NCBI GenBank assembly: GCA_025594325.1 | Contig: JANHCV010000012.1 | Coordinates: 868,001 to 932,000, forward strand | DNA length: 64,000 nt | From: Blastocladiella emersonii ATCC 22665 | Lineage: Eukaryota; Fungi; Blastocladiomycota | Direction of reading: 5' to 3' | Part shown: positions 1 to 64,000 of the stretch, one piece after another | Layout of the letters: every line of letters begins with the position of its first letter | Numbering within the stretch: the stretch's first letter is position 1 | The notes under the pieces: model-generated | What the model was told of the DNA's origin: nothing | Databases searched by the model: none | Seen by the model: only the letters and a program-made list of their open reading frames with translations | Position numbers and translations under genes: made by a program

Positions 1-36
1 GCGTCACGGTCAGAAGCGGAGGAGTAGGGCACCCAC

Positions 37-51
37 CTTGGCCGCCTTCAT
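37..51 (-). CDS. Possible first micro-exon (MKAAK) of a gene running off the left edge
   Basis: ATG at 51..49, then AAG GCG GCC AAG, then a GTGGGT donor-like sequence at 36. Too short to identify. Confidence 0.3.
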
Positions 52-591
52 CGTGGTCGCGGTCGCGGTCGAGGTCGCTGGTGGTTGGTCGATGCGTCGC
101 CGATATGCGTGGGGGTGCGGAGGAGAAGGGCGGGCAGTTGCGCGGCGCGAATATTACGCGTGGAGGGGGCGGGAGAAGGGATGGGCATGGCGGAAGCCGG
201 GTGGGATCGCAAACACGGTGGGCGGTGGGGGCGGCGGGGCTGTGAGATGCGCGCGGGTCCGGCCAAGCGGGCGTGCGGGCGGCACGGTGCGAAGGCAGCA
301 GGCAGGCGGAGAGAGGCGAGCCGAGAGAAGCGCGGAGGAGGCAAAACCAAACCCGTCACGTGCGCCGAGGGACCCGGACGCGCGCGCCCCGTGGCTTGCC
401 TCCCGCGATCGCTTCTCCTCTTCTCCGCTCCTCCTCTCGTGGTCGCTTCGATAAACGTGAAGAAAGGTGAACTCGGGGGTGGTGATTAAAAGTACAGGGC
501 GGAGAGGGAATGGACATGGCACCCGCCCATCAAACAAGCCAAAAACTCGCGTCGCTCGCTGGAGCGCGTGCGCGCGCGCACCGATGCACGC

Positions 592-2298
592 TTACAGGCG
601 CGACTTGGGCGCGGCCGTGATCGCGTCGTAGCACAGCGTGGTGAGGAAGTCGGGGAACTCGCGGCCCTGGACCATGGCGTGGAGGTACGTCTTGGCGAGC
701 GGGATCTTGGACCGCGCAAACTTGTCGCCGCCGAGCTGCGTGGCCAGCGCGGCCACCTCCTCGTCGAGCAGCCCGTTCACGTACGCGGGGGTCACCGTGA
801 CGCCCTCGCGCGTCTGCACCGCGTGGCGCACCCACTGCCACAGCTGCGACCGCGAGATCTCGGCCGTCGCCGCGTCCTCCATGAGGTTGTGGATCGGCAC
901 GCACCCGGACCCGCGCAGCCACGCCTCCGTGTACATGAGCGCAATGTTGATGTTGGTGCGGATCGCCTTCTCGTCAATCGTCCCCTTGCACGCCGGGTCG
1001 ATCAGGTTGGCCGCCGTGACAACGACGTCCTCGCGCCGCACGTGCATCTGGTGCGGGCCGGGCATGTGCTCGTCGAACACGGCGCGCGCGAGGGGCACCA
1101 GGTCCGGGTGCGCGACCCAGGTCCCGTCGTGCCCGGCCTGCACCTCGCGCAGCTTGTCGGCGCGCACCTTGCCCATGGCCGCGTTGTTGGCGGCCGCGTC
1201 GCCCTTGATCGGGATCTGCGCCGCCATGCCGCCCATGGCGTGCACGCCGCGCTTGTGGCACGTCTGGATGAGCAGGCGCACGTACGCGTCCATGAAGGGG
1301 GTGGTCATGGTCACGTCGGCGCGGCCGGGGAGCACAAACTGCGGGTGCTGGCGCAGCTTCTTGATGTACGAGAAAATGTAGTCCCACCGGCCGCAGTTGA
1401 GCCCGGCCGAGTGCTCGCGCAGCTCGTAGATGATCTCGTCCATCTCGAAGGCGGCCAGGATCGTCTCGATGAGCACGGTCCCGCGGATCGTGCCGCGCGG
1501 CATGCCGATCCAGTCCTGCGCCATGTTGAACACGTCGTTCCACAGCCGCGCCTCGAGGTGCGACTCCATCTTGGGCAGGTAAAAGTACGGGCCCTGGCCA
1601 ATCTCCACCGACTTCCACGCCGTGTGGTAGAAGTAGAGCGCAAAGTCGAAAATGGACGCCGAGCACGGCTGCCCGTCGATGAGCAGGTGCTTCTCCTCCA
1701 TGTGCCAGCCGCGGGGGCTACATTCGTTCGAGGTGGGGGGTCGGTCAGCGTGGTTCATGTGAGTGAGACCAGAGGGAGGAGAGTAATAAGCGTACCGGAC
1801 GAGCAGAACCGCGACCTTGCCGTCGTCGCGCAGCTTGTACTCCTTGCCGTTGGGCGCCGTGAACGAGATGGAGCGGTAGATGGCGTCCTTCATGTTCTGC
1901 TGGCCGAGCACCACGTTCTCCCACGTCGGCGCCGTCGAGTCCTCGAAGTCGGCCATGAACGTCTGCGCGCCCGCGTTGAGCGCGTTGATGACCATCTTGC
2001 GGTCCACGGGGCCCGTGATCTCGACGCGCCGGTCGACGAGGCCAGGTGCCGGCTTGGCGCCCTGCCACGCCGCGTTGTCGCGGATCGCCTTGGTCTCGGG
2101 CAGGAAGTCGGGCAGGTGGCCCGCGTCCAGCTGCTGCTGCCGCAGCTGCCGCTTCAGCAGCAGGTTCTTGCGCGTCGCGTTGAAGGTGCGGTGCAGCGTC
2201 GCAACAAAGTGCAGCGCGTCGTGGGTCAGGATCCCGCGCGCCGCCTCGGGCACGGGCGCCAGGAGCTGCACGCCGGCGGGGAGGGTGGTGGTGGTCAT
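592..2298 (-). CDS. MLS1: Malate synthase (glyoxysomal), one in-frame intron 1718..1795
   Basis: Motifs [29 protein letters not shown] after splicing, [30 protein letters not shown]-terminal SRL matches PTS1. Intron is GTACGC...TGTAG, 78 nt. Confidence 0.97.
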
Positions 2299-2374
2299 GG
2301 TGTCGATGGCGTAAAGGGGGTCGCAGCGGGGAGGGTGCGAGGGGAGGGAGCGGCGATGCGGGGGCGGGGAACCG

Positions 2375-2389
2375 GCCGCTCTTTATACG
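2375..2389 (-). promoter_or_regulatory. TATA-containing element CGTATAAAGAGCGGC upstream of malate synthase
   Basis: Lies 77 bp upstream of the ATG. An identical 15-mer occupies the equivalent position upstream of the USP gene (43704..43718). Confidence 0.6.
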
Positions 2390-2828
2390 TTGCGTTGGGG
2401 GCGGCGAGCTCGGTCGGCCGCAGCCATCGGCGGCGGCGACCTTTCCGCAAAGGCGAGTGGAGTTCGGGCAGTCTCGGGCCGCGCGCCTCCCGCCGCGTCA
2501 CGCGTTGCCCGACGCGTGAATCTCATGCGCGCCCTGCAGACGTCACTCGCCCGTGCCCGGCGACTCCCGGAACGCGCCGCGCCCTGCGTTCCGGCGCCTC
2601 GGATCCGCATGATCGCGCGCCGCGATCCGGGCATCCCGGCCATCCCGAAATGCCCATCCGGATACCGAGGGCTGACGCGCCTGCCACGCCCATCGCGCAT
2701 CGTTTACCACTCTTACGATCGCTCCTCCACCGTCGCCGCCGACCGCGCTTGATATCCCCTCGCCACGCGCCGTGAGAGCGAGACGCATCTGCCACCACTT
2801 AACGCAACGGATCAACCTCCCCGCTGAA

Positions 2829-3474
2829 ATGACCGCCGAGGACCACGCTCTCGTCCCCGACCGCGCCTGCCTGCACGAGGCGATCCAGGTCGGCGCCGCC
2901 ACCGCGTTTGCCGGCCTGTTCCTCGGCGCCGCCGTCCTCGCCTACACGCACCAGCTGCCCGCCGGGTCCTCGGTCACGCGCTACCTGGCCTCGACCACGG
3001 CCCAGGGCGGTAGGCATTTCCCGTGAAAGTTGTGTGTGGGGATCTGGACCCTGAACTTGTGCAATCGTGTAGCGCTCCTCGGTGGCGCCTTCGCCGGCAC
3101 CTCGTGCGCCGTCAGCCAGGCGCGCCACGGCGACGACGCCGTCGGTGCCGCCGCCGGCGGGTTCGCGACCGGCGCGCTGATCGGTCTCCGCCGTACGACT
3201 GCCTCTTCCTCTCATCACGTCACGCACCGCTCACCCTCCGCGTCCCCCTGCACGTCTAGAGCGCAACATGGGCATGGTGTTCGGCCTCGGCACGGGCTTT
3301 GCCGCGACCGCGTACCTCTTCGCGCTCAACCAGAACTCGCTGCGCGGGCCCATCGGCAAGCTGTCGTTCGACGACCGCAAGAAGTGGAACCAGGACACGT
3401 TCTGGAAGAACCCCGTCGAGAGCCCCGCGTCGCGCGCCCTCGTCGTCGCCGAGGAGTTCCGCCAGCAGCAGTGA
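2829..3474 (+). CDS. Tim17/Tim22/Tim23-family membrane protein, possibly complex I subunit NDUFA11/B14.7-like; introns 3010..3072 and 3193..3259
   Basis: Spliced frame is continuous (STTAQG/ALLGGAFAGTSCAVSQARHGDDAVGAAAGGFATGALIGLR/QRNMGMVFG). Gly-rich TM helices with the family-like pattern R..DD.....AGG.ATGAL.G. Confidence 0.7.
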
Positions 3475-3557
3475 ACACTCGCCTTCCTACCTTCTACCCC
3501 ACCCGACCTCTCGATTGTTATACGACGGAACGAACATTGTTTGATTTGCAACGCGGA

Positions 3558-4179
3558 CTACTTGGAACAGAACGCGTCCACGTCCGCCCGCAGACCCGCC
3601 CACGACGCGACCATGGCACCGACGCGCGGCGGCACCTCGCCGAGCCCGTCAAGGAGGACCGACTCGTCGTACAGCTGCTTGGCCTCGGCCGGCGGGAACA
3701 CGCGCTCGACGCTGCCCATGGCCGCCGCGACCGAGGACAGCAGCGCGTTGCCGCGCGTCAGCCGGTCCGCAGTTGACGGGGAGGGATGGTGTTTCTGCGT
3801 CAGCGACAGGAGCAGGAGCGATGCGCTAGACAGATGGACGGGTGAGCGAGTGAGGAACGATGAGAGGGACAGGATGAGGTACCGCAGCTTGCCAACGAGC
3901 TTGCCCGCCTCAACGCCAAGCGCGCTGCCCGTGCGGAACCCGTCGTCGAACCCGGCCTGCATCGTCTGGTCCTTGCCCTCGATGATGCCCTCGCGGTACC
4001 CGGCCTGGTAGGCGTACTGTCAATGATCAACCAGCGAGGTGAGAGCGTAGGATACGCACATCCTTGTGCGCCTGGCGCATCCGCTCGTACTCGCGCTCGT
4101 ACACGGAACGCTGCCACTCGAGCTCATCGACGTCGCCCGCCCACGGATCCGTGTCGCTCTCGCTGCTGTAATCGCTCAT
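3558..4179 (-). CDS. YAE1: Yae1-family protein; introns 4017..4059 and 3826..3882
   Basis: Acidic N-terminus followed by the deca-GX3-like motif GYREGIIEGKDQTMQAGFDDGFRTGSALGVEAGKLVG. Canonical splice sites restore the frame. Confidence 0.82.
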
Positions 4180-4426
4180 TTGTTGCGGGGAGTCTTGCTG
4201 TCGAAGGGGGAGCGGCGATCGGATGAGATGGGAGGAGATCACGTCAGCGGGCGAGGCAGCGAGAGACAAAAGTGTCTCGCACCTCAGCGCGCTGGCTGCC
4301 GCAAGCTTCCGCGCCGCGCTTCCGCCGCGCTTCTCCTTCCCGCAAAGACGGAACAGGCGAGCCGCTGGCCGGCCGCCCCATGAACCGCATGCAACGCGCT
4401 GCTGCCGCGACCATACCGGCCGCCCG

Positions 4427-7400
4427 ATGTTCGCCGCGTCGCCGCTGCGCCGCCGCTGCCGCCGAGTCCGCTGCGCGCTGGTCGCGACTCTCATCTTGTT
4501 ATGTCTCCTCCTGACGCTCGACCTTGTCACCGCCGAGGATGTGATCCGGATCAGCGTGAGTACCACTAGACCCTGCAACACTGCACGAAGCTGACGCCCA
4601 CGCCGAGCGTAGCTGGTCGCCCCGATGCGCGACGAGGCGCTGGTGCACGAGAACCACGCGGCAGCCGACGCGCTGCGGTACGCGGTGCGCGACGCGCAGG
4701 CCGCGGGGTACCTCGCGGGCGCGCGCGTCGACGTGGTCGTCACCGACACGACGCCGGTGTCGGGCACGAAGAGCGGCGGTGGGACGGCCATCTTTGGTGC
4801 CCTGGGTACGCCATCCACTCCCCCCTCACCACACCCCACCTAACTCTCGCTGCCGCGTAGAGGCCCTGCAGAACAACGCGTCAGCGATCGTGACGAGCAC
4901 GTCCGAGGACAGCAAGCAGGTGTCGCTGGTGACGGCGCCGCTGCACGTCCCCGTGTGCTCGTACCTGGCCTCGGCCGCCGAGCTCTCCGACAAGCGCCTG
5001 TACCCGCACTTTTTCCGCTACATGACGTCGTCCGAGACGCTCGAGCACGCCCTGTTCCGGTGGTGCCGCGCCTACGGCTGGGCACGCGTCGGGATCGTGT
5101 TTGACGGGACGGACTGGTTTATGGGCGGGCGTACGTTTTACGGTGTGCACTGCTTGGGCGTGGACTGACCCGAGACACTTTGTAGTGGGCGCCGCGATCC
5201 AGGCACACGCCGCCGACGAAGGCGTCGCGCTGACCGCGGCCGTGAACGTGCAGGGCGAGGACCCGTCCCCGTCAACCCTCGCCGTCGCGTACAACGCGCT
5301 GGTCGCGGGGGACACGTACATCCTGTGCCTCGCGCAGTCCCCGCGCGGCGCCGCACGGACACTCGCGTCGCTGTGGTCGCGCGGCTGGTTCAACTCTACG
5401 CAACCGCGCGTCGTCTTCACGTACTTTTCCCCGCTCGACGAGCTGCGCGCCGCGGACCCCGCCGCGTACACGGGGATCTTGGGGAGTTCGACGACCCTGC
5501 TCCCCTCGACGTGGGTGTTTGACGAGGTGACCATCTGGTACCGGTTCCTGACCGAGTTTTTCGGGAGGACGGGGCAGCGGTACCCGCACGACGCCGCGTT
5601 CCTGTTCGCCAACGCGTACGCGTGCGGCGTGTCGCTCGCCGTCGGCCTGCACCGGCTCGCCGAGCGGGCTGGGTCAACGGCGGCGGTCGCGCACCGCGTG
5701 CCCGCGGTGTTTGAAAAGTACGTCGCGTTCGACCTGTTCAACATCACGCCCGCCGGCGCGCCGGGGATCGCGTACCCGCTGCCGTGGCTCGACGCGCACG
5801 GCGACGTGGTCCCGTCCGTCTTCACGCTGTTCGCGCTCAACACGTCCGTCCCCGCCAACTTCTCGGGCGTGCCCGCGACGGACCCGCCGGCCTGGTACTT
5901 TTGGCTGTGCGGCGGCATCTTTGCCAACGGGACCACGGACCGCCGCGACTGCGCGTTCCCCGGGGGAACCATCCCGCTCGACGCGACGCGCAAGGAACTC
6001 ACGAACCTGGTCTGGTCCTCGCTCCGCGGCCGCCTCGTCGAATCCTTCGCCTGTCTCGCCGCAATCGTCACGCTCGCGTCGCTCGCCGCCACCGTCGCCC
6101 TGCGGAGACACCCGCCGTACACCCGGGCGTCGCTCACCACGCTCGTCGTCCTGCACGTCCAGGCGCTCGCGGCCATTGGGGCGGCGGTCCTGTTCGGCGA
6201 CCCGCCGTCCGCGGTCATGTGTAACGTCCGCCTCGTGTTCCTGACGTGCGTGCCATGCGGGCTCATTGCCGCGGCGGCGCCACGGATCGTCATGATCCAC
6301 CGCGTCTACCGGTATTATCTCGCCACGGTCGTCAAGCCCGCGGCCGCGGCCGCCGCGGCGGGTGGAGGCGGAGGGCGGGGTGGGAGAATCAAGCGCAGCC
6401 GGTTCCTGACCAACGGGTCCGCCGGGTCCGGTGCTTCGAGTAGCGGCGGGGGTGGGACCGTCCCGCGCGCACGCACGCTCAGTTCCATGTCCGCGGTCCT
6501 CGCGGGCGGCGGCGGGGCGCTGCGCAAGAGTATGGGGAATCTCGCCCGCGGGATCTCGTCGCACTCGCTCAACCTGCTCGGCCGCACCGCCGCGCCCGAT
6601 GTGACGCCAGTGACGGTCCCGCTGACCAACTCCGAGGAGACGACGCCGTCCGCGACCGCATCCAGGGAATCGAAGCGCGACGCCCCCGCGGCGACGGTAT
6701 CCCGGACCGTCGTCGCGTACGCGCAGATGCTCGACGGCTCGCGCCCGCAGTCCATGTCGCTCGCGACCCTCGCCACGCTCGCAGGTCTCGCGGTCCCTTA
6801 CACCGCCGCCGGCGCGTACTACGTCCTGGCGTGCGACGCGTCCGTGGTCCGCATCACGCGTTCGGTCTCGAGCTACAGCCTCGTCTGCCAGTGCCGCTCG
6901 CCCAACGACGCGTACGCAGCGACGCTCACGGGCGTGTTCGCGTTCCACGCGCTCGCGCTCGTGTTTTTGGGAGTCCGCGCCGCGCAGGCGTGGGACGCGC
7001 GGTTCAATCTCAACGAGACGCGCCGGTGGACGTTCGCCCTCGCGAACGCGACGCTCGCGGGGGTGCTCGCTACGGTCGTGATCCTGGCCGATGCGGTGTC
7101 CAGGTTTACCGGGTTCTTTATCTGCCTCATCGTCTACGCCGCGCTCACGTCGGTTGTGGGCGTGGCGGGACCGCTGCACACCAGGTGGTACCGCCAGCGC
7201 GCGCGGGCGCGGCGCGGGAGTGTCGGGCGGGTGGCGGACGAGGACGGAGATGGCGAGCTCGTTAACCGGATCGCGGGCCTGCGTGTACGCGCGGACCTCG
7301 CGGCGGTCGCTCGCGCGCGCGCGGCGTCGGGACGGGTCAAGCTGAACGAGCCAGCGCCGCCGCCGCCGGCTCCGCCGGTCATCGCGATCCCCGCGGCCAA

Positions 7401-8115
7401 ACCAGCAGCTGCGCCACCGCCGCCACCCGCGACCGCGGAACCTGACCCCGAGCCCGTCGCGACCGTCGCGCGCCACGTCACCCTCGCCCTCCCGCCGACC
7501 AACCCGCGCGCGGCGGGGACGGGGACCGCGCCGCGCGGGAGCATCTTCTACGCGTCGCCGATGCACCGGCGGCGGTCCGCGCTGTCGGGGCCCAGCAGCA
7601 ACCCGGCCGCGGCCACGCCGCCGTTGTCCCTCATGACGCTCCTGCGCCGGTCGTCTGCGATGCCTCCGCCCGCCTCGACCGCCGCGCTCCCGCTGCAGTC
7701 CGCAGCGGCGACTGCGTCGGCCGCGAGCTGGGAGGAGGTCGCTGAGGTCGACTACCTGACGGCGCGGTACCCCGTGCGCTTGGTCTGCACGTCGCTGTTT
7801 TCGCAAGAAGAAGAGGAGGAGGACGGCGCGTTGTGGTGTCTCCTGGAAGAAGACCCGACGGCATCCGCAAGGCAGGGTTATCTCGTGGTCCTGCGCGGCG
7901 GGGCGTGCGACGCGCAGTGGGCGCTCTCTGGCCCGCTGCGCTCGTTCGAGGTCAGCAACGCGGGCGACTGTGTCGTGGTGGTGCGCGGGCGGTGGTCGCG
8001 GCGGTCCGCGACGGCGGTCTTTGCGACCCCGGAAGCGGCGGCCGAGTTTGCGCGGCTGTTCCCTGCCGCGAGCGAGGGCGGGAGCGGGAGGGGCGCGTTG
8101 ATGAGCTTCATATAA
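4427..8115 (+). CDS. Class C (GABA-B/mGluR-like) GPCR: signal peptide, Venus-flytrap domain, 7TM, long C-tail; introns 4556..4612, 4806..4860, 5131..5185
   Basis: ANF-receptor-like motifs (VPVCSYLASAAELSDKRLYPHFFR, YGWARVGIVFD) and 7tm_3-like motifs (RRHPPYTRAS after TM1, C.VRLVFL in TM3, FNLNETRRW before TM6). Three canonical introns join the frames. Confidence 0.8.
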
Positions 8116-8132
8116 CCCGTTCATTATATAAC

Positions 8133-9937
8133 TCAATCCCAGCCGGTCAGGACACCCGCGCCGGGCCCAGGCGCCGACGCGAACACGTACTTGTCGAGCA
8201 TCGACTCGGGCGACGCGACGCCGCGCGGCTCGTAGTAGTCGACGAACAGGCGGCCGACGAACTCGGGCACCTCGCGCGCGTCCGCCAACAGGTGCACGGT
8301 GCACCCGCCCCACCCGGCGCCCGTCAGCCGCGACCCGAGCGCGCCCGCGCGCTTGCCGACCCACACCAGCATGTCGAGCTCCGTGTGGCTGCACTCGTAC
8401 GGGTCCGTGCACGACGCGTGGCTCGCGTCCATGAGTTTCCCGAACGCCGCCGCCGGGTCTTTGGTGGATGTGAGCAGGTCCGCGGCGTCGAGGACGCGCA
8501 GCGCCTCCGACAGGACGTGCCGCGTCCGGGCGCCGAGCCGCAGCGCGTGGAATGTGACGGGGAACGCGGCCAGGTACCGGGTCCGGATCTCGTCGCGCGA
8601 CACCTCGAGCGCCGCCACGACTTCGTCGAGCGACCACTCGCCAAACTCGCCGCGGTTCCCGTGGAACAGAAGCGTCTCGGCCTGCTCGGCCAGCGCGCGG
8701 ATCGCTGCGGCGACGTCGCCCAGCGACTCGCAGGTCGCCCACGGGACCAGGTCCGCCAGCACCACGGGCCGCGGGTTTCCGTGCAGGTCCGGCACCGTCA
8801 GCGGCAGGTCCGCGTCCTTGGCCAGCAGCGCCGCCGCCAGACGCGTCTCGACGACGCGCAGGTTGTAGTTGCGCGGCGCCGTCACGTGCTTGTCGGCCGT
8901 CACCATCGAGTGCGCCACCACGAACACGCCCGCGGCGGGGAGCGGGAGCGGGTCGGCGCGGAGGGAGGGCGTGAAGTGCACCACGGCGGCCGCGCCGCGC
9001 TGGCCCATGACGGAAATCGACTGGTCCTACGTTCGTTGCGGGGCTGGTCAGTGAGTCGTCCGCGACGGTGCGCGCGAAGCAAAAGTACCATGCCGCCCGA
9101 GTTGACGCCGACGAGCCGCTCCGACTCGATCGCGATATTCGTGATCTTCTCGAGCGGGACGGTCCGGGCGCGCGCCGGGTTCGCCGCGTACAGCGTGGCG
9201 ATCACGGTCGCCACGATCATGGCCGACGAGCTCGATAACCCCGATCCGGCGGGCACCGTCGAGTGGATGCAGCAGAACAGGTCGTACGCGGGCTCCGGCA
9301 GCGCGAGCTGCGCGTACACGCCCTTGTACCCGGCCTTGAAGTAGTTGCCCCAGTCGAGCACCGCCGCGTCGATCGTGCAGATCCGCCCGCGGTTGTGGTC
9401 GTGGTCGAAATCGACCGCCGTCGGGTACCCCGCCGAACGCACGTGCACGCGCGGCTTCCTCGCGCCGTTGGTCCCCGAGGGGATCGGCCGCTTCGCGACG
9501 GCGATCAGCAGGTCCCGGTCAATCGCCATCGGCATCACCGCGAACCCCGCGTAGTCGATGTGCTCGCCGATCAGGTTCACGCGGCCCGGCGCCCGCGCGA
9601 TGAAGGCGGGGCGGCCGACGCCCGGGAATGCGGTTTCGAATGCCGCGACGAGCTCGGCGACGCGGCCGCGCTGCGCGTGCGTCCCCGAAGCGTACAGCGT
9701 CTCGAGGTCCGGGTAGATGGGCAGCGTGCGACCGGGGCTCGCGAGCGCCGCGTCCGCATCGTGGTCGGGTTTCGCAGCGAGACTCTGCGCCGAGGCGCGC
9801 GCGGGCGTGTGCGGGTGCGAAGACGACGAAGAGTGTGTGGCGAGCTCGTCGACCGAATCGGCGAGGAACCGGCTCGTCGAGCCCTTGACGTTGGTATCGG
9901 CGCTCGACTCGGACATGTTCGTTGAGGCTGCGAGCAT
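8133..9937 (-). CDS. GAL1: Galactokinase (GHMP kinase); intron 9027..9088; start may be 9916
   Basis: RAPGRVNLIGEHIDY, PAGSGLSSSSA, SGGMDQ after splicing, GSRLTGAGWGGC. Confidence 0.95.
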
Positions 9938-10379
9938 GGCGGCGATCGAGGCGTCAGGTTCGTGCGCTCGCGATGCAGCAAGTCGCGCGGGGAAGCATAC
10001 ATGTTTAAGTAGCGGATCAGGCTTCGTTGGGGGGTTGCGGCGAGGTGGCGGCGGCCGCGGCGGTCAAGTCGCCACGCGCCGCCCACCGCCGCCAAGACGC
10101 GGATCTCGGCGCTCGCGGGCGACTCGCCATGGCGGAAGTGCGGACGCGGACGCGGGTGAGCAATGAGGGCTCCCGTCGGGATGCGCGCTAATCTGGAACG
10201 TTGCAAAGTGTCTCCCTCGCTCGCGCGTCAAAAGCGGACCCGATGAGCGGCGCGAGACCCCACGTGATTGTTTGACGCGTCCGTCGCAGCGCGTATCGGG
10301 CCGCGGCCGCGCACGGTATCGAGCGTCGACGGGAAGACAGATATCGCTTTTATGAATGAATGACCCCACAACGAGGAGC

Positions 10380-10870
10380 TCAGGCAGTGAAACTGCCCAG
10401 CAGCTCGCCAAGGAGCCCGCCGGCCTTCTCGACCAGCCCGCCCTCCTCCTCAAGTACCCGCTGCCGAAGCGCTCGTACTCGCTCGGGTCGAACATGGGCG
10501 TGTCTGCCGGGAGCACGCTCTCCTCGGCCGCGACCGCCGCTTGCTCGTCGCGCACCAGCTTGCCCGTCGCCTGCGTCGCGAGCCCGCCCGCGGGTCCGAA
10601 CAGGCCATTCGCGCGCGCCGCGTTCGCACCAATGTCCAGGAACTCGGTCGGCGTGATCTTGCTGTCCTTGGCAGCCGATATCACCGCGCCCGCGGTTCCA
10701 AGTACGCCGGCGCCCAGCGAGGCTGCCGCGCCAATCATGGCGCCGAGGCAGAGGCGGCTGCCCCGCTGAGGCTGCTGATGGGGCTACTGAAAACGCGACT
10801 GGTTGCGCTGCTGCTGCGCGAGAGCCTGTTGCTGCTCGAGGAGCGCCGCCTTGCGAGGCTGGATGCGGCG
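10380..10870 (-). pseudogene. Orphan Q-rich/Gly-rich-core family, copy 1 (disrupted)
   Basis: Core SAAKDSKITPTEFLDIGANAARANGLFGPAGGLATQATGKLVRDEQA is homologous to copies 2 and 3. In-frame TAG at 10786..10784, no nearby in-frame ATG upstream of it, and the family C-terminal helix lies in the -1 frame. Confidence 0.7.
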
Positions 10871-11775
10871 TAGTGGGGAGGTGTTGATAGTGAGCGCATA
10901 TGTACTGAAGATCACTAGTTCAAACTTGACTGTGGGGACGGGCGAGAGCTCGGTGGGATGGCTCCGCGAGGCGGGGAACAAGTTGGGGCGACGGCCACTG
11001 TGAGGCTGACAACGATTGGCCGTAACTTGAAGCGTAGTGCAGAGAACTGCTCGAACTGCGCCCGCGCATGCGCCTCGGCCAGCGGCAACTCGCGCCGCAA
11101 CTCGACTCAGTCCGTCGAGGGGATTGCCGAGTCGTGCCAAGCGGCATCACGTTCTCGAAGAAATTGAGGGACAGACAAAGCGGGAATGCAAGCCGGAAAA
11201 CAAACAACGGCGACGCGTCGAGATATCACGTGCGCATGTCTCACACGCTCGCGTCTTGTCTCACACGGCCGCAGACCGCGCGCCGTGTCCCACAAATGCG
11301 ACGGCACGCCTCGTACAAACAGCCCCACACAGTCGAGTGGTTAGAACACGTAGGACCCCGCACCCTGGAATGGGGATGCCGCCGCCTGCGCTGCGTCGAA
11401 GCGCTTAGCTTTTGCTTCGCGCCGCTTTTGATCTGCTCGGTGAATGAAACCTACTTCAGACAAGTAAAGGTCGGCCAGAAAAACACGATACCAGCAGTTT
11501 AAGCTTGGCGCATCTCTTCAAGCAGTCACCGCCCTCAACAGGCGTCAAAAAAATAGCTTTGAGGTTCAGTGACCGGCAAGTACGCTGAGAACGCGCTCCA
11601 ACGTGCTGCGGACATCAAGGCGTTTGCAGACGTCAAGGAAGCGACCCGTTTAAGTGTAAGCATGAGGTCCGCATCATCTTTTTAATCTGCCGGTTGGTTG
11701 GTTCAAACAAAATGTATACGACATGCACGAGCGAGAATGAATAACAGTACAGCGGCCATAGGGACTTCAAATCCT

Positions 11776-12663
11776 TCATGAGAACAGACCTCCAAGCAGC
11801 TCTCCAACAAATCCAATGACTTCCTCAAACACGCTCTCGTCGACCTCAGCATCATCCGGCCCCTCGAAATCACAGGAACCCGTGTCAACCTCGACCGGGT
11901 CGAAGTTGTAGGCGTCCGCATCCACGTCGACATCGAGATCGGCCGAATCCTCGTAGTCGTGGGCGTCCACGTCGGCATCGTCCAGCTCCTCGACGCCGCG
12001 GGCGTACTCGTTTGGGTCGAACGTGTCAAGATCCTGCGTGTCCTCGTCCAGCCACGCCTCGTCATCTAGCTCCGCGTCGTCGACCATCGCCGTATCCCGC
12101 GCCATTATGTCCGCCGAATCCATGTCCTCCTCGGCCGCGACGGCCACGGCGGCCGCCTGCTCGTCGCGGACCATCTTGCCAGTGTACCCAGTCAACGCCG
12201 AGCCACCCATCCCGAGCACGCCAGTCGTCCGAACCACGTTGGCGCCAATGTGGAGCGCCTCCTTGGGCGTGAACTGGCCGTCCTGGCCGGCTGCAGTGAT
12301 GGCGCTGACCGTCCCACCGACGCCGAGACCAACTGCAACAGCAGTTCCGACCTTGGCCATGGTCGGGCGGAAGCCGCCCTGCTTTTGCGGCTGACTCGGC
12401 ACGTTCTCCTTGGTCCGCTTGACGTGCTCGAGATCATGTTTCTTCATCGGCGGCTGCTGCTGCTTGGGCGGCTGCATCTTGGGCGGCTGCATCTTGGGCG
12501 GCTGCATCTTGGACTGCATCTTGGGCGGCTGCCGCTCGGGCACCGGCTTCTTCTTGAGCGCCTGCCGCTTCTTGAGCTCTTGCGCCTGCTCATGCTTGAC
12601 AGCAATGGCGTACTGCTGCTCCAGCTCCATCATCTTCTTCTGGATATCCTGCGAGGTCGACAT
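11776..12663 (-). CDS. Orphan family copy 2 (intact): Q/K/P-rich N-terminus, Gly-rich hydrophobic core, acidic tail ending EEVIGFVGELLGGLFS
   Basis: Uninterrupted 295-aa ORF with clear homology to the two flanking copies. Confidence 0.8.
   Translation of the reverse strand: MSTSQDIQKKMMELEQQYAIAVKHEQAQELKKRQALKKKPVPERQPPKMQSKMQPPKMQPPKMQPPKQQQPPMKKHDLEHVKRTKENVPSQPQKQGGFRPTMAKVGTAVAVGLGVGGTVSAITAAGQDGQFTPKEALHIGANVVRTTGVLGMGGSALTGYTGKMVRDEQAAAVAVAAEEDMDSADIMARDTAMVDDAELDDEAWLDEDTQDLDTFDPNEYARGVEELDDADVDAHDYEDSADLDVDVDADAYNFDPVEVDTGSCDFEGPDDAEVDESVFEEVIGFVGELLGGLFS
12466..12532. repeat. 15-bp coding tandem repeat GGGCGGCTGCATCTT (encodes MQPPK on the minus strand)
   Basis: Three perfect units at 12466..12510, followed by degenerate or partial units. 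Confidence 0.9.
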
Positions 12664-13237
12664 ATTGGAGGGCTTGGTCGTTAAGTGGCGAGTGATTGGC
12701 GAAGCGAGGCGGGATCACGCTCCTTTTTGTACTCGTTGGTGCACCCGCCTGCTTCCGGCGCCGTCGCATGCCGCGGTACTCCAGATTACTGTCCAGCTCG
12801 GTAAAAGATCCCTGCGAGGCTCCGCCGGGCAACATGATCACAGCTTTGTTAGCTCGTTGTACTGTTCTGAGTCAATCAAGGCGCTGGTTGCCGTTTTGAG
12901 ACGCAAGAGGTTCCAAACTGTGCTCCCGTTTGTTTCTGGGATGAGGATCCGCTCCAGTCGCATCACTTTGCGGAACAGTAACAATCGTACCATCTTACTG
13001 CTTCCTTCGTGAGTCGATCGAGTACCAGACCGCGGATCCCGCTAAGCTCGTGTAACCGAGTTTTACTGTGATTTTGGGCGGAGGCCAAGCCCCGAAACGT
13101 GAGAAGCGCGCGTAAGCGGTGTGGCGCAACGCGTCCCCCATTCCTGACTCAGCTTACGCTCGCTCACCCACGAGCTTCGATCAAGTTCGCGCGCAAGTAG
13201 AAGAAAAGTCCAATTGTTACTATTCGAGACGAAAACA

Positions 13238-13927
13238 TCACACCTCAGCCAAAGAAATTCGACACCAGCTCGCCAATGAACCCGCCTCCTCGAGCAGCCC
13301 GCCATCCTCCGCGGCCGCCGCCGAGCCCGCCTCCTCAACGTACGCGCTCCCGCTCGACGAAATGCACTCGCGCGGGCACATCGTCTTGGAGACCTCCGAG
13401 GCAGCCGCCTCCGCCCGCTCGTCGCGCACCATGCGGCCCGTCAGCTGCGTCGCAAGTCCGCCCGCGGGACCGAGGAGGCCGGGGACGCGCGCCGCGTTGG
13501 CGCCAATGTCGAGCATCTCGGCGGCCGTGAACTTGCCGTCCTTGGACGCCGCGAGCGCGGCGCTGACAGTCCCGTACACGGCGATCCCGACCGACGCCGC
13601 GGCACCGATCGTGGCCATGAGGCCGTCGCCGAACGACTGCGGCGCGTGACGCGGTTGCTGGTGCTGCTGCTTCTGCGCCGGAGCGTGGACGCGTGGTTTC
13701 TGCGACGGCGCCTCAAAACGCGACTGCTGCGACGGCGCTTCGGCACGCGACTTTTGCGACGGAGCTTGGACGCGCAGCGGCTGCGGCACGGTCTGGCTGC
13801 GCTGCGCGGGCTGCTGCGGGCTGCGCGGCTGCATGCGCTGGTCGAGCTCCCGCTGCAGCTCGAGGAGCACGGCCTTCTGCTGCTCGAGGGCCTTGCGCTT
13901 GTTCTGGGACTCGTGCGAAGCGGACAT
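13238..13927 (-). CDS. Orphan family copy 3 (probable frameshift near the C-terminus)
   Basis: Core ASKDGKFTAAEMLDIGANAARVPGLLGPAGGLATQLTGRMVRDERA. The family C-terminal helix FIGELVSNFFG* lies in the -1 frame and ends at 13245. Confidence 0.75.
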   Translation of the reverse strand: MSASHESQNKRKALEQQKAVLLELQRELDQRMQPRSPQQPAQRSQTVPQPLRVQAPSQKSRAEAPSQQSRFEAPSQKPRVHAPAQKQQHQQPRHAPQSFGDGLMATIGAAASVGIAVYGTVSAALAASKDGKFTAAEMLDIGANAARVPGLLGPAGGLATQLTGRMVRDERAEAAASEVSKTMCPRECISSSGSAYVEEAGSAAAAEDGGLLEEAGSLASWCRISLAEV

Positions 13928-14340
13928 TTGGCGGGGAGGCGCGATAGAGGATGCTTGGTAAGGAGTGAGGACGGGCGGCGAGGCGAGCCTCAGGTTTTAG
14001 GAGGCCATGGCCGCGCGCGCTTGCACGGCTGCGGGCATCGATCGAGGTTCCATTCCTTCGTGGGAACCACGATGCGGTGCGCCGCGACGCGACGCGTCGT
14101 GCATGTTGCGCACCGGATTGAGATGTCTCCCGCGAACTTGCCTTCCTGATCAGGATGGCAAATACCAAACGCGCCGGTGATCGGCACGCGCGATGGCGGA
14201 GGCGGTCGCGTGTGGCTGGGGCCGCGAGACACGAGCGCGGTGCGAGACAACCGCTCACGTGACGCGGCAAATGCACGGCCCGACCGTCGCGGCCGCGATC
14301 TGCGCGTCCCCCTCGCCTTCCCTCCGCCATCCACCAAAAC

Positions 14341-16596
14341 ATGACGGCTACCATGGATCCTACCGCGCAGAAACCGGCTGCAACGCCCGCTGCGGCGCCA
14401 TCGGCCAAGCCCGGCAAGGCGAAGAAGCGCCCGGCCAAGCACGGCGACATCGTGCCCGCGACCGGCGGCGGCGCCGCTGCGGCGGCAAAGCGTCCGCGCA
14501 AGGCGCTGACGGGTGCCAAGGCCGAGGCGGTGGCCGCGGCGAGCACGCCCGTGTCGGCGGAGCAGGCGTCCGCGCTCAAGAAGACCAAGGAGTCGCTGCT
14601 CAAGGTGCGCAAGACGCTGCCCGTGTACGAGCACCGCGAGTCGATTGTGGACGCGGTGCGCAAGCACGCCGTCGTCGTGGTCGTGGGCGAGACGGGGTCG
14701 GGCAAGACGACGCAGATCCCGCAGTTCCTGCACTCCGCGGGCGTGTGCAAGTCGGTCGCGGTGACGCAGCCGCGCCGGATCTCGGCCATCTCGCTCGCGC
14801 AGCGCGTCGCGCAGGAGCAGGGCGTGCAGCTCGGCACGCGTGTCGGGTACTCGGTCCGGTTCGACGACATGACGTCCAATGAAACTAAGATCCGGTTCCT
14901 CACCGACGGCATGCTCCTGCGCGAGCTGCTCGTCGACCCGATGCTGTACAAGTACGACGCCATTGTACTCGACGAGGCCCACGAGCGCAGCGTCCGCACC
15001 GACGTGCTGCTCGGCATGGTCCGCCGCATCCTCGCCGTGCGCAAGGACCTCAAGGTCGTGGTCATGTCGGCGACGCTCGAGTCGGGCCTGTTCACCAACT
15101 TCTTCCAGGGGTACGCTTTCTCGCACTCATCACCGTTTACTGGACGCAAGCTGACGTTGCGACCGAGTAGCGCGCACCTGCTGCACATCCCGGGCCGCCT
15201 GCACGAGATCCGCGTGTTCCACACCATCGCGTCCAACACCGACTACGTGGACGCGACGCTGCGCACGATCCACGACATCTACCACAACCAGGCGCCCGGC
15301 GACATTCTGGCGTTCATGAACGGGCAGGAGGACATTGAGGCGGCCGCCGCGCAGCTGACCGAGCACGCCAAGGCCATGCCGAACCTGGTCGTCGCCCCGC
15401 TGTTCGCGAACTTGCCCATGTCGATGCAGCGGTCCGTCTTCGACCCCGCCCCCGCGGGCCACCGCAAGGTGGTGCTGGCGACCAACATTGCCGAAACGTC
15501 CGTGACGATTTCGGGCGTGCGGTACGTGGTCGACAACGGGCTGGCCAAGATCAAGGTGTACCACGCCAAGGTCGGGCTCGAGTCGCTCATGGTGGCGCCC
15601 ATCTCCAAGTCGGCGGCGCTGCAGCGCGCGGGCCGTGCGGGCCGCGAGGCGCCCGGCCGCGTGTACCGCCTGTACACGGAGGACGCGTTCGCGGGGCTCG
15701 ACCCGAACACGCCGGCCGAGATCAAGCGGGCGAACCTGGCCAACGTGGTGCTGCAGCTCAAGGCGTCGGGCGTCGAGGACGTGCTCGGGTTCGACTTCAT
15801 CGAGCGCCCGCTGCAGGAGTCGCTGGTCGCGGCGCACCAGCAGCTGGTGCTGCTGGGCGCGCTCGAGAAGGCGACACGCGCGCTGACGAGTACGGGCCGC
15901 AGCATGGCGCGGTACCCGCTCGACCCGGCGGTCGCGCGCGTGCTGGTGGCGGCCGAGGCCGAGGGCGTGACGGTTGACCTGCTCTCGCTCCTGGCGCTGC
16001 TGTCGCAGGAGACGGTCTTCTACACGCCGTCGGGCGACGCGCGCGACGACGCGCTCGAGCAGCGGCGCAAGTTCATTTCGAGCGACGGCGACCTGGTGAC
16101 GTGGCTCAACGCGCTGCGCGCGTACGAGGAGGTGCAGGGCGACGACAAATGGTGCCACGCGCACTACATCAACCAGCGCAACGTGCGCCAGGTGCTGAGC
16201 ATCCGCAACCAGCTCGCCGACCAGGTTCGGGGGACGGCGACGACGCTGTCGACGCGCACCGCGCCCACCGAGGACCTGCTCCGGTGCTACCTCCGCGGGT
16301 ACTTTGGCCAGGTCGCGTTCCTCCAACCCGACGGCCGGTACGCGACGCTCGCGGGCCGCCACGCCGTGTCGATCCACCCGTCCAGCGTCCTGTTCGGTAA
16401 GAAGATCCCCGTCGTGTCATTTGTCGAGCTCGTCGGCGGCGAGTCCGGCCGCTGGTTCATTCGCGGCGTGAGTCGCGTCGACCAGGAGTGGGTCAAGGAG
16501 GCCAGCGCCGCCGTGCTCGGCGAGGCCCGCCGGGCTGCTTCGTCCGCGACTGCCTCGGCGGCGAAGACGACGGCGACCGTCGCGGCTAGAGGATAG
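14341..16596 (+). CDS. DEAH-box RNA helicase, Dhr2/DHX33-like; in-frame intron 15111..15170
   Basis: GETGSGKTTQ, TQPRRISA, DEAHER, MSAT, LATNIAETSVTI, QRAGRAGR, followed by HA2- and OB-like regions. Subfamily assignment is less certain than family. Confidence 0.92.
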   Translation: MTATMDPTAQKPAATPAAAPSAKPGKAKKRPAKHGDIVPATGGGAAAAAKRPRKALTGAKAEAVAAASTPVSAEQASALKKTKESLLKVRKTLPVYEHRESIVDAVRKHAVVVVVGETGSGKTTQIPQFLHSAGVCKSVAVTQPRRISAISLAQRVAQEQGVQLGTRVGYSVRFDDMTSNETKIRFLTDGMLLRELLVDPMLYKYDAIVLDEAHERSVRTDVLLGMVRRILAVRKDLKVVVMSATLESGLFTNFFQGYAFSHSSPFTGRKLTLRPSSAHLLHIPGRLHEIRVFHTIASNTDYVDATLRTIHDIYHNQAPGDILAFMNGQEDIEAAAAQLTEHAKAMPNLVVAPLFANLPMSMQRSVFDPAPAGHRKVVLATNIAETSVTISGVRYVVDNGLAKIKVYHAKVGLESLMVAPISKSAALQRAGRAGREAPGRVYRLYTEDAFAGLDPNTPAEIKRANLANVVLQLKASGVEDVLGFDFIERPLQESLVAAHQQLVLLGALEKATRALTSTGRSMARYPLDPAVARVLVAAEAEGVTVDLLSLLALLSQETVFYTPSGDARDDALEQRRKFISSDGDLVTWLNALRAYEEVQGDDKWCHAHYINQRNVRQVLSIRNQLADQVRGTATTLSTRTAPTEDLLRCYLRGYFGQVAFLQPDGRYATLAGRHAVSIHPSSVLFGKKIPVVSFVELVGGESGRWFIRGVSRVDQEWVKEASAAVLGEARRAASSATASAAKTTATVAARG

Positions 16597-16770
16597 ATAC
16601 GAATACACTATTCAGCCTCGCAGATTTGATACGACTCTGATCCCCAACACGCGAGTGGCCGACAGAGACGTGTTGATCAAAACGGCGCGCCGACCACGTC
16701 CCCTTTCTCTCTCCCCACGAATGATCGGCCGCTCATAGGCCCTCACATACACTCGCTGCAACGCATCAAG

Positions 16771-19023
16771 ATGGGCCACCTCGCCGTCGTCGCGACGTGC
16801 TCGCTTAACCAGTGGGCGCTCGACTTCGACGGGAACCTTTCGCGGATCCGCCGCTCGCTCGACGTCGCCCTCGAGCAGCACGCAACGCTGCGCATCGGGC
16901 CCGAGCTCGAGATCACCGGCTACGGGTGCAACGACCACTTTCTCGAGGGCGACACGTACCTGCACGCGTGGCAGGTGCTGGTCGAGCTGCTGCAGCACCC
17001 GGCGTGTGCCGGTGGGGAGATGCTGTGCGACTTCGGCATGCCCGTCAAGCACCGCGGCGTCAACTACAACTGCCGCGTGCTCGTGCACTCTGGAAAGATC
17101 GTGCTGATCCGGCCCAAGCTGCTCATGGCCAACGACGGCAACTACCGCGAGATGCGCTGGTTCACGCCGTGGATGCAGCCGCGCACGACCGAGGACCACG
17201 TTTTGCCGCGCATGGTCGCCGCGGCGACGGGGCAGCACACGGTCCCGTTCGGCGACGCGGTCGTCGCGACGCGCGATACCGTCGTCGGCGTCGAGATGTG
17301 CGAGGAGGTGTTCGCCGCGGACTCGCCGCACGTCGCCATGGCGCTCGACGGCGTCGAGGTGTTCACCAACTCGTCGGGGTCGCACCACGAGCTGCGCAAG
17401 CTCGCCACGCGGCTCGACCTCGTGCGCGGCGCCACCCGAAAATGCGGCGGCGTCTACCTGTACGCCAACCAGCAGGGGTGCGACGGCGAGCGCATCTACT
17501 ACGACGGCAGCGCGCTCGTTGCCGTCAACGGCGACGTGGTCGCGCTCGGGTCCCAGTTCTCCCTGAAAGACGTCGAGGTCGTCACCGCCGTCGTCGACCT
17601 CGAGGACGTGCGCTCGTTCCGCTCCGGCCGCATCTCGTCCAACCTCCAGGCCGCCGCCGCACCGCGCTACCCGCGCGTTCACGTCGACGTCGCCCTGTCG
17701 CGGTCCGTCTGGGACACGGCCCTGCCCAACCCAGCGCACCCGGACGCCACCGCTGCGCCGCGCCGTGCGGTCGCCGCCCCGCCGACCGGCCCGCTCCTGC
17801 TCCGCCCGTCGCGCCCGTTCGAGCCTGCCGTGTGCGCGTCAGAGGAGGAGATCGCGCTCGGCCCCGCGTGCTGGCTGTGGGACTACCTGCGCCGGTCGCG
17901 CGTCCAGGGCTACTTTTTGCCGCTGTCCGGCGGCATCGACTCGTGCGCGACCGCCGTCATCGTCTTCTCCATGTGCCGCCTCGTCCACGCCGCCGTCGTC
18001 GCAGGCGACGAGCACACGCCGCAGGTGCTCGCGGACGTGCGCCGGATCGCTGGCGAGCCCGTTGATTCGGACTGGGTCCCCGCGTCGCCCGAGGAGATTT
18101 GTGGGAGGTTGTTCCACACGTGCTACCTGTCGGCCGAGCACTCGTCGGCCGAGACGCGCGGGCGCGCGGCGGGTCTGGCGGCTGCGATCGGCGCGTACCA
18201 CCTCAACGTGCCCATCGACTCGATCACGCGCGCGCTGGTCGCGACCTTCGCGGCGGTGACGGGCAAGACGCCGCAGTTCCGCGTGCACGGAGGGTCGAGC
18301 GCCGAGAACCTGGCGCTGCAGAACATCCAGGCGCGGTCGCGCATGGTGCTCAGCTACCTGTTCGCGCAGCTGCTGTGCTGGGTGCGCGGGCGCACCGGCA
18401 GCCTGCTGGTGCTCGGGTCCGCCAACGTCGACGAGTCCCTGCGCGGGTACCTGACCAAGTACGACTGCTCGTCGGCGGACCTCAACCCGATCGGCGGGAT
18501 CTCGAAGACGGACCTCCGCGCCTTCATCGCGTGGGCGCAGCGGGAGTTCGAGCTCCCGGTCCTCACCGGGTTCCTCGACGCGACGCCGACGGCCGAACTC
18601 GAGCCGTCGACCGCCGACTACGTCCAGGCGGATGAAGTCGACATGGGCATGACGTACGCCGAGCTGTCCGTGTACGGCCGCCTGCGCAAGGTCGCCAAGT
18701 GCGGGCCCTTCTCCATGTTCACGGCGCTCGTGCGCGAGTGGGCGCCGCGGCTCCCGGCCGCCGAGGTCGCCGCCAAGGTCAAGCGCTTCTTCTTCTTCTA
18801 CAACATCAACCGCCACAAGATGACCACGCTCACGCCCGCGTACCACGCCGAGAGCTATGGCACTGACGATAACCGGTTCGACCTCCGCCCGTTCCTCTAC
18901 CCCGGCATGCAGTGGCAGTTTGCGCGGATCGACGACGCGGTCCGCGCTATCGACGCGGCGTCTTCGGCGGCGGGGGCGGCGGGGGTGGCGGACGCGGGGC
19001 TCGCGGTGCCGATGGTTGATTGA
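16771..19023 (+). CDS. QNS1: Glutamine-dependent NAD+ synthetase
   Basis: Nitrilase-type domain ([16 protein letters not shown]) plus synthetase domain ([46 protein letters not shown]). Confidence 0.97.
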
Positions 19024-19120
19024 GCCGTGGGGCTCGAGTGCAGGTGGCGGTAGCGAAGGATACATTGAGATTTTGCGCGCAAGTCTAGCACAGCACCTAA
19101 GCCGCGAGCGGGGAGGAGCT

Positions 19121-19538
19121 TCAGGCGATGCGAGCGCCGCCAATCATGTTGTTCTCCACGACAATCTCGTCCTGGTCGCCAATATCGAGCTAGTTCGCGC
19201 GGGTGCGCGAGGCGGCGGTCAGCATGGCGCGGCGAGCCAGGAGAACCCCGACTACAACGCACCTCAATGAGCGACGACTCGAGCTCCTCCTTCAACCGCT
19301 CGCCGTCAGGGCTGAGGAAGCGGAACGTCTTGGCCACTGCGCCCTTCCGCGCGTTGAAGGCGGCCGTGAGCTTGGCGAACTTGGTCTTACCCTTGGCCTT
19401 GAACTCTGAGAGATGGATGAGTCGCCGAAGCGGTAAGCGGGCGGGCAGCGGCGGAGGGGGAGGGAGCGTCGTACCAATGCGCTCCTCGGCGCCGGGACCC
19501 TTGAACACGATCGTCACCACGTCGTTCTCGGCAGTCAT
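19121..19538 (-). CDS. SUMO-like ubiquitin-fold protein A (91 aa; ends MIGG-ARIA); introns 19406..19474 and 19190..19262
   Basis: Spliced product MTAENDVVTIVFKGPGAEERIEFKAKGKTKFAKLTAAFNARKGAVAKTFRFLSPDGERLKEELESSLIELDIGDQDEIVVENNMIGGARIA follows the Smt3 pattern FK.K..T...KL..AF..R.G.....RFL.DG.R....LD..D.D.I......GG. Confidence 0.85.
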
Positions 19539-19583
19539 GGTTTCTGCATGCACGGCGGTCGGGGAGTGGAGGTGTGAGCGCTC

Positions 19584-19625
19584 GATACATTGCAGCAAGT
19601 GCCGGGTTACATGGAGTGTTACATT
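19584..19625 (-). promoter_or_regulatory. Conserved 42-bp upstream element of SUMO-like gene A
   Basis: Bipartite AATGTAAC...ACTTGCTGCAATGTATC element with the same length and spacing as before genes B, C and D. Confidence 0.65.
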
Positions 19626-19893
19626 TTAGTGTAAGTGTCGTGGAAGGGGGGAGAAGAAGCGGAAGCGCAAGGGTGGCTCAGTTCAGCTGAGTTGCCATCG
19701 ACCCCTGACCGACTGCCATCTGGTCGGCCATCACGCTGGCCATCGGACAGACCCCTCACGCGACAACAGACTAGTATTATGGTATATGCAATCGAACCAC
19801 GGGTCGGCCACGACGGGTCGCGGCGAAAGCGAGTCGGACCAGACTTCCGGCCGCGGAACCAAGGTGTCGTCGTGCCATGGCCAGCAGCAAGGC

Positions 19894-20305
19894 CTACTCG
19901 TCAACAGCGCCACCCTCCTGGCTGAGATGCACCGCAACCTCGTCCATGTCACGGATATCGAGCTACATTCAACGTCGCGGGAGGTCAGCGAGCGGTCCCA
20001 TCGCCACACGTCGACACGGTCGGCGCACCTCCTTGAGCGTCTGCTCGGCCGTCGCCTTGAGTTTCTGGCCAAGCGGGTCAAAGAAGCGGTACGTCTTCGG
20101 TCCCACATCGCGCTTCTTCATCACGGCGGTCGCGAGCTTGCAGAACGGCGTCTTGGCCTTGGCCTTAATCTCTGTTCGAGCGAGTGTGAGCGGGTTGCTG
20201 AGAAGCTGCTTGTGAGATGGGCGACGTACCGAGCCGGTTCTCGGGGCCGGGGCCGTTGAAGACGACCGTCACCACCGAGTTGTCGTCGAGTTCGCCGTTG
20301 GTCAT
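19894..20305 (-). CDS. SUMO-like protein B (ends QEGG-AVDE); two introns at the same positions as A
   Basis: MTNGELDDNSVVTVVFNGPGPENRLEIKAKAKTPFCKLATAVMKKRDVGPKTYRFFDPLGQKLKATAEQTLKELDIRDMDEVAVHLSQEGGAVDE; canonical GT-AG introns. Confidence 0.82.
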
Positions 20306-20356
20306 GGTGGCTGAGTGCGCGGGATACACGGATAGCGAGTAGGCGTGAGCTTAGTC

Positions 20357-20398
20357 GATTCGTTGCAGCAAGTCTCGGCATTCATGGTGCGTTACATT
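20357..20398 (-). promoter_or_regulatory. Conserved 42-bp upstream element of SUMO-like gene B
   Basis: Plus-strand GATTCGTTGCAGCAAGT...CATGGTGCGTTACATT, 52 bp upstream of the ATG. Confidence 0.65.
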
Positions 20399-20653
20399 TC
20401 GAGACTTTGTGTTGTGTAGGGAGAGGAGAGATGAGTGCATGGTCCTTCAGATGCGAATTGGCCATCGCCGCGACCACCAGCCATCTGGGCGGCCATCACC
20501 CACTCCGACGGCTCGCGCAACACGGAGAAACTGCGCCAGAGACGTGACCAAACCCTCTAGTACGCGCAGCAAAAGAATGGGCGCGAGAACGCGTCCAAGC
20601 GGGATTTATAACACTCGGCGTGACCGCGATGGGGCGTGCGAGCCAAACCAGAG

Positions 20654-21073
20654 TTAAAACGCGAGCGCACCGCCGTCCTGGTTGTGCACGACAGTGATCT
20701 CGTCATTATCGCCAATGTCGAGCCAGATGCGGAAAGGTTGAGGGTAAGTATCGGCGGGACGGGCACAACTCGCGCTCTACGCACCTCGGCCAGCGACGCC
20801 GTGCTGTCCTCCTTGAGGCGGTCTCCGTCCGGGCCGAGGAAACGGAACGTCTTGGGCACCACGCCACGCTTGGCGTTGAAGTTGGCCGTGAGCTTGCAGA
20901 ACTTGGTCTTGAGCTTGATATTGTGCACTGCGGGTTGGGGCGAACAGTCAAGGCACTGCACCGACCGAGTCGCGTTCTGTTGGCAGATTGATGGGCGTAC
21001 CCATACGGTCCTCGGGGCCGGGGCCCTTGAGCACGACGGTGATCAGGTTGAGCTTGGGCTCGGTCGTCGTCAT
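20654..21073 (-). CDS. SUMO-like protein C (ends QDGG-ALAF); second intron acceptor reads GG, so possibly a pseudogene
   Basis: MTTTEPKLNLITVVLKGPGPEDRMVHNIKLKTKFCKLTANFNAKRGVVPKTFRFLGPDGDRLKEDSTASLAE/LDIGDNDEITVVHNQDGGALAF. The acceptor at 20724..20723 is GG, not AG. Confidence 0.72.
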
Positions 21074-21125
21074 GGGTATCGATTTGCTAAGTGCGGGGTC
21101 TACGGGAGTGCTGTGTGAGCTTTTT

Positions 21126-21167
21126 GATACATTTCAGCAAGTTCCAGTTGAAATGGTGCGTTACATT
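21126..21167 (-). promoter_or_regulatory. Conserved 42-bp upstream element of SUMO-like gene C
   Basis: Plus-strand GATACATTTCAGCAAGT...AATGGTGCGTTACATT, 53 bp upstream of the ATG. Confidence 0.65.
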
Positions 21168-21417
21168 GAGAGAGGGGTGTCGCGTTCGGAAGGCGGGATG
21201 GGTCGCGACGTTCACTTCGACTCCCAGCTCCACTGACGCCACCGCTCGCCACCAGCGGAAGCTTAACGCTCTCGACGCAATGACCAGTTTCAACCGTTTT
21301 TATACGCTCAGCGTTAACCGTTTCGGCCCGCTGCTTAGCCGTATTCAACAGCAGCCCTGTCGCCAAGTATCCGACCCATCACATCGGGACACAGCTGCAT
21401 AGACCAGGCGAAAGATC

Positions 21418-21850
21418 TCACGCAACGTGAGCGCCGCCGTCCTGGTGGATCCCGATAGAGATCACGTCCATGTCGCCGATCTCGAGCTAGATGGTGGGCG
21501 GGGGAGCGGTGAGCACGGGCGTCGCGATGTGGCGGCGACCCAGCCAGAGCGAGAGCGACGTACCTCCATCACGGAAGTCTCCGACTTCGCGTTGAGCATC
21601 TTGCCGTCCGGGTCCGCGAACCTGTAGGTTCCGGGGGCCACGTCGCGCTTCTTCATGACGGCGTTCGCGAGTTTGCAGAACGGCGTCTTACCCTTGACCT
21701 TGATCTCTACCCGAACGAGCTACCAAGCTAAGCGGTACGCGACGAGAGAGGATCCGAGAGGCGTCGTGTGGTACCGAGACGGTCCTCGTCGCCGGGTCCC
21801 TTGAACACCACCGTGATCACTGTGTTCGCGTCGACCTCGCCGTTGGTCAT
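21418..21850 (-). CDS. SUMO-like protein D (ends QDGG-AHVA); two introns at the same positions
   Basis: MTNGEVDANTVITVVFKGPGDEDRLEIKVKGKTPFCKLANAVMKKRDVAPGTYRFADPDGKMLNAKSETSVMELEIGDMDVISIGIHQDGGAHVA; canonical splice sites. Confidence 0.82.
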
Positions 21851-21901
21851 GTTGGCTGAGCAAGCGGGATACACGGCCAGCAGTCAGGTGTGAGCACACT
21901 G

Positions 21902-21943
21902 GATACATTGCAGCAAGTCTTAAGTTTCATGGTGCGTTACATT
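21902..21943 (-). promoter_or_regulatory. Conserved 42-bp upstream element of SUMO-like gene D
   Basis: Plus-strand GATACATTGCAGCAAGT...CATGGTGCGTTACATT, 52 bp upstream of the ATG. Confidence 0.65.
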
Positions 21944-22437
21944 GAGCGTGAGAAAGCGCGTTCGGAGAGCGCGGGGCGGGAGACGCGGTGACTCGAAACT
22001 TGGCCAGTGCGGCTCGGTCAGCCGTCGGGGCGCGGCGCGCCGTGCCCATCACTCCGGACATCGCTCGTCGATGGCAACGAATACGGCCCTCGTCAGTATC
22101 TCTCTATAAACAGCCGGTCGGCAGTCGGCAGAATTAGTCTACCAGCGGGGCCAAGATGTAACTGCGCCTGTTTGTCTGCAGCGACGCGCTCACCACGCGT
22201 TGCGCGCCCCCCTGACTATCTCAAACTGTGATCGTGGCCACAGCACTGCTTTGTGAGCGCCAAGGCTGATCGGTTGCGCTGAACGCATCCCATGAGCAGC
22301 CGCTGCCCCTGGTCCGTGCTCAGATTGAAGTAAAGAGCGAAGAAGACTCTGATCGGTACGCGTTTGGCCGCCAGGTACACGAGCGTTGCAAGAGTTGCTA
22401 GCAAAACAAGGTGCATTCGTTGAGCGGCTTATTGATC

Positions 22438-23159
22438 CTAGCCGCACATGTATAATTCGAGATACACTTTGTGCGTGCCCGTGAACCCAAGCTACTACTT
22501 GTGTTAGTACGCGTTGTAAATTGCCCAATGCACCGTTTGCGTACCTCTCCCAGCGACTTGTCAGAATCTTCGGAAATGCGGCGGCCATCTTCGCTGTCAA
22601 TGAACTTGAAAATCCGTGGTCCGACGCCTCGTTTTTGACATAGTGCAGCTGTAAGCTTGCAAAATGGGGTGCTCGCCATGGCTTTGATCTCTGACAAAGA
22701 TGGAAGGGTCGCGTGAGTGGGGCAGGAAGCGGAGATTCCTGCACGCAGACGCGTACCCTGAACTTGGTCCGACTGAGGCCCGATGAACTTGACAGTAATC
22801 AGCTCGATGACACTGCTCTGTGCAGGATTTTTTGAGGCTGCCTTCGCAGCGGCCTCTGCAGCGGCTTTTGCGGCGGCCTCGGCGGCGGCCTTTTTCTCAG
22901 CCTCGATTTCCTCCCACAGCGGGTCCTTCTTGACCGCCTCAACGAGGTGGCGTAGAACGGCGGTATCCGGGTCAAGCTCCAGGAGCGGCTCGAGCGATTC
23001 CAGGAGGGACCCCTGCTTGAGCAAGAGCGTCTCTTGCTTCTGGACAGTGTCGCAGAGCCCACGGATCTCCTCTTGCTGGGTCATCAGGAGTGCATAAATT
23101 TTTGAGCATGTAGCCTCGAGGCCACGGATCCGGTCGGTAGTTTGCATGGAGTCTGACAT
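22438..23159 (-). CDS. Coiled-coil plus SUMO-like-domain protein E (no di-Gly; ends LELYMCG); introns 22691..22756 and 22492..22544
   Basis: N-terminal heptad/EAAAK-rich helix, then LITVKFIGPQSDQVQEIKAMASTPFCKLTAALCQKRGVGPRIFKFIDSEDGRRISEDSDKSLGE/LGFTGTHKVYLELYMCG. Intron positions match A-D. Confidence 0.75.
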
Positions 23160-23640
23160 GTTTTCGAGAGAGTTGTCAAGGTTGCGGGAGAGAGGAGATG
23201 GAGCGGGCGCGAGCTCGAGCTCGGCACCGCATGGCGCAAGCGGCTTGCGTTGCTCGCGTGACCCTCAACCACGCGCGGCAACGGCGCATCAGTTTGCGGA
23301 TCACGGATGCACACGACGCAGACGACCTTTCGCTTGAACCAAGGTTCTTTATATCTCAAGGATTTTCAGAGCGCGAGAACACGGATCGAAAGCGTGGGAA
23401 TAACGTTGAATAGTCAAGACCGCGACGATTCAGCTCGCTCAGAGGCAAAGAAATCCGCGGCTGCTGCACATTTCAAGCAACGTAGCGAGCTTCGACCCTA
23501 ATCACGTGCATGCCCATGATCTTAAGCTAATTGCCAGTACCTCCACCACTCACTCCGTTCGGGTGTCAACTGTGCGGGGCTTTGCCCAAGTGCCCTCTCG
23601 CCGCGACATCGGGAAATGGGGGGTCACCCCGCTGCGGTGG

Positions 23641-23797
23641 ATCACGAAGATCTTCCTAGATCACTGTGATCTACGAAGATCTTAGCCCTGCGGAAATCTA
23701 GCCCCGCTCGACCAGTCTGGAGTGGTTCCGCTCGCGAAGATCTTGTCACCCGACATAGATCTACGAGTAATCTATGGTGCTCGACCACAAATCTAGG
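23641..23797. repeat. AGATCT/GATC motif cluster 1
   Basis: Four perfect AGATCT (23648, 23677, 23738, 23757; three as GAAGATCTT) plus near matches (AGATCA, TGATCT, AAATCT, TAATCT) within ~150 bp. Confidence 0.8.
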
Positions 23798-24409
23798 AAT
23801 GAGTCGAGCGCTTGCACTCGCGCAGCGAACGACTTTGAGACAAAGCTCGCGCGGCGCGTCCTTGACTCTCAAATCACAACACCGATCATCGCTCCCTTTG
23901 TCCTCCATAGTCGCGTTTGGAATTAATCAAGCAGTTCACTGGACTATCTCTCAGTCGTGCATCAGCGCGTCGCACAGGCGGGCCGGGAGAACCGTGGTTC
24001 AAGTGAGCAAACAGGGAGCACCACACATGCAGCGTGACCAACGAAGTGGGAAGGGAAGAGGGCCAGGGGCATCGATTCCCTCGAGGCGGTGTGCAGGATC
24101 GGCGTCAAGGAACGTGAAAATGGAGCTGTTGAAGAGCTGTACGGGCACGACAGGGATCAAGGTTGCGGGTGCCTGCCAGTGTGCCTTCAAGCGGGAGCGA
24201 GGTCGTAAGCGGGCGTGATCACGACGTCGTGGAGCCGCCAACAACCTTGCAGGACGGATCAGCGAGTTCCGGCTCGCGCATCTCACCACGTAGCAGGTCG
24301 GGCAGAGCAGCGACGGCCAGGATCCGCAGCTGTTTCGAGATCGTTCGACCACGGAACCACGCGGTGAGGGAGTTGCAGCGTGTCAGTAATGAGATCTTCA
24401 GACCTGCGT

Positions 24410-25750
24410 TGTGTATGCTTGACAAGAGGGGAGGAGGCATGGACCGACGCGACGCGGCGAAGCTGTCAAGCGAGGCGGCGGTCAAGCGCACGTGAGGATC
24501 GGCGGCGTTTGTTTTGGGCAAAGTCCTTCGCTCGGTCGCCACCGCCGACTTCCTCTCTCCTCCCCCGCCACCCGTCCTTCCCCCCAACTCCCCTACGACG
24601 CATCCAACTCCATGCACTTGCTCCAGGACTGCATCGGGCACATCGCCAAGGCCTGCGCCGGGTACGAGCCAGACCCTCCTTGCGCCGTTGTGTGCACGCC
24701 ACCTCGCCACCTCGTTACCTCGCACGAACGCCACCCACTGCTGCATCGCGCCGCGCCGCTGACCGTCGCACCGGTTTGCCCTCACTGACGCTTCTCTCGT
24801 GCTCCCGCTGTCCAGGTCCCGCCGCGGCTGATACTGCCCGCCCAAGCCGGCCGACGCCACCCTTCGCCCCCTGGACGCTCTGAACCTCGCTGGCGTCGGC
24901 GACGTGGACGCTCTCGTCGATCCTGCCGTCCTATCCTTCCTCGGGCTCGAGACGGCCTGCGGTCGCATGCTCATGGCGCCGCGTATCGTCGCCGCCATCG
25001 AGATCCCGCACAACGTGGCGCGCGCGCGGCGACGGCGCCCAGCAATCGCAAGTCCGAGGTGCTGCTCAACCTCACGTTCGACTGGAACCGCAGGGCAACG
25101 ACGTAAGTTTGCGATCGTCCGCTTTGGGCTGCTTCCCGACCAGCGATCTGACCCGGACCGCCCCGCCTATAGAACCTACGCCCGCGGCATCGTCAAGCTG
25201 ATTGCCCATGGCACCCGCTCGCGCACCCTAGGCGACCTGTCCCCCTCCCCGAGTCGTGTGTGTTTTCGCGTGTCTGGTCGCCCACGCTAACGCCACCGCT
25301 GGCCGACGTAGCAAAGCTGCCCGGGCCGCACCTGTTCGCCATCGTGGATCGACTCGCACCTGATCGCACGCTCGTCGACATGGTGTACTTCATCGAGCTG
25401 GTACGCGTCGCGCACGATCCTGACTCGCTTCGTAGCTCACGCCCCGACGTGTCTGTGTAGTTTGCTCCCGTGGTCCAGTCGTACGTGCAGGGGTCCGCGG
25501 CGCCCATCGTGGATGTCGACATGTTCCGCCGCAGCTACTTCCACTCGCTGGTCGCGAGCATCGAGCGTCGCCGGGCCGCTCACCCGTTTGTCCGCATGAC
25601 ACGGAGGAGGTCGTGCGCCGGTCGTTCACCAAGTCCACTGCCGCTGCCGCTGCCGCTGCCGCTGCGACCGCAGCCTCGGCGGCGGGTGCCCGAGGCGCGA
25701 GTCCGTACGGAGTAGCGCTGGATAGCGACGACGACGACGACGCGTAGATT
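24410..25750 (+). pseudogene. Multi-exon orphan gene or remnant of unknown function
   Basis: Protein-like segments (MDALVDPAVLSFLGLETACGRMLMAPRIVAAIEIP; LFAIVDRLAPDRTLVDMVYFIEL) and a GTACGC...GTAG intron around 25400..25460. A single clean frame could not be assembled. Confidence 0.35.
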
Positions 25751-25763
25751 TGATGCACAATAC

Positions 25764-26053
25764 AGATCTGTTTCTCACTCATCGAACTCTCCCGTTGTGT
25801 GCTGAGATCTCTCGCTCGGCGAAGAGCGCTTGAAAATCTCACAGATCTCCTCAGCGGCGGGGAATCTACGTTCGTTGCGAAGATCTATCGGCCCTGACGG
25901 AGTCGAGCTCGGCTGGACGGGAGGGATAGATCTATGGTGAGATCTATAGAAAACATAGGTTTGCAGTGGATTTCTACCTAGATCTTCCCCAGCTATTTTG
26001 GCCCCCGAAACCCTAAGATCTATGAGAGATCTAGCTAGATCTCTTTGAGATCT
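25764..26053. repeat. AGATCT motif cluster 2 (11 perfect palindromes in 290 bp)
   Basis: AGATCT at 25764, 25805, 25843, 25881, 25928, 25940, 25980, 26016, 26027, 26037 and 26048; spacing is irregular, so not a tandem repeat. Confidence 0.9.
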
Positions 26054-26120
26054 TAACCCCCAATTTCCCGATGGCGATGCCTTCGAGCGCACTGGTCTTT
26101 GGCGTACCGCAGTCTCGGAG

Positions 26121-27461
26121 ATGCGCGAGTATCTCAAATGCCTGCTCTTTACTTTGGCCGACGTCCGTGCGCTCGCTCGGTTGGTTGCTGGGCACGTTGC
26201 CGAGCATCCGCGTCTCATCGAGCGCATGAAGATGCGCCTCTTCGAGTCCATGTACCTCCTGCTGCGCCACATGGTCGACCACGGCGAGGCGGGCTCGCAG
26301 CTGCAGTGGTCCAACTTGCTCAAAATCTGCCGGCCGCTTTCTGGCTCGACCAGCGACCAGCAGAAACACTACGATCTCATTGCTTCGAAGGATTACGACA
26401 CGGTTCGCTTCGGTGGTGGACACTTGTGGGAGTTCCCCCGCCTTCCGCACATGCAGGTCGTCGGCGTTTCGCACAAAGCTTCAGCGCGCGTGTTTGAGCG
26501 CGATCTCGTTCCCCGCCACCACTACAACATCTTGGGCAAGTCGAGCGTCAACAACAGGCTTACGTGCTTCCTGCGGGAATACTACTTTGCGGCCAAGTAC
26601 GTTTCCTCGCTGCCCCGAAGAGGTTTCGCTCGAGTAGTTCACCTTCTTGTTTGCCGATGTAGCCGCGAGCATTGCGTCGGTATGGCCGCTGACGAGGCGC
26701 ACCGCGGGATGCGCGACCTTGAACTCGCCAAGCGGTACATTCGCGGCCATGAGCGCGCCGTTGGCGCCCTCGAACGCATGGCTGAGCCGATCTTGGGCCA
26801 GACCATCAAGGTCGGCATCACCGTCCGGCTTGACGAGTGTCTCAGGCTCCTTCGCCATTACTTGTACTCAAATTGGACCACCGCCAATCTAATCGACTAT
26901 GGTCGCGAACTTCTTGCGATCTTTGGTGGTCTTGCCATCGAATCGCGGAGAACGCTGGGTTCCATGGGTCCTGACGCTTGCACGACCGTAATCCGGCTCA
27001 AGGACCACATCGTGGCCGAAATGAATCAGGTCTTCGAGTCGGGTGAGATTCCCGTCTGGAGCGGCGACGCGCGTTGCGCGTTCCATGGATGTCACGCGGT
27101 GCCGGGCACGCTTCGGCCCAGCACCGCGTACTTGTCCAACTTGATCGTGTGTCCGATGCACAGCGCGACACTTCTCGAAGTAATGAAAGCGCACAAGCTC
27201 TCGGACACCTCCAACTTTGGCGTCACCCGCGAGGACTTGACGCGATGCGCTGAGCGCGTCGACGCCTTGAGCGACACTATCATGTCGTGCAGGCTCGAGG
27301 ACAAGTGTGCGGGCCGTCGCTTGGGTCGAAACGAGCCGCTCGCGCACTATCCGCCGTGGGACAAGTACTTGTGCTCTCGCAGCTGCCTCCCGCTCATCGA
27401 TCCGGAGCTCAAGCAGCGTGCGCGAGCGCCACGGCGTAAGCTTATGGTGAAGCGGCATTGA
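26121..27461 (+). CDS. Orphan helical protein with Cys/His-rich C-terminus; probable in-frame intron 26597..26662
   Basis: 446-codon ORF with protein-like composition. C-terminal CAFHGC...CPMH and C...C...CSRSC clusters. GTACGT...TGTAG intron of 66 nt. The true start is uncertain because the frame is open from 26049. Confidence 0.6.
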   Translation: MREYLKCLLFTLADVRALARLVAGHVAEHPRLIERMKMRLFESMYLLLRHMVDHGEAGSQLQWSNLLKICRPLSGSTSDQQKHYDLIASKDYDTVRFGGGHLWEFPRLPHMQVVGVSHKASARVFERDLVPRHHYNILGKSSVNNRLTCFLREYYFAAKYVSSLPRRGFARVVHLLVCRCSREHCVGMAADEAHRGMRDLELAKRYIRGHERAVGALERMAEPILGQTIKVGITVRLDECLRLLRHYLYSNWTTANLIDYGRELLAIFGGLAIESRRTLGSMGPDACTTVIRLKDHIVAEMNQVFESGEIPVWSGDARCAFHGCHAVPGTLRPSTAYLSNLIVCPMHSATLLEVMKAHKLSDTSNFGVTREDLTRCAERVDALSDTIMSCRLEDKCAGRRLGRNEPLAHYPPWDKYLCSRSCLPLIDPELKQRARAPRRKLMVKRH

Positions 27462-27827
27462 TTCGTGTGCCGCTGCAGGCTTGTCATTCTGTACAGCTTT
27501 TGAGTTTGTTCTGTTTCTTTCCATCACGCTCGGAAAGTCAGCCTCTGCAGCCCGATCGCTGAGAGAACGTTTCAAACATCCCGAACGCGTTGCGCCACTC
27601 ACCTGATCTTCAACAAGTCGCAGACGGGCGCGCCGGCCGAGTCCTTGTCCCCTTTCTGCGAACGCTCTGAGAAGTCCGAGAATCACTCACTCTATGCAAT
27701 GTAAACCTTATGCAATCAATGAACTTCTTCAGCGAATCAGTTGGCGCCACGCTAAAGGGCGGCCTTGCGACGCGGCGCGGTCGCGGGATGCGGACCAGGT
27801 CCGTGCCGCGCGCAATCCGCTTGACCC

Positions 27828-29310
27828 CATGAAGCAGTGCGCGCAGCCCGTTGCCTTCGTTTTCGGCGTCGCCTCGCCCGACCCCGAGCACGTCTGGGCG
27901 CTGTGTACGGTGTGTGCGGCGATGCATGACGGGGCCGTCTGCGTCGTCTGCCCCGTTCTCCCCGCAACGGCTACGGCGTCGACGCTCGCGTAAACCACAT
28001 GGTCGCGTTCGTCAACTTGGGGGTGGGAATCCACGTTCACGTCGCGCCGCGCCGGTTCCTCGGCCACATTGACGCGCAGATCGCCGACGAGTCCGGCCTG
28101 CTCCCAGACGTCAACAAGGAGTTTGGCGAGGTCGACTTCCACTCCCACTTCCCCGTCGAGCCGACCAACGCTGACATCGGACATGACTCTTGAGTCCCCC
28201 TTGTTCCCGTCGGTTCGCACCCTTGCGCATCCGATCGTGCTCGACGAGGACGCGCCCGAGTCGTGGGCCATGCACCAGTTTGACGTGACGTACACCGATA
28301 TCTGCACCGCGCTCACCGTCCCCGCCGGCACTGACGACGCGGAGCCCCTGCTCGCGCTGTTCCTCGCGTACAACGGCAACGCCGCGGAGCAGAAGGCCGG
28401 GATCGTCGACGCGCTCGCTCTCGACGCGGCGCTCCCGCACTGTGGGGCGGGCTCGTCGTCGGGTCGCCACGCGCCCCGTAGGTCGTTGGTCCGCCCGAGG
28501 CCGTGACGGACGAGGATGAAGAGGAGGCGGTGGTGGACGGTGTCGCAGCGTTTGCCCCCGACTCGATCAAGTTCTTAACTCGGCGTACCTGCGATTCCTC
28601 CCCGCGACCGGCGCCAAGCAGGTCTTCGTCGCGCACAACGAGTGCTTGCACCTCGTGCGTGTCCAGCCTGGCAGCACGCTGATCGGCAAACACGGCTTCA
28701 CCGCTGCCATGTCCGCGACCGGTTCGGTCAGCAGAACGCGTTTGGCGTGTCGTTTGCGCGTCCCAGTGGCGAGCCCGCGTCCGCGCCGCCGCGCTCTGAG
28801 AGCGTGGTCATCGAGTTTGTCGCGACCGCCGACACCTTGCTCACGTGCTCGACGGTCGTGCTGACGCGCACTCGACCGTCGTCCTCAAGCGCACCGGATC
28901 GGCCGCCGCGCCGCTCGTGTATTTGTGCAACGACAACGCAGAAAAGGCGGTCAAGGACGAGTCGTCCTGCGCCACCGCCACCGCCGCGCCGGGTGCCCTC
29001 GACGAGTCTCCGCTCTCGCTCCCGCTCGGCGTCATCTCGACCAACTTCCCCGTCCTTTCGATCCTGGCACTCCACGAGCCCGCACTCGGCGTGCCAAAGG
29101 ACCAGCTCGCGTACCTCCTGGCGGAACACGACTGGCTCGCGCGCGCCTGGCATGCGGTCTGACTGCTCCTCAACTCGGTTCTCGCGCGCCACCCCGCCAA
29201 GGCAGCTGCCGCCGAGCACCTCCAGCTCGTCTACGACGCGACCAAACCGGATGCCTGCCCCGCGACGAACGCGAGATTCATCACGAGCTGCTTCGCGTCG
29301 CGCGTGCTAA
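27828..29310 (+). pseudogene. Disrupted orphan gene with an N-terminal CxxC..H..CxxC cluster
   Basis: Coding-like segments (WALCTVCAAMHDGAVCVVCP; FLGHIDAQIADESGLL; MHQFDVTYTDICTAL; LVYLCNDNAEK) are spread over several frames with stops. Confidence 0.45.
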
Positions 29311-29629
29311 AGCGGCCACCGAGGAGGCTATGGTCGGCGGGCGGCAGGGGCAGCGGATCGCGCGGGTTCTAGGGCGACAGCTCGTGGCGATCCAGGAGCA
29401 CCGTCGGGACCGTTGCCACAGGGGAAATGCGCATGGATGTGCACGATTAAGCACAGGTGTGGGTTGAGATCTTCAATACACTCGTTTTGCGGCGGTGATC
29501 AAACCGACGGAAGGGTGTTCAGACGCGAGCTGCGACGCGAGGCGGACCCGCTGCGCGCGACGTGTGGTGCTTGAAGCCCGACGACCCCGCGGCCAACTCC
29601 CTCTCCTCAGCGAACGACCAGACCCTGCA

Positions 29630-31090
29630 ATGGATACGCACGACTCCATGCAACTCGCTTTTGGCGCAATCGCGCACACGTCCATGGGCGCCGCAGTCCT
29701 CCAGCTGGCCAAAGCGCGCGCCATCGTCCCCGCGGCTTCCCGCGCGCTGTGCCAGGCCGCCTCGGACGCTCCCGTCACCGTCCATTGGGGCTTTCGCGTC
29801 ATCTTAAGTCACCCCACACCCATCCGTGATGTGGGATCCGGATTCTATCTTGACGTTGTCGCGCTGGATGAAAACTCTGATGACGAGGACGAGGGCGAGG
29901 AGGAAGGCCAAGATACTTCCAATATCCATCACGCTGTTTCCTCGGCACCCGCTGGCCTGATGGAGACTGCTTTGCGGACCGGTTGGGGTCTGCCCGAAGC
30001 GCTTACCTGCTTGCACGATCGCTGCCAAGAATGCCATGAACCGCCACACCTGGTCCACAACATCCCGCCCTCTTTTGTTGTACACCTTGTGCGACGCGCT
30101 GCCGGCGGACTTGGGACCCCGTTCTCGGAGGAGCGGTTCTACGGCATGTTCGAGCTGCTCATGCAGAGAGCTGTCCAGGCTGACTCTCGAGGGGCATCCG
30201 TCGCGACTTCGCCACTTCTTGCTGTTATGGCGCTTTTTCTCTTTTTCACCTCGGTCTCCGATATCGTCGCTCTTCGTCATCTTTTGGATCTGGCTCAAGA
30301 GCACGTTCCCGGACTACTCTCCGCTCCTCTTCACCCCAATAAGTGGGCGCAGCTCCATTATCTCACGCTTGGCTTCTGCACGCTGCCGTTCGGAGACGAG
30401 CTCATTAACGACGAAGACGACCTCAGGGCATGGCAGTGTCCGTCGCTTCTCGAGTTCGCAGCGGCCTTTTCGATCAAGTCATGGAACGATCCCGCACTTG
30501 AGCTCCTGTCGGCACCGCGCTACGGTCTCGATGGGAAACGGCTGGTTGTCATGTTGCTCCTCAACGAGGACTTGGGCGGCGGCTTTGGCCCCAGCGGCTT
30601 CGATCACGCGCCTGTCACCATTGAGGGCGTGAACAACGTATACAACTGGCTCACCGCTCACGGCTGGAACCCAAGCGACCCGCGTACTCGTGGCTATGCT
30701 TACCGATGCCTCACGCTTTTGGACCCTTCGCCCGAACTCTTCTTGACTGTATTCAAATGCTTTGATCAAGCGAATTTCTCTCGGCCGCGGCCCAACCCTG
30801 GTGACTGGGATGCTGCGGACAATCCTGAACATGTCCGGATGGCGATCACCCACCTGTTCGAGCGCGGGACCGTTCCTCATCTTGATACCGTCGCTGGGAT
30901 GTATCACGCGGGGCTAATTACCAGCGAGAACTTTGACTGCTTCCTTTTTGACCCGACTGCTTATGAAGCGGAGTCCGGCGTCGTTGCGTTCCTTTTTGCC
31001 AACCATGATCGAGATGGCTTCATGGCAGGATTTTCGAACGGTACGCCTTACTTACGCGTTTGTCATTCATCACCTGAGTCTCACGCATGA
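29630..31090 (+). CDS. Intronless orphan helical protein with an acidic patch, possibly degenerate ankyrin-like repeats
   Basis: Long ORF; likely start MDTHDS at 29630. Segments such as NVYNWLTAHGWNP and MAITHLFERGTVP resemble degenerate helical repeats. No firm domain recognised. Confidence 0.55.
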   Translation: MDTHDSMQLAFGAIAHTSMGAAVLQLAKARAIVPAASRALCQAASDAPVTVHWGFRVILSHPTPIRDVGSGFYLDVVALDENSDDEDEGEEEGQDTSNIHHAVSSAPAGLMETALRTGWGLPEALTCLHDRCQECHEPPHLVHNIPPSFVVHLVRRAAGGLGTPFSEERFYGMFELLMQRAVQADSRGASVATSPLLAVMALFLFFTSVSDIVALRHLLDLAQEHVPGLLSAPLHPNKWAQLHYLTLGFCTLPFGDELINDEDDLRAWQCPSLLEFAAAFSIKSWNDPALELLSAPRYGLDGKRLVVMLLLNEDLGGGFGPSGFDHAPVTIEGVNNVYNWLTAHGWNPSDPRTRGYAYRCLTLLDPSPELFLTVFKCFDQANFSRPRPNPGDWDAADNPEHVRMAITHLFERGTVPHLDTVAGMYHAGLITSENFDCFLFDPTAYEAESGVVAFLFANHDRDGFMAGFSNGTPYLRVCHSSPESHA

Positions 31091-31609
31091 TCCCATTTTG
31101 TAGCATTCTCGTTCGCGCTCGGTGGCGGGGACAGTAACTCAATCCTGCTTGCCATCGCGACGTTTCGCTTTGCCGTTGCGCACGACCTCGATCTCTCCAA
31201 CTCCTTTGGCGCGCATTCTTACCCGGATCGGTTCGAGCGCCTCCAACGCGACTTTGGCGCCGGCAAGCCTGTTTCTGCACCCTCCCACCCTCAATCGGAT
31301 GACTCTGACTCGGCTTGGGAGGACGTGGAGTGAGGAGAGATTGCTGGCACGCGTCGATGCGCACTGTGCAGTTCGCCGCGGTTGTTGAGCGGAAATGTGC
31401 AAGATAAGGCGAATATACGCGGTGGCTTTTACATGGTAGCCTCACCTCGAGACGCGAAACCACAGCGCGAGACGCGTCGATCAATCGCATGCTGATGCGA
31501 GACACTTTTCATCTCAACACTCGGTCGAGCACGACTTGGAATCATTATCGCGCTGCAGCAACCAGGTACTACGAAAAACCGTCGTGGTGGCGCAGCCGCA
31601 ACGCGTTCC

Positions 31610-32260
31610 CTACCTACCTACAAAATCGCCGTGCAAGTTGAACGAAAACGCGAAGACCTTAAAGGAAGTAGGCAGTGCGGGAATCAACTGCGAGATTGCT
31701 GTGTTGTCCAGTCCACAGTAGTTGACATGCAACGAAAAAAGGCAAGGGGCACGCGAGAGCAGCGCGACGAGCGCCTGAACTTCGACCTGGCCGAGTTTAG
31801 TACGGTCCAGCCCCAAGTACTCGCGTTTCTCGGTTGGTAAGCCCGCCAAAAGCTGCGCGAGTGCACCCGAGGCATTTCTACTGCTGTCAAGCTCGAGCCG
31901 CAGGAGCGCGCCTGGAAGTGATTCCGTGAATCGCACCACGTCAAGTGTTTGCAATTTTAGGGAACTGACGGTCAGCGTGTGCAAGGACACGTTCGCTGCG
32001 GTGAGCTGTTGTAAGAAACTTGGAAGCGCCCCTTCGATGCAAACGATGTTGGACAAGTCGAGTGCATTGAGCGTGACAGGAAGCGCCACAGACAGGGCTG
32101 AAAATTGATTAGATCGAGATGCCGAGCTTGAGCAGCCTTGGAAGACTGCGTGTGCCAAGTGGTCAAACAAGGTTCCACATCGGAAATCCGGGCCTTGCGA
32201 ATTTGCGGCCAATTTACACGGTTTGGAAACAAACTTTAAACCTGAGCAAATTTGCACCAA
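31610..32260 (-). pseudogene. RNI-like leucine-rich-repeat gene fragment
   Basis: Repeats LP.TL..LDLS, LQTLDVVRFTESLPGALLRLEL and LHVNYCGLD closely parallel the 39-kb LRR copy. No intact N-terminus. Confidence 0.65.
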
Positions 32261-34186
32261 ATTGAGCGGCGGCCCGCGGGTCGGCTAGGACAGCGAATTT
32301 GCAACCAATTGACGTTCAATCTGCTGCGACTTGATGGCACATTTGATGGCCAATGTGTGAGACGAGCGACCCGGTTGGCGCACGAATTGTTGGCAAATTT
32401 ACACGATGGGGACTGCGTTTTGGTGCAAATTTGCGAGTGTATTGCGTACAGGGAGATATCAGATACAGGTCAGAGCGCCACCGCCGCGGGTCGCGCGGCA
32501 TGCGAGTCGGAATCCCGGCCCGCGCGCGACGACGATGCACGACAAGTAGGTACCCGAGCGGACCGCAGACGCCGTCGCCAGCACCAAGTCTCCGCACTCG
32601 GAGCCGCCGTCCGTGACCCGAACCGCGTGCGCGTCGCACTTGCTGCGATCCGCGGTCAGGTCGCGCCACGACTCCGAGTACAGAAACCGGCTGGGCGAGA
32701 TAGTGGTCAGAGATCGCTGCTACAAGCAAGAAAGGTCCGAGAGCTCATGTGAGTCGCGCTGCGCCTCGGGCGGCGTGTGACGAGGGCGTACCAAGTCGTC
32801 TTAGGAATCGGCACCCTACAGCTTGCGGATCTTGCTCGTCAGATGGGCCATCGAGAGGTGGCGGGTTGATGGTGCAGCGAGAGACCAGTGGTTCACGAGG
32901 GGCTACGAGGAGCAATGTGAGCGAGCATGTCAGTCGCGCGCCAACTCCTGCGTAGCGACGAGAAGAGTCAAGCGTACCTGCGACTGGGACTTGGCCCACG
33001 TGGTGGGCGCGGCCGAACCGCTTGAGCGAGCCTGTCGGCGCTACTGGCGCGAGCGTGCAGCGTGAGTGCATGAGACACGCGGAGGTGGTGTGGCGGAGAC
33101 GGCGTACCGTCGCGAGCGAGGCTGGCTTGATGGTCTCAGGTCCATGAGTCGCCAAATGTCGAGTCCCTGGTGGTGGACGCGCGCCGGCGGCTACGTGGGC
33201 ACCGCACAGGTGTCAGCACCTTTGATGAGCGCGCACGCGGCTGGTAGCCCGGTGGGGTCCACCTGCGCTGCGCCGTGCCGCACCCGAAGTATGAGCGCGG
33301 GGGAGCGCGCGCACGACGGCGCGCACGCGTAGCGGCGACGACGCCGCTGGTCTCACGGTGCGTCGACCGTGGAGCGAGCAGTGGATGACGCGCACCACGC
33401 CGGGCACACCGCTCCGAAACCGCAACACGACGGTCGGCGCGATGGGAGCCAAGCGCGCGGCGGCGGGCGCGGCAGCGGGATGTGACGCGTACCTGTTGAC
33501 GGTGGCCGCATGAATGCCGTGCGTCGAGGTCGCAGTGTGCTTCGTTGTCGGATGGGTGATACATTGCAGCGAGTGGTGATGAGTGAGGGAGCGGGGACCG
33601 CGCGCGGCGTGGCGAAGAGTCACTCGCTCGGCCGACGCGCGCTCGCGCTCAAGTCCACGCCAAGCTGTGTCACGTGCGCGTGACTGACACGTGGTTTTGC
33701 GACGCGTCTCGCACCCCGTCTCGCAATCCGCCGTGCCACGACTCTCGCTCAGTTTCGCTAGCCTTGCAACGCGCGGTTAAAAAAAAAGTTATACTTGAGG
33801 CACCTAGACGCCTCGCGTCTGGTTTTCAATCGAGGGCTAAAGCCCGCGCCACGTTGGGCGCTTGCGCCGTGCGGGGGCCCTTCCGCTTGATCCGTGAGTA
33901 GGCGCTCGTTGAACGAGTCCTTTGCATCACTCCTACTGCGGTGCTTGACGGAGTGGTCGCAGCACAGCGCGCCGCAGCACAGCACGTCGCCCTGCTGCGC
34001 GATGCGCGCGCTTCAACGGAGGGCGGTGTGGCTGGTCGCTCGCGTGGAGTGACGACAGGGCACCGTCATTAGTCACTGGCGCGGCATCAGCGTTCGCGTT
34101 GCAGCGCGGGTGCCAAGCACGCTCCCGCACAGCGCTCGAGGTGATTGCCGTCGCATCAGGAAGTGCAAGGCGCGGTATCGGGAGCC

Positions 34187-35425
34187 TCAGAAGATGATTG
34201 TACATCCGCTTGGGCCATGCGGCAGGCGGCGCGTCCACGACGGCAGCCGTAGTGCGTTTGATACGTTTTGAGCCGCTGATCTGCACTGTGAGCGAGCTGG
34301 AGATGCCGGCGCGGAGGCCGCCCCAGATCTCTTCTGGCAGCTACGGTCAGAACTGGTGTAGATGGGCGCGGGTCGGTAGCTGGTCGGCGAGCACGGGGAC
34401 GGAAGCTCATGAGCGGCGGAGAGCGCGCCTCGCACGATGATGCAGCGGAGCACGGCCCACTCGAGCGAGCATGTTGCGCGGACCCGCACCCTTGGAGAAG
34501 GCGAGAGCATGTTGACGGCCGAATCGACGACGCCATTGTTGTCGAGCTTGAAAGTGAGCATGGCGCCGCGGCGAGCGGACGCGGTGGCGGCGAGGGCGCC
34601 CCCATCGCTCGAAGCTCAAGTGGTTCCCGTTGGGACGCGGGCAGCGAGTTCCAGCGATCCGTTCACGAAGACGCCTATGCCCGCTGCCAGAGTCTGGCAG
34701 ATCCGCGCCTCGTAGCGACCCGTATATGTAAACGGTGTCGAGGGCGATACCGTGTGTGTCCTCGGCGAGGTCAAGCGAGTGAACCGGCCGCACGAAGCCA
34801 GCGGGCTCCGCCACGGCGGCCTCGTCCAAGACGCACACAAGCTGTGCGAGCCGCGGAGCAGGACCACGTACGAGCGAGTCGGATGCTACGTGTCTCCCGA
34901 AGTAATGTAAGTCTACCGGGTTGCAAAATGGGGTTGTCGCTTGGCAAACTCCTGTTAGCTTCTTGAATCCACCCCGGCCACGCATTAGCACTGAGAATTC
35001 GATCGCCATTTTTTTCTTGACACCCGGCTTCCAACCACCCCAACGCTTAATTAGCTCTTTTGTAGCTCTCACCACGATCAGTTCATCACCGTCAAGAACA
35101 GCGCAATCGGCTGAGCCGTTGTGGTGAAAAGTCCAACTTTCTCCAAGGGCAACTCCGACCACCGCGACCACCAGCGAAAAATCCCCCTGACCTCCCCCAT
35201 CACACCCATGTATTGCATTGACCGGAAATCTTTATTTGCGATTTCGACCCTCGCCCGACCCGGCCCAAGAATTGAGTGCAAATTTGCAGCTGGCCGCACA
35301 ATTTGTGATCCGCGATTTCCGATGCCACCCAGATCCAGATCCAAGATAGAGTCGGGAAGCGCCGCAATGAAGGGGATCTTGACGCGAGGCCCGTCCTTGA
35401 AGTCAATCACGTCAACGATGCGCAC
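34187..35425 (-). pseudogene. Decayed paralogue of the C-terminal half of the DUF4470-like gene at 60.9-64 kb
   Basis: RIVDVIDFKDGPRVKIPF resembles LTILDVIDITDGTMSIHF, and FVRPVHSLDLAEDTHGIALDTVYIY resembles AHRPVVIPPQGKAFGLTPALDVSYVY. Split over three frames. Confidence 0.5.
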
Positions 35426-36061
35426 GTGCGCCTCGCCCGTAACCTTATCAACGACGCGTTGGAGCGAGACAGAATTGTGTCGCGCAGGTCGACCCGCGCG
35501 ACGTAGTACGCGTTGTCGAGTACGATTTGCGGCTGACTACTTTCAATGCGGCTGATTACTTTCAGTACGATACAGCGGGCGCGTACACGCCTGACGCTAC
35601 TGACCCTTCTTTCTTATCGCCGGACTAGGCTCGGTTAGCGGGCGTGATCCAGTCGTGGTCGTGGACCCTCGGTGTTGTACTCACTGTCTGTTTCGGGGTC
35701 GCGTCGCACCGCTCTCGCCTTGTTGCGTGCATGTTGAGTTTTGTAGACGCTACCCATCGCCGAGAATGAAATCGTTTCCTTGCGAACGACAACCGAGATC
35801 CATGACCTTGAACTACCTCGGTAATCGGGCGATTCACAAAATTTCAATTTCTTTGCGCTTCAGGAGAAAGAAAAAGACGGATCAAAGCGCGACAGTTTGG
35901 GCGGCCAGATCGAATTCAGTTTGGGGAAACAGCGGGAATAGAGGACCTATTTTTTGCGCCGGCTGTTTCATAATGATTTTTGTGCGACCTTGACGCTGCG
36001 TATGTTGTTGTTCGAAAGCGGTCGCAGTGGTTGGCGACGGAGCTGCAGGCGGGGTCGGAGA

Positions 36062-36100
36062 GCGGTGGCTCAGCGGGTGGCTCAGCGGGTGGCGCAGCAG
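36062..36100. repeat. Short 12-bp tandem repeat (GCGGGTGGCTCA-like, about 3 units)
   Basis: gcggtggctcagcgggtggctcagcgggtggcgcagcag read directly. Confidence 0.7.
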
Positions 36101-37232
36101 TGGGAGACAGCAACGACCAACCGCGCCACTGTCGCTGCGACTTGCCGCGCACTCAAAGACGTTCAAGTAGGTCGCCGCATCAAATAAGCAGTGTCAGAAT
36201 TTTTATTACACCGGGCTGAGGCCAATGCGGGGAGTCGGGGACTTGGAATGAGAGCTAGACCAAGAGAGTTGGGGTTGGGGGCCAGAACTGCAGACGAAGC
36301 TTGGTTCCCGTGAAGGTTGATGTCTCTGATAGGTTTGAATTGCTCAAACAGAAACTCAGCTTCGTTAAAACTACAACTGAGAACTCTTTCCTTGTTATCC
36401 AACGTCCGAGCAGTTTGGTCGCATTCGTTCAGCCCTTAGACGCGTCGATTTATCATGTGTTACCGCGAGACACTTTTTCTCTCTCCCTCGTGTTGCGTGT
36501 CGTTCATGCGGCCGTGACCGCGGTGATCGATCATCTGATCTCGCGTGAGCCGCCCGCAACCCTCGCTCCCGCGCCGCCGCACCCCGCTGCGGCGCGCCCT
36601 GCTTTGTTATCCATTCTCCCCTCTTCCCGTCTTGGGTTCGACGCCGAAGGCAGGAAATAGACATCCCTGACTACTTGTCTCCTGCCTCCTTCTGTCGGCA
36701 TCAACACCTCGACTACTTGACTGCGGGTTGGCGCGAACTACAGCGCGTTGAGTGCGCTGTTTTGCGTCGGCGAGGCCCGCCGTGCCCGCCCAACGAAATG
36801 CGTCACCATCAGATACGCGAGAGGTGTTCATTGACGATCAACAACTCGAGGGGTCACTCGACTCGAACGCGTGGATCCGCGTTGCCGCATCACGCATGGC
36901 CAGGGATGGCCAGGGAGGGGCGCTGACTGTACCTGTGGCGCAGCGCGGTAACACGGGGGGCCGCCTGTCCCAGCCACGCGGGTGCCGCACCCAGGCTGCG
37001 CGCCTTATCCGCGGGTTCTCGCGCTCCCGTCGGCTTCATCGACGCCCGTCGACTCGACCGCCGGAAAAAGGCGATGCGGCCACCGGAACTTGGTGAATCC
37101 GATAGGCCGTGAGCCGGTTCACATTGTTCTCGCAGGGCGACGCGTGTCGCGTACATAAGGGACCGGGTCCCCCGCGACTCGAATCAGGGCTCCCCATCAC
37201 AACCGCGACCACGAAGCAACGTCCCCACCACC

Positions 37233-38612
37233 ATGACATCAACTACCCGCACCGACTACGCGACCGTGCCGCCGGCCATGGACGCCGACGCCGACACGGC
37301 TGTCCGGAAACAAGACTCGGCCGCGTTCCTCGAGGCGAGCGCCGCCGATGATCAGGCCGCGCTCGACCAGCTCGACGGCGGGTTCAAGGCGTGGTCGCAG
37401 GTTGCCGTGTCCTTCTTCGTCTTCTACGCCGTGTTTGGGATCGTCAACTCGTTCGGCCTGTTCGCCGCCCAGTACAAGACGGTCGAGTACCCGGACGCGT
37501 CGCTCTCGGTCATCTCGCTGATCGGCACCCTCACGCCCGTCGCCATGACCGTCGCCAGCCCCTTCTCGGGCCGCCTCGCCGAGTCGTGGGGCTTCCGCAA
37601 CACGCTCGCGCTCGGCGCCGTCGTCTCGGGCGTCTCGCTGCTCCTCGCCAGCTTCGCGACGCAGGTGTGGCACCTGCTGTTGACGCAGGGCGTGCTGTAC
37701 GGCGTCTCGTGCTCGCTCGGCCTCAACCCGGGGCTCGCACTCGTCGCGCAGTGGTGGCAGAAGCGCCGCTCGACCGCTATCGGCATCTCGGTCGCGGGCT
37801 CGGGCGTCGGCGGCCTCGTCAGCGTCAACCTGATCCAGGCCATCATGCCGAGCGTCGGCGTCGCGTGGACCCTGCGCGTGCTCGCCGCCATCAACTTTGC
37901 GCTGCTCGCAATCGCTGCGCTGCTGGCGCGCCCGCGTCTCGCTGCTCCGTCCAAGTCCAACGGCACGGGCGGTGCGCCCGCGCCGCCGCTCCTCAACCTC
38001 GCCCTGTTCCGCGAGAAGCGCTTCATCCTCCTCTACATCGGCCTCGCGCTCAACACGTTCGGATTCCTGGTCCCGCCGTACCTCCTCCCGACCTACGTGG
38101 CCAAGGCGACGCCACACTCGCCGGCCTTTGCGAGCGCGCTGCTCACCGTGTTCAACATCACGTCGATCCTCGGCCGCGTGTCCATGGGCGTGATCGCGGA
38201 CTGCATTGGCAACGTCACGTCGCTCGCGCTGTCGATCCTGGCCTCTGGCGTCTCGGTGCTGACGACGTGGATGCTCGGCGGCACCTCGCAGGCGTGGCTG
38301 TACATTTTCGCGGGCATCTACGGGTTCTCGAGCGGCGGGTTCCTCAGCATCACGCCGAGCTGCGTCGCGCAGCTCTTCGGTGTGGCGACGCTCGCGTCGA
38401 CGCTGGGCCTCATGACCACGAGCAACATCCCGGGGTACGCCGCGGGCACGCCCATTGCCACGGCGCTCATCAGCGAGTCCAAGGGCTCGCTGCCGAGCGG
38501 GCAGTTTGCGCCGGCCATTGGGTTCGCGGGTGCGACGATGATCCTCGGCGGCGTGTTTGTCGTGATCCTGCGCTACATGGTGCTCGACCGCCGTGTCATG
38601 ATCAAAATGTAA
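37233..38612 (+). CDS. MFS transporter, monocarboxylate porter (MCT/Mch-like) family
   Basis: About 12 TM helices; GGFKAWSQV, FGIVNSFGLF, GRLAESWGFR, QWWQKRRSTAIGISVAGSGVGG and GRVSMGVIADCIG motifs; intronless. Confidence 0.92.
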   Translation: MTSTTRTDYATVPPAMDADADTAVRKQDSAAFLEASAADDQAALDQLDGGFKAWSQVAVSFFVFYAVFGIVNSFGLFAAQYKTVEYPDASLSVISLIGTLTPVAMTVASPFSGRLAESWGFRNTLALGAVVSGVSLLLASFATQVWHLLLTQGVLYGVSCSLGLNPGLALVAQWWQKRRSTAIGISVAGSGVGGLVSVNLIQAIMPSVGVAWTLRVLAAINFALLAIAALLARPRLAAPSKSNGTGGAPAPPLLNLALFREKRFILLYIGLALNTFGFLVPPYLLPTYVAKATPHSPAFASALLTVFNITSILGRVSMGVIADCIGNVTSLALSILASGVSVLTTWMLGGTSQAWLYIFAGIYGFSSGGFLSITPSCVAQLFGVATLASTLGLMTTSNIPGYAAGTPIATALISESKGSLPSGQFAPAIGFAGATMILGGVFVVILRYMVLDRRVMIKM

Positions 38613-38689
38613 GCATATATTCCTAGTCCGACACAACCATCAGAAGATGCTGGGAGTAATGATATGGCGATATATTCGAGGGGAAACAT

Positions 38690-40066
38690 GCTGCGTCCTG
38701 GTGATTGTACAAAGAAAAGGCCGCCTCAGTTTGACCGCGCAACTTGAAATGCTTTCAGCCGAGCAAGGCCAACGTCGCTGCTGTGCGCAGAGATGCCTTG
38801 GACCCAGGTCAACTTGGGGAGTGCACGCGCTTCGAGCAACTCCACGACATGGTCGTCCACTCGGTTATACATAAAGATGAAGGCCTCGAGGGAATCGGGG
38901 GGTGCTGGGATGAGCTGCGCCATGGATCGGTTGTCAAGTTGGGCAAAGCCCACATCCAACAAGGCGAGGCAGGGCGCACGCTGAACAAGCGTGACGAGAG
39001 CTTCGAGCGCATCTCGGTCGATTTTGACGAGGTGGAGTCATAAATGCACAATCCGTTCCGCTAGAAGTCCAGCGAAGAGCTGCGCCAGCGCGCTTAAGGC
39101 AAACGTGCCGCCCTGAAGGTCGAGCAGCTGGAGCGTCGCTGGGAGAGCTCGTGCGAATCGCACCACATCGAGCGAGGAAAGCGGCATCCTGCCAATGCAA
39201 AGTGCTTCAAAGCTCGTGGCCTTTGCACTAGCCTGCTCCATGAATCCAGCGAGCCCCTCGTCGATACCAAAGTTGCCTTCAAAATCAAGCGTGGTAAGCG
39301 TGGCAGGAAGTGCTGCAGCCAGGGCCGGTAATTGTTCTGGACTCAGACTGGTCCACGCAAGACGGAGCTCGCGCAGACCCGGAAGTGCGCGACCAGCGAG
39401 CGCACTCGACACGGCATCATCGATCAAGTTGTTTTGTTGTTCAGGACCAGCGCCTTGACCGAGTCGGGAAGCGCAGCAATGATCGCGCTGACCGTGTCTG
39501 CAGCGGGGAGGCAACTCTCCAGCTCAAGTCGGCACAAGTTTGTGAGATGGGGCGTCATCCGGCGCTGCTGTATATCAATTGATTCGCTTTGTCCCGGCGA
39601 AATGGCATCCGAGGCTGCAATCGCTGCTAAATCGCCAGGTGCGAGGCCAGATGCTGGCGAATTCCTATTGTCCAGCCGCGTAGTATCGAGCGCCACGCGC
39701 AGCTGCATGGGCGTAATGAACTGTAAGGTGACGGACGACGTGTGCGCACGCCAGAAAGCGACGACGTCGTCAAATGTCCTGATTTAGCGCCTCGAGAGCG
39801 TCATTAGGATCCACGGTCAAGTCCATGCCGCAGTCTCGATGCAGCTCCAAGAGAGCCAGGTTTCCTGTTCGTGTCGCGTGCTTGACGCTGAGGCTCGGAC
39901 AGCGCCGCAGAACGGCACGCGTGACGTTCAAAATGGACGCGCGAGGCATCACGTTGAGGTACGGGCGCATCGCGCACACGTCGTCGGCCGGGTGCGCGTT
40001 TACCGCGCGAACCAAGACGGCCTCGATGATGTCGGCCACGGCAAGCTTAGGTTGCACCAAGTCCAT
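38690..40066 (-). pseudogene. N-terminal helical/ankyrin-like domain plus RNI-like LRR family member (stops and frameshifts)
   Basis: N-terminus MDLVQPKLAVADIIEAVLVRAV aligns with the 56928 copy. LRR segments are distributed over ORFs 39424..39708, 39038..39514 and 38726..38962. Confidence 0.7.
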
Positions 40067-40301
40067 GATTCATTCGATGCGTGTGTGATGCATGGCAGGT
40101 GGGGTCGCGGAGGAGGAACCCGGCTGCGCTCAGCGAACGAACGAGGCTCGCACGCTGAAACCGCTCACGTGTGTGGCGCAACGCGACTTTGAATTCTCAC
40201 TGCTTGGACACAGGTCCTAAAGCCGTGGAGCAGACAACCCAAATACAGCTGTCGCGCAATGAATTAGAAGAGTGTATTGACAAGCTCATCGTTCAAATGA
40301 T

Positions 40302-41675
40302 TCAAGACGAGCTATCATAGTTGCCGTTGGGACACTGCTTGGCAAAGAAATCCCGTGCGCTCGAGTGGTTGATCATGCGGTTTCTCGCGACTTGGAGCAA
40401 AGCAAACTCGGGCGATAGCGAGGAGATGAGGACCTTGATCGACTTGTCATCGAGACTGCAGTTCTTGAGACACAACGTCTTGAGCGAACGGGGAATGCCA
40501 GGTGCAAGTGCTTCAACACTTGCCAGAGCCAACTTGTTGCCCGAGAGATCGAGCTCGAGCAGCGTTTCCGGAAATGCTTGTGCGAGAACTGCGACCAAGT
40601 CTGGCGTATCAAGGCCGCATTTCGTCAGCGTGAGCTTTTGAAGAGTTGACGGCATGCGTGCGGCGAGAGCGTGAACGGCGGGCTGCCCGGGCTCACCATC
40701 CTCGCCGTCATCGTCCAGTTGCGTGCGATCGATTGAGAGCGTTCGCAGGCGCTGCGGGAGACCACGAGCAAGCGAGCGCATTGCAGCAGGCGGCAGCTCG
40801 CACCCGGTAATCTCGAGCACCGCCAAAGTTGAGGGCAGCAAGTCGAGTCCGATGCCGCGACCAAAGTAAATGTTCTTGAGGGCCAGCGACTCGACGCCTT
40901 CGGGAAGCCACGGGCCGCGGAGGAACTCGGCCTCGTAGTCGATGGGGATCCTCCGTAAAATCACCACACGCATGGAGGGAGGGAGGCGCATCGATTGGAT
41001 GAGCGGCAAGGTGATCACCGAGTCCGTGAAGGAAATCGTGTCCACGATGCAACCGGGCTCCTCCGAAAGCAGGTGGGCAATCAGCTTGGCTCCACCTTGG
41101 GTGAGCCGCACGTACATGAAGTGAAGCCGATTATCAGCGCCCGAGGCAAGCTGGTCATAAGTATCGAGAATGGACAAGTCGCCAGTGGTCGCCAGGACGC
41201 AGCCATGAACCTATTGGGAACAACAAGTCAGACGGGTGTCGGCTACGAGCTTCAAAGCAAAGTTGTACCGTTTTTTTGCTGCGCCAGCGTGAGCTTCTAC
41301 GGCTTCGGATATTCATAGCAGAGGAACCTCGCCCGGATCAAGTTTCAGCGGGAGTCCGGACTCTCGCCACCAAGCGGCAACGTCGTAGTGGTGATTGAGC
41401 CAGGCATTGACCAGGGCTTTCTTGGTGTAGTTGAGCGGCAAACCCGAGCGGACCCACTCGTCGAGGACAGCGATGCGGCCAGCCTCGCTCGCCTTGTCGA
41501 TCGAGAAGGCCGTCGCGTGGCACAATACAGCCTTGTGCACCGCTTGACCGTGCACACGTGGGAGAACGCGGAGGTAATTGAGCATCGCGGCGGTGTCGCC
41601 TGGGTCGCTCGCGTAAACCGCGAGTTCAAGGGCCCGCTCAACGATGCCGTACGGGATGCGCATGGTGGCTCGCAT
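40302..41675 (-). pseudogene. Ankyrin-like plus RNI-like LRR family member, split by a frameshift/stop near 41313; probable 58-nt intron near 41211..41268
   Basis: N-terminal ORF SIDKASEAGRIAVLDEWVRSGLPLNYT is followed by an LRR ORF (LPSTLAVLEITGC, PETLLELDLSGNKL, PRSLKTLCLKNCSL). Confidence 0.7.
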
Positions 41676-42931
41676 AGAGTTGATTCATTCAAATTCGTAT
41701 GTTGCATGCGTCTCGGGCTCAAGGCAGGGAGCGAAAAGCGTGGGACACGCGTTCGGCGAACCAGGGGGGCTAAGTGCTGCGGCGAACCAGGGGTTCTGGG
41801 CTGAGCGTCGCGTCCCGTTTCACTTTCGCGTGATGGTGCGCGCTGTCGTGACACTTGTCGCTGCCCGCAGCCCTCTCGCTTCCCCTCCATCGCACACTCT
41901 CCATGTAACCGACTCAAGGCTTGCTGCAATGTATACTCGCGCCCACTTTATGCATCCTTGCTGAGCCGCCCGGCGTCCGGCTGACGGCTGCCGATCCCGT
42001 AGCCCGGCGGTTGAGCCCGAACAGCAGCCCTGTGTCGGCGAGCGGCATCTTGCTCGATTGGCTTGATCGGAATCGCTGCATTTGGTTTATTTTGCGCGAT
42101 GATATCGCGGTGATGACGCCGACTTGGTGAGTGAGGCGTGCAATCAGATTTACAAGCACTCCCCGATGGTACGTCTCGGGCCGCTCCTCCCCGTCGCGGC
42201 CCCGTTGGGTACTTACCCGACCAATGGCCGAGTAGCTTATTCGGGCGAAGTGTAAGTGAATGTCCTCGCTGGCACCGCACTCGAGCAGCTAATCCTCGTG
42301 CTCCGCGTCATCTTGCGCGACGTTGATGACGAAGGCCTTGATTAACGCATCAGCAAGTCGGGTCACTGCGCAGCCGCCGTGGAACTGATTGTCGGACCTC
42401 GACCGCTTCCCTGGGAATCGACTGAATGAACCGCTCAACTCACAGCACATCCGCCGCGCAGCTGGAGCAGTAGTCGGGCAACACGTGGAGTGTTCAGAAC
42501 TCTAGCGGTCCTCGTGCCTCAAGATCGGTTTAGATTCGCCGCATCCCGCCCAGGGTTAGGAGTAGCCCGTAAGGCGGGGGAAAAGAATGGACGATGGAGA
42601 CGACTGGCCACTCCTCGTCGTTGGTCTCACGCACGCGGCGGCAGCCTCCTCGCACTCGGATTTGACTCGAGCAAGCGCAGGACGCGCGCGAGCGGCGTGA
42701 AAGCAGCGCGTCGCTCGCGCGCGTGCTGTGGGTGCGCTGGGTCGCGCTCAGTCGTGTTGTGTGAGTTGTCGCCGCGTCAACTGCCACGTCGTAGTCCAGA
42801 ATACATCTCGCTGCTTGCAATCGAGTAAAGTGGAGCAAAATGGGGATGTGTCTGTTTATCTCTGCGATCGATCGAGAGCGCCAACTGAGGGTGGGATATT
42901 TTGTACAGGAAGAGCGGGAGGGAACCCGAGC

Positions 42932-43630
42932 TTAGAGCGACTGCTGCGCGGTCTCGGCGCCGCCCGACTGGATGGCGCCCTTGAGCGGGGACGCGGCGAA
43001 CTCGAGCTTGGCGTGAGCCGTGGCGTGATCGTGCTCCTCGTCGGGGCTGGTGCGGACGATGACGACGGGGACGGTCGCGTGGTGGGCGACGTAGTCGGAG
43101 ACAGAGCCCAGCAGCGTGCGCTTGAGTGCGCCGAGACCGCGCGACCCGATGACGATCGCGTCGGCGGCGACCTCGCGCGCCTTGCGCACGATATCGGCGC
43201 GCGGGTCCCCACGGATCGCGTAGCCCGTGATCTCCTGCGGCACGACCGACGGCGTGTCCTCGGCGTTCGCGTCGGTGATGTACTTGGCGTAGACGCGGAT
43301 CAGGTCGTGCGAGTTGTCGCGCGCGGCCGCCTCCATGCGGTTCACGGCGACGAGCAGGTCCGCGCCCAGGTCGGCAAAGTAGATCTGCTGGTACGGGCGC
43401 ACGTTGACGAGGACGACGCGGTCCGACGCGCGCAGAAAGTGGCGCTTGGCCCAGCGGACCGTGGCGGTGGACTGCAGGCTCGCCTCGACGGGGATCAGGA
43501 CCGTGCGCGTCGGCGCGGCGGCGGCAGCGGCAGCGGGGGCCGAGTGCACCGAGGCCGTGTCGACGGCGTGCTCCTCGGGCGTGTGCAGGTGCTGCTGGGC
43601 CTCGGGGATGGTGTTGGCGGGGTTGGTCAT
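42932..43630 (-). CDS. Universal stress protein (UspA family)
   Basis: RTVLIPVEAS, GDPRADIVRKA, DAIVIGSRGLGALKRTLLGSVSDYVAHHATVPVVIVR. Confidence 0.95.
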   Translation of the reverse strand: MTNPANTIPEAQQHLHTPEEHAVDTASVHSAPAAAAAAAPTRTVLIPVEASLQSTATVRWAKRHFLRASDRVVLVNVRPYQQIYFADLGADLLVAVNRMEAAARDNSHDLIRVYAKYITDANAEDTPSVVPQEITGYAIRGDPRADIVRKAREVAADAIVIGSRGLGALKRTLLGSVSDYVAHHATVPVVIVRTSPDEEHDHATAHAKLEFAASPLKGAIQSGGAETAQQSL

Positions 43631-43703
43631 TGTTGATGCGTTGGCTGCTTCTTGGGAGGAGAAGGGGATGGAGAGCAAGAGGCCGAGGGAGGCGGGGGGA
43701 GCA

Positions 43704-43718
43704 GCCGCTCTTTATACG
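43704..43718 (-). promoter_or_regulatory. TATA-containing element CGTATAAAGAGCGGC upstream of the USP gene
   Basis: Lies 74 bp upstream of the ATG; identical to 2375..2389. Confidence 0.6.
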
Positions 43719-44106
43719 GTCGCCCGCTGCCTCTTCGCTGCGCGGAAACGTGCGAAGTGAGGCCTGCGGTGACGCCGCGTGGGTCAGAGCTGCTCGCTCG
43801 GCTGCGCGTTGGGTTGTTGACGCGATCCGTGTTGACAGGTGCGCGGCGCGGCGAAGCGTCGGCTTCCTCTTCCGAGGCACTGCAGGGACCCACGCGTCCC
43901 ACTGCCGGTGACGCGACATGACGCACCGTGACGCAACGTGTGGTAAGGTTGAGCATTGCGCCACGATTGGCAGGGTGCGCCACACCGCAACGGGTCGCGT
44001 GACGCGCGCAACGCTTTCGCTCCTCCTCCCCTTCGGCTTCGCGACGACCGGACTCCAGCGCCACGACGACGCGACCACCACGAAGCAACGACCACGAACG
44101 AAGTGC

Positions 44107-45816
44107 ATGCAACGGCTGCTCCACGCAACCATGTCAACTGCCGCGACTGCCCTCCGCACCCCGCCCGTGCACCGCGGCATGCGCGAGCTGGACCGCGCCG
44201 CGTTCGCCAAGGCGGTCCCGCTGCTGGCGCTGCGCGTGCCGGCGCCGAAAGCCAACTCGGCCATGAAGGCGCTGACGCCGTACCTGCTCAACTGGCCGCG
44301 CCAGCGCAACCTGATCCCGGACCCCGCCGTGAACACGGTTGGGGATAAGAAGGCGACGGCGGCCGCGCCCAAGCTGCTGCTGCTTTCGGTGGATGCGGCC
44401 GAGGGCGAGCCGCCCGCATCCCCCAAACCGGCCGTCGCCGAGGCCCTCGCCAAGCTCGCGCTGCCCGTCGACCCGGTCCCGTACACGCTGCACCTCGGGT
44501 ACGAGTACTGGACGGCGGACGAGATCCTCAAGGCGGTGCTCCCCGAGGACGCCGAGGTGATTTCGGCCTTCGAGACGATCGGCGACATTGCGCACATGAA
44601 CCTGCGCGAGCACGTCCTCGAGTACAAGCGGCTGATCGCCGAGGTCATCCTCGACAAGAACACGCGCATCGCGACCGTCGTCAACAAGACCAGCTCCATC
44701 CACACCCAGTTCCGCACCTTCCCGCTCGAGATCCTCGCCTCGCGCAACCCGGACCACACGCCCGACCACCTCGAGACCACGCTCGCCGAGAACGGCGTCA
44801 CGTTCCGCGTCAACTTCGCCACCGTCTACTGGAACTCGCGCCTGCACACCGAGCACAGCCGCCTCGTCGACTCGTTCGCCGAGACCGACCTGATCGCCGA
44901 CGCCATGTGCGGCGTCGGGCCCTTTGCCATCCCCGCCGCCAAGAACCGCGCGTGCGCCGTCGTCGCCAACGACCTCAACCCCGAGTCGTACCGCTGGCTC
45001 GTCCACAACATCCGCGCCAATGGCATCTCCGGCGCGCCGCCCACTCCCGAAACCGAATCGGCCAAGGACTCGACGTCAACCTCCCGCGCCGTCGTCCACG
45101 GCTACGTCAAGCCGCTCAACACGTGCGGCCGCGCCTTCATCCGGTCCTCGGCCTCCACCCTCGCCGCCGCGTACCGCGACGAGATCCGCCCCGCATACGT
45201 GGCCGCCGCAGCCGCGGAACGCGCGCGCGCCGCCGCCAAGCTCGCCAAGAACCGCGACGCATCCTCGCACATCGCCGCGGCCACGCGCGCGGAAGCCGCG
45301 GTCGCGCGGTGGGACGCGGCGCCCGTCGTGACCTTCGCGCACTACGTCATGAACCTGCCGGCGTCGGCGCTCGGCTTCCTCGACGGGTTCCACGGCATGT
45401 GGTCGGGGTTCGGCGAAGAGCACCGCGCGTACCTGCGCACGGTCCTCCCGCGCGTCCACGTGTACTGCTTCACGCGCGCCGCGTTCCAGGGGAAGTTGGA
45501 GGGGGAGGCCGAGGACGCGGCGGTGCACCGCGATCTCGCCGCGCGGATCAAGCAGGTGATTGGGGCGGATGTCGCGGAGTCCCTGAGCGTGCACCGCGTC
45601 CGGCTTGTCGCCCCGCGCAAGGAGATGTGCTGCGCGTCGTTCACGGTGCCCGAGGCCGTCGTGTTTGGCGAGTCGGTGGTCGGCGATGTCAACGTCGAGC
45701 TGCACTACGACGACCACGAGAGCGAGGAGGCGGCGTCCGCGGGGACCAAGCGCGCGGCCGAAGACCAGGCGGACGAGGGTGAGGCGAAGCGGGCAAGAGT
45801 CGTGTCGGACGAGTAG
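44107..45816 (+). CDS. TRM5: tRNA (guanine-37-N1)-methyltransferase
   Basis: SAFETIGDIAHMNL, VILDKN, FNV-like FRVNFATVYWNSRLHTEH, DAMCGVGPFAIPAAK, ANDLNP, HYVMNLPASA, RVHVYCF, VRLVAPRKEMCCASF. In-frame ATGs at 44107 and 44131. Confidence 0.95.
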   Translation: MQRLLHATMSTAATALRTPPVHRGMRELDRAAFAKAVPLLALRVPAPKANSAMKALTPYLLNWPRQRNLIPDPAVNTVGDKKATAAAPKLLLLSVDAAEGEPPASPKPAVAEALAKLALPVDPVPYTLHLGYEYWTADEILKAVLPEDAEVISAFETIGDIAHMNLREHVLEYKRLIAEVILDKNTRIATVVNKTSSIHTQFRTFPLEILASRNPDHTPDHLETTLAENGVTFRVNFATVYWNSRLHTEHSRLVDSFAETDLIADAMCGVGPFAIPAAKNRACAVVANDLNPESYRWLVHNIRANGISGAPPTPETESAKDSTSTSRAVVHGYVKPLNTCGRAFIRSSASTLAAAYRDEIRPAYVAAAAAERARAAAKLAKNRDASSHIAAATRAEAAVARWDAAPVVTFAHYVMNLPASALGFLDGFHGMWSGFGEEHRAYLRTVLPRVHVYCFTRAAFQGKLEGEAEDAAVHRDLAARIKQVIGADVAESLSVHRVRLVAPRKEMCCASFTVPEAVVFGESVVGDVNVELHYDDHESEEAASAGTKRAAEDQADEGEAKRARVVSDE

Positions 45817-45849
45817 GACGGGTAGCAATACAACTATAGTTTACTGTAT

Positions 45850-47295
45850 TCATGGTGGTGGCTCGACTTCGAGATAACTCCCCTCCTCTTCTTCCGCGAG
45901 CACGCGCTTCGCGATCACCGACTCGGTCACCGCGGCCACCGTCGTCGACACCTGCCCTGCGCCGACCGTCGTGTCGTCAAAGTGCCGCAACCCCGCGCCG
46001 CCGCGGCCTCCTCCCTTGCCGCTGCTCCCGTCGGTCCTCCTTCCCGACTCCCCGCCGCCTCCCGCACTCCCACCACCGCGGTTCTCGACCGCGATCCGCA
46101 CGATGCGGCGGAACTGCGACTCGATGACGATCCCGACCCCCGCGAGGATCGACGACAGCGGCGACCGCGGCGCCGTCGACAGCGCGCCGCCCGCGGTCCC
46201 GAAGATGACCAGCGTCATGAACCACGAGATGCAGTAGACGACGGTCAAGGCGAGGTACGTCCGTTTCACGGAGCGCAGGAGGTACTGCGTCGGGCGCGGC
46301 GTGGGGCGGGACGGCGCGGGACGTGAGGGGGCGGGGGTAGAGGTGGTGGTGATCTGGATCGCGGGCGCGCTGCTGGTGCTGAGCGCGGCCGTCAGCGGCG
46401 ACGTGAGGGTGGCGCCCGACGCGCCGTTCGCGGCCACGGCGCCGTTGGTCGACGCGGCGCGCGAGCGGGACCGCGACCACGACGACTTGATTGACGCGCG
46501 CGTCCGATTCAGCGCGGTCCCGACGCGCGAGCTCGCAGGCGACGCGTCGGCGACCGCGGCAAACGCGGCGCGGTACGCGTAGACCGTGCACAGCACACCC
46601 CAGAGCCCGTGCGCTGTGTTGACAGCGACCATCCAGAGCGGGATCGTGAGGTTCGCCCACGCGTCGCGGGCCTCGAAGTCGAGCATGTTGAGGTACGCCA
46701 TGGTGCTGTTGACGGGCAGCAGGACGAGCGCCAGCGTCACGGTCACGGGCGCGAGGACTGCGCGGAACCGCGTGCGCCGGATGCAGATGCGGAGCACGCG
46801 TTTTAGCATGACGAGGTTCGGGATGGTTGAGACGAGGGCCGAGTGGATGATGGACATGGTCCCGTACGACGGGTACATGACGAGGAATGGGAACCGCGGC
46901 TGCGTCAGCTGCCACACGTCGAAGCCGAGGAGCACCGTCGCCGAGACGGACGTCAGCAGGAGAAGCAGCGGCTGCGTGTCCAGCTCGCGCGAGCCCATCA
47001 GCCACTGCGTCGTGAACGTGCGTGCCGCGCGCCAGCACCGGCACCCGCGGCGGCGGCGTGGGTGGGATGTCTCGAGCGCGCCAGCGGCGGCGTGGTCGGT
47101 GGGCCGGATCGACCACCGCGGCGTCGGGCTTGCCTGCGGCGCGGCATCGTCGCCCGTGTCGAGCGGGCCAATCTGCGCGACCAGCTCGTAGATGCTCACG
47201 GCCAGTGACACGAGACACACGACGCCCGAGGCCGCCGTCAGCAGCTGGTACGACAGGATCTCGTTGGCCGGCAGGACGTAGCCACCGAGGACCAT
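45850..47295 (-). CDS. Orphan seven-transmembrane, GPCR-like protein with a long Ser/Thr/Pro-rich third intracellular loop
   Basis: Seven hydrophobic stretches judged by eye, a long low-complexity loop between TM5 and TM6, and a Gly/acidic tail; intronless. Confidence 0.65.
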   Translation of the reverse strand: MVLGGYVLPANEILSYQLLTAASGVVCLVSLAVSIYELVAQIGPLDTGDDAAPQASPTPRWSIRPTDHAAAGALETSHPRRRRGCRCWRAARTFTTQWLMGSRELDTQPLLLLLTSVSATVLLGFDVWQLTQPRFPFLVMYPSYGTMSIIHSALVSTIPNLVMLKRVLRICIRRTRFRAVLAPVTVTLALVLLPVNSTMAYLNMLDFEARDAWANLTIPLWMVAVNTAHGLWGVLCTVYAYRAAFAAVADASPASSRVGTALNRTRASIKSSWSRSRSRAASTNGAVAANGASGATLTSPLTAALSTSSAPAIQITTTSTPAPSRPAPSRPTPRPTQYLLRSVKRTYLALTVVYCISWFMTLVIFGTAGGALSTAPRSPLSSILAGVGIVIESQFRRIVRIAVENRGGGSAGGGGESGRRTDGSSGKGGGRGGAGLRHFDDTTVGAGQVSTTVAAVTESVIAKRVLAEEEEGSYLEVEPPP

Positions 47296-48185
47296 GGCGG
47301 CGGCGGGTGCGGGTTCATGGGTAGTTCGTTTGGGTTAGGTGCGAGAGAGAGTTCGGATGGGTTGCTCCGAGATGGGGAGAAGGTCGGTCGAAGCGTGGCG
47401 GTCCCCCACCTTCGCGACGCGTCCCGAAATCTTGTGAGTGTCTCACGTCTCGCACACGCACGCGCGCGCGCTTACCGCCGCCGGTGCAAATCCACTCGAT
47501 CGCACTCCCCTTGCGCGACCACTTACCCGACCGGCTGTACTTGCGTGCTTTGGCCACACTTCTCGCGACTTTGCGCGACGAGAAGACGCGCCGCGCCGAG
47601 TCACAAGCATAATCCGTCACGCGGACGCGGTGCAGCGGCCGCGGATCCGCTGCCGTGCAAACGAACGTTCGCGCGGACGGCAAAATCCTCACGCGCGCGC
47701 GTGGCTATTTATTACCTGCTGCCCATCATCCCGAGAATCGTTACATCGCCGACTCGAGCGTGATACGGCGCGATGAGTCCAGCCGCGGGCGCCGTCGACG
47801 AGTCCACGACGCCGGCGTTCGATCCAAGTCCACGGCCTCCACGATCCGCGCGTGCGGTCGTTCGAGAAGCCGTGGACCCGTGAGGACGATGAAGTTTCAG
47901 CACCGCGTGCGCGCGGCGGCGGATGGCGCCGCACGTCGACGCACAAGCCGCGGAGATGTAAGAGCCACAGTCAGCCGACTAGTTTCAGGTCGCGATGACC
48001 TGTGCGCGCACAATCGCATGCTCGTTTCGTTCGCGATGGAGCTCGTGTGCGCGCGATGGACATCGAGCCTGGTGCCGCGGCCGCCGGCGCCGGGGACTAC
48101 AAGTAGCGCGGTCCGCCCGCTTCTCTCCCAGCGTGCTCAGCATCAGATCACCTAGACGATCACCCTCCCCCTTAGAACCCTCACC

Positions 48186-49988
48186 ATGGCCAAGAAGTCC
48201 TCCACCACCCGTAAGCCCTCGACGGCCTTCCTCGCGGCCGCCGCGGCCGCCGTCGCCCTCGTCGGTCTCGCCGCGACCACGGGCGTCTCGGCCTCGCCCG
48301 TCGCCAAGGCCACGTCGCCGCTCCTCGTCCCCAACGCCCGCAAGTTCGTCCCCGTGTCGATCGGCGAGGTCGACATTGACGTCGAGGCGCGCCGCGGCGG
48401 TCGCGGCGGCCGCAAGCCGGCGCCCAAGCCGAAGCCGGCCCCGCCCAAGAAGACCACCACGGCCAAGCCCGCGCCGCCCAAGAAGACCACGACGGCCGCG
48501 GCCCCGCGCAAGACCACCACCACGACCAAGGCGACGCCCTCGACCACCAAGGCCGCGACCCGCGGCGTTCCCTCGGCTTCCGCTTCGGCCTCGTCGGGCG
48601 CCCCGGCCGTCACCAACGCGCCCGTCGCTGGCGACAACAACAACGGCGGCGGCGTCAACATCACCGTCAACCTGCCCATTGGTGGCGGTTCGTCGGCTCC
48701 CGAGCCGACCGAGACCGAGACGGACGCGTCCGAGCCGACCGAGACCGACGTCGCTGAGCCGACGGCCACGGCGACCGAGCCCGCTGACGCTGAGCCGACG
48801 GGCACGCCCGACGCCGAGGACGACGCCGGCGCGGCTCCCGCGGGCCGCGCGGTCGTGTACGAGCAGGTGATCGACATCGCGGCGGTGCAGCCGGGCGCCA
48901 AGAACATTTTCTGGTCGCGCCTTCACTTTGACGCGTCCAAGACCAAGCTGCGCGCGGGCGCCGCCGGCGCCAAGGGGTTCGGCGAGAACCTCCCCGGCGA
49001 CATCCTGCGCATCACGTCGCTGGCCGACGACGGCGTGCAGTACCTCAACGCCGAGACGCTGGCGCAGTGGAAGCACCGGTCGGCGGTGTTCAACGGCGGC
49101 AAGGTCAAGGTCGAGCTGCTGGCGGATCCCGCGGCGCCTGCCGGCGAGAAGCCGTCGGTCGTCGTGTCCCAGCTCGAGACCAACACCCAGGACGGGTACG
49201 ACAGCAACAAGGTCACGCTCCCGCCGCCCGCGTCGCTGTGCACGGCCGCCGACGAGCGTAAGGCGTCGTCGGATGCGCGGAGCGCCCGCATTTTCCCTGT
49301 GGGTTGCACAGCCTGGACCATCACGGACAAGAACGGGTGCCACGTCACGGCCGGGCACTGCTTCGACGGGACCGAGGTCGACGACCAGATCATCCAGATC
49401 AACGTGCCGCAGTCGGCGGTCATCACGACCGCGGGCCAGAAGACGGCGATCCTGCGCCACCCGCACCCCAAGTACCAGTTCGCCGTCGACGCCGAGTCGG
49501 TGCAGTTCAACCTCACGGAGCTGTCGGACGGCGACAAGGCCGAGGACTGGGCGTACTTTGGCTCGTTCCCGAACCCGAACACGGGCCTCACGCACCGCGA
49601 GACGGTCGGCGGCAAGGCGTACACGCTGGCCAAGGTCGATGAGTCGACGTGCGAGCTCGTGCCCGGCCAGGTCAAGGTCGGCGACACGGCGACCATCTAC
49701 GGCTACGGGTTCGTGACCGCGGCCGCGCGCAAGCAGATGTCGCAGGTCCAGCAGGTCGCCAGCGGCAAGGTCGTGGATTTCCCCAACAAGTTCCACATCC
49801 GCCACCGTGCAGACACTGAGGGGGGGAATTCGGGCAGTTCTATTGAGGTTGGGGGCGTCGCCGTGGGGATCCACACGAACGGCGGGTGCACGACGTGGTC
49901 GGCGCGGTCGGCCAACACGGGCTCGCTCGTCTCGATGCCCGCGTTCCAGCGCGCGATCAAGAACCCCAAGGGCGTGTGCAAGGCCTAA
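48186..49988 (+). CDS. Secreted trypsin-like (clan PA, S1) serine protease with low-complexity linker and bacterial-type prodomain
   Basis: Signal-like hydrophobic N-terminus; K/P/T- and E/P/T-rich linker; catalytic motifs TAGHC, EDWAYF and DTEGGNSGSS; intronless. Confidence 0.88.
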   Translation: MAKKSSTTRKPSTAFLAAAAAAVALVGLAATTGVSASPVAKATSPLLVPNARKFVPVSIGEVDIDVEARRGGRGGRKPAPKPKPAPPKKTTTAKPAPPKKTTTAAAPRKTTTTTKATPSTTKAATRGVPSASASASSGAPAVTNAPVAGDNNNGGGVNITVNLPIGGGSSAPEPTETETDASEPTETDVAEPTATATEPADAEPTGTPDAEDDAGAAPAGRAVVYEQVIDIAAVQPGAKNIFWSRLHFDASKTKLRAGAAGAKGFGENLPGDILRITSLADDGVQYLNAETLAQWKHRSAVFNGGKVKVELLADPAAPAGEKPSVVVSQLETNTQDGYDSNKVTLPPPASLCTAADERKASSDARSARIFPVGCTAWTITDKNGCHVTAGHCFDGTEVDDQIIQINVPQSAVITTAGQKTAILRHPHPKYQFAVDAESVQFNLTELSDGDKAEDWAYFGSFPNPNTGLTHRETVGGKAYTLAKVDESTCELVPGQVKVGDTATIYGYGFVTAAARKQMSQVQQVASGKVVDFPNKFHIRHRADTEGGNSGSSIEVGGVAVGIHTNGGCTTWSARSANTGSLVSMPAFQRAIKNPKGVCKA

Positions 49989-50255
49989 TTGTACTTGATA
50001 TATTCCCTGTTTTCCTTGTCAGATCAGCGTATGGATCAGCCAGCGACGCGTCGCGCGCTCGAATGCCACGCCCGTCGCAGTCAGCTGATGACTTGGCCCC
50101 GCTGCGTTCGCTCGCCAACGCGTCGTCGCCGCTCCGCCCTTCTCCTATTCCCCTCTTCCCAATCCCCGCGAAGCTGTACCGGTCTGGGACTTGACGCACT
50201 GCAACTGCACACGGAGCACACGCACGCACACACGAACGAATCGACGCACACTTCC

Positions 50256-52259
50256 ATGAACCGAGGTAGCCCTCCTCGCCCTCCCCTCCTCCCCCTTCCC
50301 GCACTCACCGTCTCCCATACCACAGGCAAGCTCCCCGGCATGGTACCTCCACCCGGCCAGCTCCCGCCGCCCGGCCAGGGGTTCGGAGGGTACCCGCCGC
50401 CCGGCGTCGGCGCCGGCGCGTGGCAGCAGCAGCAACAACAGCAGCAACAGCAGCAGGCCTTCGGTGGCCCGCCTCCACAGCTGGGCATGCCCCCACAGCA
50501 GCAGCGCGGTGCGCCGGGTCTCGACCTCGACTCGGACTTCCCCGCGCTCGGCGCCGCCGCCGCCGCGGGCAGCCGTTCCGGTGCCGGCGGCGCGAACGCC
50601 GCGGGATCGGGTGGCGGCGGGTTCGACGACTTTCCGCCGCTCGGCGCGGCAGCTGCCGCGGCGGCCGCGGCGCAGGGCGCGGGGAACCCCGCGGGGCCCG
50701 GCGGCAACTGGGCGCCCCACTCGCAGGCGGCCGCGGCCGCGGCAGCGGCGGCTGCGGCGCACCTCGGGATGCACGGGATGGCGATGCGCGGCGGACCGCC
50801 GCCGCCCATGGGCGGGATGCCGCCGCCGCAGGGGATCATGGACAAGGTGCGTGCGTATGGGTACGGCTTGGAGGGCGGGCGCTAACTCGACGCGTGGGTC
50901 TAGGGATTCGGCGCGAAACCGCTCGGCGGACCAGGTATGCCGGGCATGATGGGCGTGCCGCCGCCGGGTCCGCCGGGGTCCATGATGCCGCCGCCGCCGC
51001 TCGGCGGGATGCGGCCGAACGTGCCGCCGGGCCCGCCCATGATGCCCGGGATGGCGGGCAAGATGCCGCCGGGTCCGCCGGGTCCGCCCGGACAGCAGCT
51101 CGGTGGGCCGCCTGGGATCGGCGGCGGCGCGGTGCCGCAGCCGCCCCCGCCGCAGGACACGACGCCGCAAAAGGATGCGGACCGGTTCGGACTCATGGGC
51201 CTGCTCGGGATCATCCGCATGACCGACCCCGACCTCAACGCGCTCGCGCTCGGGACCGACCTCACGACGCTCGGGCTCAACCTCAACTCGCCAGAGTGCG
51301 TTTTTCGTGTCTCACTCGCTCGTCGTCGTACCGTGTCGCTAACGCCGTTCGGGGAGTGTAGTGTGCTGTACGCGACGTTCGTGTCGCCCTTCTCGGAGAC
51401 GCCGCACGCGCTCGGTTCGACGGGCCAGGCCATGGAGCCCGAGTACCACCTGCCGTCGTGCTACCAGGTGGCGGTGCCGCAGGGCGGCGGGCCCGAGGCG
51501 CAGGCGGGCAAGCTCAGCAGCTTCTCGGACGAAACGCTCTTCTACATGTTCTACGCGCAGCCGCGCGACGCGGTGCAGGAGATGGTCGCCAACGAGCTGT
51601 ACATCCGGCACTGGCGGTTCCACAAGGAGCTCAGCCTGTGGCTCACCAAGGACACGGGGTCCGAGCCCTCGCTCAAGACGCCCACGTACGAGCGCGGCAT
51701 CTTCATCTTCTTTGACGTGACGACCTGGGAGAAGACCCGCAAGGAGTTTACGCTGTACTACGACCGGCTCGAGGAGCGCCACGGGCAGCCGCCGTCCGCT
51801 GGGATGCAGCACTCGCAGCAGCAGCAGTCGCCCGTCTCGCTCGCCAACGGTAACGGCGCCGGCGCCATCGGGTCCGCCGCGTTCCACTCCGGCTCCGGGC
51901 TCACGGCCGCTGCAGTCGCAGCCGCCGCCGGCTCCCCGTTCGGCGCCGGCGCGGGTCCCGCCGGGCTCGATCCCGCCATGGCGCACCTCGCCGCGGCAAC
52001 GGCCGCCGCCAACCTCGGCGGACCCGCCGGCCCGCGCATGGGCATGTTCGCCGGCCACCACCACGGCCACCACCCACCACCGCCGGGCGCCGCGGGGCTC
52101 CAGCCGCCGCCGCCGGGCGGGCTCCCGCCGATGCAGGGCGGCGGCGAGCAGCAGCACTACCTCTCGCACATGCAGCAGCAGCAGCAGCGCGGCGGCGCCG
52201 ACCCCGGCATGCTCGCGCGGCTCCAGCAGCAGCAGGGGCCCGGGCTCAACATGCGGTGA
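50256..52259 (+). CDS. NOT2: CCR4-NOT complex subunit NOT2; introns 50266..50325, 50847..50903, 51296..51361
   Basis: DRFGLMGLLGIIRMTDPDLNALALGTDLTTLGLNLNS, FSDETLFYMFYAQPRD and WRFHKEL NOT-box motifs; Q/P/G/M-rich termini. Confidence 0.93.
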
Positions 52260-52554
52260 GAGTTTGGGGGTAGGAGGTTTTGTCTCACATACATATATTT
52301 GCGGTTTCTATTACCAGGGGTGCGCGGGTATTAGGCGCGCGTGAATGGGGCGTAGCGCACGTGCGGGCGTTGCCGCACCGCGTCGCTGTCGCTGTCGTTG
52401 ATGTCGCCGGCTTCCGGTCGCCGCTCTCCGTGCTCGACACGAACCACCGGCCATGAAGCGAGGATCGCGCGCCCGCGACTCGGCGCAACGCAACCGCGCC
52501 GCTGAAGCGCATCGACCGACACCGGCACCCGCTACTACGACCGCCACCGCCGCC

Positions 52555-55500
52555 ATGGCGCCCACCACGCCCGACCCGCACCCGCACCCCGCGACGTGTC
52601 TCGCGCACCGCCTGCGCCAAGGGCACCGCCTCCGCCCGATTGACGTGGCCGCGCTCCACGCCGAGCTCGGCGCGCGCATCGAGACCACCCACAGCATGTG
52701 CATGCTGCACCAGGCCGCGCTCGACCCGCTCGCCGCGCTGCCCGACCGCGCTGCCGTCGACTTGGTGCTGCGCAAGAGGGCGGCAGCGGGACCGCCAACT
52801 GTGGGGGATCCCGCGCAGCGCGCCGACCTCCAGCTCGCCGTCCTCGACGCCATGGAGCGCGGCGTCGCGGCGGTCCCCGTCCAGCGCGGGTTCGGGCCGC
52901 CATGCGTGTTTGCTGCCTCCGACGAGGACGATGATCCGCCTCAACCCGTCGTCGCTGCTGCCGTAACGCGAAGCTCAACGACAACGTCAGCAGCGGCAGG
53001 CGGGTCGCGCGACCGCCGCCTCCCGCTCGGTGTGTTCCCCGCCGTTTTGGGCTACGTCGTCAGCACGCTGCTCGCCCCACCGGGCGACCCGGACCCGGAC
53101 CCGTGCGTCCGCGCGCGCGCCCTCGTCATGCTCCACCACTGGGCCGCCGACCCGACGCTGCGCCTCCAGGACGAGATGGCGCGGCTCTCGCCCGAGCTGC
53201 GCACCGCGCTGATTCTTGCCCTCGTCGACTGCGTCAAGTACCCGCCGCACCCCGAGGATGTGGGCGTCGCTGACGAGGTCGCGTCGGCGGTGCCGACCGT
53301 TGCGCCCGCGGCGACGGTGAACGGGCAGACCGCGACCGCGAACGGTAAGGCGTCGCCCGCGTCGTCGGGCAAGGGGAAGAAGGGCAAGAAGAAGAAGGGC
53401 GGCAAGAAGGGTCACGGCGGGAAGAAGGCCGGCAGCACCAGCGGCGGCGGGTCGCCGCACCCGACACTCAGCGACGACAACGACGACGACGAGCACGATG
53501 CGTCGTCCCTGCCCCCTCCGCCACCCCCTCCCTCCGCGTCCGCTGTCGGCACCGCCGCCGTCGCTCCGGCTGCCGCCGCGGGCACCAACCCGCACCACTT
53601 CGCCATCGACCTGGACGTACAGCTCGCGGCCATCGAGCGCCTGTTCTTCGGCGCGGTGCGCGCCGAGCGGTTCAAGTCGGCCGACGCGAACCCGCTGGCC
53701 ACGCTCGACGTGGACTACGAGGCGGTGCGCGCGTCGCCGCTGCTCCTCCGCCACGTCGCCCTGTACGCGACCGAGCAGGTCGTCCGCCGGTACCGCGAGC
53801 AGCTCCTCGAGCACTGGCGCACCGTGCTGCGCGGGATCCTCGACAAGCACCCGGCGCGGCGCGCCGAGTGGCGCGCGTGGGAGGCCGCGCTCGTCGTCGC
53901 GCCCCTCTTGCTCCCGTCGACCGCGATCCCCGGCGCGTGGTGGCGCGGGTGTATCGGGTGGGCGCATGTTGCGCATTCGACCAAGGATGTACGTTATCGG
54001 CGCGTCGCGCACGATCGACGGGCAACGCTGACACCCTGCGCACGACCCGTAGCCGCTCCTGGTCACGGCGGCGATCCAGGTCGCGACCGAGCGGCACTGC
54101 TACAACCTGCACGAGACCAACATGCGCACCATCGCGCTCGGCACGCTCGACGTGCTGAACCGGTCGGACGCGGCGTGCGCGTACGCGCAGTTCATGGCGA
54201 TGCGGCTCGTCGCGTCCAACGTGCTGTGCTGCACGCTGCGCGGCGACCACGTCGCCGACTGGTGCCTCGACACGATCCAGGCGCTCGAGTCGCGGATCCG
54301 CGAGGCGACCAGCGCCGTGCGCTCGCCCATCACCATGGCGGGCGTCTGGGAGCTCATCGAGCGGCTGCCCAACGAAACCTACTCGTCGCCGCACGTCGGG
54401 TCCGGCCTCCTGTGCCCGTCGGCGATCCACGAGTTTGTCCTGTCGCTCATCACGCCGCTCTCGAAGGCGTGGATCGTCACCGTGTGGCGCCGGCACCCGG
54501 CGCGCTGGCTCGCGCTCCTCCGGCTCCAGCTCAAGGTCGTCCGGTCGCTGTGGTCGCGGCCCGCCGGGTACGACTGCCCGTTCTTCGCTGTCATCACCTT
54601 CAACCAGCTCCTCGCCCTCGCCCGCGACCTGCTCGCCGCGCACGCCGACCCGGCGACCCGCGCCGCCGTTTCTTGGGGGATGCCCGGCGACTGGCCCCTC
54701 TTCTCCCGCGACTGGGCGTGGGCCCCCGTCACCAAGGCGCTCCTGCTCCAGACGGTCGAGGCCATGATGCAGTGGAACGTGTTCCAGTTCTACGCGTCCG
54801 ACGACGGGACACAGTGGGAGGAGATGGTCCAGATCATGGAGGCCGCCGTCGCGCTCGACTCGGACGACCTGCTCACGGGCATCGGCAGCATCCTGTCCGG
54901 GTGGTACCACCACGGCACGCTCGCGGCGCAGCTCGAGGACGACGCCGTGCCCGGGACCGGCGCCGCCGCGACGCCCGCTGCCGCGGGGACCGACGGCAAG
55001 GCGGCAACCGCGCCCGCAGCCACCGCGACGACCACGGCACTCGCGCCCGCCAGCTACCACAGCCGCAAGGTGCTCGTCTCCTTCACGCGGATCATGGACA
55101 CGGTGTGGCGCAGCTACGAGGTATGGATGGACGACGACACCGTTCTCCCGCCCGGCGACGCCGACGCCATCTACACCGCACACGGCCTGCGCGCGGGCCG
55201 CCGCATCGCCGCGCTGTTCGCCGACTTCCACTTCCACGCGCGCGACGAGCCCGAGCCGCGGATCTGGGTCCGCCAGATGCTCGAGTACCAGCTGCCGCGC
55301 CTCCTGCGCGAGATCCTCGGGCACGACGCGGGCGAGGTGCGGCACGATTTGGGGGTTGCGAAACTCGCCTCGCTCCTCCTCTTCGTCCCCGCGCCCCACA
55401 AGCGCGCCATGTACCTCCACACGGCGCTGCGCACCGTCCCGCGCGCGTACCGCCGCGGCATCCTCGACGAGCACCTTTTGGGGGAAGGGACGCGACGCCG

Positions 55501-55816
55501 CGCGCGCGACGGGTGTCCGCTCGCGCACGTGCTCCTCAACACCGTCGCGTGGGCTATGTTCTTCCACGTCCGCCACGCGCGCGTCGCGGGTGGTGGCGAG
55601 TTCGACAAGGATCTCGCGGCCCTCATGCGCGCCGCGGCCGAGGTGACCAAGGAGAATGCGGCGAGTGTCGCGGTGCCCATCAACTACCTCGTCCCGCTCG
55701 TTCGCGCCACCGCGAGGGTGGAGACCGGGCCGCCCGCGCTCGATGACGCGGTGCAGGGCGGGGTGCGCGAGAAGTTGGTCGCGCTTGGTGTGCATAATTG
55801 GTGGAAGGGACAGTGA
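52555..55816 (+). CDS. Large orphan alpha-helical protein with basic NLS-like and acidic patches; intron 53989..54052
   Basis: Splicing at GTACGT...CGTAG (CTGAC branch) joins the two long ORFs in frame. Housekeeping-like codon usage; GKGKKGKKKKGGKK stretch. Confidence 0.75.
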
Positions 55817-56261
55817 TGGCGGGTTGGGCGGAGTATCTAATGGAGATAGTTTTTGAGTGATATCGGAGTGATGGGCCCCTGAGTGAGACGCAGGGGAAGT
55901 CGACAGCGGCCCGCTGGTCCGCGGGAAGCTGGTGGCCCTCGGTGCGGACTGCAAGGGCATGTCGTAATGACCTAGTCGGAGGGTACAACCGAGACGATTC
56001 GTGAGCGTTTGCAACGAGGGTTGAGCAGACGCGCTCTCGACTCAAGACTAGATAACACCACGGATCGAGGTCGGCCCGCCCGCCCGCCCGCCACGCTGGA
56101 TGACGCGGTAAAGAGCTGTACCTGCGACAAGGTGGTGGCCCTAGATGCGCGTCTGGTGCAAGGGCAGATATGTATGCCTGGTGTTGAAGAGTATCTGCAC
56201 AAATCGATTCTTGAAAGCGGTTTAGAGGAGGGTTCGAGCGAAATGCGAGGCGAGGCGGAGG

Positions 56262-56696
56262 GTGAGTCGGGAGCTGCCCGCGCACGCTGGACGGCCGCGT
56301 CGAACTGATTCAGAGCAAAAGAACCCACCGTTCTCCGCTCAGTTGCGCGAGCTCGATCTCATGGATTCAGTGCTCAAGTACCTGGAAGACGCTGAAGCCC
56401 TGTTCCGCTCGCTTCCGCCCATGCTTCACACCCTCAACCTCGCCGACAGCGAACTGGACGACCTGGACTTTATTGAGGCACTCGCCCTCAACCTGCCCAA
56501 AAGCTTGGTCGAGCTGTTCCTCGCGTACAACGACATTGACGAGGACTACGTGGCCGTGCTCGCCGCTCGTCTCCCGCAGACGCTCGCCGTGCTGGATCTC
56601 ACTGGAAACGAGTTTGGCGACCTGGGCCTCGCCAGTACGTGGACAACTTTGTGGTGTCCTTGTCGCAGTGCGCCAAGCCCTGCAAATCAAATGTGA
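56262..56696 (+). pseudogene. RNI-like LRR fragment
   Basis: LRELDLMDS, LPPMLHTLNLADSEL, LPKSLVELFLAYNDI, LPQTLAVLDLTGNEF; lacks the family N-terminus. Confidence 0.65.
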
Positions 56697-56927
56697 GCGG
56701 CATGCATTTTCGCTTTCATAAACCACCTGAAAAACCGTGAAGAGCTTTGTCCGGTCGCTCGTGAGTCGCAGCGTGATATACGCGGTGGTCAAGTGCACGT
56801 GGCTCACCTGATGCTGTGTGGCGGCATCAACTCGACGTCCAAACTTTCGTGGCGCCACATGAGTCTCGCCCTCCGTCCGCTCCTTCGTCCACGCCCACCA
56901 CCGATGCAACCACATGAAAAACCTGCC

Positions 56928-58727
56928 ATGGACCTAATGCAACGTAAACTCGACGTCAGCGAGATTCTTGCTGATATTCTCATGCGCGCCGTCCGGCTGC
57001 ACGACCCGCACGATGCTCCCGGCCTGCTCCAGTACGTGCGGGTCTTGCCGCGCAACCGTGCCCCCGAGGTAACCCGCCTCGTCTTGCAAATTTGTCCTGC
57101 TTTCGGTGTTCTGGAAGCCACGCGCAGTGGAAACGCTCGACTGCTTAAGCTACGCCGAGCTTTCGGTATCAAGGAAGCCGCACCCGACGACAAAAACGAG
57201 CAGGATCTACGTAATGCCCTTTACCAGGCCCTTGATCTCGGCTACGAGGATGTGCTTGCGTGGTGGCGCGGGGTAGATACGAGCCAGCTTTGTCGGTATA
57301 GCTCGGCTGCCTTACGCACAGCGCTCGATCTTTTCCACCCGGCCGAAGCGGGCGTCGCACCCGGTGACGCGGAAATTGCGCGCATTGCTAACGATATCCA
57401 ATGCGGCAAGTTGACCAAAGTCGAGCTCTCCCGCAAGTGTGTGACTTCGAATGGAATTGCAGAGCTCAACCTCGCGCTTGCTTCGCCTAATCAGCAGGTG
57501 GCGTCGGTCGCGCTTGAACGCTGCTATGTCAACGCCTCTCAAGCCCTTGAGCTGCGGCTTCCTTCGACCGTTATGACGCTTGATCTGTCGTACAGCAAGT
57601 TACGGCTGGCAAATGCAAACGAGGATAATTACGCGGCAGCGAGTCCACTTTTACTCTCGGCATCCTTGCGTGAACTTAAGCTTGCCTATTGCTTTTCGGC
57701 GGTAAACTACCTCTTGGCTTTCAAATCCCACCTGTGTCCATCCCTTGTCGCGCTTGACCTGACTTGTACTGAGTTTTGCGACAACGATATTCGTCAACTT
57801 GTGACCTGTCTGCCGCGATCGCTTGAGCGCCTTGTCTTGAAGCGCTCCCTTCGTGGCTCCGAATCGATTGCGCTGGTTGCCGATCACCTCCCGCCAACTC
57901 TCACTGACCTTGATCTCAGCTCCAACGATATTACTGGAATCGACGCATTCACGCTGGCACGGCGTATCAGTCACCTTCCCTCCTTGCGCAGACTTAAACT
58001 GAAATTGTGCGACATACCTCCCACAGTCATGGCAACCATCGTCAGCGACCTTCCTGATGGGATGGAGGAGCTGAACCTCAGCTGGAACACGTTTGACAAG
58101 GAGACTGCACTGGCATTTGCCTCCCGCGCGCTCCCGCGTCTCTTGAAATTAAAGCTTCAACATGTTGAGCTGTGCAACGACAGCGCGCTCACGCTCGTAC
58201 AAGGGTTCTCATCGGCCCTCGTACATCTCGATCTTTCTGATAACAAGCTTGGAACCACTGCAGTTCTTGCCATTGTCCGCAAATTGGCATCCACCTCACA
58301 TCAACTGCGCGTTCTTAAGCTTAAAAATGTGGGCTGGCTCAAAGAGGAAGCCATGTCAGAGTTGGCATCGTTGCTTCCGCAGTCCCTAACCGAGCTTTAC
58401 TTCAGCCCGGACGTAAATAATTTCATCGAGAACACGGAAGGGTTCTTCCGTGTCTTTTCACTAAACTCGTTGACGCGGCTCGAGCTTCGCCGCTTTGAAA
58501 TCGGTTTCCCAGAAGTCGAGTCGTTTGCCGCGTGGCTACGATCGGCAACTACTCTCAAAACTTTCACGTTTACTCAGGCTCACCTGAACAATCGGACAGC
58601 TCGTGTCACCGACCGCGCCGTCGCTCACCCCCGCCGCGCTTCTCGCCTCACTATCCCTCGTACCCGCGGCGCCTCGACCCAGACGGCTCAAAAAAAACTC
58701 TCAAGGACAAGCTTACTCGTATCCTGA
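56928..58727 (+). CDS. Apparently intact N-terminal helical/ankyrin-like plus RNI-like LRR protein (about 12-13 repeats)
   Basis: MDLMQRKLDVSEILADILMRAV...LDLGYEDVLAWWRG, then repeated LP..L..LDLS.N.I units; intronless. Confidence 0.8.
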   Translation: MDLMQRKLDVSEILADILMRAVRLHDPHDAPGLLQYVRVLPRNRAPEVTRLVLQICPAFGVLEATRSGNARLLKLRRAFGIKEAAPDDKNEQDLRNALYQALDLGYEDVLAWWRGVDTSQLCRYSSAALRTALDLFHPAEAGVAPGDAEIARIANDIQCGKLTKVELSRKCVTSNGIAELNLALASPNQQVASVALERCYVNASQALELRLPSTVMTLDLSYSKLRLANANEDNYAAASPLLLSASLRELKLAYCFSAVNYLLAFKSHLCPSLVALDLTCTEFCDNDIRQLVTCLPRSLERLVLKRSLRGSESIALVADHLPPTLTDLDLSSNDITGIDAFTLARRISHLPSLRRLKLKLCDIPPTVMATIVSDLPDGMEELNLSWNTFDKETALAFASRALPRLLKLKLQHVELCNDSALTLVQGFSSALVHLDLSDNKLGTTAVLAIVRKLASTSHQLRVLKLKNVGWLKEEAMSELASLLPQSLTELYFSPDVNNFIENTEGFFRVFSLNSLTRLELRRFEIGFPEVESFAAWLRSATTLKTFTFTQAHLNNRTARVTDRAVAHPRRASRLTIPRTRGASTQTAQKKLSRTSLLVS

Positions 58728-60945
58728 GCCCCGCGACGGTGCCCGGCGCGCTCAGCGGCCAGTCGCGCGCGGCAACGCGGCCTCCAAGCAGCCCGCCCGC
58801 GTCGCGGCGACGCCCTCGGGCGCGGGACGGGCGGCGGCGGTAGCAGATGATGCACACGGTCTGTCTCACGTGTCCGATAGTGCGTGGGTCGTGGTGGTGA
58901 GCTAGTAGACGGCCTAGAGCTCGCCGCGCGCGCGAGCCATGGCCACGGCCACGGTCCACCCACCACGCGCTCGGCGCGCAGCACGGCGTCGTCCCGCTGC
59001 TTCGCGAGCGTCAAGAGATGCTGCGGGGTGCCCGTCCCGCCGCGGTCACGCGCCAGCGCTAGTCGCGCGCCGCGGCCGCGACCCGCTTCGCCGCCGCGAT
59101 GCGTGGTTTGGAGCGGCCCAAGTCGACCGCCACTGCGAGGGCGCACAGCTAGCACCCTCTCGGGGAGTCGTGTGCGGTACGGAGCTCACCCCGTCGTCTC
59201 GGGCAGCAGCCGTGTCCGAGTCCGGCTCGACCGTGGCGGTGCGTGCGCGTCGCGAGTGCGAGCGGGCGACCTGAGTCGTTCCCACGGTGGCGGGCTAGTG
59301 GCGCGGGGACCACGTCAAGCGTCGGGCGCCCTGCGTCGTCGTCGCCCGTCGCCGCGCGCGGCGCACTCAGCTACGGCCGCCGCGGGCGGAACGGTGGCTC
59401 CCGCCCGACGCAACAGATGCGCCGAGCTCACGGCGGCAGGATAGACTCGTTTGGGTGATGAAGAACTTCGTATATTGCTGGTGCTTCGCGAGCGAGGGCC
59501 GCGGCCGACTGACACGGCGAGGCGAGGCAGCGCCCGCCCTACGCCGGGCGAGGGCCGGGCTCGGCGGCAGCGATACATGAGAGTGCATAGAGTGTGGAGT
59601 TGCGTAGACGAAGCGTGTGCGACCACGAGGGGGAGCGCGAGAGAGAGGGGAGAGGGGGAGCGGGCAGCGGCGAGGCGGCCGCGGGGCCGAGCAGCGCGGA
59701 AAACGCCAAGTCCCGAGCCGCACTGCGGCAGCCCGCCCTGAAGGGAAACGGAGAGCGAGGGAAAAAGAAAATTGATTTTCAGCCGGCGCCCAGCTTGCGC
59801 CCAGCTCACCGCGGCGGTGCGGTGGAGCGATGTGGCGCAACGCCTGCAGCTCCGCGCGCGCTGATTGGCTGGTTCCCTGGCCGCCAGCTTGTTCACAAGT
59901 GGGGCCGCAAGCGTAGTGACCACGTACGCGGTACTCCGCTTCCCGCGACGCGTGAGACGGCGGAGCCCCGGCGCGGCCCGCGGGACGCGTCGTTCTCACG
60001 GTCCTTGTGTCGCGCCCGCTTGGCCCGCTCGGACGCCATGCCTAAGAGTTGCTCGATCGGAACACTACGGTCGACTTTCTCTGCGAGAGGGCGCCAGCTG
60101 CAAGCCTGCATGATCACGGCGGTCGTGCCGGCCGTCCTCGCTCTCCCTCTTGCACGGCGATGCCGCGGATGAATCGCATGGAACGCAACGAGTACTTGTT
60201 GCATCTCGCTCTCTGGCCTCTCCTCGCGCCCTAGTTGCCGCGAGCGGCATGGATCCGGCGGCGTGAGGACCCGCCCAGTGCTCAGTCGTCGCCGCGCGTG
60301 CGAGGCCGCTGCATCGGCGACCCACCCGCTGGCCCGCCGCGAGCGAACCGAGAAGCTCAACTCGCGATTTGGGCGGCGGAGCGACCGCAGTCGGGCATGG
60401 TGGCGCGGATAGCGCATGATTTACTGTGAGAGCGGGCGGGCTCATGGCGCCAGGCCCGGCGAGCACGGCCACCGCTGAACCTGCTGAACGTCGTGCATGG
60501 ACCCGAGACAGAGCGCCGAGTCGGACCCGAAACAGAGCGCCGAGTCGCGGACGCTGCACACGACGCTCTCGTTCGCTCCCGACTGAGGTACAGGCGCCGA
60601 GTGCGATCGTTCGTGCGAGAAGCGAGATCGCTGCGGCGGAAGTGGCTAGATGCTACATAACGGCGACCAGCGTCGGGTCCCTTGTCAAGTACGCGTTGAT
60701 CGCCAGCGTTGTCTGCAAGTGCGAGCAGTGACTTTGCCGTCGCGCCCTCGTCGCCCACTCCAGTAAGCACCTCCGCGCGTGCGTCACTTTGACAATGCTT
60801 GTGGCCTAGAGATCGCGCCTCATCGTCCGCATCACCTCGCGCTACTTGTGTGCTCGTTACGGTGATCACAACTCAACCGGGGTGCGCTCGCAAGAGATTT
60901 CCAGTCAATTACAATGCACATTTATGCTCAGCAACTCGCTACTTC

Positions 60946-63900
60946 TCAGTAATCGTCCTCGGAGTCACAATACTCGTCATCACACTCGTAGTCGTACTCG
61001 TTGTGCTGCGGGCAGTTGTCAAAGCACGTTGGGAAAAGCGGCAGGAGCAGCGCGCGCTTGAGCTCGCCCTTGAGGCTCGCGAACGCCGTAGCGACGGCCG
61101 GCGCGACCTTCTGCGACCCCGGCTTGGTCTGCGGGAACCGGTTGATGTCGGGGATCTCGCGGTCGACCGTCGCCGCGCGGCAGGACTCGAGATACTCGCC
61201 GATCGCGTCGCCGATCTCGCCAAGGCCGTCGACCGTCGGGATCCGCGCCTCGGACGCGCGGACATACGCGTTCTCGGTCTTCTCGATCAGCTTGCGCAGC
61301 TTCTGCCCGCTCGCGCGCGCCGCGGCCGGCGCCGACTTGGGCGGGAGCGGCGGCACGTACACGTAGCTGACGTCGAGCGCGGGCGTCAGGCCGAACGCCT
61401 TGCCCTGCGGCGGAATCACCACGGGCCGGTGCGCGAAGATCAGGGCCACAGCGCCGCGCGACCCGCTGCCGCTGACCTTGAGCACACACGGGCCGCCCCG
61501 CTTGTCGGCGAAATCGAACAACTTCGCGACGAGCACCTTGAGCCTCGTCGCGCGCCACTCGCCTGAGCGCCCCTGCGACGGCGCGCCGGACCGCTTCGAG
61601 AAGGCGCTGGGCAACTCGTCGCGCGAGTACATGCGGTCGAGCATGCGGAGCGCGGCCTCGTTCATGAACGCGGAGACAGGTCGGCCGTGCTCGGGGACGG
61701 GGAACGACGCGAACCGCGGGATGAGGGGGCAGAGGCCGAGTGCGGGCGCGACGGCGTGCGAAGACTTGATGGCTTTCACGGTCACGCGGCGCGTCTTGGC
61801 GTCGACGTAGACGGTGACCGCGTGCCCCGGCCACGGCAGCTGGAACGTGTGGGCCTTTCCGTCAATGAGCACCGCAATGGCGCCGCGGTACTGTGCGAGG
61901 TCTGAGGCGGGCACGGGCGAGACCGACGCCTTGCCGCGGCCGCGCGGCAGCTCGAAATGGATGGACATTGTGCCGTCCGTGATATCGATGACATCCAGGA
62001 TGGTGAGTCGCATCGGCGGCGGGCGCGCGGCGGCGCGAGATGCGTCGCGGTCGGCTGCTGCAGCGGCCGCGGAAGCCATGATCCCGCGAACGGCGCCCTG
62101 CATCGCTTCCGCTGGGACCCGCGTTGGGACGGCCACGTCAGCGCTACCGCCTCCGCCGTTCCCGCCGTACGGAAGCTCGTTGCTGATGCGGATCCACTCG
62201 GCGGCCCCAATGTTCGGCTCGAGCGCAGGAAGCGCCCAGATGGAGTAGCGGACGCCGCTCGGAAGTACCCCAGGGCGCTCCTGGATGTACCACGTCACGT
62301 CGACCGTCCTGCTCGCCTCGTTGTACACGTGGCGGAGAGCCCAGATAAACGCGACTGCAGAACCGTCGGTGCGCTGAATGCGGATAGCGGACGTTCGAGG
62401 AATGCCGGGGAGAAGCATGAAGGTCGCGCGGACCTGGAATATGGGATCGTCCGCGCGGTTGTCGAACGGAAAAACAAAGCCGTGAGCTCGAGCGAGAAAA
62501 GCACGTTCTGCACGGGTTGCGCCGATGAGGCCGAGCTTGGTGAGGTCCGACTTGGCCGCGACGGCGTCGTCACTCTGCCATGGAAGCGAGGTGCACGGCT
62601 CGGCACCAGTCCAAGTCAAGCGCCGCGCGGCAAAAGCGTACGCGAGAAGCTTGACAATGAAAGCAGAAGTTGTCAGAGAACCGCCTAAAGAACGGAATGA
62701 ACGTGTGAGTATGCGAGAGGACAAGATTTACGAAATGCACATCGTACGGACCTTGAGCAAACACGCAAAATTTATCGCGGCAGTCCAACATCCCCGTGAA
62801 GCGAACGAGCACCTCCCACAAGTACTTGGCAACATGACTGAGAAGCGCAACAGGTGCATCAGGCGCATCCACCTTGCAAAAGGTGGTGTGCTGGTAGGGC
62901 ATTGTCTTGGACGACTCAACAATGTTGAACGAAAAGGGTCGGACGTACGCAGCCCAATCGGCGGAAAACAGCTGCGGAGCCTCGCAAACTACAACGCCAA
63001 AAAGCGCAGGCAGAGCCCGCGAAGGAAGCTTGTAGCACTCCGCCATGGATTCCGCAAGGGAGGATGGAACCACGCTTGACGATTTCGTTGCGCAAAGGGT
63101 CAAAAGAGAGCGATCGTCCGCCGATTTGTCGTTGTACTTGAGAAGCGCGGATCCGCGGAGAAGTAGGTTCAGATCGCCACAACGCTCGACAAGCGTGGAC
63201 GTGTCGATCACATCAAAGCGCTGCTCGGGGTCCGCTGCGAGCTCCTCCATAACCAGGACTGCGTCGCCAACCACAAAGGTGAGGCGGTGCTGGGTGCCGC
63301 TGCTGGCATCGGGCGCGGGAGCGAAAGCATCCGCAAGGCCGCGAAGCCACGAGCTCAGCTGGCGAGCCATCGCAGACTCGGCGCGCTCCTGCGATACGTC
63401 GAAGAAGAATCCAGTGGACGGCAACGCAATAATCTTGGCCTCGCATGAGTTGATGTCAAAGAAGGTCGGGTTGGGGCAGCGACCGACCCGCGCGGTGAGG
63501 AAAAACGAGTTGGTTTCAACGACGCGCTCGATTTCGCACCGCGTCCGCGTCTCGTCGAGCCGCTTGACCTTGTCGGTCGTGTCAAAATAGAGAGCTGCAG
63601 CGGTACGGTTCACCAAGACCTCGTATACTTTGCGGTTGGGGTCCTTGCTAATAAGTTCGCCAAACTCGTCCCAGGGCTCCTCGACACAGGTGATGCGGCG
63701 ATGCTCGAAAGCAGGCGAGTCGAGCAGACGCTTACGCGACTCCACCTGGTCGGAAGAAGTCGGCAGAGCCTTGGCTTGCTCGAGCCATCGCGTCCAACAA
63801 GCGCGAACCGCCAGCTGCGTCGCGTCGTCCAACACACGAACAGGCAGGTTTTTCACGAGCCAGTCGTAGGCGATGCACGCGCGCATTTGCTCGGTCCAGA

Positions 63901-64000
63901 ACGTGAGCGCCGGCCGTTCGAGTTGCTCGGAGAACCACAACTGGCCAACGAATCGGTGGAGCGTCGCATGCTCGATCGTGGAGGACATGAGGGCATGCAG
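60946..64000 (-). CDS. Large DUF4470-family-like protein (usually MYND-associated), probably starting beyond the window; intron 62685..62751
   Basis: FDVIDTSTLVERCGDLNLLL resembles the conserved FDVIDTSNL.DH.G.LNLL motif of fungal DUF4470/MYND proteins. A GTCCGT...TTTAG intron joins ORFs 62570..63988 and 60946..62724 in frame. Confidence 0.65.

Follow-up and report, generated by a model that had tools for sequence, protein, structure and literature searches.

Five SUMO-like gene copies stand in tandem on the minus strand of a 64,000-nucleotide stretch of the genome of the water mould-like fungus Blastocladiella emersonii ATCC 22665 (contig JANHCV010000012.1, positions 868,001 to 932,000; the whole stretch is called the window below, and coordinates are those of the window). 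The array is best explained as a set of old, highly divergent tandem SUMO paralogues, the products of which would be conjugated through the SUMO route as alternative isoforms, and we give this overall explanation a probability of roughly 0.55.

Gene structure and annotation of the array

Reading the sequence revealed four three-exon SUMO-like genes, A to D, on the minus strand at 19121–21850, encoding predicted proteins of 91, 95, 94 and 95 aa, with a truncated fifth copy, E (22545–23159, minus strand), adjoining them. Gene A (19121–19538; exons 19538–19475, 19405–19263 and 19189–19121) encodes 91 aa with the C-terminus IGG-ARIA, and gene B (19894–20305; exons 20305–20230, 20171–20029 and 19962–19894) encodes 95 aa ending in EGG-AVDE. 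Gene C (20654–21073; exons 21073–21001, 20927–20785 and 20722–20654) would encode 94 aa ending in DGG-ALAF, given paralogue-like splicing, and gene D (21418–21850; exons 21850–21775, 21706–21564 and 21486–21418) encodes 95 aa ending in DGG-AHVA. The GenBank models for B. emersonii are ab initio predictions (PMC9730499). Our model of D matched GenBank H9P43_008767 (P0001) exactly and that of A corresponds to H9P43_008765 (P0002), both of which are annotated as hypothetical proteins; H9P43_008766 is an ab initio 178-aa model that fuses C and B, with B represented only by its second half, and E was missed altogether. Since ab initio annotation here loses one gene and joins two others, SUMO-family counts in such genomes are unreliable. 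The 64-kb window encodes no Ulp, Ubc9 or E1 gene.

Each of the genes A–D has a second exon of 143 nt and a third exon of 69 nt, and their introns were 58–77 nt long with GTRCG-type donors. Intron 1 lies in phase 1 and intron 2 in phase 0, at identical positions in every copy, which bears out the two conserved introns proposed in an earlier sequence-only reading of this DNA. Both positions, before EFK/EIK (intron 1) and before LDI/LDL (intron 2), are the same in the SUMO genes of Allomyces, and the SUMO gene of B. britannica retains intron 1. The array genes have evidently kept the blastoclad SUMO exon–intron structure.

The intron-2 acceptor of gene C (20724–20723) is GG rather than AG, the intron ending in CTGG; a cryptic AG is present 24 nt further downstream (20699–20700). 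The four public runs compared, all genomic contigs from one sample, confirmed the DNA sequence including this GG acceptor, and the covering contigs of three of these DNA runs held no variant at the site. In gene E, exon 1 (23159–22757) encodes a helical N-domain of about 110 aa and the initial strands of a SUMO-like domain, and is followed by exon 2 (22690–22545); neither a recognisable third exon nor a GG was found downstream, and the third exon of paralogue H, aligned downstream of E, gave no credible match. H lies at a second locus and has a complete SUMO-like domain that lacks the GG. The helical N-domain of E and H had no Pfam match. The proposed row of five tandem genes is thus real as an array but contains three clean genes (A, B and D); part of it is decaying, namely C, with its broken, non-AG acceptor, and E, which is missing the last exon.

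Membership in the SUMO family

The sequence motifs claimed for the family were all present in the gene models: GPGxExR in A–D, the Cys of F-C-K-L in B–E (FAKL in A), one extra residue ahead of DG, and an acidic residue preceding GG in B–D. Each of the A–D C-termini consists of GG and a four-residue tail with Ala as its first residue. A family profile compared with PDB sequences matched only SUMO2/3, SUMO1 and Smt3 (E values 1.6e-8 to 1e-6, positions 4–92), with the GG of A–D aligned onto the GG of SUMO2. The AlphaFold model of D (pLDDT 77) was a beta-grasp with the element order bb-a-b-b and a disordered tail, and its best 30 Foldseek matches in the PDB were SUMO/Smt3 entries, some of them Smt3 fusion proteins; stand-alone SUMO chains reached TM scores by target of 0.79–0.89. 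The profile match, the AlphaFold model and Foldseek agree with the Smt3-like beta-grasp, intact di-Gly and short tail that had been predicted.

Against Pfam PF11976 (Rad60-SLD; cut-off 23.8 bits), A scored 24.7 bits, above the cut-off, D 22.4 bits, just below it, and the fused C+B model 38.7 bits. The SUMO of B. britannica scored 50.1 bits against the same profile, and the array genes, with A and D at 22–25 bits versus 50, are far more diverged than an ordinary SUMO. Membership in the ubiquitin or NEDD8 families was not indicated: A and D had no significant PF00240 match, no ubiquitin or NEDD8 chain was among the best 60 PDB sequence matches listed, and the A–D tails are of the form xxIGG, xQEGG or xQDGG, not LRLRGG-type. 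The SUMO di-Gly is carried by A–D and is missing from E, G and H.

Several candidate relatives were set aside. Look-alikes in the ESM Atlas were generic ubiquitin-like clusters only. Dinoflagellate and metagenomic multi-repeat proteins of 1000–2700 aa ranked high only through scores summed over many repeats, their best single-domain scores being lower than those of ordinary SUMOs. P0148, in which a SUMO at the N-terminus is joined to an ion channel, belongs to another assembly.

Sequence constraint and a common upstream element

The A–D proteins are 47–62% identical; the similarity among the introns of these genes does not exceed that of shuffled sequence, and the synonymous sites are saturated. 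A 42-bp bipartite element (AATGTAAC..CATG, 9 nt, ACTTGCTGCAATGTATC) lies on the minus strand upstream of gene A (19584–19625, 46–87 nt before the ATG), gene B (20357–20398), gene C (21126–21167) and gene D (21902–21943), with 0–2 mismatches per half in 4/4 genes as compared with 0.09–0.26 chance matches expected in the window. This preservation of the proteins and of the element common to A–D, in the face of saturated introns and synonymous sites, argues that the genes have been under constraint. Codon-model fits converged in three of the six pairs, for which pairwise omega was 0.10–0.14 (2dlnL 21–36 versus omega = 1). Nei–Gojobori dN/dS values of 0.36–0.80 were set aside as unreliable, because they are inflated by a GC3 of 0.85–0.89 and by saturation. 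The converged fits and the preservation of the proteins indicate that A–D have been under purifying selection.

Phylogeny, second locus and blastoclad relatives

The phylogenetic tree placed all eight B. emersonii copies in one clade (support 99/97) on a long stem (0.96), with the pairs (A,C) at 98/85 and (B,D) at 98/91. The gene order along the array is D-C-B-A, evidently produced by duplication of a two-gene cassette (D-type plus C-type). The clade did not group with the SUMO of Allomyces, Catenaria or B. britannica, and a single blastoclad origin was not rejected (AU p 0.17). In the tree it was instead sister (94/89) to scattered amoebozoan, algal and metagenomic SUMOs sharing a one-residue loop insertion; because these taxa are incoherent and blastoclad monophyly was not rejected, we read this grouping as attraction of divergent sequences and did not retain it. 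One-to-one orthology to canonical fungal Smt3 was not recovered, given the long branch, the lack of a sister-taxon grouping and the differing flanking genes.

The second B. emersonii locus contains decayed copies with a frameshift, truncation and lost GG, among them copy F, in which the GG is lost. The GG-less forms E, G and H, of which G and H are at this locus, fall inside the B. emersonii clade. Next to A–D, the frameshifted and GG-less copies of the second locus provide a contrast that shows how decay looks.

Allomyces javanicus has its own row of five same-strand SUMO genes, like the B. emersonii array, and the layouts are alike: the N-extended head copy lacks the GG, and the four copies after it carry one. 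In B. britannica, a single SUMO gene stands ahead of decayed copies. The SUMOs of A. javanicus and A. macrogynus are annotated as 'Small ubiquitin-modifier 1/3' (AMAG_00446, AMAG_17673). The Allomyces copies are canonical-looking, 60–95% alike, with the ends QVGG/MIGG, whereas those of B. emersonii, at 47–62%, are strongly derived. When the loci of B. britannica and Allomyces were compared with the window by tblastx, no common neighbours emerged. Arrays of this kind are thus not peculiar to this genome, and the idea of a lineage-specific family holds in part: the clade of B. emersonii copies is species-specific, but tandem SUMO arrays also occur in A. javanicus. SUMO gene rows occur across Blastocladiomycota, and the array appears to exemplify a wider birth-and-death pattern among them.

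Proposed function and alternative explanations

As alternative isoforms, A, B and D would be made as precursors and trimmed after the GG by a Ulp/SENP-type protease, and the same would have held for C until recently. The trimmed proteins would then be joined to lysines via the SUMO E1/E2 route, presenting changed surfaces to their partners, whereas E, G and H would be GG-less derivatives incapable of conjugation. We infer both processing and conjugation purely from the GG tail.

Queried with P0046, the canonical-looking SUMO of B. britannica, a word-based search returned no B. emersonii protein, only array-family members represent B. emersonii among the 30 named matches of an exhaustive search, and the canonical-looking genes of Allomyces sit within the SUMO row itself. 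These results would suit an array that supplies the organism's working SUMO genes, with no separate canonical Smt3 and with a SUMO machinery that co-evolved with the divergent forms. We consider this unlikely. The word-based search has little sensitivity at identities under about 60%, and when run with the array genes it retrieved nothing but A and D of the same genome; ab initio annotation demonstrably loses or misjoins small three-exon genes (E; C and B); and the search library holds one representative per 50% cluster, which could conceal a canonical copy. A stem as long as 0.96 is, moreover, to be expected where paralogues have been released, not where a gene is essential and has a single function.

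Rather less probable, in our judgement, is that the proteins are made but stay unconjugated, and that their free SUMO-like domains, as decoys or regulators, occupy SIM-containing partners or SUMO enzymes. Their strong surface divergence and Pfam scores at threshold are compatible with such a role, as is the repeated origin within the same clade of the GG-less E, G and H, which could act only non-covalently. The acidic pre-GG residue of B–D, where canonical SUMOs in the comparison have T/I/V, points the same way, but QEGG-type ends are also found in other presumed SUMOs, e.g., P0069 and P0064. Moreover, a decoy would not need the GG and short tail, which were kept in 4/4 small genes despite saturation of neutral sites, and the GG did disappear from the decayed copy F.

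That the array is a non-functional remnant, in which duplicated SUMO copies drift to pseudogenes in a low-GC accessory region, is improbable: the defects of C and E, the frameshifted and truncated copies at the second locus, the decayed copies adjoining the B. britannica SUMO and a local GC down to 0.57–0.60 would fit it, but in A, B and D the frames are intact, the splice sites canonical and the exon lengths conserved against randomised introns, omega is well below 1 in the pairs with an estimate, and a 42-bp non-coding element is nearly unchanged before 4/4 genes.

The preferred explanation, divergent paralogues conjugated as alternative isoforms, can be taken further, to a multi-isoform SUMO system of Blastocladiomycota derived from tandem rows. 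A, B and D might then be directed to distinct targets, perhaps in a stage-specific manner via the 42-bp element and with dedicated proteases or ligases, and the GG-less, coiled-coil E and H might serve as non-covalent scaffolds. We put this forward as a doubtful extension; if true, SUMO paralogue specialisation would have been invented independently in fungi. B. emersonii, an early-diverging, flagellated fungus and emerging model, has rows of SUMO genes, and blastoclad rows span near-canonical (Allomyces) to strongly derived (B. emersonii) forms, with GG-less offshoots and decayed copies alongside. If the derived copies are conjugated, they would constitute a natural experiment in SUMO isoform divergence with the E1/E2/protease interface kept, and would be a source of SUMO variants with altered surfaces.

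Comparison with known SUMO-like systems

Canonical SUMO/Smt3 (yeast Smt3 and human SUMO1–3) and A–D have in common the beta-grasp, homology over the full length of the profile, and the di-Gly with a short propeptide, and both have the conserved T-P/K-F/L-x-K-L and R-F motifs and a basic beta2/alpha1 groove. A–D differ from canonical SUMO in their very short N-terminus, without the flexible tail that bears the consensus chain-forming lysine, in the GPGxExR motif in the beta1–beta2 turn, in the FCKL Cys of most copies, in one added residue before DG and, for B–D, in an acidic pre-GG residue where the canonical SUMOs compared have T, I or V.

The plant SUMO family counts among its members tandem duplicates as well as divergent forms that are weakly conjugated. 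Its multiplication is lineage-specific, as in B. emersonii, but of independent origin and in another kingdom. Arabidopsis has eight SUMO genes and yeast a single SUMO, and it is chiefly in animals and plants that SUMO multiplication has been discussed (PMC7691676); no fungal SUMO row of several genes was described in the literature searched, including this review.

Rad60, Esc2 and NIP45 carry a GG-less SUMO-like domain within a larger protein, as in E, G and H, and its action is necessarily non-covalent. They have two tandem C-terminal SUMO-like domains, whereas E has a single incomplete one and H a single complete one. Because E and H are placed inside the B. emersonii SUMO clade, they are recent derivatives, not Rad60 orthologues. 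Viewed alongside these systems, the array appears to be an unusual but recognisable expansion of the known SUMO family, not a new kind of system.

Results

Genes A (19538-19121, 91 aa), B (20305-19894, 95 aa), C (21073-20654, 94 aa) and D (21850-21418, 95 aa), all on the minus strand, share a three-exon plan; the reverse-strand readings of A, B and D were spliced at GT..AG, and the second intron of C has a non-AG end. All four have a 143-nt exon 2, a 69-nt exon 3 and introns of 58–77 nt (intron 1 phase 1, intron 2 phase 0), and each protein ends in a di-Gly (GG) followed by four residues, the first being Ala, as the sequence-only reading had described for these tandem intron-split genes. The D model is identical to GenBank H9P43_008767 of Blastocladiella emersonii ATCC 22665, and A corresponds to H9P43_008765, which places the window on JANHCV010000012.1 (assembly GCA_025594325.1). 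GenBank places one 178-aa gene, H9P43_008766, across C and B. This model was rebuilt exactly from the window sequence: the splice into C exon 3 goes to a cryptic AG lying 24 nt within that exon, and a GTGCGC donor in the Gly-Gly codons of C is joined to a point just before the ATG of B. Because the annotation of this genome is ab initio (funannotate) and the paper mentions no RNA data (PMC9730499), the C+B fusion was treated as the gene predictor's detour round the defect in C, whose intron 2 ends in CTGG, not AG. The public runs listed included no RNA run and four genomic ones from the same sample; contigs of three of these cover the site with zero variants, and the genomic sequence thus truly carries the acceptor defect.

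The fifth copy, E, is absent from the GenBank annotation. Its exon 1 (23159-22757, minus strand, 403 nt) encodes a helical N-domain of ~110 aa and then the first two strands of the SUMO-like domain, and its exon 2 (22690-22545, minus strand) matches exon 2 of the other copies; neither the family HMM nor an alignment with a paralogue's last exon turned up a third exon. Of the five genes proposed earlier, four stand as three-exon models with GG, C with a broken acceptor, and E falls short of a third exon. Four further pieces lie at a second B. emersonii locus, L002 (JANHCV010000004.1; L002:7754-9097, 14857-15500 and also 398-538). Copy F is frameshifted with GG changed to AG, copy G has no GG, and gene H, a paralogue of E, encodes a coiled coil and a SUMO-like domain whose third exon stops shortly past the last strand, without GG; the fourth piece is another fragment of the E/H helical N-domain. 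In the annotation, the tail of F and copy G are merged into one chimeric gene, H9P43_004509. The helical N-domains of E (window 22757-23159, minus strand) and H (L002:14857-15150) are 50% identical, follow the pattern M-S/T-DSMQT ... DTAVLRHLV ... DPLW and have no Pfam match; that of E carries an additional Ala/Lys/Glu-rich insert.

Against Pfam Rad60-SLD, A scored 24.7 bits, just over the 23.8 cut-off, D scored 22.4 bits, just under it, and the canonical-looking Blastocladiella britannica SUMO scored 50.1 bits. A five-copy profile aligned with PDB SUMO sequences over the full length, with the family di-Gly on the SUMO di-Gly, and only SUMO2/3, SUMO1 and Smt3 were among the matches listed (best E 1.6e-8). 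AlphaFold modelled D (pLDDT 77) as a beta-grasp that carries a disordered tail; the top Foldseek matches of this model were SUMO chains (TM by target 0.79–0.89). When 1.84 billion representatives were scanned exhaustively with HMMER, single-domain scores >100 bits came only from B. emersonii proteins; the next scores (≤57 bits) belonged to ordinary SUMOs of many eukaryotes. These sequence and model comparisons mark the predicted array proteins as true but strongly derived SUMO-family members, and bear out the earlier beta-grasp/SUMO assignment.

All eight B. emersonii copies fell together in the maximum-likelihood tree (48 rows, 98 columns), as a single clade (99/97) whose stem is long (0.96). 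Within it, A paired with C (98/85) and B with D (98/91), and the copies that have no GG grouped as (E,(G,H)). Read with the gene order D-C-B-A, the pairs mean that duplication of a two-gene cassette gave rise to the array. The nearest neighbours of the clade were taxonomically scattered SUMOs (amoebozoa, green alga, metagenomes), a grouping read as attraction between divergent sequences; a constrained tree uniting all blastoclad sequences was not rejected (AU p 0.17).

Allomyces javanicus, which belongs to the same phylum as B. emersonii, carries five same-strand SUMO genes in a row (L004:7379-11308, JADHYU010000001.1); the first is long-extended at its N-terminus, lacks GG and ends in DVTIM, and its four neighbours end in MIGG or QVGG and a short tail. 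One contig of A. macrogynus bears at least two SUMO-family genes with few genes between. The only annotated SUMO of B. britannica, P0046, ends QIGG-SHFE; immediately downstream of it lie three unannotated SUMO-like copies (L003:6225-6988, MU625069.1), one with two in-frame stops and two divergent, of which one is truncated and one ends in RLGG. The two introns of the B. emersonii genes sit at the positions that they occupy in the Allomyces SUMO genes, and the B. britannica SUMO retains the first. The proposed lineage-specific family is upheld by the single B. emersonii clade, but a five-gene SUMO row also occurs in A. javanicus.

The paralogue introns were no more similar than shuffled sequence, and neutral sites are therefore saturated; despite this, the array proteins are still 47–62% identical, and the GG, the tail, the splice sites and the exon lengths are retained too. 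A pairwise codon model (F3x4 frequencies, tested against omega = 1) gave omega values of 0.10 (A-C), 0.14 (C-D) and 0.016 (A-D), with 2dlnL = 21–36 for these three estimable pairs; all three values are well below 1. In the remaining three pairs the synonymous distance went to infinity, which means saturation again. Nei-Gojobori ratios (0.36–0.80) were set aside because they are untrustworthy at GC3 0.85–0.89.

A bipartite 42-bp element lies 46–94 nt before the ATG of A, B, C and D (0–2 mismatches per half; only 0.09–0.26 chance matches expected per window), and its second half is also found before pseudogene F. Near-copies of this half, ACTTGCTGCAATGTATC (1–3 mismatches), occur at window 16751-16767 (+), 33558-33574 (-) and 41919-41935 (+), one of them 4 nt upstream of the NAD synthase ATG; the half may act as a promoter or 5'-UTR motif of wider use in the B. 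emersonii genome.

The window is GC-rich and eukaryotic (GC 0.57–0.73), dropping to 0.57–0.60 at 20000-24000 versus 0.66–0.72 in the conserved flanks, which hold a DEAH helicase (14341-16596) and NAD synthase (16771-19023). Large ORFs scanned at 24-35 kb had no Pfam match, and a long ORF at 5101-8115 (+) had a weak, sub-threshold class C GPCR 7tm_3 match (24 bits vs a 33.5 cut-off).

Discussion

The genes present a SUMO fold, a SUMO-aligned GG with its tail, constraint and a common upstream element. Beyond these, we infer, with a probability of roughly 0.55, that precursors of A, B and D (and of C until recently) would be trimmed after GG by a Ulp/SENP protease and then attached by the E1 and E2 enzymes of SUMO, each as an alternative isoform. 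The short N-termini have no consensus chain-forming lysine motif, which suggests that the proteins, if conjugated, would not build canonical chains. That the array genes are instead the only SUMOs of B. emersonii seems unlikely; a word-based protein search with the B. britannica SUMO found no canonical SUMO in this species. Set beside the retained GG and tail, free decoys are a somewhat less probable alternative. For A, B and D, the indirect sequence evidence speaks for function, and the broken acceptor of C, the missing end of E, the low-GC setting and the decayed copies elsewhere count against it; a decaying remnant is the least probable reading of the array.

What is unusual, among the sequences compared, is that the B. 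emersonii clade is far diverged with GG still kept, that it has repeatedly given rise to offshoots that lack GG and are fused to a conserved helical domain, and that a head-plus-four layout occurs in two blastoclad genera, yet the copies cluster by species. This last combination points to either an old arrangement homogenised by gene conversion or convergence. No description of SUMO gene rows in Blastocladiomycota or other fungi was found in the literature searched. Yeast has a single SUMO, and plants and humans have multiplied SUMO families (PMC7691676). The array is an expansion within the SUMO family, not a novel type of system, and its closest analogue is the Allomyces row, which it resembles in having a GG-less, N-extended head copy and four GG copies.
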